A DNA stretch of 64,000 bases. Source: Lama glama (Eukaryota). The stretch lies in assembly GCA_028534125.1 (NCBI GenBank), contig CM052816.1:81842001-81906000 (forward strand), given 5' to 3'. The translations under genes and the position numbers were made by a program. Shown here piece by piece: positions 1 through 64,000 of this stretch. Position 1 is the stretch's first letter. Each line of letters opens with the position of its first letter. The notes beneath the pieces were generated by a model that saw only the letters and a program-made list of their open reading frames with translations, did no database searches and was not told the origin of the DNA.

Positions 1-424
1 TGAATGAATGAATGAATGCATGGGGACTTAGCAAGCCTTCTCAATCATTTTGTGAATACAAAGCACGTTATAAGCATAAAAGCATTCTATGTCTGATATC
101 TAAGCAAGATGCTACAGAAGATGCATTTAAAACTTTTAGAGCTGAGCATTGTGGAGATGATGGTATTTGAGGATTTGATTAAATCCTATATACCCCGTGC
201 TCTTAAGTAAGTTTAGGCATTCCACAGAGCCTTTGAAGGTAGATTAACAATCCATGGATGATGCAGTCTCAGTATTGCAGGATCTGAGAGACTTAATAAA
301 AAGAAGAACCTTCAAATATCTAATATTTTTGTTCCTGAAAGAAAGTAGATTAAAAATGGGTAAGTAGACATAAACACATAACTTTCCAAATTTTCAGCCC
401 ATTAGTTGGAGGTCAGAAATACCA

Positions 425-545
425 CTGGTTTCTCATCTGTAAACAGGTACTATTTCATAGGGATGCTACAGAGAAAATTAAATGAGCTAATATTTATAAA
501 GCATGGGAACAGGCACATCATAGGCACTGCCTAAGCGCTTGCCTC
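425..545 (+). mobile_element. MIR SINE fragment
   Basis: MIR core gtttctcatctgtaaa...aaattaaatgagctaat... Confidence 0.8.
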
Positions 546-1582
546 AAACAATACAGTTCAATACAACACAGCACTCTATCACACAACACAGTGACGAGTA
601 TCTTATCAGGTCACCACGCCCCACAAGACACCTGTGACGAATCTCAGAGTCCTTCTCAGAGACAACGTCTCTCAAGATGAAAGAGCAGCTGGCACAACCC
701 GCTTTTTAAAATCCTCAGCTTTCAAGAGGGAGACTTTTGAAAGCGTAAGCTACTGGAAATGTCTTTAAGCATAAGCTGCTTTGCAAAAGAAAAAAAAATA
801 TTTTGCTCTCCACAAGAAAACGTGGAATCTGAGCCAATCCGGCATGGGTCCTTCAGTCAAGTGCGAGGGAAATAAAGAGCTCCAGTAAATTCACTTTAAT
901 AGGAAGACAACAGTCTGGTAGGTAAGACTCCCACACCAGCAAGAGAGCCCTCCTCCTTGGTTAGTTCAATGGAACGGGGCTTTGTACCCCGAGACCACCA
1001 CCTTCCCCACCTCTCTTATCAAACGGTCTGGCAGGAACGAAACTTTTTTGACGTCACTAAAAGTCTTTAAAAAAAAGAGACAGAGGAGTTATTTAATAAG
1101 GCAGGACCCTAGCCAGTTTGCCCTTTGACATAACTTAAAAGCAAAATAAGAAACACAATTTAAAATGCCCAGATTCGAGAGGGTGAGGGGCTGCAAGAGG
1201 GAAGCCCCAGCTACAGGAGGGGCCCCAGCACATGGCCCTCCAGGGAACTGCCCTCGGCAGCTGCTTCCAACGTGGGGCTTTGAGGCCCGGCTCCCAGATC
1301 ACAACCTAGGGCAACTCTCAAGGGCCGTCGTTGTCTAGAGCTCCCGGGAGCTGCGCGAGTCCTCGGCTGAGCCCGCGCTGCAGCCCAGCCACCACCTCCG
1401 CCAGTCCCACTTCCAACTCTTCCCCTGCGGGGTCTGATCATGACAAATCCCCCTCTGCACACACCCCAGGAGCTTCCTCCATGCTGTTACCGCTCAGGGA
1501 GGGCCTCCCAAAGAATTCAACCCACAAAACACATGGGCCCTGAGTGAATGCCCTGTTGATCATCTTTCCTACATATTTGGGT

Positions 1583-1712
1583 TTTTATAAAGCACTTTAT
1601 TGAGGTATGACTGACATACAACAAACTGCATGTATTTAAAGCATACAATTGTTTTAATGATTACTTTTAACATATGTATGTATCCATGAATCCATTATCA
1701 CAACTGAGATGA
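1583..1712 (-). mobile_element. L1M (L1MB-like) 3' end fragment
   Basis: ctttattgaggtatgactgacatacaacaaactgcatgtatttaaag is a typical antisense L1MB 3' end. Confidence 0.7.
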
Positions 1713-1789
1713 TCCTCAGGTAGATGAGGGGTCTCACATAGATGGTGAGTCTCACATAGATGGTGGTACAACACAGAACCATGATCTGG

Positions 1790-1995
1790 TGCCTTCTTGG
1801 GCTTTAGGCTCCAAAGCCCCAAGTTTGAATCCTCCATGACTCTCAGCTCTGACAGAAGACAGTGCTACTTGACTCCTCTCTGCCCTCATTTGTCATATTG
1901 AGGCAACAACAGCACCAATCTTGAAGGGCTGTTGCATTGATTAAATGAAATCCTGTAAATAAAGCTCATGGTACTATGCCCTTAACAAACTGTAG
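1790..1995 (+). mobile_element. MIR SINE
   Basis: gtttgaatcct..ctctctgccctcatttgtcat..gattaaatgaaat. Confidence 0.7.
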
Positions 1996-2600
1996 CCATT
2001 AATGTTTTATGATAATGACTCCCAATTGTTTCATCTGTCCCCAGACTCCTTCCCTCTCCACATTTCCCTAAAAGGTTCCATCATCACTCCCCCAGTTGCC
2101 CAGAATCAGACACATCCAGTCAGCCACAAAGTTCTGCCCTGTGTCCCTCCTCCATTCCTGCCCTCTCCTGTGGCCAGCACCCTAGTCCAGCCTGGTAACA
2201 TCTCTCGCCTTCACTTGTAGAACTGCCCAGTTCGGTGCCTTTGAGACATCTGGACTTCACAGATCAATAAAAATTTTACAAATTATTTTTGGAACTGAAG
2301 GATTTCTCTCTCTCTCTCTCTCTCTTTTTTTTTTTACTGACAAAGAAACTAATGAAATACCATTGAGAAATACCATAATTTAATTCATCGCAAGATGGTT
2401 TAACTTCTTCCAATGTAGGAAGACTGTAAGCAAAGCACAAAGCTCATTTTTAAAATGAAGACGTTTAGCTTTAGAAAAATTCACTGTATTGATCTTGCTT
2501 TCCTCGTTCCTCACCAGACAGGCAGACACTCCAGCACTGAACAGCACCTGTCGTTTCAGACAGAATTTGGAAGCTTGTTGGTCTAAGTCATCTTCTTGAC

Positions 2601-2976
2601 TACTGAGTCAGCTTGGGCTGCTAAAACAACAGATTACAATGGACCGGGAGGCTTAAACAACAGAAACTTATTTCTCACAGTTCTGGAGGCTGGAAGTTCA
2701 AGATCAAGGTGCCAACCCATTTGGTTCCTGGCAAGGATTCTCTTCCTGCTTATGTCTTCACGTAGCAGAATGAGAGAGACAGATAGACAGACAGACAGAC
2801 AGCACTCTTATGTCTCTTCTTTTAAGGGCACTAATCCCATCCTGAGGGCTGCACCCTCATGACCTAATTGCCTCCCAAAGGCCTCATCTTAAATACCATC
2901 ACAGTAGGAATTAGGGCTTCAGGATATGAATTTGGGATGGGGTGGGTGGGGAGAAACAAATATTCAGTCCCTAGCA
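2601..2976 (-). mobile_element. MLT1A-like MaLR solo LTR
   Basis: ggcttaaacaacagaaacttatttctcacagttctggaggctggaagttcaagatcaaggtgcc ... aaatattcagtccctagca. Confidence 0.88.
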
Positions 2977-4029
2977 CTGACTAACCTCCCTCCTCTCTAT
3001 CCGACACAAATCCTAATGCACAGAACCTTCCTGCTGGAAATCCAAGGGTCACATCCTCCTGCCCCAGGTAGGGCTCATCTAACAGAACATCCCAAGCTCA
3101 GCCAGAATGTAGTACTTCGCACTTTAGAGCTGGAAATGCCTTCTCCCTTAGAAACGTGGATACATGACATGCCTCTGGAAAAGGGCTGGTGTTCCCACTT
3201 GAGATGTCCCAGTGGGGATTCCAACTGCCCAATTTAGAGACCAGGATGGCAGTTCCTTGTCTCCCTCTCCCTTCCCTACACTGGGATGCCTTCTTTGAAT
3301 GACCTTCCCAGTCACTTTTTTTTCCCCACATTATCTCAAACCTTCTCATTAAGTGTGGAGAAAAGGTCTCCTAAGAATTTTTACTGTTACCAACAATAGG
3401 AAATAGACAATGGTGAAAAATAACAATGGGCAAGGTGACAGCATTTCTAGAAGTCTACAAAGAGTTCGTTACCAGAATAATTCCTGGGTTCAACGGTACA
3501 TGAAGGGACGGCTCCTCCCACCTGCCAGCCTCATCTGCCTTGGGCTGTCCCTGTGCCATAACTGCAGCTGCATCTTTGGCTCTGAGAACCATGCCCTAAA
3601 CCCTAGTCTGCAGAGACTATCTCCTCTGAACCTCCTTGAATTTCAGGTCAGCACACCTGGGCTTCTCACCTTCTATAAGGAAGGCTCCCTCCTCCTATTT
3701 TCCCCCTTTAAAACTCAAGTTAAAAAAAGAAAAGACTTGAAAGTGCAACGTGGGCTCTTTGAGGACAGAGAGTGCCCTAGTGAGATCCTTGTACGTATCA
3801 AAGGCCAACTCCGACCTTCTGTCACTCACAGAGGAAGGTTAACTCCTCCCTGGACAGGCAGGACAGGAGGCCCCCGGGCTGGATGGGGGCATTGGCAGGG
3901 GCGGGGAAGGCAGCAGCCACAGATTTAATCAACCTGGGGAAGTAAGAGGGGATTAGAGAGACTGGCCAAAATTATGAGCAACTGTAGGGACACCTTTGAG
4001 CCTTTGGGTCCAACCAAAGCTCTCTCATC

Positions 4030-4197
4030 ACGCTGTGACTCAAAAATGTGGTCCCCAACCAGCAGTATCAGCATTGCCCAGAAGCTGGATGGAAATCCAG
4101 AATCTCAGGCTCCTCCCTAGACCTACTGAATTAGACTCTGCATTTTAGCAAGCTCCCCGAGTAATTTGTATGTACACTGAAGGCTGAGAAGCCGTGT
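4030..4197. mobile_element. MER5A (hAT-Charlie MITE)
   Basis: gtggtccccaaccagcagtatcagcat...cagaatctcaggc...agacctactgaattagactctgcatttt. Confidence 0.85.
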
Positions 4198-4213
4198 TTA
4201 AGAACATCTCGGT

Positions 4214-4424
4214 CGGTGGTTCTCAAGCTGGGGAGATCTGGCCTCCAGGGGTCATTTGGCAATGTGTGAAGACATTTTTGGTTGTCACTGCTGACAAATG
4301 CTCTTGGCATCCAGTGGCTAGAGACCAGGGATGCTGTTAAACATCCACCAATGCACAAGGTAGCACTTACAAGAAAGAGTTAACCGGCCCCAAGTGTCAA
4401 GAATGCCAACACTGGGAAACCCTG
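4214..4424. mobile_element. MER20 (hAT-Charlie)
   Basis: cggtggttctcaa...atttggcaatgtgtgaagacatttttggttgtcac...ggcatccagtggctagagaccagggatgctg...gggaaaccctg. Confidence 0.88.
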
Positions 4425-4467
4425 ATCTAGGTGAAAACAGCCCAGAGGACTGGATAGGAGGTTCTAG

Positions 4468-4665
4468 AACCTTGCTCCTCCAAGAGTGGCCTGCAGACCA
4501 GCAGCACTGGCACAGGAGGAGGCTGTTAAGTGCAAAGACTCTAACTTAACCCCACAACTATGGAATCAGGACCTCCAGGGTGGGGTCCAGGAACCCGGGT
4601 TTTAACAAGCTCTCCTCATGAACTGCATGCATGCTTTCTGCTTTCAGAATTTTGCATTAAGAAGC
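4468..4665. mobile_element. MER5A-like element
   Basis: cagaccagcagcactggca...gaatcagg...gggtggggtccaggaacccgggttttaacaagctctcc. Confidence 0.7.
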
Positions 4666-5449
4666 ATGAGTGTAGACCATGGGTCTCTGCCTTCAGAATG
4701 GCCATCAGGAAAGGTAGGCACAGCCAGGTTGGCCACCTGTCCAGGATTTCACATCAGTAACAACTGCAATGTGGGTTTAAAGAAGGGCCAGTTCTAGAAG
4801 ATGTGGAGGGCAGTGGGGCTGGCACCAGCCTCTTTGCTACATAACTTCAAGGACAATGGCTTAGAGGTTCCAGCCACTGCTATGAGCACAGTGTGCCAGG
4901 TGCCTGGTCCTGATGCTGACCACAAGAGCATCCTGGCATGACAGGGCACAGGAAAAGGAGAATGCAAAGCTCTCAGACAACAAAGGCCAGATGACATTTG
5001 ACAGGTCATTACTTCCCTATGCCCCTGGGATGAGAATAAGGAAGATGTTGGTGATAGGGAACTATATTTAATATGTTCTCAGCCCTTCATTTTCATCTCC
5101 TCTGAAAAGCCTTCCCTGATTCCCCCAATGGAGTCATCATCTCTTTTTTGATGTTCTCCATTTACTGTGTTCATCTTCCCACCGTCCTACTGTACTGTGA
5201 ATTCTACTGACGCCCCTGCCCGTAGCAGAGTGAGTTCCTTGAGGACAGGAATTACAGTGTAGCAGATATTGTGGTCACAGCCCCTGGCACACCCTCCCTG
5301 GAGAGCACTACCCAGGTCCCAAACTTGCTCTTGGGCTCTTCTGTCTCCCTGCCTGAGGGAAGGGCCAGAGAGCCTACACCCCCAGAAACAACCTGCACCC
5401 AGTGAAGGAATAAGAGTGGGAGCCGGTGGACAGATAACCCAGAGTCCAC

Positions 5450-5670
5450 TCAGCAGTTCTGAGGTGTGTTCTGTACAGTCTCTTAGAGATGCGTGGATGG
5501 ACTGAGCACCCCACCCACCCCGGTCACGGCAGTAACCACATCAGCACATCCCTCCCTTCTTCATTCACCTCCGCACTCCTCACCGCGATCTCTGGACCTG
5601 AATGAACTTCCTGCATCTCAGCATCTGCTTGTCTCAGCATGTGCTTTTGGGGGCACCCAAACTAAGACAA
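5450..5670 (+). mobile_element. ERVL-class (LTR16-like) LTR 3' fragment
   Basis: Ends in tgtctcagcatgtgcttttgggggcacccaaactaagaca, the typical ERVL/LTR16 terminus. Confidence 0.5.
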
Positions 5671-5999
5671 GTATTTTTCTCACTGAATCCCCAGGATTTA
5701 GCTCACTGAAGCCCCAGTATTTAGCCATTTCCCTAACACAGAAAAATGCTCATAAAAATAAGTACTTACGGAAGTTGAATAAAAGTTCCAGTATGCCTGG
5801 AAAATCCAAAGATGACAGCAACCCCAAAATGAGTGAACCCCCCCCAACCGATGGCCTGGGTGATATAATCTGGAAGACTGTATCTACAGTTCTCCTGGTG
5901 TTTTGGTCAAAACTAAAAACAATAGTCTCCTGACTACAGTAACAATTTAATTTCTCATCACTATGTACAAAAAGAGGAGAGCTCAGTGACTAGGAGTGC

Positions 6000-6165
6000 T
6001 AGCTCTGGAAATCGGCAGAACTAGGCTCACAGTCCTGGCTCCAGTACCTGCCAAGTGACCTGAGCCTCAGTTCGTCACCTGTCAAAGAGGAATAATAGTA
6101 CCTGCTGGCAGGGTCATGGGGGGGATTTAATGAGATAAAAGGTTTATCAAAGGATTGCTCTGATT
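6000..6165 (+). mobile_element. MIR SINE
   Basis: gctctggaaatcggcaga...gagcctcagttcgtcacctgtcaa...ggatttaatgagataa. Confidence 0.75.
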
Positions 6166-6584
6166 GTACGGCCCATTTCAAGCAGCCGTCCTGTTCACGG
6201 CGGTGACAGATGGTAGCGGACCACCGGGAACATAACAGACACGCAGCAAACAGATACTGGAGGAATGAGCGAAGTGATAATCCAAGAGTAGAATATACAA
6301 AACCTGCAAAAACTCCTTTTGCCAAAGCTCCTGTGAGGAGGAACAGGAATTTTTCCTGTTCATTAATCCTACTTCTGTTACTCAAAAGCTGTGGGAATTT
6401 AGGAAAGTCACTCAATCTGTCTGAAGCCCTCCAGGCACTCCCTGTGAGGCTTAGACTAGCATTAGATCATTCCTAAGGCCCCTTCCAGGCCTTCACTCCG
6501 AGGTGAAGCAACTCTTTGGAAAGGGTGGCAGAGCCTCTTCACACCTGGAGGCTGGAACAGAACAGGGAGCTGCAGGTGGGCCGA

Positions 6585-6760
6585 CGTGCTCAGCCCCGGC
6601 GCCACGGACATTCGGGCGGGAGAGTCCAGCTGTCTTGTGCATCATTTAGTGGAACCCCTGGCCTCTACTCACTAGATGCCCCCAGCACCACCAGTGACAA
6701 CCAAAAATATCTTTAGACATTGCCAGATGTCCACTGGGGCAAAATTACCCATGCTGGGGC
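6585..6760. mobile_element. MER20 (degenerate)
   Basis: ccctggcctctactcactagatgcc...gtgacaaccaaaaatatctttagacattgccagatgtcc. Confidence 0.8.
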
Positions 6761-7799
6761 ACTCCTGTGGTAGTGTTTGCTTCCCTCAGTGACCCACAGA
6801 CCCGCAAAGCCTTGTGGTCCAGCCCAGCCCCACAAGGACGAGGTGGGTTTCCAACACTGCTCCTTTGTCTTTGTTAATCTGTTTTTATTTTTATTTTTAA
6901 AAAGCCTCCAAACCTCCAAGAAACTCCTGGGATGCTCTTTCTACTTTCCCCCTCTTATCCTTCATTCCCTACTGCACCTCATTAAAGAGCCCGCCCTTTG
7001 GAAATGACCAAGCATTCACTGCAGATTTTGAATTATTCTGTTTTCCCTAGTCTGTCATTAGCCATATTTGCCTGCAAATAAGATGGATGTTTTTAAAGCT
7101 CATCTACTCGCAACCCAGGAACATAATCCCCTCCCGGGTTATTACCATCCGTTTATGACATTAGGAACAGCAGGAGACCAAAACTCCAAAACCCAAATGA
7201 TCTTGACATGCAAATGCGTCATAAAAACCAAGCCACGGCAGAAGATTTCAAAGGATTTATTAGGAATGGAGCCGCTGTTAACTAGACAGTTCTGAGGAGT
7301 TTTCCAGGCAATGGGCAGAGTGGCCATTGTACAGCGGGCCAATTAGACCTGAAGTCCTCTGCTCTGAGTCAGGGCCCTCTCCTGGGGCCAGTGCCTGCCT
7401 GGTGGTGGGCAGCACCAGCGATCTGAGGACAGAAAGGCTTCCAAATGGCTTTTTCCATATGGCTTTTTCCAAACAAGGTCGTCCGTGTTCAATTCCTTCC
7501 TTTGCACCAAAAAGCAAATTCCTGTAAAGACTGGAAACCAAACCTACTTATCTGCCTGTATTCAATTACAGTAATGAAAAAAGGTAATTCGTTACTCTGC
7601 TCTCCCCACAGCAGAGCAGGGGTGACACTTTTCTCAAGTAGCATCACCCCCACCACCTCCTGCCTTTGATGGCTTGTAATGGCCTGTCCCTGCTGCGGTA
7701 CCACTAAATACATGCTGTGCCCCATCGCCATGGACCCTGTCCTTTTTCCTCTCTCAGGGCCCAAGGGTCACCCTTTCCACAGATCAGCATGGAGCTGAC

Positions 7800-8105
7800 T
7801 CCTCATTTCTCAGGCCTCTGCTCTTTCTCATCACTTTCTCAGAGCAGCCTTCCGCACCTACACGATCTAACCAAGCCCCCTCCATCACTCTCCAGCTGCT
7901 TATCCTGCTTTATTTTTCAAGCGACATTTGGTTCCTGAAGTTACACTGCATATTCATTAGTTCGCTGGTTTTGTACCTGTCTTCCCCTCTCCTGAAATGT
8001 GAGTGCTCTGTGGGGCCAGAGCGTTGAATGCCTTACTCACCCCTGCAGCCCTAGTGCCAAGAAGAGTACAGAGCAGGTGCTCTGTAGGTTTGTGGTGAAG
8101 GAATG
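7800..8105 (+). mobile_element. L2 3' fragment
   Basis: aatgtgagtgctctgtggggccag...cctagtgccaagaagagt...gcaggtgctc..gtgaaggaatgaa. Confidence 0.65.
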
Positions 8106-9529
8106 AAAATCTGTAGTAGGGCTGACAAATCCCAAGAAACAGAGCAGACCACCTGGGAGACGGAGAGCCTCGGGGTCCCTGAACAGATGCAAGTCACGTG
8201 CTGCTCCATCCCATCTCAGAGATCTATTCTGTGCCGGGGATTCTTTGCTGGTTCTTTCCGTATTTGTGATTATCCTCCCATAATATATTGGTCCAGCCCC
8301 GGGCTTCAGAAAAGTAAGCCTTCAGACCGGAGTGGGGAAGGACGGAGAAACGGACAGCATTCTGCGGAGAGCCTGCGGGGTTAACAGAATGTCCTTCCTA
8401 AACCATCCTGCTAAGTTTTTTCCTGAGCACCCAGCCCACAGGTCTGTTTTTAGGCCACCCTAATGGTAACCTCAGCAGTGCAGGCAACCTCATAAATGCA
8501 GGATCAGTAGGTCCCTTGGCATGTATGAACTTGTCAAGATAATCACAAAAGGCACTTTGCCTTGAGATCATTAAAAATAATTAGTATGAAAATATTTTCT
8601 GAATAAGGAGATAAGTCTAGCTGCAGGAGAAACATGCTCATTTCCTATATCCAAAAATTAAAACCCCATGTTCCTTTCTAAGATCCTGGGCCTGTTGGAA
8701 CAGGAAGATGCATTCCATCCTCGCTTCGACCCAGGAAGGTTCTGCACTCCCTCAGGCCTCTGCCTGGAGATTGAGGCTGCCTACCCAGCCGTCTCTTTCT
8801 CCTCCTGGTCCCAGAAGATGCTTCCCCAGGGAGAGCCTCTGCCTTGATTTGAGTGTCCCACTCCTTAGCCAGCATTTGGACAACGTTCTCATTTATTCTT
8901 TAGAAATAAGCCCTGAGAAGCAAGTCCTGAAACCCACTATTAGAAGTGTAGGTTCCTGAATGGAGTGGGCCTGGAAGCCCCAGTCTGCCTCTCTGCCTCC
9001 CAAGAGCTGAAGTGCTCACCTCCAAGCTCTCAGAAGGTCATAAAGGTACCTGCCTCCCTCCCCAGTCATCTCATGCCTTCCTTGCCTCCCTCTTCTCCCT
9101 CAGTGTTCCCTGACCCCCTGAAGTTTACACTGTGGAAAACTTCCATTTGATTAGCAGGAGTGCCTTCCTAGGGGCTCTCAAATCCCAGTAAATAACAACC
9201 TCCTGGCTTTGCCTCTCTATAGAGCCAGAACACATACATGCAACCTGCATGTGTGGTCCAGGAGAGGCTTCTTGGGAGAAATGCCTGGTAAGTTTGATGA
9301 GATGTTGAGTTAGCCAGGGGAAGGGCAAGTGAGGTGGGAGCAAAGTTCTAGAGAGAGGAAAGAGCATGTGCGAGGTCCCTGGCACCCCAATTCCAGGCTG
9401 GGTGCCTCTCTTCTGTGCCTGTGTATCCTGAGGGACCCCCACCAAGTACTTATCAAACAAGAGTGAAGACAGCCATCTAAACACCACAATCCCATAAAAC
9501 CCCCTTCCACAGTGTAGACTCCTCACTGG

Positions 9530-9882
9530 GGCTACATCCCCAGCCCCCTCTTCATCCACACAGGGCTACTTGGTCAGTGATGAAATGTGAGGAGTGACAG
9601 CTGCCACTTTCAAACCAATGCATCCCAGAAGAACATTCTCCCTCCTTCCCCTTCTACCAGCTGGAGGCAGAGTACACAGCAGCCCTAGGAAACGGTGGGA
9701 ACGGTGGGGACACAAGATGGAAAGAGCACGGGGGCCTGAATCACCACCTGGAGGAGACTGACCTACTGACCAAGGACTCTTACACGAGGCTGTTATGAAA
9801 AAGAGATGTAATTCTCTGTTATGTTCAGCTTCTAAAACTTGGGGGTTTAAGTGTCGTAGCGGCTAACATTACCCTAATACAC
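9530..9882 (+). mobile_element. MLT1 (J/K-like) LTR
   Basis: acaagatggaaagagc..ggcctgaatcacc..ggaggagac...ggctaacattaccctaataca. Confidence 0.7.
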
Positions 9883-12429
9883 AGACTAGGTAATCTTTAT
9901 TTATTTCACTATAGGTAACCTCCTCTTGGTAGTAGGGGTCCTCATTATATTGCCAGCACCCAGCAAAAGGTGGATATTGAATAAACATTTGTTCAATGAA
10001 AACAGTCCACTGGATGAGAAGGAGGGCCTTCTGAGAACCCCTCAAATCCCAGGAAACAGAAAACTCCTTACTTTGCCATCAGGCCAGCGCACACACTCAC
10101 TCACACACACACACACCTGTACACACATCCCTAAGTTTCCACACAAAGGCCACAGGCAGTTCATGGCCAGACCTGCCCCCGCTGTCTTGAGATTCATGCG
10201 ACAGCAAAGACCATCCTGGGAATGACCCTTTCGAGATTCTCTCTCGCAGCACGGGTATCACACACAGCCCAATGCCGCAAAAGAAAGCTGGAATAGGAAA
10301 GAAAAAGTCATCAAGAAAAATCGTCCAGATTTCTCATGATCTCACCCGTGAGTCAGTTTGCGTTCGGGGTAACAACTAACCGAGTAGACCAGGACGGTCT
10401 GCCTGCGAGATGTCAGCCTGCCAACTTCAACAGCGTGGAGAGGGCACACGTCTTCAATTGGCTTAAAAGGACAAAGCTAGTGCACTTGTTTATTATTTTT
10501 TGCCCTTAAAAAAATTCCAAGGTGAAACAGTCTCCGTTTAAAAATAACTCTCTTGGAGACGAAGCTATAACTCTCTTTTAAACGCTGATTGCCAAGTATC
10601 TGCATTTTTCCATTTTGTGCAGTGGGGAAAAGTCCTACAGCAGAGTCTTTGCTGTGTGACCCTTAGAAAGCTGCCTCACCTCTCTGGGCCTAGATTTGTT
10701 CATTTATGAAATATGAGATTAAAATAGATCATCTCTAGTAGTTCACAGAAGAAATCATTGTCAGTGGACGGGAAACCGAATTTTTCATGCCTTGTAAGTC
10801 TTTTAATATTCATGGAAATTATTCCTAACAGAAACGGGTATTTTTTTTTTTTATGAGCAGCTTAATTTAGAGGCACTTATTCATCTAGGACAGAACGGGA
10901 GGTCCACAGCGCTGCCGACGTGAGTGGGTCTTTAGTGGTGAGAGGCGGGAATGGGATGATTTGTTCTCAAGTCACAGGCAACACGTGGAGTACTGAGCTA
11001 TGACTACATCAGGACATTTTCTTCTTTTACAGATAGGAGAGAATGTAAGAATCATTCAGCACAGTTACTTCATTCGAAGTGTGAAGAACCTAGCATCTAA
11101 AGATGCTGGCTACCAAAGCTACACAGTGGCAGTATATGGCCTAGAATGGAGTGTTGGCTGCTGGTCCATGACTCTTTCCACTTGACCCAATTCTCTCTCC
11201 CAATCCAGCTTTGCACCTTTAACAGTGACAGTGTTTACACTGTTGCCACTCTGAAAAATCTCTCTGAGAAAAAAAAAGCACTGAGAGGGGAGCTGTTTAT
11301 TCTATCCTTCTTTAGGCTTGGGAGTTACTGCAGGATTTTATTTCCTCCATCCTTGCCTAACCCTCCAGCCCACAGACTAAGAGCTCTGAGTGCTCAAACA
11401 ATAAGGTGTGGATCAGGTGAAAGATGGAGAAGTAATCATATACCTGAGAGTGTGTGAGAGGAAAAGGGCTCCCTAGAGTTCTGGGAATGGCAGCTGACGA
11501 GGGCCACACGATAACCAGCCACAGCTTATCTGCAAGCCCAGTCTTTACAGCTTGGCTTTCAGACCCGCGACTCGGCTGTCCCCTCGGACCTCTGCCTCTT
11601 GCCCAGGTACTGTCCTAGACAGACTGCCTTCCTTTCTGAAGCTTAACTGCTGTTTTAATCAGACCTCTGGTTCCTTCCAGGACAATGGGTTAGAGGCAAA
11701 AATGAAAATGTGAATATGTGCTTATATAGTCTTTCTACACCTCAAGCCAGTCCCTCTTCCCCAAATATGTGGCATCTCCTCCCTTTTCCTGAAGGTCCTA
11801 AAAGAAAACCGAGGATGGCCCCCTTCGGCATTTGTCACACAGCAGGCTACCTCTGAAGCTGGGACCTGCATTAATTAAAGGCCTCCCTGAGCAAATGGAG
11901 GCATTAGCCCATTCTCATTCGTTCCTTTCCAAGCCTCTGGGAACTGGGAAGTGGTGGCCGAGGAAGAAAACTGCATTTGGGTGTTAGGCTTGCTCATTAA
12001 AATGATAAAGTGTCTGGAGAAATGGAGGGGAAGGGTGATATGCGAATAAACACAGGGACATATTCAAGAAGAACGTAAGTAAGCTCTGAATTTACTTATT
12101 TAGGCTCTGAGTCCAAGAATTGTTCCTTCCTATTATCCTCACAGGTCTGCCTGTATCAATGAGGGCGCACAGCTGGCTACCCGCAACTGAACTGGAGTCT
12201 GTTTCCAATGCCAAATAGAAGGCAGTGGCTTCACAAAGACAGCGAGCTCTGGGGGGGGGGGGGTGGGAGTCTGCCTGTGAGGCCTGGCCTCCTTAGGAAA
12301 ATGGCTTGACCCTCGAGCTTCTGACTCCTCGTCCATGAAATGTAACTAGTAATCTCTGAGAAAGCACAAGTGAGATGATGGGGACAAAGGAGACAAGAAG
12401 ACCCTATTAGCTGCTAAATTAAATCTCAG

Positions 12430-12640
12430 AGCTGATAGAGGCATTAGAAGTCCCCCAGCCCAATCTTGCAACAATCCTCCAGCCTCTGCTTGATGCCTGC
12501 AGTGGAGGGAAATCCCCTGCCCCTCCAGGCAGTCCACGCTGCTTTGAGCCTATAATGGCTAGAAGAATTTTCCCAGCATGGAGCTGTATCTCTGTCCCTT
12601 AATTTCAGGGCTTTGGCCTTTGTTCTGGCTTCTGGACCAG
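12430..12640 (-). mobile_element. L3/CR1 LINE, 3' segment
   Basis: ccagcctctgcttgatgcctgcagtggaggg...ggcagtcc...agaagaattttccc...ggcctttgttctggcttctgg resembles the antisense L3 3' region. Confidence 0.65.
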
Positions 12641-12879
12641 AAGTGAAAATCAGGCTTAGCGGTCCTGCACAGGAAAGCCACTGAAAGACTTTATCTGGCC
12701 TCCCAACGGCTGAGAGTTGCAAACCTCCCACGTGCAAATACACAGAACCACAGCAAGGTGGAAGTGAGTCCACAGAAGTGTCCACTGGCCGGGGGGTACC
12801 ACTGGCCAAGCCAAGGAACGGAGGAGAAGGGACAGCTTCATATGGGAGAGGGGATGAGCTCAGTTTGGGACGTGTTGCT

Positions 12880-13800
12880 CTGGAGTGGCTGAGGGTTGCC
12901 AGAGGGAGACGGTCGGTAGACCGTGGGGCTCCCAAGCTCAGAGGAGAGTAGGAGCTAAAAGTGCAAATTTTGGAGGGATCGGTACTGAGGTGATGGCTGA
13001 AACTGCCCAGAGGGGAAACAAGAACACCATTGTTCAAAAGGTCACCACCAAACAAAGTAAAAGGGAATAAACGTTGCTGCAAGAACAAAGCCCCCCATGG
13101 AGAGGAGCTCAGAGAGGAGACGAAGACTAGGCCTCAGCTGAAGAGGCGGGAAGAAGTCCCGGAGAGACATGGTGGCAGAGAAGCCAGAGAGCAGTGCTGC
13201 AGGACGGAGGAACCGCTCGGCGGGTCGACTGGAGTAAGTATGGAAATGTTTCCATTGGGTTTGGATGTCGAGGCCTCCTGTGGTCACGACAGGGGAATTT
13301 CAGCAGAGGACTGGGAATGGAAATCAGACTGCACAGACCGCTGACAGATTCACGTGGTATTCAAGAAGTGAAAACAGCCAATGCAGACCAAGTCTTCAGG
13401 TAATTTGGTTGTTAAGAGTGTAAAGGCAGAGGGGACTTCATTAAAGAGGGGGATGGCTTGCACATGGTGGAGAGGGATGGCTTATAAGCTGGGGGAGGTT
13501 AAAGACAGAGGGGAAAGAGTGTGCTGGTTACGTATGATCGTTACACTGAATCTGGGGGAACTGTTCGATCAAAGGAGGGAAGTTCTCAGACACAGGAAAG
13601 GAAGGCTGCAGGCGGGATGTGGAAATAGTTCGTAAGTGTGGAAGCAACATGAAGGGAGTTTCCACTGATTCTCTCTCTGAAGACAACTTTAAGGTCCCCA
13701 GCCTGGAGGGAGCGGGGGAAGGAGAAGGTCACGGGTAGGGGTTAGAGGGAGGGGAAGAGTCAGAGCAGACAGTGCAGGGAACGGCAGGGAAAGGTCCTGG
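12880..13800 (-). mobile_element. L2 internal fragment
   Basis: ccattgggtttgg...atttcagcagaggactgggaatggaaatcagactgca...gaagtgaaaacagc..gcagaccaagtcttcag is antisense L2 ORF2. Confidence 0.65.
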
Positions 13801-14099
13801 GGACCCTGCGGAGAGACTGTGCACCTGTCCCTCAGCCTACATGGCTGATGAGTCTAGAGGCTGTTACTCAGCATGTGCATCAACCCAAACAGACGGTGGG
13901 GTTTTTCTCTTTCACAGAAAGACTCAGCCACTGGGACAGAGGCAGAAAATGCAGGTGGTTGAACTTATTTGGTGCAGGCATGTTGGTCAGTGGGGACAGG
14001 AAAAGGAAAGGAGAGTGAGTGTTTAGCATGTTGGCGAAGGAATGGAGGAAGTGATGGTCCACAGGGGCATGGGCTGGAAGAAGGACTTGGAAGGCAGCC

Positions 14100-14860
14100 A
14101 TCACCTTTACTGCACATCTCTCTCATCTCAGACCATGGCCTCTGGATCTGTTACTTCACACCATGTGCTTCCCAGAGCAGCACACAACGGTCTAGATGTG
14201 TGGGACTAGTGCAGAGGGTCAGCACTGTTTCTGGGATCCTCTCACATCTGGGATTTACACTTACTTAACAGTCACATCACAGGGTTGATGCACACTGATC
14301 ATACAGTCAGATGAACTTCCTAAATCTTCTAGACAAAGGCTGTGGTTACAGCAGGTTCCCAACTGTCCTGTAAAAAATGCAGTTGGTTTTTCAGACATAA
14401 GTGAAGGACCTTCGCTTGAGCCCTTGGCTGATCTTGCAAGACGTGGCCTACCCTGTAAGTCAGCTTAGATTCCGGTTCTGGCGTCAAGTAAGGTCACTAT
14501 GCTTCCCAGATCTGGGTCGTAAGCAAATGGGATAAACCTGCCATCCACATCTTTATTCAAGTCATTGATAAAAATGTTGAACAGGAGCAGGATAAATCCA
14601 ATGGCTGAACTGTGTCTGACCCTCACTGCAGAACCCTTTCTCTGGATGGACGCTAATCCATCAATCTCTTTGCCCGAGAACTTAGCCAGTCAGCTACAAA
14701 TCACCACATTCTGCTACTGTCTACTCCACGTTTCTCCATCTTGCCCACAAAACTATCACAAGGGACCATCCCAACACCTTGCTGAAAAATCCAGATACGT
14801 TATGTCAACAGCTTTCCTATGATGTACTAGTCTAGTGACTTTATCCCCACTGGATAAACA
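14100..14860 (-). mobile_element. L3/CR1 LINE, RT-coding fossil
   Basis: Minus-strand translation gives KAVDITYLDFS (~14815-14783) and LLLFNIFINDLNKDVDGRFIPFAYDPDLGS (14590-14501), equivalent to CR1 RT motifs VDxxYLDFSKAFD and LFNIFINDL..FADDTKLG. Confidence 0.85.
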
Positions 14861-15479
14861 CACAATGTGCTTTTCTTTGCTGTGTCTTATACACCTACAA
14901 CCAGATGGAAGTTGGTTTATGACATTTTATAGCTTTAGAACATTTCCTGTCTCACCATGACATCACTTTTCCCCAAAGGTGTTAAGACCTTAGTGTCTAA
15001 ACCTTCCTCCTGCCCTGGTCTGTCAGGTTAACTTGATCCCCCAGGCTGCCAATGTGAAGGGCGTTAGCCTGATAATGAGACTATAATAGAAAAGCCACTA
15101 TTTCACACAGAGGGAGGGAGCCCTATAAGGTGCCCCCCCTTTGCCCGGTCGCGGAGCTTCCTCCCAGCCACCCTAAAGGGCAGTTTAAATTTATTTCCTT
15201 GACTCTGACTTTGAAAATAACAACAAATGTGACTACATCTTAGCTTTCTTGAGTGTCATTTTCAAACAAGATACTGAAATCCTAGGATTTTAAATCTTAC
15301 GAGCTATGTATTTAGATGCTTTAAAAAAAAAAACATAAGATGAGAAAGAAATACACCAACAATAACCCAGAGTAAAAACTGCCAGGGTGTTTATGAAGTG
15401 TACAGTCCCTAATTATGCAAAGAGTGACACCCTTTCCCCTCGGTAACCCTCCTTAGAAGCTGCCAATACATTAAACAAG

Positions 15480-15835
15480 AATAGTTTAGCCAATCCATCA
15501 ACATCGGTTTACAGCCTGCTGCTGGGGACACAAAGAGGTGAGAGATATGGCCATGAGCCCTGGGAGAGTTTGCAGTCTAGTCTGGGAGGGGCTGAAAACA
15601 AAGAAAGACACTTTGACTGAAAGGTTCACCAACCAAGGCAGAATGTGCTGGATGCCAGGAGAAAGTGTGCCAGACGTTCTGGGAGAGGCTGCCAGCTGGA
15701 GGGTAGGGAGAAGCACTCTTCAGGGAGAATGAGACTTCCGCTGGGTCTTAAGTGATGGACAGAACTTAGGCAAGGGGTGGAGGGGCATTCTGGGTGGGGT
15801 GTGTGAAATAAATGTGTATAGCCCATGCAGATGAA
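15480..15835 (-). mobile_element. L2 fragment
   Basis: acatcggtttacagcctgctgctggggacaca...gagtttgcagtctagt...gggtcttaagtgatgg. Confidence 0.6.
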
Positions 15836-15877
15836 AGAATTTAAGCCAGATCCAAACACCCTCTCACTTTTCAAATA

Positions 15878-16171
15878 CAGTTGTAGGGGCACTGGTTCCA
15901 GGACCCCCACGGGTACCAAAACCGGAGGATGCTCGAGTCCCTTGTATAAAACGGCACAGTATTGCATGTAACCCATACACATCCTTCCTTATACTTTAAA
16001 TCATCTCCAGATTACTTATAATGCCTAATACAATGTAAATGGTTGTAAATACTGGCAAATTCAAGTGTTGCTTTTTGGAACTTTCTGGAATTCTTTCTCC
16101 CAAATATTTTCCATCAGCGGTTGGTCTGCAGATGCGGAACCACTGATAACACAGATAGTGAGGGTTGACGG
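15878..16171. mobile_element. MER2-family (Tc-Mariner/Tigger) DNA transposon
   Basis: TA|CAGTTG..ggttccaggaccccc..ccaaaaccggaggatgctcgagtccct..tactttaaatcatctccagattacttataatgcctaatacaatgtaaatg..gatgcggaacc..gagggttgacgg. Confidence 0.9.
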
Positions 16172-16589
16172 CATACAGAGAAAAAAGCCTGCTGCTCAAC
16201 GGGAAAATTCACAATGAAAACCCTCTCTGCAATAGGGAATCTGTGCCTCCCAAAGTTCAACCAAGGTCGGTCAGGCAGGGATGAATGTCCACTATATTCA
16301 CTCCAACACAATGCTCCAATGAAAACCCTAATATGCTATCACACACAGCACCAATTTCAATAAAATCATCCCCTGAAATTTAAGTTTTGAAACTAATGGA
16401 TTTTCTAAGAATGCAACAACATATGCCACAGAGGAAAAATCCTGAGTTAAAAAAACAAGTAGTAGTTTGCAACCCTGGCTTCACATTAGAGGTAGCTGGG
16501 GATGTTCAGAAAATACCAATGCTTGTGCCTGTCCTACCAATTACAGCACAACCCCTGGGAGCATCAATATTTAAATTACAAATACCAGC

Positions 16590-17830
16590 GATTCTACTTC
16601 ATTCTCTCAACAAATTGTTTCCTGCTGTTATGCCAAGCCTCGTTCTAAGGGTCAAAGATAGAAGAGTGGATCAATTAGACTCCCCCCTTCAAAAAAATAG
16701 CCTCATAAATTCTACATTGCAGTGGGGTAGAGCAGGCAGGAAAGCAAATTAAGTCAGTCAAATATATAAGTTTAAAAACTGACCCAGTGCTAAGGAGAAA
16801 ATGAAGCTGAGAAATCTCGAGCTGGAGCAGGGTGGCCCGGAAGACATCACCAAAGGTGACATTTGAATCAAAACATTTGAATCAATGAAGTAGCAACTCA
16901 GCTACCTGAAAGAAGAACCCGCCAGGCAGAGGGAATGGCAGGTGCGGCGGTCAGGAGGCAGAAGAGTGCCAGTGTGGCTGGGGCTGAGAGACAGAGCTAT
17001 AGAGACGGAGTCAGAGGACGGGAAGGGGAGGGCCTGGTAAGTGAAGTAATACGTTCGGCTTTTACTCTGAGTGTGATCCGAAGTTACTGGGAAAGACAGA
17101 AGAGAGAAGTGACACGATCTGATTTATATTTTACTAGAATCATTCTGGCTGCTCTGTTGAGAATATGCTACAGCGAGGGGAAGGGAAGAGAAGGCAATCG
17201 AGCAATTCCTAAAATAGTCCAAGTGAGAGATGAGGACAACCGGGATGAAGAGAGGCGATGAGCCACGTCAGATTCTGGGTATACACTGAAGAACTAACCA
17301 GAGACAAAGCATCTGGAAGGGGCAGGGCTGGGAATCAGGAACTGCGTTTTAGATGTTAAAGCCTGAGATGACCGTGAGCAGAGATGTCAAGGAGAAAACG
17401 CTATATGCAATCATGCTGCATGCAGGTGGTACAAGACAGAGATGTGCTGGCGTGAATTCTTGACTTACAGATGGCATTTAAAGCCATGAGAATGACTGAC
17501 ATGACGGATAGTGATCACAGAAAGAAAAGACAAGAAGTGCAAGTAATGAATCCTGGGCTCTCCAGCAGTGAGAGATCCGGGGAAGAGAAGGCAGCCAAGA
17601 AAACTGGGAAGAAATGTTGGCTGTTGGGCAAGGAGAAATGTCTGAACAGTATGATGTTCAGAGAGCCAAGGGAAGGATGCAATTCAAGGATAAAGCGGGG
17701 ATGAACTGTATGCATCAAATGCTTTGAAGGAGTGTGGAAAAGGCTCAGAGTTGGTCCTTGGATTTAGCAGCAGAGACGTCATGAGTGACCTTGACAGCGT
17801 GTGATGTACAGCAAGGTGGTGAATCACTTC
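16590..17830 (-). mobile_element. L2 (L2a-like), long fragment
   Basis: cattctctcaacaaattgttt...gacacgatctgatttatattttactagaatcattctggctgctctgttgagaata...agatggcatttaaagccatgagaatg. Confidence 0.85.
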
Positions 17831-20261
17831 TCTAGGAGGTCATGTTCTTGGACATGGCTTAAAACATATTGAATATCTGTCTTCCCTAATAGGATCTAAA
17901 CATCTAGCACATAGGAGATCTCTATCCAATTTACTGAAGAAATGATTGGGGCTGTACCACTGTATTGTTCATGAAATTATGTAAAATGATCAGTGTGTAA
18001 AGTAGAAATCTTCCCACTTGGAAAAATACTGTTGATGGAAAGATAACTCTTAAGACTCTTGTATCAGAAGACACATCTTCCTATGCATCCTAAATTATAA
18101 CTAGCACTGTTTCAGACTTCCCAGCTGCCCCAATAGATTATAAGTTTCTGAAGGGCAGGACCACTTCAGACTTCAGGGATTTTCATGGGCTAGCTGTAGA
18201 TATGACCTGAAGTATGTAGTCCAGGTTCTTCTCCCCTCAGACATGCTGGTCTGATACTGGTTTCATTCATTAAAAAAAAAAAACAACTTTTATAAAGGAT
18301 CTTCGGTGGTCCAGGCACTGCACTGGGTGCTTGAGTCATAGCATCAAACAGGACGTGGTTTCTGCCTGGAAGAACCTTCCAGTCTAGTGTTTCCAGCCCA
18401 CAGCTGGCATCAACTCAAGAAGTGGCTCTGGCTTCACATTAGACAGCAGTAGACATTCCTAACCAAAGCCACAGGTGATGGAACACAACGTGACACCGCC
18501 CTGATTCACCCAGGCCTAGATACAGATCTATCAGCAAATATGCCAAGAGGGTCCTTAGCCAGTTCCAAGTCTCCCACAAAAGCAGAGTTCAGGAGGCTTA
18601 CAATGTTCTTGAAGCAATGTTTTCTCTGTTGTCTCTCCCCATCTCAAAAGATAGTTAAATAATTTGATGGGATTGATAATTCAAGGCAATCTGAATTTTA
18701 TTTATTTTTATTCCCCATGCATTAAATGTGACGTGCATATATCTTTTCTGTATGTGGTACGTGCTAAATAAATATTAGTTGGTGGGGAAAAAAATTATGG
18801 TTTACAGCCGTGAAAACAAAGTACAAACTCTAGGAGAGAACTGAGCATCACTGCTAATGCTACCTCCTTCAATGTTTGTTGAGATTTCAATGGTTTTATG
18901 GGAAACTACCTACTTCCTATCTGCAGGACCACCACTGTTAGCAAAGTTTACATGCTGTGTCAAGATGAAGATAGGGAGTAATGGTTGAGAAAGGATTATG
19001 AAAAATAGTAAGTTCAACTATCCTAGCATGCAGGTTCCAGCATGGATTTTAACCAGTGGAAATCCAGAAGCACATCATGGTCCAGCAAATGAGAATGGTG
19101 GTGGGTGGCGATATTCCACCTGAGAACAGCACACGCAATTCCACCTGGGCTCCCTAGTGACTACCCACCTGCCTGTTAGCAGAAACAATGAGCAGCTCTC
19201 CTTTGGCTGACGATAAAAATAAAGGAGACAGCTAATGAGTGACATTTTACATGCACAACCCTCTGGGCAAAGTTCTGGTTACCATAGCAAACCCCATTCA
19301 TGACAGCAGAGGCAAAGCGCATGACATATCAAATGGCCAGAGTTCTGCTTTCCTACAGGAAAGTAGCTATATTTGCCAGACCCCCTAATCAGCCACTATA
19401 ATACTTTCTACAAATAAAAGCCCAACACACATTTGTGGGTCTTGGCTATTCTCACAATTACTATTTGCCTGAAAGAGTGGCTTTTTGTCTGATGTTTACT
19501 TATCGGGATGCTGATGTAATTCTCAAGATGGAATTTATTTTTAAAAGGAGGTCCAAGGGCAAGGAAGAAAACAAATCGCGGCTTTCTCCTTTTCCCCAGT
19601 CTGCAACATTGGCAGAAGTTCCTTTCAGCTCCACATCTGGCAAAAGGCTATCCTTTGGCCTCTTCCATCACTGGCCCAAAGCTGGTGACACAGAAATAGA
19701 CCAGTCTTTTAGCAAGACCCAATGCAGAGGGTCTGCTATCAACCAATCTAAGAAAGGAGTCCACGTTCTCCTCCTAGGGTTCTATCAACTGGGAGGAGAT
19801 AGGGAGGCAGGAAAAAAACCAAACTACAGAAAAGTGTTGGCATGTAAGGGAAACCAAGAGGAGAAAGACCTCTGGGCTTCTTATGAATGTGAACAAATCC
19901 CTCCGTTGCATTCTCTCCGCAGAGACGATCAGGGTACAACCTGGTCATCTCTGCCATTCCTGTAAGCCTTCAAGGAAGAGGGTTTAAACCATTAAGTCTT
20001 CAGATAGATCAGAAAATGTCTTGAGACTAAATGCCCAAGTGGAGAAAAAAAGAAATGAACTTCTTAACTTCTCAAGCTTAAGCCCCAGGGCCAACTTTTC
20101 AGGGAAACAGTACACTGAGAATCTGAGTAAGTATATTTCTTCCCTGTGTTGTAACAATCTGTGTCCTGGAGTCATGAGCAGAAGAATTAATTAGTAAACT
20201 CAGAGCTCTGTGGGGACCTTCGGGACCCTGGGCACTTCCTCCTTCTCAGAGACTCTATGGA

Positions 20262-20420
20262 ATAACCGTTAAGAACACAGGCTTAGGAGACAGAGATCTG
20301 GGTTCAAATTCTTGCTCCAACTCTTAATAGATGTGCAACCTCAGGCCAGCAATTTAAACTATTTGAGCCTACTTCTCACTTGAAAGACGAGGATAACTGA
20401 GATCAGCGCCGGAAGGTGAT
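20262..20420 (+). mobile_element. MIR SINE
   Basis: gttaagaacacaggct..ctgggttcaaattcttgctcc..tgtgcaacctcaggc. Confidence 0.75.
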
Positions 20421-20429
20421 AAGTGCTCT

Positions 20430-21410
20430 ATTTGTTCAACAGCTATTCATTGGGTTCCTGCTGTATACTAGGCACTGTTGTCAGCACTGGAGCTACAGTA
20501 AACAAGACAAGGTCCCTGCTTTAATGGAGCTGGCATTCCAACAGGTGAGACAAACAATAAGCAAATGAATCACAACTTGATCTCAAATGGATCAAGAGTA
20601 CCACAATTGAACACATGGGGTGGCCATTTTAGATTATATGGTATTGGAGAAGATGGTCTATGAAGATTCGGAGGAAGAAGCTTCCAGGAACAGGTCAAGC
20701 CTTCCTCTGGGACAGAGCTTGGTATGTTCCAGAAAGGACAGTGCGCCTGGGCACAGAGAGTGAGGCCAATGAGTGGGAACAGAGGAAATCACCCAAGAGG
20801 GGCCTGAAACATATTCAAGTGGCAATGAGAAACCCCCGGGTTTAAGCTGCAGAGTGACAGGACTTGATTTGTGTTCTCAAAAGACACCTCTGGCTGCTCT
20901 GAGGAGAAAGAACTAGAGGTCATAGAGGTCAAGGGTACTCTGGGGAGGCCCAGTTAGAGGACCAGTGCAGTAGGGGTCCGGGGACAAGTGTGGCAACTTC
21001 CACCAGGCGGCTGCCATGGAGTGGGGAGAAGGAGGTGGACACCGCAGGAAGGGCCAACAGGACTTACAGGCTCACTGCTGAGGGTGAGGAAAAGAGAAGA
21101 ATAAAGGGTGGTTTCTAGGTTTGAGGAATGAGTCTTGAGGGGGATGGTGGTGCTACTGAGATGGGAGGAGGAGAAGGAAAGAGCAAGCCTGTGGGAAAAA
21201 TATCCAGGCTTCCATCTGGATGGTGCTGGGTCTCAGGCATCCATTCTGCAGCCATGTGGAGATGTCAAGTTGGCAGCGGGACAAGTAAGTCTGGAACTCA
21301 GTGAGAACCAAGACACAGACTGGGAGGCAGCATCACACTGATGGCAGAGGAGGTCTCCCCAGGAGGGAGAATAGCTGGAGAAAAGGATCCAAGGTCAAAT
21401 CCTGGGGCAA
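20430..21410 (-). mobile_element. L2 long fragment
   Basis: atttgttcaacagctattcattggg..ctaggcactgttg...aaaagacacctctggctgctctgaggaga...tggagatgtcaagttggcag. Confidence 0.85.
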
Positions 21411-21584
21411 CATCATTCAACAATGAATATTAGTTGATGTTGGTACAATTTTTCAGTAGACTGAAACAGGAGAGTGTTGGCCAGTAACTGTTACCAGCAT
21501 CTTTTTATCCATCTCTCTACCCACCCATCCTGCCATCCATTCATACCACAGTCAGAGCACATTTACGAGAGGTAGTAGGGACTA

Positions 21585-22205
21585 CAGATGGTCCCTGACT
21601 TACAAAGTTTCGACTTAATGGTTTGCCAACTTCACCATGGTACCAAAGTGATACACGCTCAGTAGAAACTATCCTTCTAATTTTCTTTTCTCATTTTGAA
21701 TTAGTTCTGCTTTATTAACTGTTTGTAAGGATCAGAACTTATAAACAGCAATTTACTTAACAAGTCAAGTTGAGAACCTGCACTGAATTTTGGATTTTGA
21801 TCTTTTCCTGGGCTAGCGATAGGCAGTTACGATGCATTGTCTTCAGAGCCTGGGCAGCAGTGGTGAGCTGCACCTCCAGTCAGGTCCACCATCATGGGGG
21901 TAAACAACCCTACGCTTACAACCTCTCTGCACCCACACAATCACTCTGTTTTTCATTTTCAGTACAGTATTCAGTACGCTACATGAGATGTTAACACGTT
22001 TTAACAAAATAGGCTTTGTGTTGGATGATTCTGCCTGATGTAAGCGTTCTGAGCACATTTGAGGTAGGCTAGGCTAAGCTGTGAGGTTCGGTAGGTTGGG
22101 TGTATTAAATGCATTTTTGATTTAGGATATTTGCAATTTACGGTGAATATTATTATGATGGGTTTATTGTAATTGGTAACCACACTGCAAGTCGAGGAAG
22201 ATCTG
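21585..22205 (-). mobile_element. MER47/Tigger5-family DNA transposon (with internal ~100-nt insertion)
   Basis: TA|CAGATGGTCCCTGACTTAC ... GCAAGTCGAGGAAGATCTG TIRs, and the internal motif ggtaggctaggctaagctgtgaggttcggtaggttgggtgtattaaatgcatttt. Confidence 0.88.
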
Positions 22206-22880
22206 CAGTTCAAGGACACGAGCTCTGGAGCCAGGCTGCTCCACTTAAATCCCAGTTCCACAACCCCCTGTAACCTTGGAGAATTTGCTTAAACACGATG
22301 CATCCCCATCGCTCCATCTGCAAAAAGGTATATACTGGGTTAAACAGTGGCTTCGAAATAGATACGTTCACATCCTGGTACCTGTGAAGATCACCTTATT
22401 TGCGGATGTAATGAAATTAAGGATCTTGAGATGAGATCATCCTGAATTATCCGGGTGGCCCGAAATCCAATGACAATGTCCTTAGAACACACACACGGAA
22501 TAGAGACTTGCAGACATAAGAGAAGACATGAGCACACAGAAGAGGCTGTGATGTGGAGACAGAGATGGGAGTGAAACTGCCACAGGAGTGGTGACAGTCA
22601 CCAGGCAGCTGGAAGAGGCAAGGAAGGCTTCTTCCCAAGAGACTCCAGAGAGAGCAGGGCCCCGCTGACACCCAGTTTCAGACTTCTCACCTCCAGAACC
22701 ATGAGAGAATAAATTTTGTTCTAAGCCACCAAGTTTGTCATCATTTCTCACAGCAGCCATGCTGCTGGAAACAAACACAGGGGTCATAACAGCATGGACC
22801 TCACTGGAGGGTGATGAGAATTCAATGAGTTAATATGGGTGAAGTATCTAGAACAGTGCCTGCCAAATAGGGAGCATTGG
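22206..22880 (+). mobile_element. MIR interrupted by MLT1 LTR
   Basis: MIR 5' half 22206-22330 (gagctctggagccaggctgc..ctccatctgcaaaa) resumes at ~22780 (ataacagc..gagaattcaatgagttaat..tagaacagtgcctgcc). Confidence 0.8.
22331..22779 (+). mobile_element. MLT1B/C solo LTR
   Basis: gatgtaatgaaattaaggatcttgagatgagatcatcctgaattatccgggtggccc...cctccagaaccatgagagaataaattttgttctaagccacc...ggaaacaaacaca. Confidence 0.88.
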
Positions 22881-24283
22881 ACCTGTTTTCATTTTTACCC
22901 CCAGCCTGAACACTGCTGGGCCCTGAAGAGTTGGGGGAAATGGCTGGTCAGCTTCAGAGACCCGCAAGAGAAAGACAGTGCCCAGGGCGCTGAGCAGGTG
23001 AGGGACCGGAGGGTGGGACTGGTGCTCAGGTGCCATGTGTGATCCCAGGTACCAGACACTGCTGAGCGCTGCTCCCCAGGGTCAGCAGTAAAGAAGTCCA
23101 TACGCCTCACATCTGCTCAGATTTTCAAAGACGAGTAGGCAGTCCAGCGAGGGGTTAATGCAGTCCTTTCTGGTACCTTCCTGCCCTCGCGCCATCCCAC
23201 CGCCTGCTCTCTCATGAGAACCCATGCTGATGAGGACACTCGGAGCACATTTTCTGGGGACAGCTGTCTCTTCTTTTAGCCTAATGATGCTGGGAATAAC
23301 GGTGACCAGGATGGGGTAGGGGCGGAGAGTTGGCAGTGGAAAACTGTGGAGGAAAGCGATGTCACATGTGTACGCTGAGTGATTTTTGTAATAATATTTG
23401 CATGGCTGCTTTAGCCTTAGAAGGTAATTTTCTTCACCAAGAGACCCATAGAGCTCGCTCCAGTTTTACCTAAATCTCTCTAAAATACACTGTGCCCAAA
23501 AGGTGGTGGGGGTGGGGAATGCAACTGAAACACAGCTTAAATCAGACATTCGATAAATGTCTATTGGCCAACACAGAAAGCCATCAAGTTTACTGACATC
23601 TTGCTTTATTAATATTGGCTCCATTCTCATCTTCATCCGCGGAAGAAATGTTCAAACATTAGAAGAGACTCTGCGATTATATTTGATCACCTGTGTGCAA
23701 ATATAAATAGTGTCTGAACCACTTCATATTCTTCAGGGGTGAGGGCATTGCTGGGGTTTCAAACTTGTTTACACCAACCCAAGAGAGCACGGCTAACAGA
23801 GAGAGGGGCTTGTAGAATACTGAAATTCTAATACCATCCCAGGATGCACAAACAGGACAGGTAAGTTCACACTAGAAGCCATCTGCAGAGCGCTGGCCTC
23901 TAGTGAAAGGGACAAAAGAGCCAGTGTTCAGTCCATCTTCCCCGACCAGGTACCCCAAGATCTCGTTAGGAGCGATGGTAGCCAGACAGGGCCCCAGGGG
24001 AGCAAGTCTCCCAAGCTCTGCCTCCCCTCCCACTACCTTCCTCGAATGCCCGGAGGCCTCCCCCATGAGGCAGCCTAGTCCCCGCCACCTTCTACTGAGA
24101 ACATCATGATCCAAAATCACCCTCTCTCCCAGCCTCCTCCCAGCACAACTTGTATTCCCTCAGTGGGCAGGTCTCGGCTGGGATTCCACAGCACTGAGGT
24201 ATAGTAGGAAACCCACTCTGCACTGCATCCGTGCATATTGATTTTTAGCAAAGCAGGATGATCACCCTTCAGAGGCCAGGACG

Positions 24284-24288
<5 letters not shown>

Positions 24289-24321
<33 letters not shown>

Positions 24322-24325
24322 TGTG
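24289..24325. repeat. (GT)n microsatellite
   Basis: About 15 perfect GT units, then an interrupted extension. Confidence 0.95.
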
Positions 24326-26179
24326 AACTCGGACGAGTCAGTGGAGGTAGCAGAGTCAGTCAAAGTCAAGCGCAGGCAAAGCCGAGTGCTGGTGGTGGCA
24401 GGTGTTAAGAAAGAGGAGACCATGAGTGGCTCAGTCCAGATTCATTTCCACTCCTGCCAAAACCCTCAGAGGACTCAGTCTGGAACATTGTTTATTAAGG
24501 GCCACATACACCATGAAAGCCCCTCCTCGGAGGCTGTTCAAACACCACAGATCCATTCTGGAACGCGCTAAATTTACTTCAACCTGAAGGCAGAGGATTG
24601 GATTATGCTTCTTCAGGGATTTGCAAATCCTTCAGAGTATGTGAATTTTTTTTTTAAATCCTCCTGTGGATAGCTAGACATTTCAGGCTGCTTAAGGCAA
24701 CAAAACTTCCCCTATCTCCTTGCTATTATTTCCTCTAAAGCTGTAAAATCAGTGTGGGCAAAATTAGTCCTCTTTGCTGCAAAGTTAGTTCCCCAAATCC
24801 TGCTTCTCCAAAACCCTTTCACGTGTCCTAGAGTGCTTGATGAGCCGCAGAAACACTTGAAAACGTAAAAACAAGTAATCCAAGAATAACCTAATCAGCC
24901 AGATGTTCAGTGCTCTCTGGTTTCATTAGACTGCTTCATAAAAAGAGTTAATTCTTAAGTTTCTGATTTTCTGCAAGTTAACAGCCCAGTCGCTGTTCAT
25001 GCAATGTAGGTAATGTAGGCACCCCAAGCCAGCAGCTCTCAGAATGGGGGCTGTTTCCGGGCCCCTTTAAGAGTGTGGGGTGGGGTAGGGGGTAGACGCT
25101 ATTGGCATCGGAGAGAGGCCACAACTGGGGGGCAGGCCTCCTCCAGGAGCTGAATAGACTTGAAAGACACACATCTTCTCCACACTCTTAGTGCCTTAAC
25201 AAGCCATCTCTCGGCTGGGCTGCCTTATCAGACCACAAAGGGCCTCTTCAGCTATTGAGTTTTCAAACCGTAAATGCTCCCAGTGTTTTCTTGGACACAC
25301 TTGTAAATAGAATGAATGCTGAGCTCTTTAGATCACAGGCAATTCAGATCTGAATCAGGTGCTCTACCTGGTTTCCAATCCTGTCTGCCCGAAGCGCAGA
25401 AACCAGAGACGTGGATTCTCTCCCAAGTCCATCTTTTTTCCATTTCTCAGTATGGATGTTGTAAGATCAAGGATTGAATTTTTTAAAATGTCATAAAGGT
25501 ATCTATCATTTTATATGTAACCTATGCATAAGATCAAAGGGCATCATATCTAGACCGAGACCACCCAGGTGGAAAAATAAATCAAGAATAATCAGAGAAT
25601 GTATTTTTATACTTTTCTTTCCTTAAAAAACAATCCTGCACATTTTCCCCAAATATTTCATTTGTCACACAGCTACTAAGTCTTTACAAAATCAAGTTAA
25701 GCGCTGCTTTTCCTCCCCTCTTTATGAATAAATGAGAATATTTATCTAATCTTTCTAAGTATAAGGACAGATCCATTAATAAAACCAAAGAGGTACACAG
25801 ATTTTTTCACGCATCCTCATCCACCTGCAGCCTGAGCAGCTGCCACTGAGACAACAGTGCCTGGATCAAGCAACTGTAGACTGTGACTCCAGCTCCAACT
25901 GAACTGGAATGAGGTGAGCACTTTGCTTTCCTGGGCCTCAGCTTCCTGGAATGCAGGAGTTAGCAAGTCTGAACGTCATCCCTTCCAAAAACCACTGAGG
26001 AGAGGGAAGACTATCCAGGGTCTCCCTGCTTTGAGACCTGGCAACTTGACCTTTGCAGAAGAGAGGGCCAGGATACATCTCCCATCCAAAGCTGAGAGAA
26101 AGCTGCAGTCGGGTCTACTGAAAAGTCCCGCCTTCTACATTCAACTGGGCTGTCACTGACTTTGGCAGGGGTTTATTCA

Positions 26180-26400
26180 TGTCTTAGCACGCTGTCAGAG
26201 GAGCCACTATGTACCAGATGCTGTCACGGAGACACATACATATCTCAGTACCTCTTTTTACTCCTCCTAAGAATAATCCTGTGAAGGAGCTATTCTACCA
26301 GTTTTGCACACAGGGAAACTGAGCTCCCAAATTTTGAATGATGTGGCCAGTGAGACGTTCTCTGCACTGAGAGGATTCCGGCCAAAGTCTCCAACCTCAA
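26180..26400 (-). mobile_element. MIR SINE
   Basis: actatgtaccagatgctg...aataatcctgtgaagg...cacagggaaactgag. Confidence 0.7.
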
Positions 26401-27589
26401 TTCCACAATCCTTCCTTTCCCTCTTGGCTGCCCCAGCCGGTGCCGGGAGCCAGGTTCACCCTCCCCCAGTGGGCAGCAGCCCTCCAGCCTGTCCCCTCAA
26501 GCTCCTAGCACCCCGCGGTGCCCTCCTGCTTTCGGCAGGCTACCCTCCTGTTTACCAAGACCAAAACCTCCCTCCGCTGCCAGTTCTCTTCAGCACCTCG
26601 CCCCACCTCTGCTCCCCTCCTACCTTTCAAGGAAGCCAGACGCCCGCTTTCTTCTTTCCCTGCACCTGCTCTAGTTCATCTCTGGTCTCTTCCTTCCCAA
26701 ATACTCCTTATCTTGTCTCTGTTCTCTCCCACTTCTCTTCTGTTTACTAAACATGCCTGGGAGGGGGAATTGGGGAAATCTGAATACACCTTCCCACAGT
26801 GCTACCACCTCTTCAAACTACTCTCCTACTATTTTTAACTGGCTGGCTTCTGGATCCGGTGTGTACGCCCCCTCCCACTGCCTGGGCAGTTGCTCTCGCC
26901 TTGGTCCCTGGCAACTTGGCTGCCATGACCATCCTTTACAGACAATGCTCTCTGCCTTTCCCATCCTCCTCCTCCTGGGATGCTGGCCCTTCTCAGACAC
27001 TCCTGCCTGCACCTGTCCGCCCACCTTCCTCAGGGGCCTGCCTGCCTCACAATCTACTTGGTAGTATGGATAAACTTTGAGGGCACAAGAAAGAGGTTAA
27101 AAACTGTTGCATCTACAAGCCTGCCCTGTTAAAAGAGATTCCGCCTCTCCTCAGGTTTGGTCCTGACCTTGTGGGGGCCTGTCTTCTTTGGGATGCTTCC
27201 CCTTGTGGGTGGTGCAGAAGGAGGGACGTGGGGCCACCTACCAGCAGGAACAGCCCCTCCCACCATAGTCTGTGTCACTTAGGCCCACGTGGTCGAGGCC
27301 AGGGGAGAAAGCACAGCTCTGTGTGACCTCGTCCAGCCACCAGCTCAGCAACTTCCGATTCAGGATTGGGACAACCCGAGGCAGGACCATTAGCTGGTGC
27401 AAAGGAGTTGGGGGTGTCTGAAGTGTGGCCTCTGACTCCCTCCCTGTCTCACTTGAGGAAGTTGGGGAGTGATGGGTCAAAGCCTTATCTGGGCATGAAT
27501 AAGATAAGGTCATAAAGAGACAGGCCCAGAGCAGCATGCTGAGTGTGTGCAAATGGGGCTCTGTAGGGCAACAGCCCAAGGGTAGGACT

Positions 27590-28790
27590 GCCTTACATCT
27601 CCTGGGAGAGAGAGGGGCAGAGAGTTCACGGATGAGGAGGCCTTGAGCTGGATCTTGAAGAATAAAGAACAGTTCATCAGGAGGACCCAGGCAGAAAGAT
27701 ATTCCAGGACCTCGCCCTTCCCATCACCACCCCAGAAAACGAGCACTGGAGAGGCTGAGACTAACACAGGTCGGGAGCACTACAGCTCGTGTGTGTGTGT
27801 GTGCGCGCGTGTGTGCGTGTGCATGTGTGTGTGTTAGGGGATATGACAGAAAAGAAGTCTGAAGAGGCATAGAGGATTTGGAATTTATCCCACAGACCCT
27901 GGGAGCCACTGACAGGTTTTACAAGGACAGACAGTCAGTAGACCCTGGTGACTGATTAGATGTGGAAGAAGTCAAGGAGCAATCTGAAAGGATTTCTCCA
28001 GGTTTCTGGTTCATTGAATGTTCAAATTCCAGACTCCCTATTTCAGCCAACTGTGTACTCATGCTCCACACCTGTAGGTGACCTTTGATTGTCCCTCACT
28101 CTGAGTCTAAGCAACGCCCAGACTTCAAGTCCATGTCTGATGAGCCTTTCCTTTCTTCCTAGGCTGTGGCCACCCACCAGCTCAGACCTCCATTACGTCC
28201 CTGCCACCCACCTTATTACCATAACCTCACCAGGCTCCCCACCTCCCATGTCTCCCTACTCCCAGTTCTTCCTGCAAGAGGTCAGACTAGTCATCTGAAA
28301 GCACAGAGCCAACCACGACAATCCCCTGATCAGCAACCCCTACCAGCAGCAGAACTACGTTCCTCCAGGTCCTCGCTCAGCCTCTTCTTCCCTCAGACCC
28401 CTAAGAGTCACAAACCTACCTTAGCATCAACCTCGCAGCACGCATCTTTTCTCCAGCTTCTCTTCCAAGAAGCCTTTCAGACCCCCTCAATCAAAAGTGG
28501 CTTCTTTCTCCTCCATACTCCCAAAATGTTATATTTAGGTACAGTACCTCTTCAGGTACTGTATTCATTAAATCATCTCTTTAGCCAATAAATCTAGGGT
28601 GCGGATACATGCCATGTGGGCACTGGTTTGCATCCTAGCTCCCAGTATATGTATCTCACTTCTCCTGATAGACTGGAACTCTGACAGCAAGGAGGGAGCC
28701 TCTCTCGCTTATGCACATCCCCAGGAACCCCTAAGCCCCTGTGCACAGCAAACCACAGGTACTCCAAAAATGGTTGAAATGAATAGAGAA
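27590..28790. mobile_element. L2 fragments (both orientations)
   Basis: Antisense ccttgagctggatcttgaagaataa (~27640); sense tagactggaactctgacagcaagg...aggtactccaaaaatggttgaaatgaat (~28670-28785). Confidence 0.6.
27788..27834. repeat. Mixed (GT)/(GC) alternating purine-pyrimidine tract
   Basis: cgtgtgtgtgtgtgtgcgcgcgtgtgtgcgtgtgcatgtgtgtgtgt, 47 bp of strict alternation. Confidence 0.9.
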
Positions 28791-30389
28791 CTGATAAGTT
28801 TCCTTAAATAGTAAACTGCCTTAAGTGCATGCAAAATCAATTTCAATGATAGAGAGTTAAAGTAGAATTCAGTATTTTTCCAGGAGTGTATTAACTATGT
28901 CAAGGGAGGTGCATTTGTATACTTTACCTGGTTCTGATTCTTCTTCTCCCAAAATCTGCCATCCTCCTGCTGCCACATCTGCCTCTACCCCCCAACCACT
29001 AGGTGGTTATTAGCGGAGCAGCGCTTCTTGACTCATTCTAATAATGGAAGAAGGAATTGATGAAGCTAGAACTACCACCTACAGCCAGGGATATGTTCTG
29101 GGATATTCTATTCTGTCCCCAAAAACAGCCATCCCATAGCACATCTGCCAACCTGTTCCTACTTGGCCTCCACTCAGAAGTCACAGACCAGAAAAGCTGG
29201 CCAATAGCAGTACAAGGACCTTAGAGCTCCAGTTCAGAGCAGACTGAGTTGGGAAGGACTAGCAGCTCTGAAAGTCTGGGGCAGGGGGCCAGGGGCCATG
29301 GCCCTCAGTAAAAGCAGATCCAGAGTATTACTCTGCAGACACACTCAGCATCTACCTCCACCATGATTCGTCAAGGCAAACACATCCACCAAAGCACCCT
29401 ACCTCTGTGGGAGGCAAGAGGTGGAGCCAGCTGCAGGAGACAGAGGCAGCTCCTTCCCCCAACACTCCTCCACCTCCAGTCCCAGCACAAGTCTGCAGCT
29501 CTGGAATGCCCTCGTGCCTGCCATTCCAGTCTCTGCGACCAGCCTGTGCCAGACCTTGTCCTCTTCATACTCCAGTGTCCCTTATCAAGGTCTCGCACGG
29601 ATCAGGGCTGCCGAGGACAGGCTTCTGGCAAACTCCAGCCAGGGACCCTGGACCCTCCCCCTACTCAATTCAGCATTGCAGGAAGACAAGCAGCCCAAAG
29701 ACCTAAAACGTCAATGCAAACCCTAGAGAGCCAGGGAGGGAGAAACGAAGAAAAGGCCGGGTTTGGGGAGGAACTCGACTTCAGAGGGAGAGAAGGGAGA
29801 GCTGGATTTCCCCATCCATACGTTCCCTATCTCCCTGGCAGACGCCAATAATTTCACCGAAGATGACCTGGCTCTGTGCGCCTGCCCTCGCCCGGCGCGT
29901 CTCTTTCCCTGGCAGGAAGAGGGTAAGAGACGAGGAAGGGCAAGAGATGAGAAAGCGCGGGAGGATGGATCCCAAGGCGTACCTGAGGCCAGAGCACCTG
30001 GGCACCTCCGCCCTGAAGGAGGGGATCAGGACACGGTCCAGGGACGGGGATCCTGGTCGCGCGCCAGGCAGGGGCTTCAGGCCCTTTGCTGAGTGTGCCC
30101 AGCCGTGCGTCTCGGGTTGTCCCGCTGTCCCTGGCCGATTCTGCCGGGCCCTCTTTCCGCGGCCGCGTCCTCCCCGCCCCCGGCCGGATGCAAGGGGAGT
30201 TTGCGCCGCCCAACGTGAGACCGGGGTTCGGCGCCCTGCTCACAGCCTTGCCGGGGCTGAGATTCCTGCACCCGGATTTGTCACTAAACTTTCCAGGGCG
30301 CACGCGGTTTCGGGGGTGCCAAACCTCCCCCTGAGGCCCCCACCCATCCGAAATCCCACGTCTCAGCCGCAGCGGGACCGTCGCTTCAC

Positions 30390-30545
30390 CTGCACGCGGC
30401 TCGGCGGAGGCTCCGGCTGCTCCTCGCGTCCGGACCCAGGCGCCGCCCGGCGGGTCCCCGTGCCGCTGCCGCCGCAGCTGCCACCGCCAGTGCCACCGCC
30501 GCGCCTGCCCGGAGCTGCAGCGCCGCGGTTCTCCCGCAGCCGCGG
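30390..30545 (-). other. PDZD2: PDZD2 non-coding exon 1 (5' boundary/TSS approximate)
   Basis: Minus strand ..gcagctccgggcaggcgcggcgg..ggggacccgccgggcggcgcctgggtccggacgcg..gccgcgtgcag|GTGAAG with the donor at 30389. Resembles the recalled human PDZD2 5'UTR, and PDZD2 is the next same-strand gene after C5orf22. Confidence 0.82.
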
Positions 30546-30701
30546 GAGGAGAAATCCCAAGCGCCCACGGCCCGGCGGGTCCCCGCAGCCGCCACCAACC
30601 GCGTCTCTCTGCCTGGGGCCGCACGGACCGGCGCCGGGAGTCCACTCCTCACCCGGCTCTCCCAGCTGCGCGGCGCTGGGGATCCACCGAGCCTCCAGGA
30701 T

Positions 30702-30847
30702 GGGCGGGGATTCCCTGCCTCTGGTAGATTCGAGGGGCGGGAACTCCCTTCCTGGAGTGACAGGAACGGGAGGCGGGGATTCCCCGCAGGAACGACAAGG
30801 TGGGCGGGGATTCCCCCGAGCAAGGCACACAGCGGGCAGAGAGTCCC
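30702..30847. promoter_or_regulatory. Array of composite GC-box/NF-kB (kB) sites
   Basis: GGGGATTCCC at 30706, 30775 and 30806; GGGAACTCCC at 30739; degenerate AGAGAGTCCC at 30838. The first four each overlap a GGCGGG box. Confidence 0.8.
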
Positions 30848-30955
30848 TACGGGCCAACCCGGAGTCCTGGGGCGCTGGCTTCAGAAACCTGGGGATCCTG
30901 GGAGGAAAGGATCCAGAGAGATGGCAGCTCAGAATTTCCAGATAGCGGGGCTTGG

Positions 30956-30972
30956 GGCGCCATCTAGGTGGA
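30956..30972 (-). promoter_or_regulatory. Candidate CTCF motif at CpG-island edge
   Basis: Minus strand TCCACCTAGATGGCGCC matches the CTCF core CCASYAGRKGGCRS at 12/14. Confidence 0.4.
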
Positions 30973-32379
30973 AGAGAGTGAGCTAGAGGACTGGAAGTTG
31001 CCTTTGCATAGCATTTTACAGAGCATCGAGAAAAATGTCAGTTGCCTTATAATACAAGAATGGGGCGGAGAGGCCAAAGGAGATGGGGGAGATGGGGGAG
31101 GAGGAAGCCACCCCAAGCCACCCTTGGCCTCTGGTCTTTGGGATACCAAAGTTAATTTGACACTGGTATGAGAAATTCGAGAATTTCGATAATTTCGGGG
31201 AACCTCTTGGCACCTCAGAGCTGCTTAATCCTCCGGTTAAGCCCCTCAGAGAAATCCTCAAAGTCCCGTGGCCCCGGGGTGGTGCTTTTGGTCCTTGTGA
31301 GAACTAGCCAAGAGCTGCTCCTGCTGAGTGGACTGTGACAGCTAATGCCAGTCGCCCTTGGCCCTGTTCCAGGTCACTCGAGGAACAGAAGCCTCTGGCT
31401 TTTCAGATTCCTCATTCCCGAGGATTTTCAGGACGGCCTTCAAATATTTTTGGGGTTTTTTTTTTTTCTGTCATCCTTGTCATTCTGCCTACCACAGGGA
31501 GAGGACGATAAGAACATAATAGGGAGACTGCACAGCTCTGCAAATTAAGCTCCCTTAAGAGGAAAAAGCTGGTCTTTTCCAAGTGCTAGCAGATAAGAGT
31601 AAAAAACATGAAAAATTACCAAACCTGGGATAATGAATAGTTGAATAATGCTTTTGACATTTTCTGCAGAGCAGTAATTGGAAATCTTTGCTTTGGGGGG
31701 ATGGAGATGGGATAGGGCAGGGCTCCACTGCAGCTTTGCCCAGCAAGGCAATAAGCTCTGGTCTCTTGGAAGAGCAGACAGACATAAATCACCTGCACAG
31801 ATTCAGCAGAGCTGTCCCACAGCATCAGAGGCCAGGGTGGTGGTCCCAAGGCATTCAAGATGATATTTTCACAGGGGTGGGGAAGTACTTGAATTCAGCT
31901 GTTCTTCAGCTTTTTAATTACCAGATCACTGAGATCAATGTCTGCACACATCCAACAAGCTATACAAACTTAGGCACCCAGAGTTTCTCTTCCTATCCAT
32001 AAAGAGGAAAAAATACCTTTCAGGCAGGAGTGTTGCTAGGATTGGCAGTAACAGAACTACTAGCACAGCACTTAGGAGGTGCTCGACGAAATGGCAGCTA
32101 CTACCTAGAAACGTAGCACTGGAACACCACAAAAATCCTTCTTGAATCAAACAGGACTGGTGATTCACAGTTCCAGTCCCATATTCCACCATTCTCTTCC
32201 AATCACACAAGCCATGACGAGGCAATGCATGTCTCCTTTGCCCCTGTACCCAGCACCTGCCTCCTTTAGCACCCACTGAAAATTTGCTGAGTAAATGAAT
32301 ATGGAAATAAATTTATGATTCAAACCATAAGCACTGCTGTTTCTTACTCAACCCATTCCCACCCCTTTCTTCCAGCCAT

Positions 32380-32730
32380 GCACTCCTCACCTGTGAATTT
32401 TGTTTCCTCTGCCAAAGTGACACGCCCATCCTCCTGTGTCTGCTGAAATCCCAAATGGTCAAGTGTCACCTCTTCAGGGCAGGATTCTCTGATCACTGGC
32501 ACCAACATCAGGATATCTCTCCTCCATTAATCATTGAAATGGGAGCACTTTCTGCAAGTTGCTAATATAACCTTTGTCAGGTTGCATTAAATTGTGGAAA
32601 TCACACCTCTCACACATTTCCAGCTTGTGAGTTCCTGGAGGTAGAGAACGTAGATCTTATTATTTGTGTTCCCAACACCTAGCACGGCATAGTGTCCGAC
32701 TCAATAGATATTTGATGAATTAAAATGAGT
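32380..32730 (+). mobile_element. L2 3' end
   Basis: ttgtgagttcctggaggtagag...ttcccaacacctagcacgg...ctcaatagatatttgatgaat. Confidence 0.75.
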
Positions 32731-33714
32731 TGTTATATATATAGATATACATGATAAGATATGCATATTATACGTAGGCACAAATAGTACATATGCATAT
32801 GTAATATTTTATCATCTCTTGCCTTCAGATGTGGCTCTGCTGACCAACTTAAAATACATACTTCTAGTTTCAATCACTTTTCACCTGATATTTTCCAGAT
32901 AGTTTTTGGCAAGTTCTTGTTTGCTAATAATAGCTCACCTCTCAAGGGGTCAATCAAATGGATGGAAATTTTGTTTTACCCTTGCAGACTTGCCAATTTG
33001 GAAAGCTCACAGCAGAGGGCATTTATTTTCCAGTGTTTGCAGATCAAAAAGTAAATTCTTTCTGCCCCCTTGTTAAATATTTAGTCACAGATTAGTACTT
33101 CTACCCAAGGTGCCATTTTAACGTATTGCTCATTACATACATGATATGGAGGAGGAGGTGGGATATAGAAAATCTAAGTTTGAGTTAGGGACAAAGATTA
33201 AAATAATGAACCAAGGGAAAAAACGTATTATCCTGAGCCACAGTTATAACAGAGATGTAAAAGAATGCAACATTCTTTAGGTGAGTCCAGGTAGATTCTT
33301 ATGGAGGGCAGTGGCACTTGGTTTACCTCTGAGCATTCTCCCCTCTATGAAGAAGAATCTACCCCCACCAGACAGCTAGAATGAAATTGGAAGTTTCATC
33401 ACCAACTCAGATGAAATCTTGAACATTGCTTTCCATCTTTCCTCCTCAGCTGTTCTTCCAAGTACGTATTCCAGTGGGAAAGAGGAGGAGACTTCGTCAA
33501 CAACTGGCTCAATTCCCTTTTCCCTCCCAGCCTCTGTGGGTTCATTTTATCTCCATAACAGATTCTAGCTTCCTGTTTACCTAGCTAATTATCGTCCTTT
33601 CTTCTGCAAATTCCTGGCCACTAAATCTTCCATTCATGAACTCAGTTGGAATGAGCCGTCCCTTGGCCAAGGAAGGGCTTAAATATAAAGAACAATGATA
33701 GTAAAATATTAACT

Positions 33715-33885
33715 CAGTGGATCCTAATCTGGAATGTATTTAACAGGAGATTCGAAAATTCAGATACCCTGGCCTCACGCCCTGAGACGATGTATGCTGA
33801 GTCTGTAGTGGGGCTCTGCATTTTTAACCAGCACCCCAGAGATGGTGACTTAGGTAGCACCAAAGCCTACTTGTAGAAACATGGA
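33715..33885. mobile_element. MER5-family element
   Basis: aaaattcagataccctggcctcac...ctctgcatttttaaccagcacccca. Confidence 0.65.
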
Positions 33886-36800
33886 AATAGAGTGACTGTA
33901 ACAATGCAAGTAAGCCCAAGTTAGATCACATTCTAGTATTTGCTCATAGTGGCGACAGATTTTTTTTAAACTTTGATGAAAAGTTTGTCATATTTGTTCT
34001 GTCTCAGGCCAAATCTTTTCTTAGCCAATACACTACATTTGATGTATCTTGTTTTAAAATACTTGCTTAGGGGAAATATTTAAGTACCTTTTATCCTATG
34101 TATATTGAAAATGAGGAGTTTCACTGCATCCATGAGGATGACATTGGAATTTATGCACGTGTATTTTGTTGTTTTCAGTGTTGTAACAGTAATACTGCAC
34201 ATACAGAATTTATGATTTTCTCCTGGGGGGCTCTGTCATCATGAATATACTGTCTCTCTTCTATTTATTTAGGTGGCTAAACGAGTTTATGTCTTTGATT
34301 CAGCCTTCCATTTATACTGTGTAAGTAAGCATTGGTTGCCAGGGTAATTTTTTAATACAGTTTTTGGCAGGAAAAAAAAAGAATCTATATACTAGCAAGT
34401 ATAGACCAGGTATTCTTATTACTTTCACAATTTATACAGATAATTCAATAATTCTGATCAGTGCTGAATTACCCCATGTGCTTAGGGCAGCAGCAAAACC
34501 AGGCGACTAAAAGGAGAGAAAGAGAGTGTGGTTCAGCTTTGATGAATATAACCAGTACTTTGCAATCAGCGTATCAAAAGAGAAGCTATTTTAGTTCCAC
34601 ATACACATAGGTTTTGTTTCCTAATTGGCCAGTGTCTTTATTTTGATCCACACAAGAGAGAGGACTTGGGGTTCTTCTGGGGGTGTAGGGTGTTTATCAC
34701 ATTGGCACAGTTGTAAAAGATATTCCCACTCCTCCCCACCCAAGAGGTTGGGAGCTTGTGTCCCCCAGTCCCTGTTCCCACCTTGTTGCAATTCAGCCAA
34801 ATCACTGTGTATCTAAATTTGTAGGCTATTTAGGTAAGCTATTCCCTCATTTTGTGCACAATACATTCTCATTCCGAACTCCTATCTCCCCTGCTGATTA
34901 TTCCCCTTGTTCTGTTCTGCTCTACTTACTTATGAAAAGGCATCATTCTGAGTCAATCACATGCTATTTTTACTCCTTCCTCAGGTACTTCTACTTCCAA
35001 AGATCTTCATTCAATAATCACCAAAAAGCAATTATAAACATATTGCTAGTCTAGCTCATCTGTTTTCTTGTTTTGTTTTTTAAATTTTATGTCTTTATGC
35101 CTCATTGTCTCATTTGTCAATCTTAGCACCTGTCTTTACTGGTACAGTTAAAATGGACACAGAAATAAAAGGCAGGTAATGATACCCAACCTGAAAAAGC
35201 AACAGAGAGCCAGCGCTGTGTTCTATGGCCAATCACAGTAACCCAGTAAGGTGAGGAGTAACCTCTGGCATCCTTCTCTAAAATGGGGATAAACACAGCT
35301 GCCTCTAAAGGTCTCATTAGGATTTTGAGTCCCCAGTGACATCATAGAAGTGAAAATGCTTTGAAAAAATTTAAAGGTCTCTTCAAATAAGAGAGGGTGA
35401 GAGCAATAGCTCTTTGAATGGTTATTTCAGTTTGTTGTCAATTATACATGAATAAGATGCTTTACCTTTCATCTCAGTGTACATCAGGAATCACCAGGAG
35501 TGGTTGATAAGGCTATCAATAAATCATTATTAATGACTTATTTGTATGATGTATGAATTAGTGGACCAAATATAAGAAATGCATTCTGCATCTGTGTTGT
35601 GTTCAAGAACGATGAACCAGGCAGTGAAGTCAGTAAAACGTAGAACCTCTGAAGATAGGATACAGTGAACTTGAAAAAGCCAGATCTGATGAAAACACAG
35701 TCACTGTCTGTTGGAAAATATGTAAGGACATCTCAATTTTGTTTGGTTTTAGTGAACGCTGAGTGTCTTTCTAATTACCCATCTGGATGGGTTCCTTGCA
35801 GGAATGCTTCTTGAAAAGGGCCTGGGAATCATACTCTTGGTTGGTCTCTATTTAAGTCATGGAATCCTCATTTCTGGCTAGTAGAATATTGTTTAAAATA
35901 ACATTTAAATGCCCATCTTTCTCAATTTGTTAAATTTTTTCATGAATCCAGGGAGGAAGTGAACCATCTTTTCCACTTCACTGTGTACTTGTCAACAAAG
36001 CAAATAACCTCAATTGCTTTTAAATAATTTGCTTTTGTAACGTAGACAATCAACCATCTGGAAATAAAGAGAGACAAAAACAAAAGGAATGAAGGCCAAC
36101 ACAAGATGACAAGATCTCAGAATTCTAGAGCCCAAAGGAGCTCTAGTGACTTCTGTGACTTGCCTAGAAGTGCTTCTGGTGGGGAGGCAGTGTGCTGGGG
36201 AAAGGCTGTGGAGAAAGATCTTGTAGGCTCAGGGGGCTATCTTTTTGCCCATCATTTTGGCAATGCCAATTTGATCTATTGCATAATATATAATGCCTGG
36301 TTTTTACAATCAGGATGCTGTGTCACAGGACCATGGGTTCTGAGGATAGAAGACTGACTTCAAGGACTTCAGCATCCATGTTTCCTTATCATTGAAGGGT
36401 CCACACATATCTCCATCTCATGCCAGAGTAGAGGAAATGTTCTCCAATGAAGGCAGCAGATCTTATAAATTAATTCCTTATGATAAATTCCAAATGCTCC
36501 TTAAAGAATGATGTTTTTCTTATTAAAGTCTTTTGAGGCATGTACCATCAGTCAGAATGTCATGGGGCTTATCAATATTGTATCTCCAGCATGAATCTGC
36601 AAGAAAGTGCTTTTAGAGATCAAAAAATATCACACAAAAGGCAGTAATGCAGAGCGTCACATAGCCGAGTTTCCCAAAGTTTGCTTCTTTGTGCATGCAT
36701 ATTTTTTTCCTAACAAGTGATCACAATTTATTACGAAACTAAATTTTTTCCCTAGAATTGCTAATTGCAAACCTTTATCTAAAATCAAAGTGAATGGCTT

Positions 36801-37449
36801 CAAAGATGGCATTTCGTATTAGAGTTTCCTGAAGGCTGGAACCAGGGTGAGAGAAGAGAGGTGCCTGGGGTACAAGATGTAAGGAAACACTTACTCCCTG
36901 GACTTTGCACACATGCCCCAGGTTGTACCTGACCCCGAGAGTGAAGACCTCCTTAATAGTTGTTCTCCGACAGAACCCATAGAATGCAGAAGACATCAAA
37001 AGTTTGGACACTGATTCAGCCAGAAAAAGTGTAGCAACAGTGATTAATGGCATGAGCACTGAAGACCAGTTAATCTTTGCCAATGGCCACAGGGTGACCT
37101 TGAACAAGCTGCCCAGACACCACGCCCCATGATGCAATGCTGCTCTCCCTGCCTTGCCCTTCTCTTCGCGGGTGACCACATACACACTGCCAAGCATGAC
37201 TGTCAGCACTTCACAGACAATTAGTGGAGGCAGGCCAGGCACTACCATATCCACTTTCTATTTTCTACATCTCTGCTGAATTCTGGTAGGTTGCGTGCTC
37301 TGCCACCTGCCAGAGACCTTGGAGACATCAATCACAGTGCCTCCCTCACTTTTTCATTAGTCCATGCCCACTGTAAGCTGTCTTTGGTTATCGTCTGTTT
37401 GCCACACTCTCAACCCCATGATGTTCTGTGCAGCTGCAATGCAGTTTTC

Positions 37450-38299
37450 TTCTTCCACACTGCCTGCCAACACGCCACCGACCAGCACCCCGCCTCTCTC
37501 AACAAGTGTCCCCGGTTCCTCAACACTGCCCCATTTCTTCTCCAGACCTTCCTTCCAGCTCCAGACCTTCACCTTTGTGGAAGACACACCTTCCCCGGCA
37601 GCTCTCTCTAGCAGTCTGTTTATTTGGTCACAACAAACATTACCTATTACTCAAGGTCAGAAGCTGTGTGAGGGACTCCCATGCTTTCATTCTACTGTTT
37701 AGCAATTCCATCACCCTCTTATCTAAACTGGCTTGTCCTTTGGTTGTATCTACCTGGAAAGCTCCAGTCCAAGATGAAAACTGGCCTTTCCCTGAGCCTA
37801 TACCTGTCAGTTGAATCACCGATGGAAAAAAAACCGTCCCTGGGAAGATGGTGAATTCGTGGTTGCCCATTTCAATTGGCTCTATACAGTGTCCAGTTAC
37901 TATTTCTCTAGCCAATCCACACTCCCATCTACACAATAAGTGTTTCAGACCTTTTTGCTATGTTCAAATTTTTTATTCCTCTTGTCTCATCCTTGTACTA
38001 CCCTCTTTTTATTTGAAAGTGACTTTGCTTTCTAATTCTTAGACAAAAGTTATGAGATAGGAGCTCCTTTAACTTCCTACCTCCAGATTAACAGATCTTT
38101 CTGAAAATCAGCACCCATCTTCCTCTTCCTTTTTGGCATTAGCATCTCTCCACTTGACTATCCCATAGTTGCCTCAAATTATATAAGTCCAAAGTGAATT
38201 TATGTTCTTTTCCCCAAAATTTCTTCTGCATTGTTTGGCTGTCCCAGTAAATAGAGGTCTAGGATTAGAGCTTGTCCATTGTCCAAATTGAAAGCCTCT
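37450..38299 (+). mobile_element. Old L2 ORF2 (endonuclease-side) fragment
   Basis: gaagacacaccttccccggcagctctctctagcag... in a pyrimidine-rich L2-like context; highly diverged. Confidence 0.45.
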
Positions 38300-38799
38300 N
38301 NNNNNNNNNNNNNNNNNNNNNNNNNNNNNNNNNNNNNNNNNNNNNNNNNNNNNNNNNNNNNNNNNNNNNNNNNNNNNNNNNNNNNNNNNNNNNNNNNNNN
38401 NNNNNNNNNNNNNNNNNNNNNNNNNNNNNNNNNNNNNNNNNNNNNNNNNNNNNNNNNNNNNNNNNNNNNNNNNNNNNNNNNNNNNNNNNNNNNNNNNNNN
38501 NNNNNNNNNNNNNNNNNNNNNNNNNNNNNNNNNNNNNNNNNNNNNNNNNNNNNNNNNNNNNNNNNNNNNNNNNNNNNNNNNNNNNNNNNNNNNNNNNNNN
38601 NNNNNNNNNNNNNNNNNNNNNNNNNNNNNNNNNNNNNNNNNNNNNNNNNNNNNNNNNNNNNNNNNNNNNNNNNNNNNNNNNNNNNNNNNNNNNNNNNNNN
38701 NNNNNNNNNNNNNNNNNNNNNNNNNNNNNNNNNNNNNNNNNNNNNNNNNNNNNNNNNNNNNNNNNNNNNNNNNNNNNNNNNNNNNNNNNNNNNNNNNNN
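38300..38799. other. Assembly gap (500 N)
   Basis: Run of N; the round length suggests a placeholder of unknown true size. Confidence 1.
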
Positions 38800-38859
38800 A
38801 TAAGGTATTTTTTGTAGCAGCACCTCATTCTTAGGTACCAATTTCTCTTTTAACTAATC

Positions 38860-39287
38860 TTTGTTGTGGAATAAAATGTAAAATGTAATGGCTTAAATCA
38901 GCATCATTTCATGTAATTCTCTGGGTTGGCTAAGCAGTCCTCTGCTGCTTCCACTTAGGCTCGCACACGCAGCTGCATTCAGCTGGCAGGTCAGCTGGTG
39001 GGGTGCTGAACTTAGCGGGGACAGCTGGGTCTCTTTTTCCATATGCCCTTCTGTCCTGGGCTTCATTATGGTGTGGTGGTCTCAAGGCAGCATTTCAAGA
39101 AAATAAAGGCAGACACCACATCTCTTTATGTGTCCCAAGCTCTGAAACTTGCCAAACGTCACTTCTGCCACATTCTATTGGATAAAGCGAAGAGCAAAGC
39201 CAGCCCAGATCCAAGAGGTGGGGAAGTAGACTCCACCTCAAATGGAAGGAGCTGCAAATAATTTGTGGCTGTATTTAAGTTACCACA
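38860..39287 (-). mobile_element. MLT1 (F/G/H-like) LTR
   Basis: gtaatggcttaaatcagca...cgtcacttctgccacattctattgg...aaagccagcccagatccaagagg..gactccacctc..ggaaggagctgcaaa..taccaca. Confidence 0.8.
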
Positions 39288-39294
39288 GAAAGTT

Positions 39295-42200
39295 ATGCTC
39301 TCTTCCTAGATAGAAAGACTCAATATCATAAAGATGTCAGTTCCTTCAAATAAATCTGTACAGCCAATGTCATACCAATCAAAATCCCAACAGGATATTT
39401 CAAGAAACTTGATAAGATGTTCCTAAAATTCGTATGGAAGAGCAAAGGGCTCAGAATCACCATCTCTGTAAAGCTGTTCATCCCCCATGCCTTTCTATTC
39501 TGTACTCTTGGAAGGAAGTCAATATTTATAGCACACATTTAAGGACTAGTGGGTTCTGTAGTGCTTCCTTGAGAGTGAGGTATTTACATAAATTATTTGG
39601 ATTTGGAAGTTGTATTTTTCATTAAAGGATTAAATTGAGATTCTCGTTAAAGATGACTGGTTGAATAACTGCTCTCTTCCCAATGAAAATGCTATGAAAA
39701 GGAGAGTAAAAGGATTTTTATAGAAGCACAAACCCATAATGAGAAGAAAGAACACAATAGCAGTAAAATTTTGGATACGGCAAAGTAGATGGAAAAATGG
39801 TAAACGGATTAGTGGGTCCAGGAAAGCTAATCCTAAACTGGCAGTGGGCAAAGCCAGGAGGTAACCTACTTTACATGGCAGAACCTCAGAAACTGGTACC
39901 AGATCACTGTGGGAACAGGGGAGGAGGAGCAGATAATGGTAGGGCTGAAAATAGAGAGATGGTTTGAAAGTCTATTTAAAAAATAATCTCCAGACCTCCT
40001 CCTCTACTCTGTACAGCTGCCCAGGAGAAGATAACAAAACAGAGGGGCTCTGGACTCAGGGATCACAGGCATGGGTGAAGGAGGCATCCAGTGAGAGCTT
40101 CAATCCTGACATCTGGGGGATCCAGTGAGAGCTTATGTCTTAGAACTGGGGACATGTCAGCCTTCTCCCTCCTCTCAATTCTTGGAACACTAGAAGCTAG
40201 GATTTTACCCTCCATCCAGGACCTTGGAGACTGTCTTCTCTGGAAAATTCCACCAACCCAAGAGAAAAGGTTGAAAAACACCGATATGAGGATTTCCCCA
40301 AAGAACTACCCTGAAGCCCCCACTTCACCACCTCCCACAACGCAAACAGACAGCTTCCAAGTAACTTTTTTGGCCTCTCTTTCTAAATCTGAGCAGACTG
40401 CTAGAGAATGTCATACATTTAGGAAAAAAATTCTCTAATGTGAAACACAGAGTTCAAAATAAAATATTACAATAACAACAAGATGTTTATAATTGCTCCA
40501 AAGTGGAAACAACCCAAATGTCTAGTCAACTGGTGAATGTTAAAACAAAATGTGGTCCATCAGCACAATGGAATAGGCTTCAACAATAGAAAGGAACAAA
40601 CTCCTAACGCATGCTGCAACAAAGATGACCTTCAGAAATGCCAAGCAAAGTGAAAAATCAGACACAAAAAGCCTATATTATAGGATTTTATTTACATGGA
40701 ATTCCTAGAAAAAGTAAATGCACAGAGACAGAATGCTGATTGGGACCAGGGTTAAGAATGGAGATGAACTGCAAACGGGCACTAGAGATCTTTAGGGGGC
40801 AATGGAAATGTTCTAAAACTGGACTGCAGTGATGGGTGAATTTTATGGCACAAATTATACCTCCAATAATCCTGTTATTTTAAAGGAACTCAGGACACGA
40901 ACTACAGAGGGAGAAGAAAAATGAAACAAAAAGTCATTACAGCTCTCAAAGAAATAAGAGAGACTATTGTACCCATAAAACAAGAACAAGATGGTATTTT
41001 TAAAAAGAGGAATACTCAGAGGACAACAAAAACACTAGGAAAATAAAAATTAGATGGCAGAAATGAAAGACTCAGTAGAAAAGTAGAGGATATAGTTGGG
41101 GAATCCAAAACTTAGGGCAAAATGGCAAGTAATTGGACAAGAAGAGAGAGAATTGAAGAAATTAGTTCATCAGTCCAGGAGGCCTAACAGCTAAATAATA
41201 GGAGCTCCAGAAATAGAGAAAAGAATGATGAAGAAAAGTGTTAGTAACATAACCTGAGAGAATTTTGCAGAGCTGAAGAACATGAGCCTTTTTTCAAAAG
41301 AGGCCCTCTGGATATTCAGCCCAAGGAATAAAAGACAAAAAACCAAACAAACAAAATATATAAAAAAACCCAAGAAATAATAAGACAACAACAAAAGATT
41401 CATTATCACTAAATTTCAAACACTGGTGATAAACAGAAGACGCTAAAAGTTCTGGTGGGGAGGAGGCGGGGTAGACAGGTAATGCGCAGAAGCATGCAAG
41501 AATGGCATCAAACATCTCAAATGGGAGGTGGATGATAAGGAAACTGGACCTCCACATTTCCAACGGACAATTTTTTTTAACCAAAAATTCTGCATTTAGT
41601 CAAACTCTCCATCAAGGGAGAGGGTAGTAAAGAGGCAATTTAGATGTGCAGGACTTTAAAAATCTCCTTCCCAATCACCCTTCTTAGGAAGCCTATCTGG
41701 GGATGTGCACGCACACACACACACACCATTCACATGGAAGGGCTTGATGTAGAGGGAAGATACAGGGATACAGGGATACAGGGGATTGAGGAAACAAAGC
41801 ATACAACAGGGGCAGAAAGAATCCCCAGGGTGATGGCAAATAGAAGCTCCAATACAAGAGGGGAGCAACAGCCCCACAGTGGAAGCACCCATTCGCAGTA
41901 GGAGGCTGGAGGCACTAGGACTCGGGACTGAAGAGGGTTGGGTGCCTGGGATGCAGTTCTTCAGTTTTCTAACATGCTTTGTATAAAATTTAATTGAGAG
42001 AATTTACAGAGCTGTTGAAGATGTGGGAATATTTAGTCAGATTTCCAAGAAAATTAAGAAAATTCTTTTAAATGAGGCAATTATTAACTCCAGAAAAAAC
42101 AGTTATGTAAGGAAGGATATATAATTATGCTACTTGATGCAAAAATCCACTACATACTACGTACACATAGTCAGAATTATGAAAACACTGAACATAGGCT

Positions 42201-42560
42201 TAATAGATATTGAAGAGATAATTTTATTGAGAAGATGGTGGAAGAGAAAGGGGATATAAATGAGCTAAAATCCTTATTTAGAATTGGAAATCAACAGATA
42301 AATCTATTCACATGAGTCAAGGAATAGCAGTATATACATATTATTTAGAAATAAGAAAGTAAGATCAGAGAAAATAGCTAAAATAATTGAAATTGGTTAC
42401 TTGGCAGATGATGGGATAGGAAGTGGAAGAAAAGAAACTATTGTTTTATAAAAGTTACTTTTAGCAATATTCGATCTTTTATACTATTCAAACAGCACTT
42501 TGATAAAAAGTTGATTAAAATAATAATTATAGTCACTTTATTGAATGCAAAAAACCTATA
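39295..42560 (+). mobile_element. Cluster of old L1M fragments (ORF2 piece, 5'/ORF1 region, L1MB/ME 3' end at ~40480-40880)
   Basis: gaaagactcaatatcataaagatgtcagtt..ccaatcaaaatcccaacagg; ggaaacaacccaaatgtc..ggaaatgttctaaaactgga; A-rich decayed ORF1. Confidence 0.75.
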
Positions 42561-43989
42561 GTTAAAATTGTACAATAACAAGAAATAGGAAACTTCAAAT
42601 TATAGTATTAATGCTCAGTTTAATATACATAAAATTTTATTTACTCATATGAATTAATACCAAAAAGAAGACACAATTTGGAAAAGCCATCTTGTATGTT
42701 ATGTTTGTTTCATAAAATTGAAGTTTTAAAATTGTTATAATTAATTCATGAAAAGTTGAGGATTTGACTCTAGCTTTCTGAAGTTTATTAATATTTAAAG
42801 CCCCAGTCTGTATTTGAAGCATAAAGAGCTTTATCAAATTAAAGAGTGGCAAATCATTCCTCTTTGAAGACAAACATTACAATTTGCATTCAAATGCCTT
42901 CCTTATCTTTTTAAAAGGGGAAAGGCAGCACTTATTTTAGTCCTCATTATATTTACTGTCCTAAGAAATTACACCCAAATGATGAATGTAATCCTGATTA
43001 CTTGTTTCTTCTGGGTTGAACATACGTGCACACACCCATACTTAAATATTAAGAAATCAGCAGTTATTTTACCCATCTGCAGTTTGAGCCCAGTGATGGA
43101 ACAGCCTCCCTACCTCCAGAAATATTTACTTTATTCCTGGTATTGGCTGGGTGTTGAGGATACAAAAAAGAATAAAATATAATCTTTTCTACAGGGAAAT
43201 TACAAGCTGGTGCCACTTTATACCATGAACCCTAAAACAACATGAAAAGGTTGAGAGGAACAAAGTTCTACAAGAATAGAGAGGAATCAGAATTTACAGG
43301 ATGTCAGGGACAGAGAATACTGGAAGAAACTGTCCGCAGAAAATACTTTATCCCTTTGACTTGGAGAGGTGGCCAAGCCAAAGGAGAGGACTAACGCCCT
43401 TAGGCAGAGGGAGCAGCAAGAGCAAAGCATCCAGTGAAACGCATAGAATACCTGGAAACCCTGCCTCCCAAAGTGGTTCACTTGTGGTTCCTGGTCACCC
43501 CGACCACGCACTCCCCCAAAGTCACTCACACACACTGGCAGGAGGAGAGGCGGCCTAGAGTGTTTCATTGGAATTGGACACACCTGGGTGGAGGGCAGGG
43601 TTGGCTCTATGGAACAAGCTGCAGCTGTTTCATTTCTAGCACAAAGAAGAATGCATTGTAAGGGCATTTGAGCAAATGAGTGCTCTGTGAATTGTGCTAA
43701 ATTTAAAATTCTTGGACAAAAGCATTTACTTTACTTTCCAGGTGATTCAGGCTAATATGAGAAGACTTCATAAACAATTTATATATATGCAAATTGGACA
43801 TGAGATGGTTTTTCATTTAACAATTATTTATTGGACACCTGCTATGGGCTGCCCTCCGTGTGAAAGGAACCAAGAACAAGAGAAGTTCTCATGCTCGTGA
43901 CAAATATTCTAGCAGCTTGTATTCATTTATAGTTCATCTTTCTTGATTAAAAAAAATCATTGCCAGGAATCAACTTAAAAAGTCATCAA

Positions 43990-44170
43990 ACACAGCAGGG
44001 ATTTACTGTATAGCACAGGGAACTATATTCAGTATCTTGTAATAACCTATAATGGAAAAGAATTTTTAAAAAATACAGATATATGCATATATACGTTATC
44101 ACCGAATCACTTTGCTGTACAACTGAAACTAACACAATATTGTAAATCAACTATATTTCAATTAAAAAAA
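43990..44170 (+). mobile_element. Cetartiodactyl-type L1 3' end
   Basis: tactgtatagcacagggaactatattcagtatcttgtaataacctataatggaaaagaa...gaatcactttgctgtac..tgtaaatcaactatatttcaattaaaaaaa. Confidence 0.88.
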
Positions 44171-44354
44171 CCCATGAAGGCCAAATTAAGAGACTTACCA
44201 ACAATACTGAAGAAAACTTAGATGCAAATGTGACAAGATGATTTAAAAACTTGTATTAGAAAAAAATTGTAGCATTGCCCGGATAAATCTGGTAGTCTAG
44301 TGCCACCTTGTGTTCAAACTACTAAATTACAATGTGATTGAATAGTAAAGATTA

Positions 44355-44845
44355 TTTGTTTCCTATCTTTCCTACTGCAGCTGTAACAAACTGCCACAAA
44401 TGTAGTGGCTTTAAAACAACACAAATTTATTATTTTATAATCCTGTAGGTCACAAGTTTGTAGTGGATCCCAGTGGGCTAACATCAACGTGGCAGCATGG
44501 CTGTGTTCCTTCAAGGCCATAGAGAAGAATCTTACCTTTTCCACCTTCTAGAAGCTGCCTGAATTCCTTTGCGTCTTCAGAACAAGAAATGGCTAGCTGA
44601 GTCTTCTCACAGTAAATCACTCTAACACTGCCTCTCCTCTTTCAGTTATTAGACTCTTGTGAATACAGAGGCTCCACCTGGATCCTGTATCAGGGTCCTC
44701 CCTCCATCTCAAAATCAGTTGATTAGCAAAATTAATTCCATCTGTTACCTTCTCCCTGGCCTCGTAACATAACATACTCACAGACTTTGGGGATTGGGAT
44801 GACCGCATCTTGGGGGTGGGGTGGGCATTATTCCGCCTACCACCG
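44355..44845 (-). mobile_element. MLT1D-like LTR
   Basis: gctgtaacaaactgccacaaatgtagtggctttaaaacaacacaaatttattattt...gggcattattccgcctaccac. Confidence 0.85.
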
Positions 44846-45534
44846 AATCTATTATAGTTTTTTCTAGGGGACAAATATACTACTTTTTATGTATCAATCA
44901 ATGGTGAAGACATTAAATTAAACTGTTTTTTTTGCCTCTATTTGTAACTTGGAATTGATGAACAGAACGAAAAATCTTTCACCAATGTCTGTAAAAGAAA
45001 CCAAGCTTTTAGAACGTCCCCTCCCCCACAACGTGCCAGTGAATTTTTATTTATGCTTTACTAATCTTAGCTAGAAAACCCAAACTGAATATAAAATATT
45101 GTCAAATTAATCTTAAAATTATTTTGAATTGATAAAGGCAGATGTAAGCCCAAATATTGCCTGGTAATATACAAAATATACAAGTAGAGGGTCTTTTGTT
45201 TACAGGATAAATGATTTTGTTCTAAAACTGGTCAGAATTAAGCTCACAAAAACTCAAAAATAGAAACCTCTGAAGGGATTAAAGGAGGAGAGGAAAGAGG
45301 AAGAGAACAGGTCGATTTGGTTCTTTACATGCACCTACCTCTGTTACAGTAGCAGGTGAGCATCCCACTTTTTATAAGTCATTTTCCAGCAAGAGCAAGA
45401 GACTTCTCTGCACCCACCAGGTTTCGACGGGCTTCTGGAGTGGCATTCAGAATCACTGGAGGATGGCGAGTCAGAGGATGATGTAGGCAGGGGATGCTAA
45501 TCAAATATCGAAGGAAAATCAAGAGGATAAAATA

Positions 45535-45645
45535 AAGAATATGAAAACGACTGTATGTATGCATATGCATGACTGGGACATTGTACTGTATACCAGAAAT
45601 TGACACGTTGTAACTGAAGGTATTTCAATAAAAAAATTAAAAAGA
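45535..45645 (+). mobile_element. Camelid-type L1 3' end (5'-truncated)
   Basis: gcatgactgggacattgtactgtataccagaaattgacacg..tcaataaaaaaa, with apparent TSD agaggataaaat/agaagataaaat. Confidence 0.8.
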
Positions 45646-45769
45646 TAGAAGATAAAATGCTTGAGTTTTCAATAGTCCTCCCCTGCCTTTTCTGGAAGGT
45701 CATATATAGTGTGCTGTGGGAAGGGTACATCACTGTTATCCAGGTAGGATGAGGAAAAAACATAATAAT

Positions 45770-46650
45770 TGAAGACATTTTTCTGTTATAAAATTTTTCT
45801 TACCCACTATTAGTGGAACTTACTGGTAGTAACATCAATCTTTCCAGGGCCTGGGTATGGCTTTTTGTCCAGCTTTTCTTCTCTTCAGCAATATTTTGCT
45901 ACTAAGTATGATATCTTTTTGAAGATGCCTTTTAAATTTAACAAAAAGTTCCTTTCTAGGTCCTACTTTGCAAAGATTTTGTTTTAAAATCATGATGCCT
46001 ATTGAATTTTTTCAGAGGCTTTTTTTTTTTTTTTGCATTTATTGGTTTGGCCATAAGGTGTTTCTTTTATTTCGTTAATGTGGCAAATAACATCAATTGA
46101 TTTTTAAATGTTAAGGTAACCTTGCATTCCTGAAATAAACCTACTTAATCATGATGTAGGATTGCTGCTTTTGACTTGCTAATAGTTGTGAAAGATTTTT
46201 GCAATTTAAGAGATGTTGGTCTCGAATATTCTTGTAGTGTTTCTGTCAAGTTTTTTGGCAGTGTTATCTTGGCTTCATAAAATGAGTTGGGAATAGTTTC
46301 TATTTTCTAAAGGAGTTTCTGTAAGATTAGTATAATTTCTTCCTTATATGTTGGATAGAATTCCCAAAGAAAACCATCTGGACCTGCAGTTTTCTTTGTA
46401 GGAAGGCTTTTGATCATCATTTCAACTTTAAAAATAGAATTATTCAAATTTTCTATTTCTTTTTGTATCCTTGTGCTAAGTTGTGTTTTTCAAAGAACTT
46501 TCTTTTCATGTCGCTTGTCAAGTTTATTGGCGTAAAGTTACTCACTATATTTTTTATTTGCCTTTTAATGTATGTAGGTCTGTGGTGATAGCCCCTCCTT
46601 CATTTCTGATGCTGGTAGTGTGTGCTTTACCTCCTTTTTCCCCTGCTCAG
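45770..46650 (-). mobile_element. Old L1M ORF2 fragment
   Basis: ccttgcattcctgaaataaacctacttaatcatgatgta...ggcttcataaaatgagttgggaa...aaaccatctggacctg. Confidence 0.8.
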
Positions 46651-47149
46651 TCTGCAGCATTCCCAAAAGTATCTTGTGACAGTGTTTTCCCCAGGACAAG
46701 CAAAAAGGATGATCTTCTTTCAGTATGAAGAGGTATAAGTCTCTTTTCTTTTCTTCTACTCCCCCCAACCCCAACCCAAACACGAGCACATACATTTACA
46801 CATAAGACAGACTGTTTCTAGGAAACTCCATTTTCCCAATGATAAGTCCCTCAAAATGTATTTTGGATGACTAAAATATATAAACTTTGGGGGATAGAGA
46901 CAAAATTTTTAAATGTTTGCTTGTAATTGTTAATTACTATGATTACATATATTTCAAATCAAATGCTTTATTGAGTTTTTTTAATGTAATTTTATTTTTT
47001 ATTGAAGTATATTTGACACAACATTATATGAGTTTCATGTGTAGTATTGAGTTTTTGTGTTAAAATGTATGTATCACAAACTGGAAATTTAAATTTGTGC
47101 CATTTATTATATGATTATATCTCAATAAAACTGTTAAAGAAAAAATATA

Positions 47150-48665
47150 TATATGTACCATAAAATTTACCATTTTAACCATTTTCAAGTGTACAATTCA
47201 GTGGCATTAAGGGCATTCAAAATGTTGTGCAACCACCACCACTACCTGTTTCCAGAACTTTTAAAAAATAATTCCAAACAGAAACTCTGTGCCCATTAAA
47301 CAAGAGCTCCCCACTTTCCCCAACCTCCAGGTCTTGGAAACCTCTATTCTACCTTCTGTCTCTACTCTAGGTACCTCATAGAAGCGGGATCATACAGTAT
47401 TTGTCCATCTTGTGTTTGGCTTATTTCACTTAGCGAAATGTTTTCAAGGTTCATCCATGTTGTAGGATATGTCAGAATTTTGTTCCTCTTTATGGTTAAA
47501 TAATATCCCATTTTATATATATACACACACACAAACACACACATACATACATACATATACACACACATACACCATATTTTGCTTGGGTTGCTTCCATCTT
47601 TCGACCATTGTGAATAATGCTATTATGAATATTGGTGTACAAATATCAGTTTGAGTCCCTGCTTTCAATTCTTTTGGGTATATGCATAGGAGTGGAATTG
47701 CTGGGTCATATGGTAATTTCATGTTCAGCTTTTTGAGGAACTGATAAACTGTTTTCCAAAATGGCTGCACCACTTTATATTCCTACCAGCAATACATGAA
47801 GATTCCAGTTTCTCCAAAGCCTTGCCAACACTCGCTATTTTCCTTTTATTGTTTTGGTTGTTGTTTGGTTTTGAATCACAGCCATCCTAGTGGGCAAAGA
47901 GTGGTATCCCATTGTGGTTTTGATTTGCATTTCCCTAATGACTAATGATGTTGAGTATCTTTTCATGTGCTTATTGGCTAGTTGTATATCTTCTCTGGAG
48001 AAATGCCTATTCAAGACCTTTTCCATTTTTGAATTGAGTTTTTTTTTTTCCTGTTGCATTGTTGGAATTACTTATATATTCTGGATTAACATTCTTTATC
48101 AGGTATACGATTCACAAACATTTTCTCCTATTTTGTAGTCTTTTCATTTTCTTGAAAATGTCCTTTGATGCACAAATGTCTGATTTTGATGAGGTCCAAT
48201 TTTTCTATTTGTTCTTTGTTGCCTATGCTTTTGGCATCATAGCCAAGAAATCATTGCCAGATCCAATGCCATGAAGATTTCCCGCTATGTTTTCATCTTA
48301 GAGTTCTGTAGTTTCAGCTCCTAAGCGTAGGCCTTTGATCAATTTTGAGTTAATTTCTGTACATGGTGTAGATCCACCTTCATCCTTCTGCACGTGGATA
48401 TCCAGTTTTCTCAGCACCAACTGTTGAAAAGATTGTCCTTTCCCCCGCTGAATGGTTTCGGCACTCCTACTGAAAACTGATTGACCGTGTATGCCTGGGT
48501 TTATTTCTGAGCTCTCCAGTCCATGCTGTTGGTCTAAGTGTCTATCTTCAAGCCAGGATCACACTGTTTTGATTACTATAGCTATGTAATAAGTTTTGAA
48601 ATCAGGAAGTGTGAGTCTTCCAAATTTGTTCTTTTTCAAGATTGTTTTTGCTATTGCAGGCTTAT
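47150..48665 (-). mobile_element. L1MB-like element (3' end plus ORF2 C-terminus)
   Basis: cataaaatttaccattttaaccattttcaagtgtacaattcagtggcatt; minus-strand ORF pieces LPYDPAIPLLCIYPKE..TPIFIIALF and NKHMKRYSTSLVIREMQIKTT are L1 ORF2 C-terminal motifs. Confidence 0.92.
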
Positions 48666-48959
48666 TTTGATTTCTAAATACTGATCTCCCTACTTTATGA
48701 TTCCATTTTAATCAAACATTTCACATGCAACCTCAACAGAGTCTATTCTGCTATAATTCTTAAAGGCGGATTAACTCATATGAGATTGGAAAGGAGAGAA
48801 ATGAGGTCAGTATGCCATGGAAATTGGTTCATCTGCAAAACTTCCCAGCATGTAATATTTTGTGGCACCAAGTAGAGCAGCAAGATGCAAGCCCATCAGC
48901 ATGGCTGAATAGAGCAAATACAAAGTAGGGTATTGAAAACAACACCCTTTCTTTCCATG

Positions 48960-50705
48960 TTCTTTTTTTGAAATAATTTTCCACTTAGAAGAAAGTTGCA
49001 ATAACAGTACAGAGTTCACATATGCCTTTCTTCCGGCTTCCCCCGGTTTTCACAATTCCACAACCATTATACAGTTACCAAAACCAGAAAAAACAGCATT
49101 GGTAAACACTCCTAGTCAAATACAGATTTTATTTAAATTTCACTCATTTTCCCCTTAATGCCCTTTATCTGCTTCAGGATCCAATCCAGGATCAACACTG
49201 CTTCTAGGCATTTCCTCCTTGGTTTTCTGCAATCTGGGACGGTTTCTTAGGCTTTCCTTGTCTTTCATGATCTTGATAGTCTTTCAACTTGGGTTCATCT
49301 GGCGTTGTCTCACGATTAGACTGAGGTGTTGGATTTTTGGCAAGATTACCCTAGAAGTGCTGGTGTGTCCATCTCAGGGCATAATGATTTCAGTGTGATT
49401 TATTCCTGGTGATGTTAACCTTGGGCACTTGGCTAAGGAGTTACGTGCAGATTGTCCACAGTAAAATTATGCTTTTTTCCCCTATGTAATTGACAAATAT
49501 CCTAGAGAGAGATTTGGGACTATGAAATACCTTATTTCTCCTCAAACACTCACGGCTGATTTCAGCATCCATCGAATTGATCAGGCCTGCGACACTTATT
49601 ATGGTGGTATCTGCGTGGTGATAATTTTTCATTTCTCTCATGTCTCCTATGTTTATTAGTTGGACTTTTTTTTTTTTTTGTAAGAAGACATACTGTTCCC
49701 CCATACATACTTATTTATATTGGTATGGACTCATGGAAATTTACTTTATTCTGAGCTCAAATCCAATACTATTATTTTTTATTTTGTTGCTCAAACTGTC
49801 CTAGCTTTGTCCACTGGGAACACTGTCACGTTGGTTCCTGTGTCTTTTTGACATGTTCCCATCTTTTTTCAAGTACCTCAAGCACCTCCTTATTTTCTGA
49901 TACAACAGGCCATTCTATACCCATCTTGTGTTTTTCCAAAGGAGGCCCAGCTCCTTTCATTGAGGAATAGTGTTTAGAATCCAAGTTCTAGGTTCTAGGT
50001 GTGCTTATCGCCATAAGATAACCACTACTTCTAGGTCTTTTTAGCAGATGGAGTTAAGAGATGTATGTGTATGTATGAACCCACACACTAAATGTAGGTG
50101 TATATATTAGATATGTATTAAAAATAATCATTTCAATGCTGATACTTCTGACTCCAATTCAACACCACAGGTTCCTTTCTAGCAGCACCCCCCTTTCCTT
50201 ATTTGTAACATTCCTCTGAGAATGAGAATCATGGCCCTTAAATACAATTTTTCCACTAATTTGTTCAGTACTAGTATACACACAAAATAGTTACTGAATT
50301 GCTAATCCACACTCCTATGAGAAACAAATTTACTAGCTAGAGTATAGTCATTGTAAACAGTTCTTTCTCTTTACCTTTCAGTGTCCTGTTAACTTACTGT
50401 TTTCCAAAGTTAGCTCGGTTGGTTTTTTTCCTTCCCCATCTCCTTCAGTATGGTTATGTTAGTCATTTATAATATATTTGTTAACTTTTTACTATTCATA
50501 TTCCATTTTGGGTTCTTCTCCCACCCTGGTTGATTGTAGTAATTTATTTTTGGATATGTGAGGATATGTAAGGTTCTCAGAGTCAAAGCTCCACACAAGT
50601 TGTACTCGGAGGAATGTCACTCCCTCCTAATTTCCCTATCTTTTCACCTGTTTGCTGCCCACACCTTGTAGGTAACTCACCTCTTCATTTCTGGTTTATC
50701 TTTCC
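48960..50705 (-). mobile_element. L1MC/MD-like 3' region
   Basis: tgaaataattttccacttagaagaaagttgcaataacagtacagag...caggatccaatccaggat...gatacttctgactccaattcaacaccacagg. Confidence 0.8.
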
Positions 50706-50709
50706 TGTA

Positions 50710-51152
50710 CAGATGGTCCCTGATTTAAGATTTTTTGACTTAAGATTTGTTGACTTTATGATGAAAACTATCCGCATTCGTACTTTGGATGTCGAATTCT
50801 GATCTTTCCCAGACTTGCAGCAGGATGTGGTAGATACTCTCTTGTGATGCTGGGCGGTGGCAGTGCATTGCAGCTCCCAGTCAGCCACGGGGTCACATGG
50901 GTAAACAACCCACACACTTCCAACGACTCTGTCTTTCAAAGCTAGATATGAGATATTCAACACTTTATTATAAAATTGGTTTTATTTTAGATGATTTTGC
51001 CCAACTGTAGACTAATGTACGTGTTCTGAGTGTGTTTAAGGTTGGCTAGGCTAAGCTGTATGATGTTCAGTAGGCTAGGTGTGTGAAATGCACTTTCATC
51101 TTTATGGTGGGTTTATCAGGGCATAACTCCACTGTAAGTCAGGGAAGATCTG
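50710..51152 (-). mobile_element. MER47/Tigger5-family DNA transposon
   Basis: TA|CAGATGGTCCCTGATTTA...GTAAGTCAGGGAAGATCTG|TA, with TIRs and TA TSD; homologous to 21585-22205. Confidence 0.9.
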
Positions 51153-52179
51153 TACATCATTTTCACAAACAAGATATGTGTGTATTTCCTTATATCTCCT
51201 TCTTGCAACGTGAAGGGTGCCATACCACAGATACTCTATAGTTACTCTTCTGGACTTTGCTTCTTCCCTCCCACCCCACATCCTCTGCCTCCTTTTGGCT
51301 CAGCTGGGTTACATGTTTCAGCTTGGATGTGCATAGTACTCAGTTTTCACCACCTTTATGCATTTTAATTTTGTTGCCATATCTCAGAAGTTCCCAACCA
51401 TTTTTTATACATCCTTCCATCAAGCTTTTAGTTTTTTATTTCTTCTTGAAGGGTAAGATTCTCATCTTATTGTAGTATTTCTTTATTAAGAGTTTAATTT
51501 ATTGCTTGTTAATCTGCCAGTATTTCTTATTGGATTATGCTTTTTTTAAAAAAAATTCTTTTGTTATGGAATTGCATAGCCTTTGAGTGGCCTGCTCCAC
51601 ACTTTCCTCCATAAGCCTTGTTATTTTTAATGTGCAAGTTTGCAGAAGATAAGGCTTTTTCAAAAAATTGTTTAGTAGCAGAAATGCCTGTATCAATGGT
51701 TTCATCATTGCTTTTTGAGTCAAACACATTTCAAGAGGACATCATCTTCAATTCTATCTACATCTTCAAGAAAGTGCAATTTTGATTTTATAAATGATGC
51801 TGTTACAGCATGTTTTATTTTTAGCCAAGCACCCGTATACTGTTTGTTATCTACACGGCCACTTACCATATTCTTTTTCAAATGTCTTGTTGATAACGAG
51901 ACCTTGCAACTGTGAAGCCGTCCTTTAGGAATAATCAGTAAATGTGTACATTTATCTCTTAAAAAATCAACTCCACCCTATAGGCATCCAAATTATTTCA
52001 AACACATGTAATTAAGGAAATTCAAACCAAGATGCTACTGCTTGATAATCAGTGGGTAATGACTCAGCTTTTATGAATGGGAAGTCTTCACCAGGTGCTG
52101 AGAGAAGAACAGCTAAAATTGCTTCTCATCATTGGTGATAATGGTGCTAATATTACTGGAGATCAGTGCAGCGCTTTTA

Positions 52180-52460
52180 TTATTATTTTTTCTTTTAAAT
52201 TGAAGTATAGTCAGTTACAATATGTCAATTTCTGGTGTACAGCATAAGGTCCGAGTCATGCATATATATACATGTATTTGCTTTCATATTCTTTTTCATT
52301 AAAGGTTTTAAGAAAATATTCAATATAGTTCCCTGTGCTATGCAGAAAAATGTTTTTTAAATCTATTTCTATATATAGTTATCATTTGCAAATCTCAGAC
52401 TCTCAAATTTATCCCTTTCCACCTCTTTCCTCCTGTAACTATAAGACTATTTACTATGTC
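52180..52460 (-). mobile_element. Camelid-type L1 3' end with 17-bp TSD
   Basis: ttgaagtatagtcagttacaatatgtcaatttctggtgtacagcata..; TSD tcagtgcagcgctttta (52163-52179) / tcagtgcagagctttta (52461-52477). Confidence 0.88.
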
Positions 52461-52461
52461 T

Positions 52462-52630
52462 CAGTGCAGAGCTTTTAAATCTTACTGATCATATATACTA
52501 TTCAAGGAGCTTGCTGAAATGCAGATTTTGGTTCAGTAATCTGGGGAGGAACCAAAGATTCTGCATTTTTAACAAGCTCCCAGATGGTGCTGACGCTGCT
52601 GGTTTCCCCTCTTTGATGAGGAAGGTTGTA
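52462..52630. mobile_element. MER5A
   Basis: gagcttgctgaaatgcagatt..ttcagtaatctgggg..attctgcatttttaacaagctcccagatggtgctgacgctgctggt. Confidence 0.85.
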
Positions 52631-52639
52631 GATAGTAAG

Positions 52640-52836
52640 ACTCTGGACAGCATTCAGCAGAGCCTTCTGCAATAATGGAGGTGCTCTGTATCTGTGCTGT
52701 CCAGTACAGCAGCCACGGGTCACATGTGGCCATTGAGAGCTTGAATTGTGGCTGCTGAGATGGAGGAACTGAATTCTACATTTAAATGTAAATTTACATA
52801 GCCCCATGTGGCTAGTGGCTACTGTTTTGGACGGTG
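52640..52836. mobile_element. MER3 (hAT-Charlie)
   Basis: ttctgcaataatggagg..tatctgtgctgtccagtacagcagccac..cacatgtggcc...catgtggctagtggctactgttttggac. Confidence 0.85.
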
Positions 52837-52929
52837 AGTATCTTTTTAAAATAAACGTAAAATCATGCACTTGTACCTGTACAATTATGAAACATTGTTT
52901 TGGTTTTTAAAAATATTTAAATATTTTTA

Positions 52930-53058
52930 ACTTGTTTTTGTTGTTGTTGAGGGGAGGTAATTAGGTTTATTTATTTATTTTTAGAGGTACTGGGGATTGA
53001 GCCCAGGACCTCATGCACGCTGAGCGTGTGCTCTACCACTTGAGCTCTATCCTTCCCC
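52930..53058 (-). mobile_element. vic-1-like camelid tRNA(Ala)-derived SINE
   Basis: Minus strand GGGGAAGGATAGAGCTCAAGTGGTAGAGC..GAGGTCCTGGGCTCAATCCCCAGTACCTCT-AAAAATAAATAAATAAACCTAATTACCTCCCC plus A-rich tail. Pol III A/B boxes present; TSD aatattttta on both sides. Confidence 0.85.
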
Positions 53059-53059
53059 T

Positions 53060-54560
53060 AATATTTTTATAAATGGGATGCTATAGAATACAATATTTTA
53101 AGCCTTGCTTTTTATTCTTTTCACATCAGTAGATATTGATTTACATCATTCCTTTAAATGACTACATAATATTCCACAGTATGGATCTGCCATGGCTTAT
53201 TTAGCCGCTTATTACTGTATTGAGGGGTATTTAGGTTGTCTTTTTTCTTTTCTTTGCAACTATAAACTGTGGCTAAGAACATCTTTGTGCCTGCCACTAA
53301 AAATACATGTCCGATACATTTAGGGTAGATACTGAGAAATGGAACCACTGGGTCATTGAGAATGAATAATTCACATTTTCATAGCTATTGCCAAATTGCT
53401 TTGCAGAGAAGCGGAAATAATTTATTTCTGTCAGCTGAGTGGAAGAATACTGTTTCCTCACACTCTTGATTGGTGGTATCAACATTTTTTATTTTTTGCC
53501 AATTATATGGCAAAAAGTTACATCTTATTTTAATTTACATGTCTGTACGACTAGAAGGAATAACGCTGATTTTTATATTTACTGATCATTTGATTTCCCC
53601 CTGTAATCGTCTAAGCTATGCATATACTTGTAGCCTTACTTATGAATTCTTGAATTAGCTTGTAAAACTATATTATTAGGATATTTTGGGGATTACATTG
53701 TCTTTATGGAACAATCTGGAGAGAACTCGCACCATAAAATAATAAGACCATTAATATTCTTCATTTATTTATGTTTTCTTTTGTGCACTACAGTTTACTT
53801 TTTTCCTTGTGAAGATCTTGTATTTTTATTGTTACATTTATTCTTTGGTGTTTTATAACTCAGGTTTCTGTTGCAAATTCCTTTCCATTACATTTTCTAA
53901 CTATCTATTGCTGCTGAACAGGAAAACTACCAATTTGTGGACGACTACCTGCCATCTAACCACTTTGCTGTAGTCTGTTATTACCTGCCCGTTTTCATCA
54001 CGTTTGTTTTCACAGTCTATCATTTGGTAGACTTATGCTATCCTGGAGCCTCTACCTCTTTCCCCAGATCCCTAGAAATAACATAAAAGTTATAAGAATA
54101 AAATCCATAGCATGTAGACATCTCCTGGAGATTGTGCACATACAAACACTCATACTCCCCCTCCATCATTTACACAATATGACCGTATACTGTATACACT
54201 GCTAACCACTTTACACTTTCTGCTACCTCCTGGTAAGAATATTCAACATCAGCACATGGAGAGAATTCCCCTCTAAGGTGCCACTGTATGGATGTACAGC
54301 AATTTACCTCTACACCATCTTCTACTATTACAATGAAAATCCTTGTATGAAAGGCTTTGTACCAGTATCTGCAGGACTGATTCCTAGCAGTGAAGTTCCT
54401 AAACCTGGATCAAGCAGTATATACATCTTCAATACTGCTAGCTACCATCCAATTGCCCTTCACAGAGGCTGCATCAATACACATCCTTGACAACAGTACC
54501 TCAGCATGCTGTTCCCCCACACCTTCAGCAACACACCAGATGCTGTGTGCAATTGCTTGA
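53060..54560 (-). mobile_element. Old L1ME-like fragments
   Basis: tttaaatgactacataatattccacagtatgga...ttgccaaattgctttgcagag..; tcctagcagtgaagtt..ccaattgcccttcacagaggctg. Confidence 0.65.
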
Positions 54561-54569
54561 AAGGAATCT

Positions 54570-55720
54570 CACAGAATTGGTACCTTAATTCTTGCTGTAG
54601 CACATGCTGTTGATGTCCCAGCCACTAACTGTACCTGCAGCCATAAATAACAGCTCCTGCACATCCTGACAGCATCCCATTTGTGTGTGGATCTGTTTCT
54701 CTTCCTGAGTCATTCTGAGGTGCCATGGAACTCGCTCTCCCCATGCAAGGGTGGGCTTCACACGGTGGCTGGGAAGTAATAGCATCGTAGGCTCTCGGAG
54801 GCACCCCTCAACCAAGAAAGAACGGGAACCAGAGGATAAAGGTGCAAACTTCTCCATCGGTCAGCGGGCAGTTCTTGCCTGTTCCTCAGAGTGGAATTCA
54901 GCTCTTGTTGACCACAGCAGCAATCTTCTCCTTGATACATCCTTTACTGACTCTTCCACCTTCCCTGTCTCACTTTCCCCACTCCCTCTTTTCCTGATAT
55001 GACCTCCCCAATAAACTACATGCCCCCGGGTCTCTGCCTCAAGGTCTGCCTTTGGGGGAACTGAAACTAAAGTAGATGGTACCAGAGATGGCCATGGAAA
55101 GTTGACCCTCAAGAATGGGACTGGAGAAAGTTTCTTCTGTATAGTTCAGGAAACTGTGTTCAATATCTTGTAATAACCTTTAATGGAAAAAAATATGAAA
55201 ACGAATATATGTATGTGTACGCATGACTGGGACATTGTGCTGTATGCCAGAAATTGACACATTGTAATGGACTGTACTTCAATTAAAGAAAAAAAAGAAT
55301 GGGACTGGAGAATGTGCTCACTCTCTGGTCAAGGGGCAATGAGAACCCCACTGCTGGTCTAAGTGGCTGCAGGGCTAACCCACGGCATCCTGCAGCAGCA
55401 CGTTCACCTCTGATTGTTTCGAATGAGGTACAGGTGGAAGGCCCAGGCTAGGGAACACAGCTACACAGTTCCTGAGAGATGTAGGGCAATGATATTTATA
55501 AATGGCTCGTAGAGTGGCTGGCTTTTGTTAACTCTCCTGGAAGCCTTGAAGGAGAATGGCACACCAGGTCAGCCCACTATGAACTCAGGGAGCGTTATGA
55601 AAGCCAGAAGGCTTGCGTGGCTGACTTAAGACTCTCACCTCTTGCAGCAGGAGGGTGGACCATGTTGAATGCTAGCCTCAGAATACAAAAATGTCACAGC
55701 TACAATGGATACTGAATGCA
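54570..55720 (+). mobile_element. LTR16-like LTR plus start of ERVL internal sequence
   Basis: LTR end cctccccaataaactacatgc..ctcaaggtctgcctttgggggaactgaaactaa (~55072), followed directly by internal-type tggtaccagagatggcc..gaccctcaagaatggg. Confidence 0.7.
55129..55294 (+). mobile_element. Camelid-type L1 3' end with perfect 18-bp TSD
   Basis: TSD aagaatgggactggagaa at 55111-55128 and 55295-55312; body gcatgactgggacattgtgctgtatgccagaaattgacacattg plus A tail. Confidence 0.92.
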
Positions 55721-55859
55721 AGCCAAAGCCGGTGCTCCATGTTAATGTTAGGGTCCTGAAAGGGAAGGAATAGAATTGTGAAACCTTGGATAGCTGTATC
55801 TGGGTGGATGCACAACACAACCTGAACCCCTTATTTCCTTGAGTCTTATAGGTAGGCAT

Positions 55860-57000
55860 GCTTGTTTATAAAAAGGCTTTCCCATTTCTCCTGTGTTTTC
55901 TAATAGTTTCCTTCCTTTCTTCTCATTCAAATTTGATTTCACTGTAATTAATTTTGTTGTCAGGAGTGAATTGGGAATTCAACTTTATTTTTTTTTTGAG
56001 ACAGCTAATTCTGCAGCATCATTTATTGAATAATTCATCTTTTCTCATTGATATAAAATGTCACCCTGATGATATAGTAAATTCCAGTCTGTATTTGGGT
56101 CTCAGGGGAGAGAATGCACGGTATTCAGCAAACCTGTTTCCTGTTCTTTCCGGGCACACAACAGGGTAAGCTGCAGCAGCTTCAGTCGCAGTTAGGAAGT
56201 GTTGGGTCTGGCTCGTAAAAGCCTCCCACACGTGACCTCCATGCTCTTTGCCTGCTGCTAGGTGGAACGGAGAGGTCCTCCAGAAACACTTGGGAAGCCC
56301 TGTGCTGAAGGTGGCAAAGCTGAAGATGCAAGGAACGTTGGTCTCAGAATCCCTTCCTGGAGGAGAGCCTGCCAAGCAGGAGCACCAGTTTTGGACTTTC
56401 TGAAAATGAGAAATAATCTTTGATTTTGTATGAGACATTTATCACTTTCTTTCCTTAAAACCAGATATTGTTACTTTAATACATGTCTACTTATGGGCTC
56501 TATTTCATTCCATTCCTCTGTCTGCCTGCGCACATGCCAGTAAAGCACTGTTTTGATTAATATAACTTTATAATGTATTTTGGTGCATAGTAGGGTTAAT
56601 CCTTTCATTAGTTTTTATTTTATAATTTTTTCCTGGTTTCCCTCATTTTTCCATATGAACTTTAGAACCAGAATCCCTAGTTAAAATAAAATCTCCTTGG
56701 TATGTTTATTGGAATTGCATTACATGTAGTGTTTGATATGGGAACATTGATATCTTTATAATGTTGAATTCTTATATAAGCACATATCTCTCCATAGGTA
56801 TTCATGTCTTCATTTATATTCTTCAGTACCTTCATAAAGTTTTCTTTGTATAGGTGGTAATTTTTCACGTAGTTTATTTGTAGATATCTTTTTTGGGTGA
56901 GGTTATGCTATAATAAATAAGATCTTTTCTTCCATTATATTTTATAATTGGTTGCTGCTTATATAGGAAGTCTACTAAGGTGCTATGTGTCTGCCTTAGC
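55860..57000 (-). mobile_element. L1ME-like fragment interrupted by an MLT1-like LTR (~56100-56440)
   Basis: cagcatcatttattgaataattcatcttttctcattga ... ttccatatgaactttagaa..ttattggaattgcatt; internal ggaacgttggtctcagaat..ttttggactttctgaaaatgagaaataatcttt. Confidence 0.65.
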
Positions 57001-59339
57001 ATGATGTCAAATACAAATAAAACACCACTCTGCCGTCCCAGAAAAGCACTTAAAAGCAAAATAAACCTTAAAAATTTTGTAAATGTCTATACTACAGAAC
57101 AGAAAAACAGACTGTAGAAAGAGAAGAGCACATGTTGTGTGTTTAGTCAGAATGGTCAGAGAATGTCTTCCTTTCAGATTGGAATCCTGAAGAGCTACCT
57201 GCATTTATAAACTTCCCGTACTATGTAGCAAGTAAGCATTAGTCATGCTGGGGTTTGAGGAAGTCTGATAACACCACTGTTCTCCACTCAGTTTTTAAAC
57301 TTAGAAATAGGCACAGACATTCAGGCAGATGGAGATAAAAGTGTCATCATCACTGATAAAATTGATATTAGAGAACATGGCTTAAACCCATGGCAACAAC
57401 TGGCCTCCTACATTGCACCCCAGAGACAGAGAGAGACTTTGCTACCCACTGGCACCACTGGACAACTGCGCTGGTTCTTACAAACTTCTGGCATGGAAGG
57501 ACAGAGCAGAACATACTTCTGTAAGTAGAGGGCATCCTATAATTCCCTTCGCTCACTCTTCCTCACCTGGGAAGGAGTGAGTAAAAGGGTGGAGCAAGGC
57601 TGGGACTGTAATGACGGAGACCCCATACAGAAAGAAAATCAGAAATGAGGAATAGTGTGACCGCTCCAAAAGTCAGCAAAGCTATATTCTTTTTAGGGAC
57701 CAAAAGTTCACATCCGTAGTTTTTGGATGGCAGTGTCAAACGTTAGATCTGAATTTTAGGCAGGAAAATCAAACTATATGTATTTTTATGTCATGTTGAC
57801 AAAGTTTTGTGGAATATAGCTCTTATCAGATTTTATCCATAAGAGAACAGATCACAAAAATGCTGGAAAGCTGACATGATTGCCTTTCTTTTGTTTATAA
57901 CAAAGTTATTCTGTGGACACAGTCATTAGATTACAGGTATGACCTTCCAGCTCTTTTGGGCTCATGTATTTAAAACACCCAATCCTTGGTAAATGTTTGT
58001 TCTTATATTAATATCTGTATCTGCTCAATTTGCTCTCAAAGACAGCATGCTCATAAGAGGAGCCATAATATAAGGCACATGACTAGGGTTATTACTGTCA
58101 AGACTCCAGGGACCGCTGAAATTTTCTGTAGTCAATTCATTATGCACTTTTTGAGGCCTTGTGATACGGCAGTGACGATGCCAGAGGCTGGGGCTACACC
58201 GACGTCCGGTGGTGCAGTCCAGGGGCTCCTGGTCCACCTGTGGGTAGATGGACACGGCTGACCAACGCGCCATGCGGCAGCTCAGTGCTTGGTCCTCTAG
58301 GAACACGCGGAGGGCCTCGGACCACGTCTAAAACAAGGACTCTGACGGCTTACGTTGCCCAAGTTCACAAAACTTACAACCCGCAGAGGTAGAGTTTGAA
58401 CTTGGGACTGACTTCAAAGCCACCAATACCTCAGGTGCCACTTTGTGATGCTGGGGCCCCTTATTACCTGTGCTGCGGAGGGTGGGCGGTGCTGTCGTGC
58501 GGGTCCCACTGTGGCTTCCGTCCCAAGAGCTGGCATTCCAGCCTGGCTCCAGCTCCGTCTCGCTCTTCCTGGGCGATCGGGGTGGTGTCGGAGGGGCTGC
58601 CACACAGCCTCGTTAGGCCAGGTGGACAGCGGCGCCCCCTTTCCTCCGAGGGCTTTCCTGGTCCCTCCACAAGCGGAGGCGGCCCTGTGGTGCGGCGGAG
58701 GCAGAGATGCAGGGAGTGCTGTGAAGGGTCTGGAAAGGAGTCAGTAGGTTGGAGACACTCACTCTGCCCCCATCTCCCCGTCATGCTCTGGCTGATTCAT
58801 GAGGGATTTCTTTGCTTGAGGTCATCTACAAATAAATTAGCAATGTCAAAAATGGAAAGGAGAACCCTAGATTTTCTAAGGTAATTTGTAAGTCCAGGGG
58901 AAACAACTTCCAAACATTGCTTACATCACAGGTTTAGCCTCACAAATTCTAGCTTTATCCACCAGCAGGCAGGAGGGGACGTGGAAGGAGTTAAAAAAGC
59001 TGCTTTGATAAAAAGGAGGCTTTAACTTCCCTGACCCCTGACTGCATGAGTACAAGTTTTAAAACTGTGACTAAATGGATGCTCACACCAACTGCAAGTC
59101 GAGTTTCAAATTATGAGTACCTCCACTTAAAGACCCGTGACTTCTTTCCTTATGGGCAAGGACCTGACTTCTTTGAATAAAGAAAGTGAAATTGCACTAT
59201 TCATGGAAGTACGGTGGAAGCTTACGTGGGGTTTAGGAAGATCAGTACTTGGGCGAGGCCTGGCAAGAGCAGCTGAGACCTGGAATGGCCATCACAGGAG
59301 ATTCTAAGCAGGGCTGAGTTTGGAAATAACAGCCAATGT

Positions 59340-59490
59340 TTACCAGATGGCTCTTGTGCTAAGGGCTTGACATGCATTGATGTGTTAAGTTCTCTCATTA
59401 TAAAGGGGAAGCTGAGGCTCGGGTCAGGCAGCTGGAACTCGGAGAGGGGGCACTGGAGCCAGGCAGCACCCCTCAGCACTCTGCTCTGTT
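59340..59490 (-). mobile_element. MIR SINE
   Basis: tgtgctaagggcttgacatgcatt...ggggaagctgaggctc. Confidence 0.6.
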
Positions 59491-60905
59491 ACACCTCGTC
59501 TTGACTCTGGCACAATTCACATCACCTACGGTGCCAAGGCTTCCCAGCAGTGCTGATGGCTGATCGATCGTTTTAGACATCTGCTTGCTGCTGAAGAGTG
59601 TTTTGAAGTTAGAGACTTGGCAGGAAAGCTGGAGCTGGAGGTTGGCAGACTATCCAAGAAAAGTCTTCAAAGGAAGTGACACCATACAGCCTCGGGCTTG
59701 CCTCAGCCTCTGAAATGGGCCCCTGCTTCCGAATCACAGGAACCAAACTCAAAGACACTAATGCACAGAATGCCAACTTACTAACTTGCAATAATGGTAA
59801 GATACACCCTTTCCATGAGTGACCAGAATGCTCATTGTTCAGAGAACTCTCTCCTGAGAATCAGGATTCACAGAAACCTCCTTAGTGTCACGATTACTTC
59901 GTTTGTGGACCTCAGATGAGAATAAAGGAAAAGGATGGCATTGACGTTTGGAATTCCAGGAGGGCCACAAGGGCTACAAAACCACGGAGGCAGTTCAGGA
60001 CCAGTTAGTTCGGAAACAAGTACTTCAAAAGAGTGCTGCAACTCAGGACTGGCCAGGCCAGGACGTCCAGTCCAACAGGGGGCATTTACACAGACGGCCC
60101 TCATGTATCCTGAGCATTTCTGAAAGATGTCCAACAAAAACTCCCCGCGTTTCATGAAAGTGCTTTCTCTCAAGATGCATGAGATAATCTTGTACTAAGA
60201 GACATACTGTGACTGTTGGCAGTACGGTGGATATACTGATAGCAATCTGGCACCACTACTGCTAAAGTAAAATAAAGATGTGGAGAGAACATCACAGAAA
60301 GAGTGAAGGACTTTGACTAAGAGCTCCTTGAGAATCTGGAACGCTTAGAGATAGATGTCTACAGAAAATACTTCCAGAGATTTAAAAAAAAAATTCCCTC
60401 TAGATACTGGGAAATATATACTTGTTAATTATCAAAATTAGGGCCTAATCTTATGTTTAGGTCACATTTTTCAAAAAGCTGCTCAAAATCCCATTCCAAA
60501 TATCAGTGATATCTGTATATAATCCAAAGCGTTGTACTGTGGTATTCCTCACTGGTACTCAGAACACAAATGAAGGATGTCTTAAACTGAGTATCCTCCT
60601 ATTTGAAATGTGCAGAGACATAATTTACTAAGTTGGTTCTAGTCAACAAGTAGGGATTGAATTTTATTCTTCAAAGAGAATTACAGCATGAGAACTAAAC
60701 AATCTGAATCCTAAAGAGGAAACTGGTGCCCTTTTACTCAACCTCAGTTAAAACGGTGATGAATCTCATCAGAGCTCATGGGAATTGTGATAAGTGACTA
60801 CTAAACCAGACTTACAAGATCCATGCTATGAACACGCCAAGATCATGTAGAATTAATTAGTGCTACAGTTTGGTTTTAAATCTTTAAAACCTCAAAACAC
60901 ATCTT

Positions 60906-60915
60906 TTTATTTATT
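60906..60915 (-). terminator. Polyadenylation signal (AATAAATAAA) of C5orf22
   Basis: Plus strand tttatttatt gives two overlapping AATAAA on the minus strand. Confidence 0.75.
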
Positions 60916-61194
60916 TTAGCACACAAAATAATTTACTCATAAAAGTAACACCATTTACAGAAGCCTAATAAAATTTTTTCAAAATTCAAAAATAAACAAT
61001 AGCACTATTTGCAATTCTGATTTTACAGGGACATAAAAGCTTTTTGGCACATAATGTTTCATCAAAACGGAAGGCTCAATCAGTTTGCTTTGCTTTTCAC
61101 AACAGAAATAAGCATATACACTATGGGCCTTGGGAAACCAACTTAGTGACAAGAATAGTTTGTTGGAAAATAGAATCATTGGAGAAAGGGGATC

Positions 61195-61213
61195 TGGTGC
61201 CATCTACTGAGTG
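61195..61213 (-). promoter_or_regulatory. Candidate CTCF motif in C5orf22 3'UTR
   Basis: Minus strand CACTCAGTAGATGGCACCA matches CCASYAGRKGGCRS at 13/14. Confidence 0.55.
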
Positions 61214-62049
61214 GCAATGGTAATGTGACCTGGAGTATTAGCCAAGTTAGGAAACACACTAATTTTAGCCACATGCAACTCAATAGGTACACATGTGGTC
61301 AGGCCTGAAAAGTCACATGTAAAAAAATGAAAAAGACTGCTGTGTTAGGAATGAGGATTGATGTTTTTTTTTCTTTAAATGCGATCCTTCCTTTTAAAGG
61401 AAAAGAAACCAAGTAGATAGTTAAACAAGATTACTGAACACAACGGATACTGAAGAGGGGGAGCCTTTGGCAAACAGTAAGTAAATGGAAAGGTCCACAA
61501 TGAGGAGTGGCTCAGGCAGGGTCTCTTACTCATGGAGAGGCCAGTGGAAGGCAGTTATGTCCTTGGGTATTTACGGTGGATCAGAACTAAGGATTTACCT
61601 TTTTTCCTACTCCTTCCATAGAAAGCTAGTTTATTTGAAAAAAAACCTCATCAACCCAGACTGCCAATAAGGTGGAACCATCCATAACGATGACTGAAGC
61701 CCATACTGACCATCTGGAGGCACAAAAAGACCGTAAGGGGTTTTTTTGATTAGCAAAGAAAAGTGACTTTTTGTTTGGTTGAATTTACTCAAATAGACCT
61801 CAACACCAACAATGCTGAGAGCACTCCCCAAGAGCTGGGCCACAATCCCAGAAGTCTCAGAAAGGCAGACTTCCTGCCACACTTTCATGGACTGGCAGGT
61901 TTGTTTTTTGTTTTCTTTTTGGTAGTAGCTTTTGGGAATGTTACTTTCCTATAAGGCCAGGTGGCCCTGATACTAAGAGCATGACTTAGTATTTCCCCCT
62001 CCCCTCGTTAACACTTCTCACAATCCATACTTTGTTCTCAGCTGTCCCC

Positions 62050-62165
62050 CGAGAGGGCAGGGGCTTGTCTACTCCATCTCAATCATATACCCAGCGCTTA
62101 GTTATGTCTGGCACATGTATGTGCTCAATAAATGTCAGCTGGCTGAGTGAGTGAATAAATGAACA
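62050..62165 (+). mobile_element. L2 3' end inside C5orf22 3'UTR (antisense to gene)
   Basis: gagagggcagggg..cccagcgcttag..tgtctggcacatgtatgtgctcaataaatgtcagctggctgagtgagtgaataaatgaa. Confidence 0.8.
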
Positions 62166-62481
62166 AATCTCATACAGTCTAACCAACCTAGATGGAAGAG
62201 GGGAAAAGAGGAAAGAAAAACCCTCACATAAGTGAAGGCAACAGTGACGGAAAGGAAGAAAGGTGAGCAACAGTTCCATCAACTGTGGGCAGACTTGATG
62301 CCAAAAAAAATTGCTCTCATTCAACAACTCATGAAATCAGTTTGGAGATTCAAAATACCTGAAAGATTCTAACTGAAAGTTAATACACAAAGTGTTCTCT
62401 GGAAGACTCATTTGCAAGTAAGTTAATGAAAACCCTGTTACTGCATCAAGATGTAGTAAGGAGCCTAGTGTTTTTTCTGTT

Positions 62482-62972
<491 letters not shown>

Positions 62973-63287
62973 TGACTGTTGTTTCCCTGAAAGGAGACGC
63001 TGCTTGGGAATAAATGGGGCTAATTATCTTAGTGACAGGACATCTTTCACATTCTTTTGTTACATGTACACTCAGGCTAGAAATCACAAGGGTAGAGGCT
63101 TTCTAACTGATTAAAGGGTTCTGCTTCTAAAAAACAATTTGTGAACTGCACCACTGCACAAGACCATCCACAGTGAAGTGTGTGGATGTGCTAGTGTTGG
63201 GGTTAGCTTCCTAGGTAGCATTAAGGAGAAAAGAGCAAAGTGGGGTGGGGCAGGAATCTGCATTTTGGGTCTTTCTGGAATCACCAA

Positions 63288-63787
63288 NNNNNNNNNNNNN
63301 NNNNNNNNNNNNNNNNNNNNNNNNNNNNNNNNNNNNNNNNNNNNNNNNNNNNNNNNNNNNNNNNNNNNNNNNNNNNNNNNNNNNNNNNNNNNNNNNNNNN
63401 NNNNNNNNNNNNNNNNNNNNNNNNNNNNNNNNNNNNNNNNNNNNNNNNNNNNNNNNNNNNNNNNNNNNNNNNNNNNNNNNNNNNNNNNNNNNNNNNNNNN
63501 NNNNNNNNNNNNNNNNNNNNNNNNNNNNNNNNNNNNNNNNNNNNNNNNNNNNNNNNNNNNNNNNNNNNNNNNNNNNNNNNNNNNNNNNNNNNNNNNNNNN
63601 NNNNNNNNNNNNNNNNNNNNNNNNNNNNNNNNNNNNNNNNNNNNNNNNNNNNNNNNNNNNNNNNNNNNNNNNNNNNNNNNNNNNNNNNNNNNNNNNNNNN
63701 NNNNNNNNNNNNNNNNNNNNNNNNNNNNNNNNNNNNNNNNNNNNNNNNNNNNNNNNNNNNNNNNNNNNNNNNNNNNNNNNNNNNNNN
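63288..63787. other. Assembly gap (500 N)
   Basis: Run of N overlapping a C5orf22 exon. Confidence 1.
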
Positions 63788-63861
63788 TACTCAATTTCTT
63801 GTTCTGTGCTGATGTGGTGAGGAAGTTCTGAATAGTCACAGGTTAGACCAGCCTGGTGAAC
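63788..63861 (-). CDS. C5orf22: C5orf22 penultimate coding exon, 5' part (rest lost in assembly gap)
   Basis: Acceptor ttgtcttgttttcag| then VHQAGLTCDYSELPHHISTEQEIE, recognised as C5orf22 sequence just upstream of the last-exon peptide. Runs into N at 63787. Confidence 0.92.
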
Positions 63862-64000
63862 CTGAAAACAAGACAATTAAAAATTGCATAGTAAGGCTTT
63901 GTTGTTTTTAGAAGATTCTTTAATAGCCTTGCTGACAAATTTTTAATATTTTTGTGGATTTGGACTGCTTTTTCCTTAATAGTTCCCATGCCAAAGAAGT

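Follow-up and report, generated by a model that had tools for sequence, protein, structure and literature searches.

The enhancer of the HIV-1 LTR carries kB repeats alongside Sp1 sites, and NFKBIA is said to possess a kB/Sp1 switch (reportedly Algarte et al. 1999). The kB site of MHC class I enhancer A is the same 11-bp palindrome that recurs in units 3 and 4 of the locus described here. In published work, multiple kB sites are described as giving graded output (Giorgetti et al. 2010, covered by the review PMC6450194), clustered kB sites as acting in synergy (PMC12507517), and Sp1 as acting on kB sites (Hirano et al. 1998, cited in PMC3002343); 588 kB clusters have been catalogued (PMC11934927), and the kB site of MHC class I enhancer A is treated as A/T-centered (PMC4167904). 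The window analyzed here is a 64-kb stretch of Lama glama DNA, of which a sequence-only reading had proposed an architecture it was not aware of having been described, with a possible graded NF-kB response; this type of architecture and the idea of a graded response are already in print (PMC6450194, PMC12507517, and PMC3002343). The array may itself be among the clusters of PMC11934927. In the open-licence literature searched, neither a description of the element itself nor a mechanism for the PDZD2 promoter was found.

A scan of the whole window with kB and GC-box consensus motifs identified four units in which a GC box is fused to a kB site in the form GGCGGG-RRNTYCC. These units lie between 30701 and 30816 and are the only fused motifs in the 64 kb. 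Their kB-like 10-mers start at 30706, 30739, 30775, and 30806, followed by a decayed one at 30838, which gives spacings of 33, 36, 31, and 32 bp; the five motif positions and the spacings reported in the sequence-only reading, as well as the GGCGGG overlap in the first four copies, were reproduced exactly. The array sits at the upstream edge of a CpG island. Features of the array and its surroundings are as follows:

30701..30715, unit 1: GC box TGGGCGGGG overlapping kB site GGGGATTCCC (30706-30715); a single inferred change over 15 positions and 16 lineages, at the last base in one lineage
30734..30748, unit 2: GC box GGGGCGGGA overlapping kB site GGGAACTCCC (minus-strand reading GGGAGTTCCC); one inferred change, in one lineage
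30770..30785, unit 3: GC box and 11-bp palindromic kB site GGGGATTCCCC
30801..30816, unit 4: GC box TGGGCGGGG and GGGGATTCCCC
30833..30847, decayed fifth copy: not conserved, probably nonfunctional
30548..30558, previously proposed weak kB-like word: not conserved
30678..30687, previously proposed weak kB-like word: background-level conservation
30749..30764, conserved stretch in the spacer between units 2 and 3: TTCCTGGAG followed by TGACAG
30001..31000, CpG island and TATA-less promoter region, the sole island of the window: GC 0.68-0.72, CpG observed/expected 0.71-0.86
30390..30700, minus strand, likely noncoding first exon of a minus-strand gene (likely PDZD2): putative 5' end; ends at a conserved donor
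30384..30392, minus strand, splice donor CAG|GTGAAG: intron start 30389; 2/64 inferred differences

In each unit, the last four bases of the 9-bp GC box are common to both motifs. All four kB sites are consensus sites with an A/T center, and three are identical. Across the window, kB 10-mers are not enriched (20 strand matches versus 19.15 expected). When the 1-kb island was shuffled 20,000 times with dinucleotides preserved, only 3 shuffles placed four sites within 110 bp, and none contained more than two fused motifs.

The array shares with homotypic kB clusters the presence of several kB sites within ~100 bp by a putative start site; RELA would bind after stimulation, as it does at such clusters, where additional sites should raise output proportionally or more. 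As at shared Sp1/NF-kB sites, GC box and kB site overlap or abut, so that resting Sp1 and induced NF-kB would meet on one stretch; those cases are single composite sites, whereas the array has the composite unit four times, conserved each time. Like the HIV-1 LTR, where site number tunes output, the array combines tandem kB sites and GC boxes at a promoter, but the kB and Sp1 blocks of the LTR lie side by side, whereas in the array every GC box merges with a kB site. The palindrome of MHC class I enhancer A is that of units 3 and 4, and in the array it is repeated, bears a GC-box overhang, and lies in a TATA-less CpG island. The clusters of PMC12507517 typically combine one strong site with weak neighbors, whereas the array comprises four consensus sites (three identical) with the same GC-box overhang and near-fixed spacing in placental mammals. 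The array is strongly conserved, and its unusual points are the fourfold fused unit and the near-fixed spacing.

GC-rich islands give long chance open reading frames (ORFs), which automatic gene callers deposit as proteins, and orthologous DNA was reached through such deposited translations of this CpG island. Three protein searches, for which frames of the island itself served as queries, gave 10, 11, and 17 matches, and the set comprised 64 proteins after cluster members were added, 62 of which were grouped by script and by eye into 17 mammalian lineages. Named sources were Globicephala melas, Bos javanicus, Fukomys damarensis, and Macaca nemestrina; the Globicephala melas record ends just before the array, which is covered by an unnamed protein clustering with the whale record. 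Each protein was aligned to the window with frameshifts allowed, and base differences were inferred at nondegenerate positions; all conservation counts are therefore inferences from translations rather than from DNA alignments, and the lineages are not independent. Two proteins were excluded before counting: P0052, whose alignment over 30 residues fell outside the region, and the single ENA record P0044, which lacks units 1 to 3 and has a start common to the primate-group proteins. Spliced or chimeric ends were masked in seven proteins. Because the queries contained the array, matches are biased toward array retention; a separate count was made in the 13 lineages detectable from the flanks alone.

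The sequence of the primate-like P0044 breaks off shortly beyond unit 4 and resumes within the exon, as an artifact or a rare deletion; its jump over units 1 to 3 is a probable assembly artifact. The proteins in general (P0001 to P0064, 29707-30945) are chance ORFs of the island, some of them misleadingly named (proline-rich protein, splicing factor-like), and a coding function was rejected since reading frames shift between lineages. A metagenome pattern scan (20/64 parts; at least 117 loci) found no orthologue, and a protein search with the minus-strand frame, restricted to 393 to 2000 residues, gave no match.

Across the 17 lineages, differences from the window numbered 3/486 in the kB 10-mers, 6/247 in the GC-box overhang, 75/644 in the spacers, 35/167 in copy 5, and 638/4112 in the flanks. 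Five of the six overhang differences fall at 30771 in unit 3, where the window itself is the outlier: its A is specific to this lineage (G in 6/6 informative lineages), and the GC box of unit 3 is weakened here. Measured as deviation from the commonest state, the counts were 1/267 for the GC-box overhang, 4/793 for the cores, 54/699 (7.7%) for the spacers, and 545/4576 (11.9%) for the flanks (Fisher P = 2e-14 for core versus spacer and 9e-4 for spacer versus flank, values that are too small since lineages were treated as independent). The 13 lineages detectable from flanks alone gave 1/389 for the kB sites, 0/194 for the overhang (without 30771), 61/515 for the spacers, and 523/3519 for the flanks, and at the residue level, with one protein per lineage, differences were 3/214, 0/64, 55/295, and 486/1796, respectively. 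All 60 core positions were informative in at least four lineages, and the named records alone showed 0/27 (Bos), 1/28 (Macaca), and 0/28 (Fukomys) kB differences. Every one of the best-conserved 25 of 799 13-base windows overlaps the four units. Unit 4 carries a single inferred change, C to T at 30813 in the primate group, which remains compatible with GGGRNNYYCC.

These counts uphold the earlier proposal of a selected homotypic kB cluster in which cores are better conserved than spacers, and the GC-box overhang belongs with the cores. Three proposed members dropped out: copy 5 differs above flank level, and the weak words at 30548 (23/99 differences) and 30678 (13/110) are at background or worse. 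Spacers had been regarded as leftovers free to diverge, but their sequence is under mild constraint and their length under strong constraint. The spacer between units 2 and 3 showed 11/271 deviations versus about 12% in the flanks, with zero changes at 30755-30762, and part of it may serve as a partner-factor site. Within this stretch, TTCCTGGAG is a putative STAT/BCL6-like site with one mismatch, and TGACAG a putative TALE-homeodomain-like site.

Conservation cannot tell which factor reads the overhang. It is conceivable that the kB sites are real while the overhang is read by E2F/DP or another zinc-finger protein, or reflects an extended NF-kB preference, with no Sp/KLF exchange: all four GC boxes are 1 to 2 bases off the 10-base Sp1 consensus, and unit 2 contains the only plus-strand GGCGGGAA of the island, an E2F-type word. 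That word, however, is confined to one unit, whereas in every one of the four the conserved overhang continues for two bases on the 5' side of GGC, the length that a 9-bp Sp/KLF site requires, and includes the G at 30771 of every informative lineage other than this one. We regard a different reader of the overhang as distinctly unlikely.

All 16 of the 16 lineages that span the array have one extra base right after unit 3, so that the usual spacing is 33, 36, and 32 bp. The array has 6 indels in 1840 nt, whereas the two flanks have 88 in 3821 nt and 34 in 2303 nt (0.33 versus 2.3 and 1.5 per 100 nt; P about 1e-8), an approximately sixfold depletion that omits the base lost here after unit 3 and that an open-frame requirement could also favor. 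Sparse core changes together with this depletion indicate that both overlapping motifs and their spacing are constrained, and comparison of the inferred sequences shows that purifying selection acts in placental mammals on the GC box and the kB site of every unit and on the 33/36/32-bp spacing.

The regular spacing, common orientation, and decayed fifth copy are also what a decayed minisatellite in a GC-rich island, without present function, might leave behind. Such an origin without function is contradicted by the conservation counts, since cores are ~20-fold less variable than flanks (flank variation about 12 to 16%) and the spacing is fixed across 16 lineages, and Tandem Repeats Finder did not report the array; we find this explanation scarcely credible. 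A tandem-duplication origin as such is plausible from the same orientation, spacing, and fifth copy, and old divergence is compatible with it. The tandem-repeat origin given in the sequence-only reading is not supported: the four spacers are not significantly alike (summed similarity P = 0.15), and the two copies of CAGGAACG, taken as a repeat-unit relic, do not line up in the same register. At 30765, the base is G in other lineages (5/5 informative), at 30793 it is mostly T (12/16), and the P value of 0.023 for this shared 8-mer in the window rests on two lineage-specific changes. Since the identity of the two copies is specific to this lineage, it does not demonstrate a tandem-repeat origin.

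Three changes specific to this lineage, G to A at 30765 and at 30771 and one base lost just after 30784, each raise local inverted-repeat complementarity and may reflect quasi-palindrome-templated mutation. Repeated palindromes might also form a conserved hairpin, in upstream antisense RNA or as cruciform DNA. The array does fold better than shuffles (z of -4.3 on the plus strand and -3.0 on the minus strand), and with cores fixed, 0.4% of 500 spacer shuffles fold equally well. Yet variation in the spacers is higher at paired than at unpaired bases (36/386 versus 18/313), 36/57 inferred changes break their own pair, and neither a canonical G-quadruplex pattern nor an Rfam match was found at the array. 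Conserved RNA structure and a G-quadruplex were rejected on the pair-breaking changes and the missing pattern, and a conserved hairpin of either kind is very improbable.

Phasing of all copies on one helical face had been proposed and does not follow from the spacing. At 10.5 bp/turn, copies 1 to 4 fall at 0, 51, 206, and 189 degrees (resultant 0.08, unchanged with the usual 32-bp step), which places units 1 and 2 on one face and units 3 and 4 on the opposite one. Alignment of the units on one face arises only at 11.0 bp/turn (resultant 0.78).

No TATA box was found at the promoter region. The minus strand is without an ATG between 30348 and 30900, and the donor at 30389 is conserved (2/64 inferred differences versus 25/75 at a rival donor-like site at 30652); the NCBI model P0034 of Bos javanicus departs from the genomic frame at this donor. 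Lack of a minus-strand ATG and the conserved donor point to a gene that most likely runs leftward on the minus strand from a noncoding first exon, with the array just upstream. Within this likely exon, a patch at 30437-30452 has 1 to 2% inferred differences versus 12 to 16% around it. The Macaca nemestrina model P0039 links the array region to a segment that matches 31316-31384 (minus strand), which hints at a predicted upstream exon reading through the array. Other observations in the window include a single strong kB site, GGGAAATCCCC, at 12507-12517, ~18 kb into the likely first intron; an Rfam tRNA match (31 bits) beside an AT-rich tail at 52982-53054, probably a tRNA-derived SINE; and two 500-base assembly gaps (38300-38799 and 63288-63787).

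The gene name PDZD2 given in the sequence-only reading fits synteny, strand, and peak offset, but no coding exon was recognized in the window (ORF translations read by eye, those of 55 to 89 aa for 24-50 kb). The island promoter very probably belongs to PDZD2, on these circumstantial grounds. The 71.6-Mb contig with the Bos javanicus record has the size of the PDZD2-carrying cattle chromosome. From the array center to the conserved donor is 368 bases, and the center of a human RELA peak common to four cell types precedes the GREAT start of PDZD2 by 368 bases, a match that counts only if the annotated PDZD2 start is close to the exon end, as it probably is. Among comparison genes in the RELA peak lists, GHR was without a proximal peak (4/4 rows), and NIPBL had proximal peaks, none of them in the four-cell-type sheet (8/8 rows); RAI14 and EGFLAM were also compared, over 9/16 and 9/14 rows.

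In PMC7835376 (supplementary file 10), a RELA peak at PDZD2 -582 appears in the open-mode top-8000, the cross-species "preserved" (mouse or cow), and the top-ranked post-TNF sheets, the last of which total 4,412 peaks, and is not in the top-ranked pre-TNF sheet. The sheet common to four cell types lists PDZD2 at -368, and further PDZD2 peaks lie at +215, +389, and +459 kb. The check for RELA occupancy that had been suggested finds a human peak just upstream of PDZD2 (PMC7835376), which may coincide with the array; the gene link is indirect. If the gene is PDZD2, the human data in that source show chromatin that is already open in unstimulated cells and to which RELA binds strongly once TNF is added. 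PDZD2 is up 35.7-fold by IL-1beta in human myometrial cells (PMC3823442 Table 4) and 2.1-fold by HTLV-1 Tax (PMC3537563).

The intragenic RELA peaks could explain PDZD2 induction without the array. In mouse hair placodes, Pdzd2 marks an outer ring, outside the zone of Edar (NF-kB) targets (bioRxiv 2022.11.03.515012). PDZD2 was absent from the supplementary files searched of three NF-kB target studies, namely, PMC2718928 (4 files), PMC12507517 (1 file), and PMC6147668 (12/13 files; 30,913 characters), all of unspecified list content. The placode pattern, the intragenic peaks, and the absence from three supplements count against a simple link from NF-kB through the array to PDZD2.

MHC-type kB palindromes are preferred by p50 homodimers and HIVEP proteins, and units 3 and 4 are 11-bp palindromes of this type. 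The array might then be mainly a brake, with p50 or p52 homodimers or HIVEP/ZAS zinc-finger proteins on GGGGATTCCCC keeping the promoter low. All four sites, however, are A/T-centered, the class from which RelA activates (PMC4167904), the human peak is one of RELA, top-ranked after and not before TNF (PMC7835376), and PDZD2 is induced (PMC3823442); a predominantly repressive role is quite improbable.

We favor, with a probability of about 0.72, the reading that the four conserved kB sites, together with the conserved GC boxes fused to them, constitute a direct NF-kB response element at a CpG-island promoter that is likely that of PDZD2. Near-unchanged units at near-fixed spacing suggest that inflammatory signals likely switch the gene up directly. 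At rest, Sp/KLF proteins would occupy the GC boxes and the island would stay open; after TNF or IL-1, p50:RelA dimers would take the kB sites. The structures of Sp1 fingers and Rel dimers imply that one unit cannot hold both factors. Since the two motifs share four bases, competition and not cooperation is expected within a unit, each of which would hold Sp/KLF or NF-kB, one at a time. Output would then climb with the number of units occupied by NF-kB, although graded output is borrowed here by analogy from other genes. A stricter version, in which the array is a rigid four-position toggle whose units are held by Sp/KLF or NF-kB and whose 33/36/32-bp spacing sets two in-phase pairs on opposite faces, is tentative and on balance unlikely.

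The analysis illustrates that deposited chance-ORF proteins can substitute for orthologous promoter DNA. Through the array, the multi-PDZ gene PDZD2 becomes a candidate for direct and conserved control by NF-kB. PDZD2 has been linked with insulin secretion and, weakly, with the response to anti-TNF treatment (PMC3084508), the latter through a SNP in the latter part of the gene, outside the array. With its four strong, near-identical units and their conserved spacing, the array is also well suited as a natural system for distinguishing independent from synergistic kB sites and for assessing the role of Sp/KLF displacement. Should the toggle prove true, geometry and site number would together shape the dose response; the array would then be an enhanceosome-like kB array found in nature, in contrast to the flexible arrangement usually assumed, and PDZD2 would be a hard-wired NF-kB target across placental mammals.
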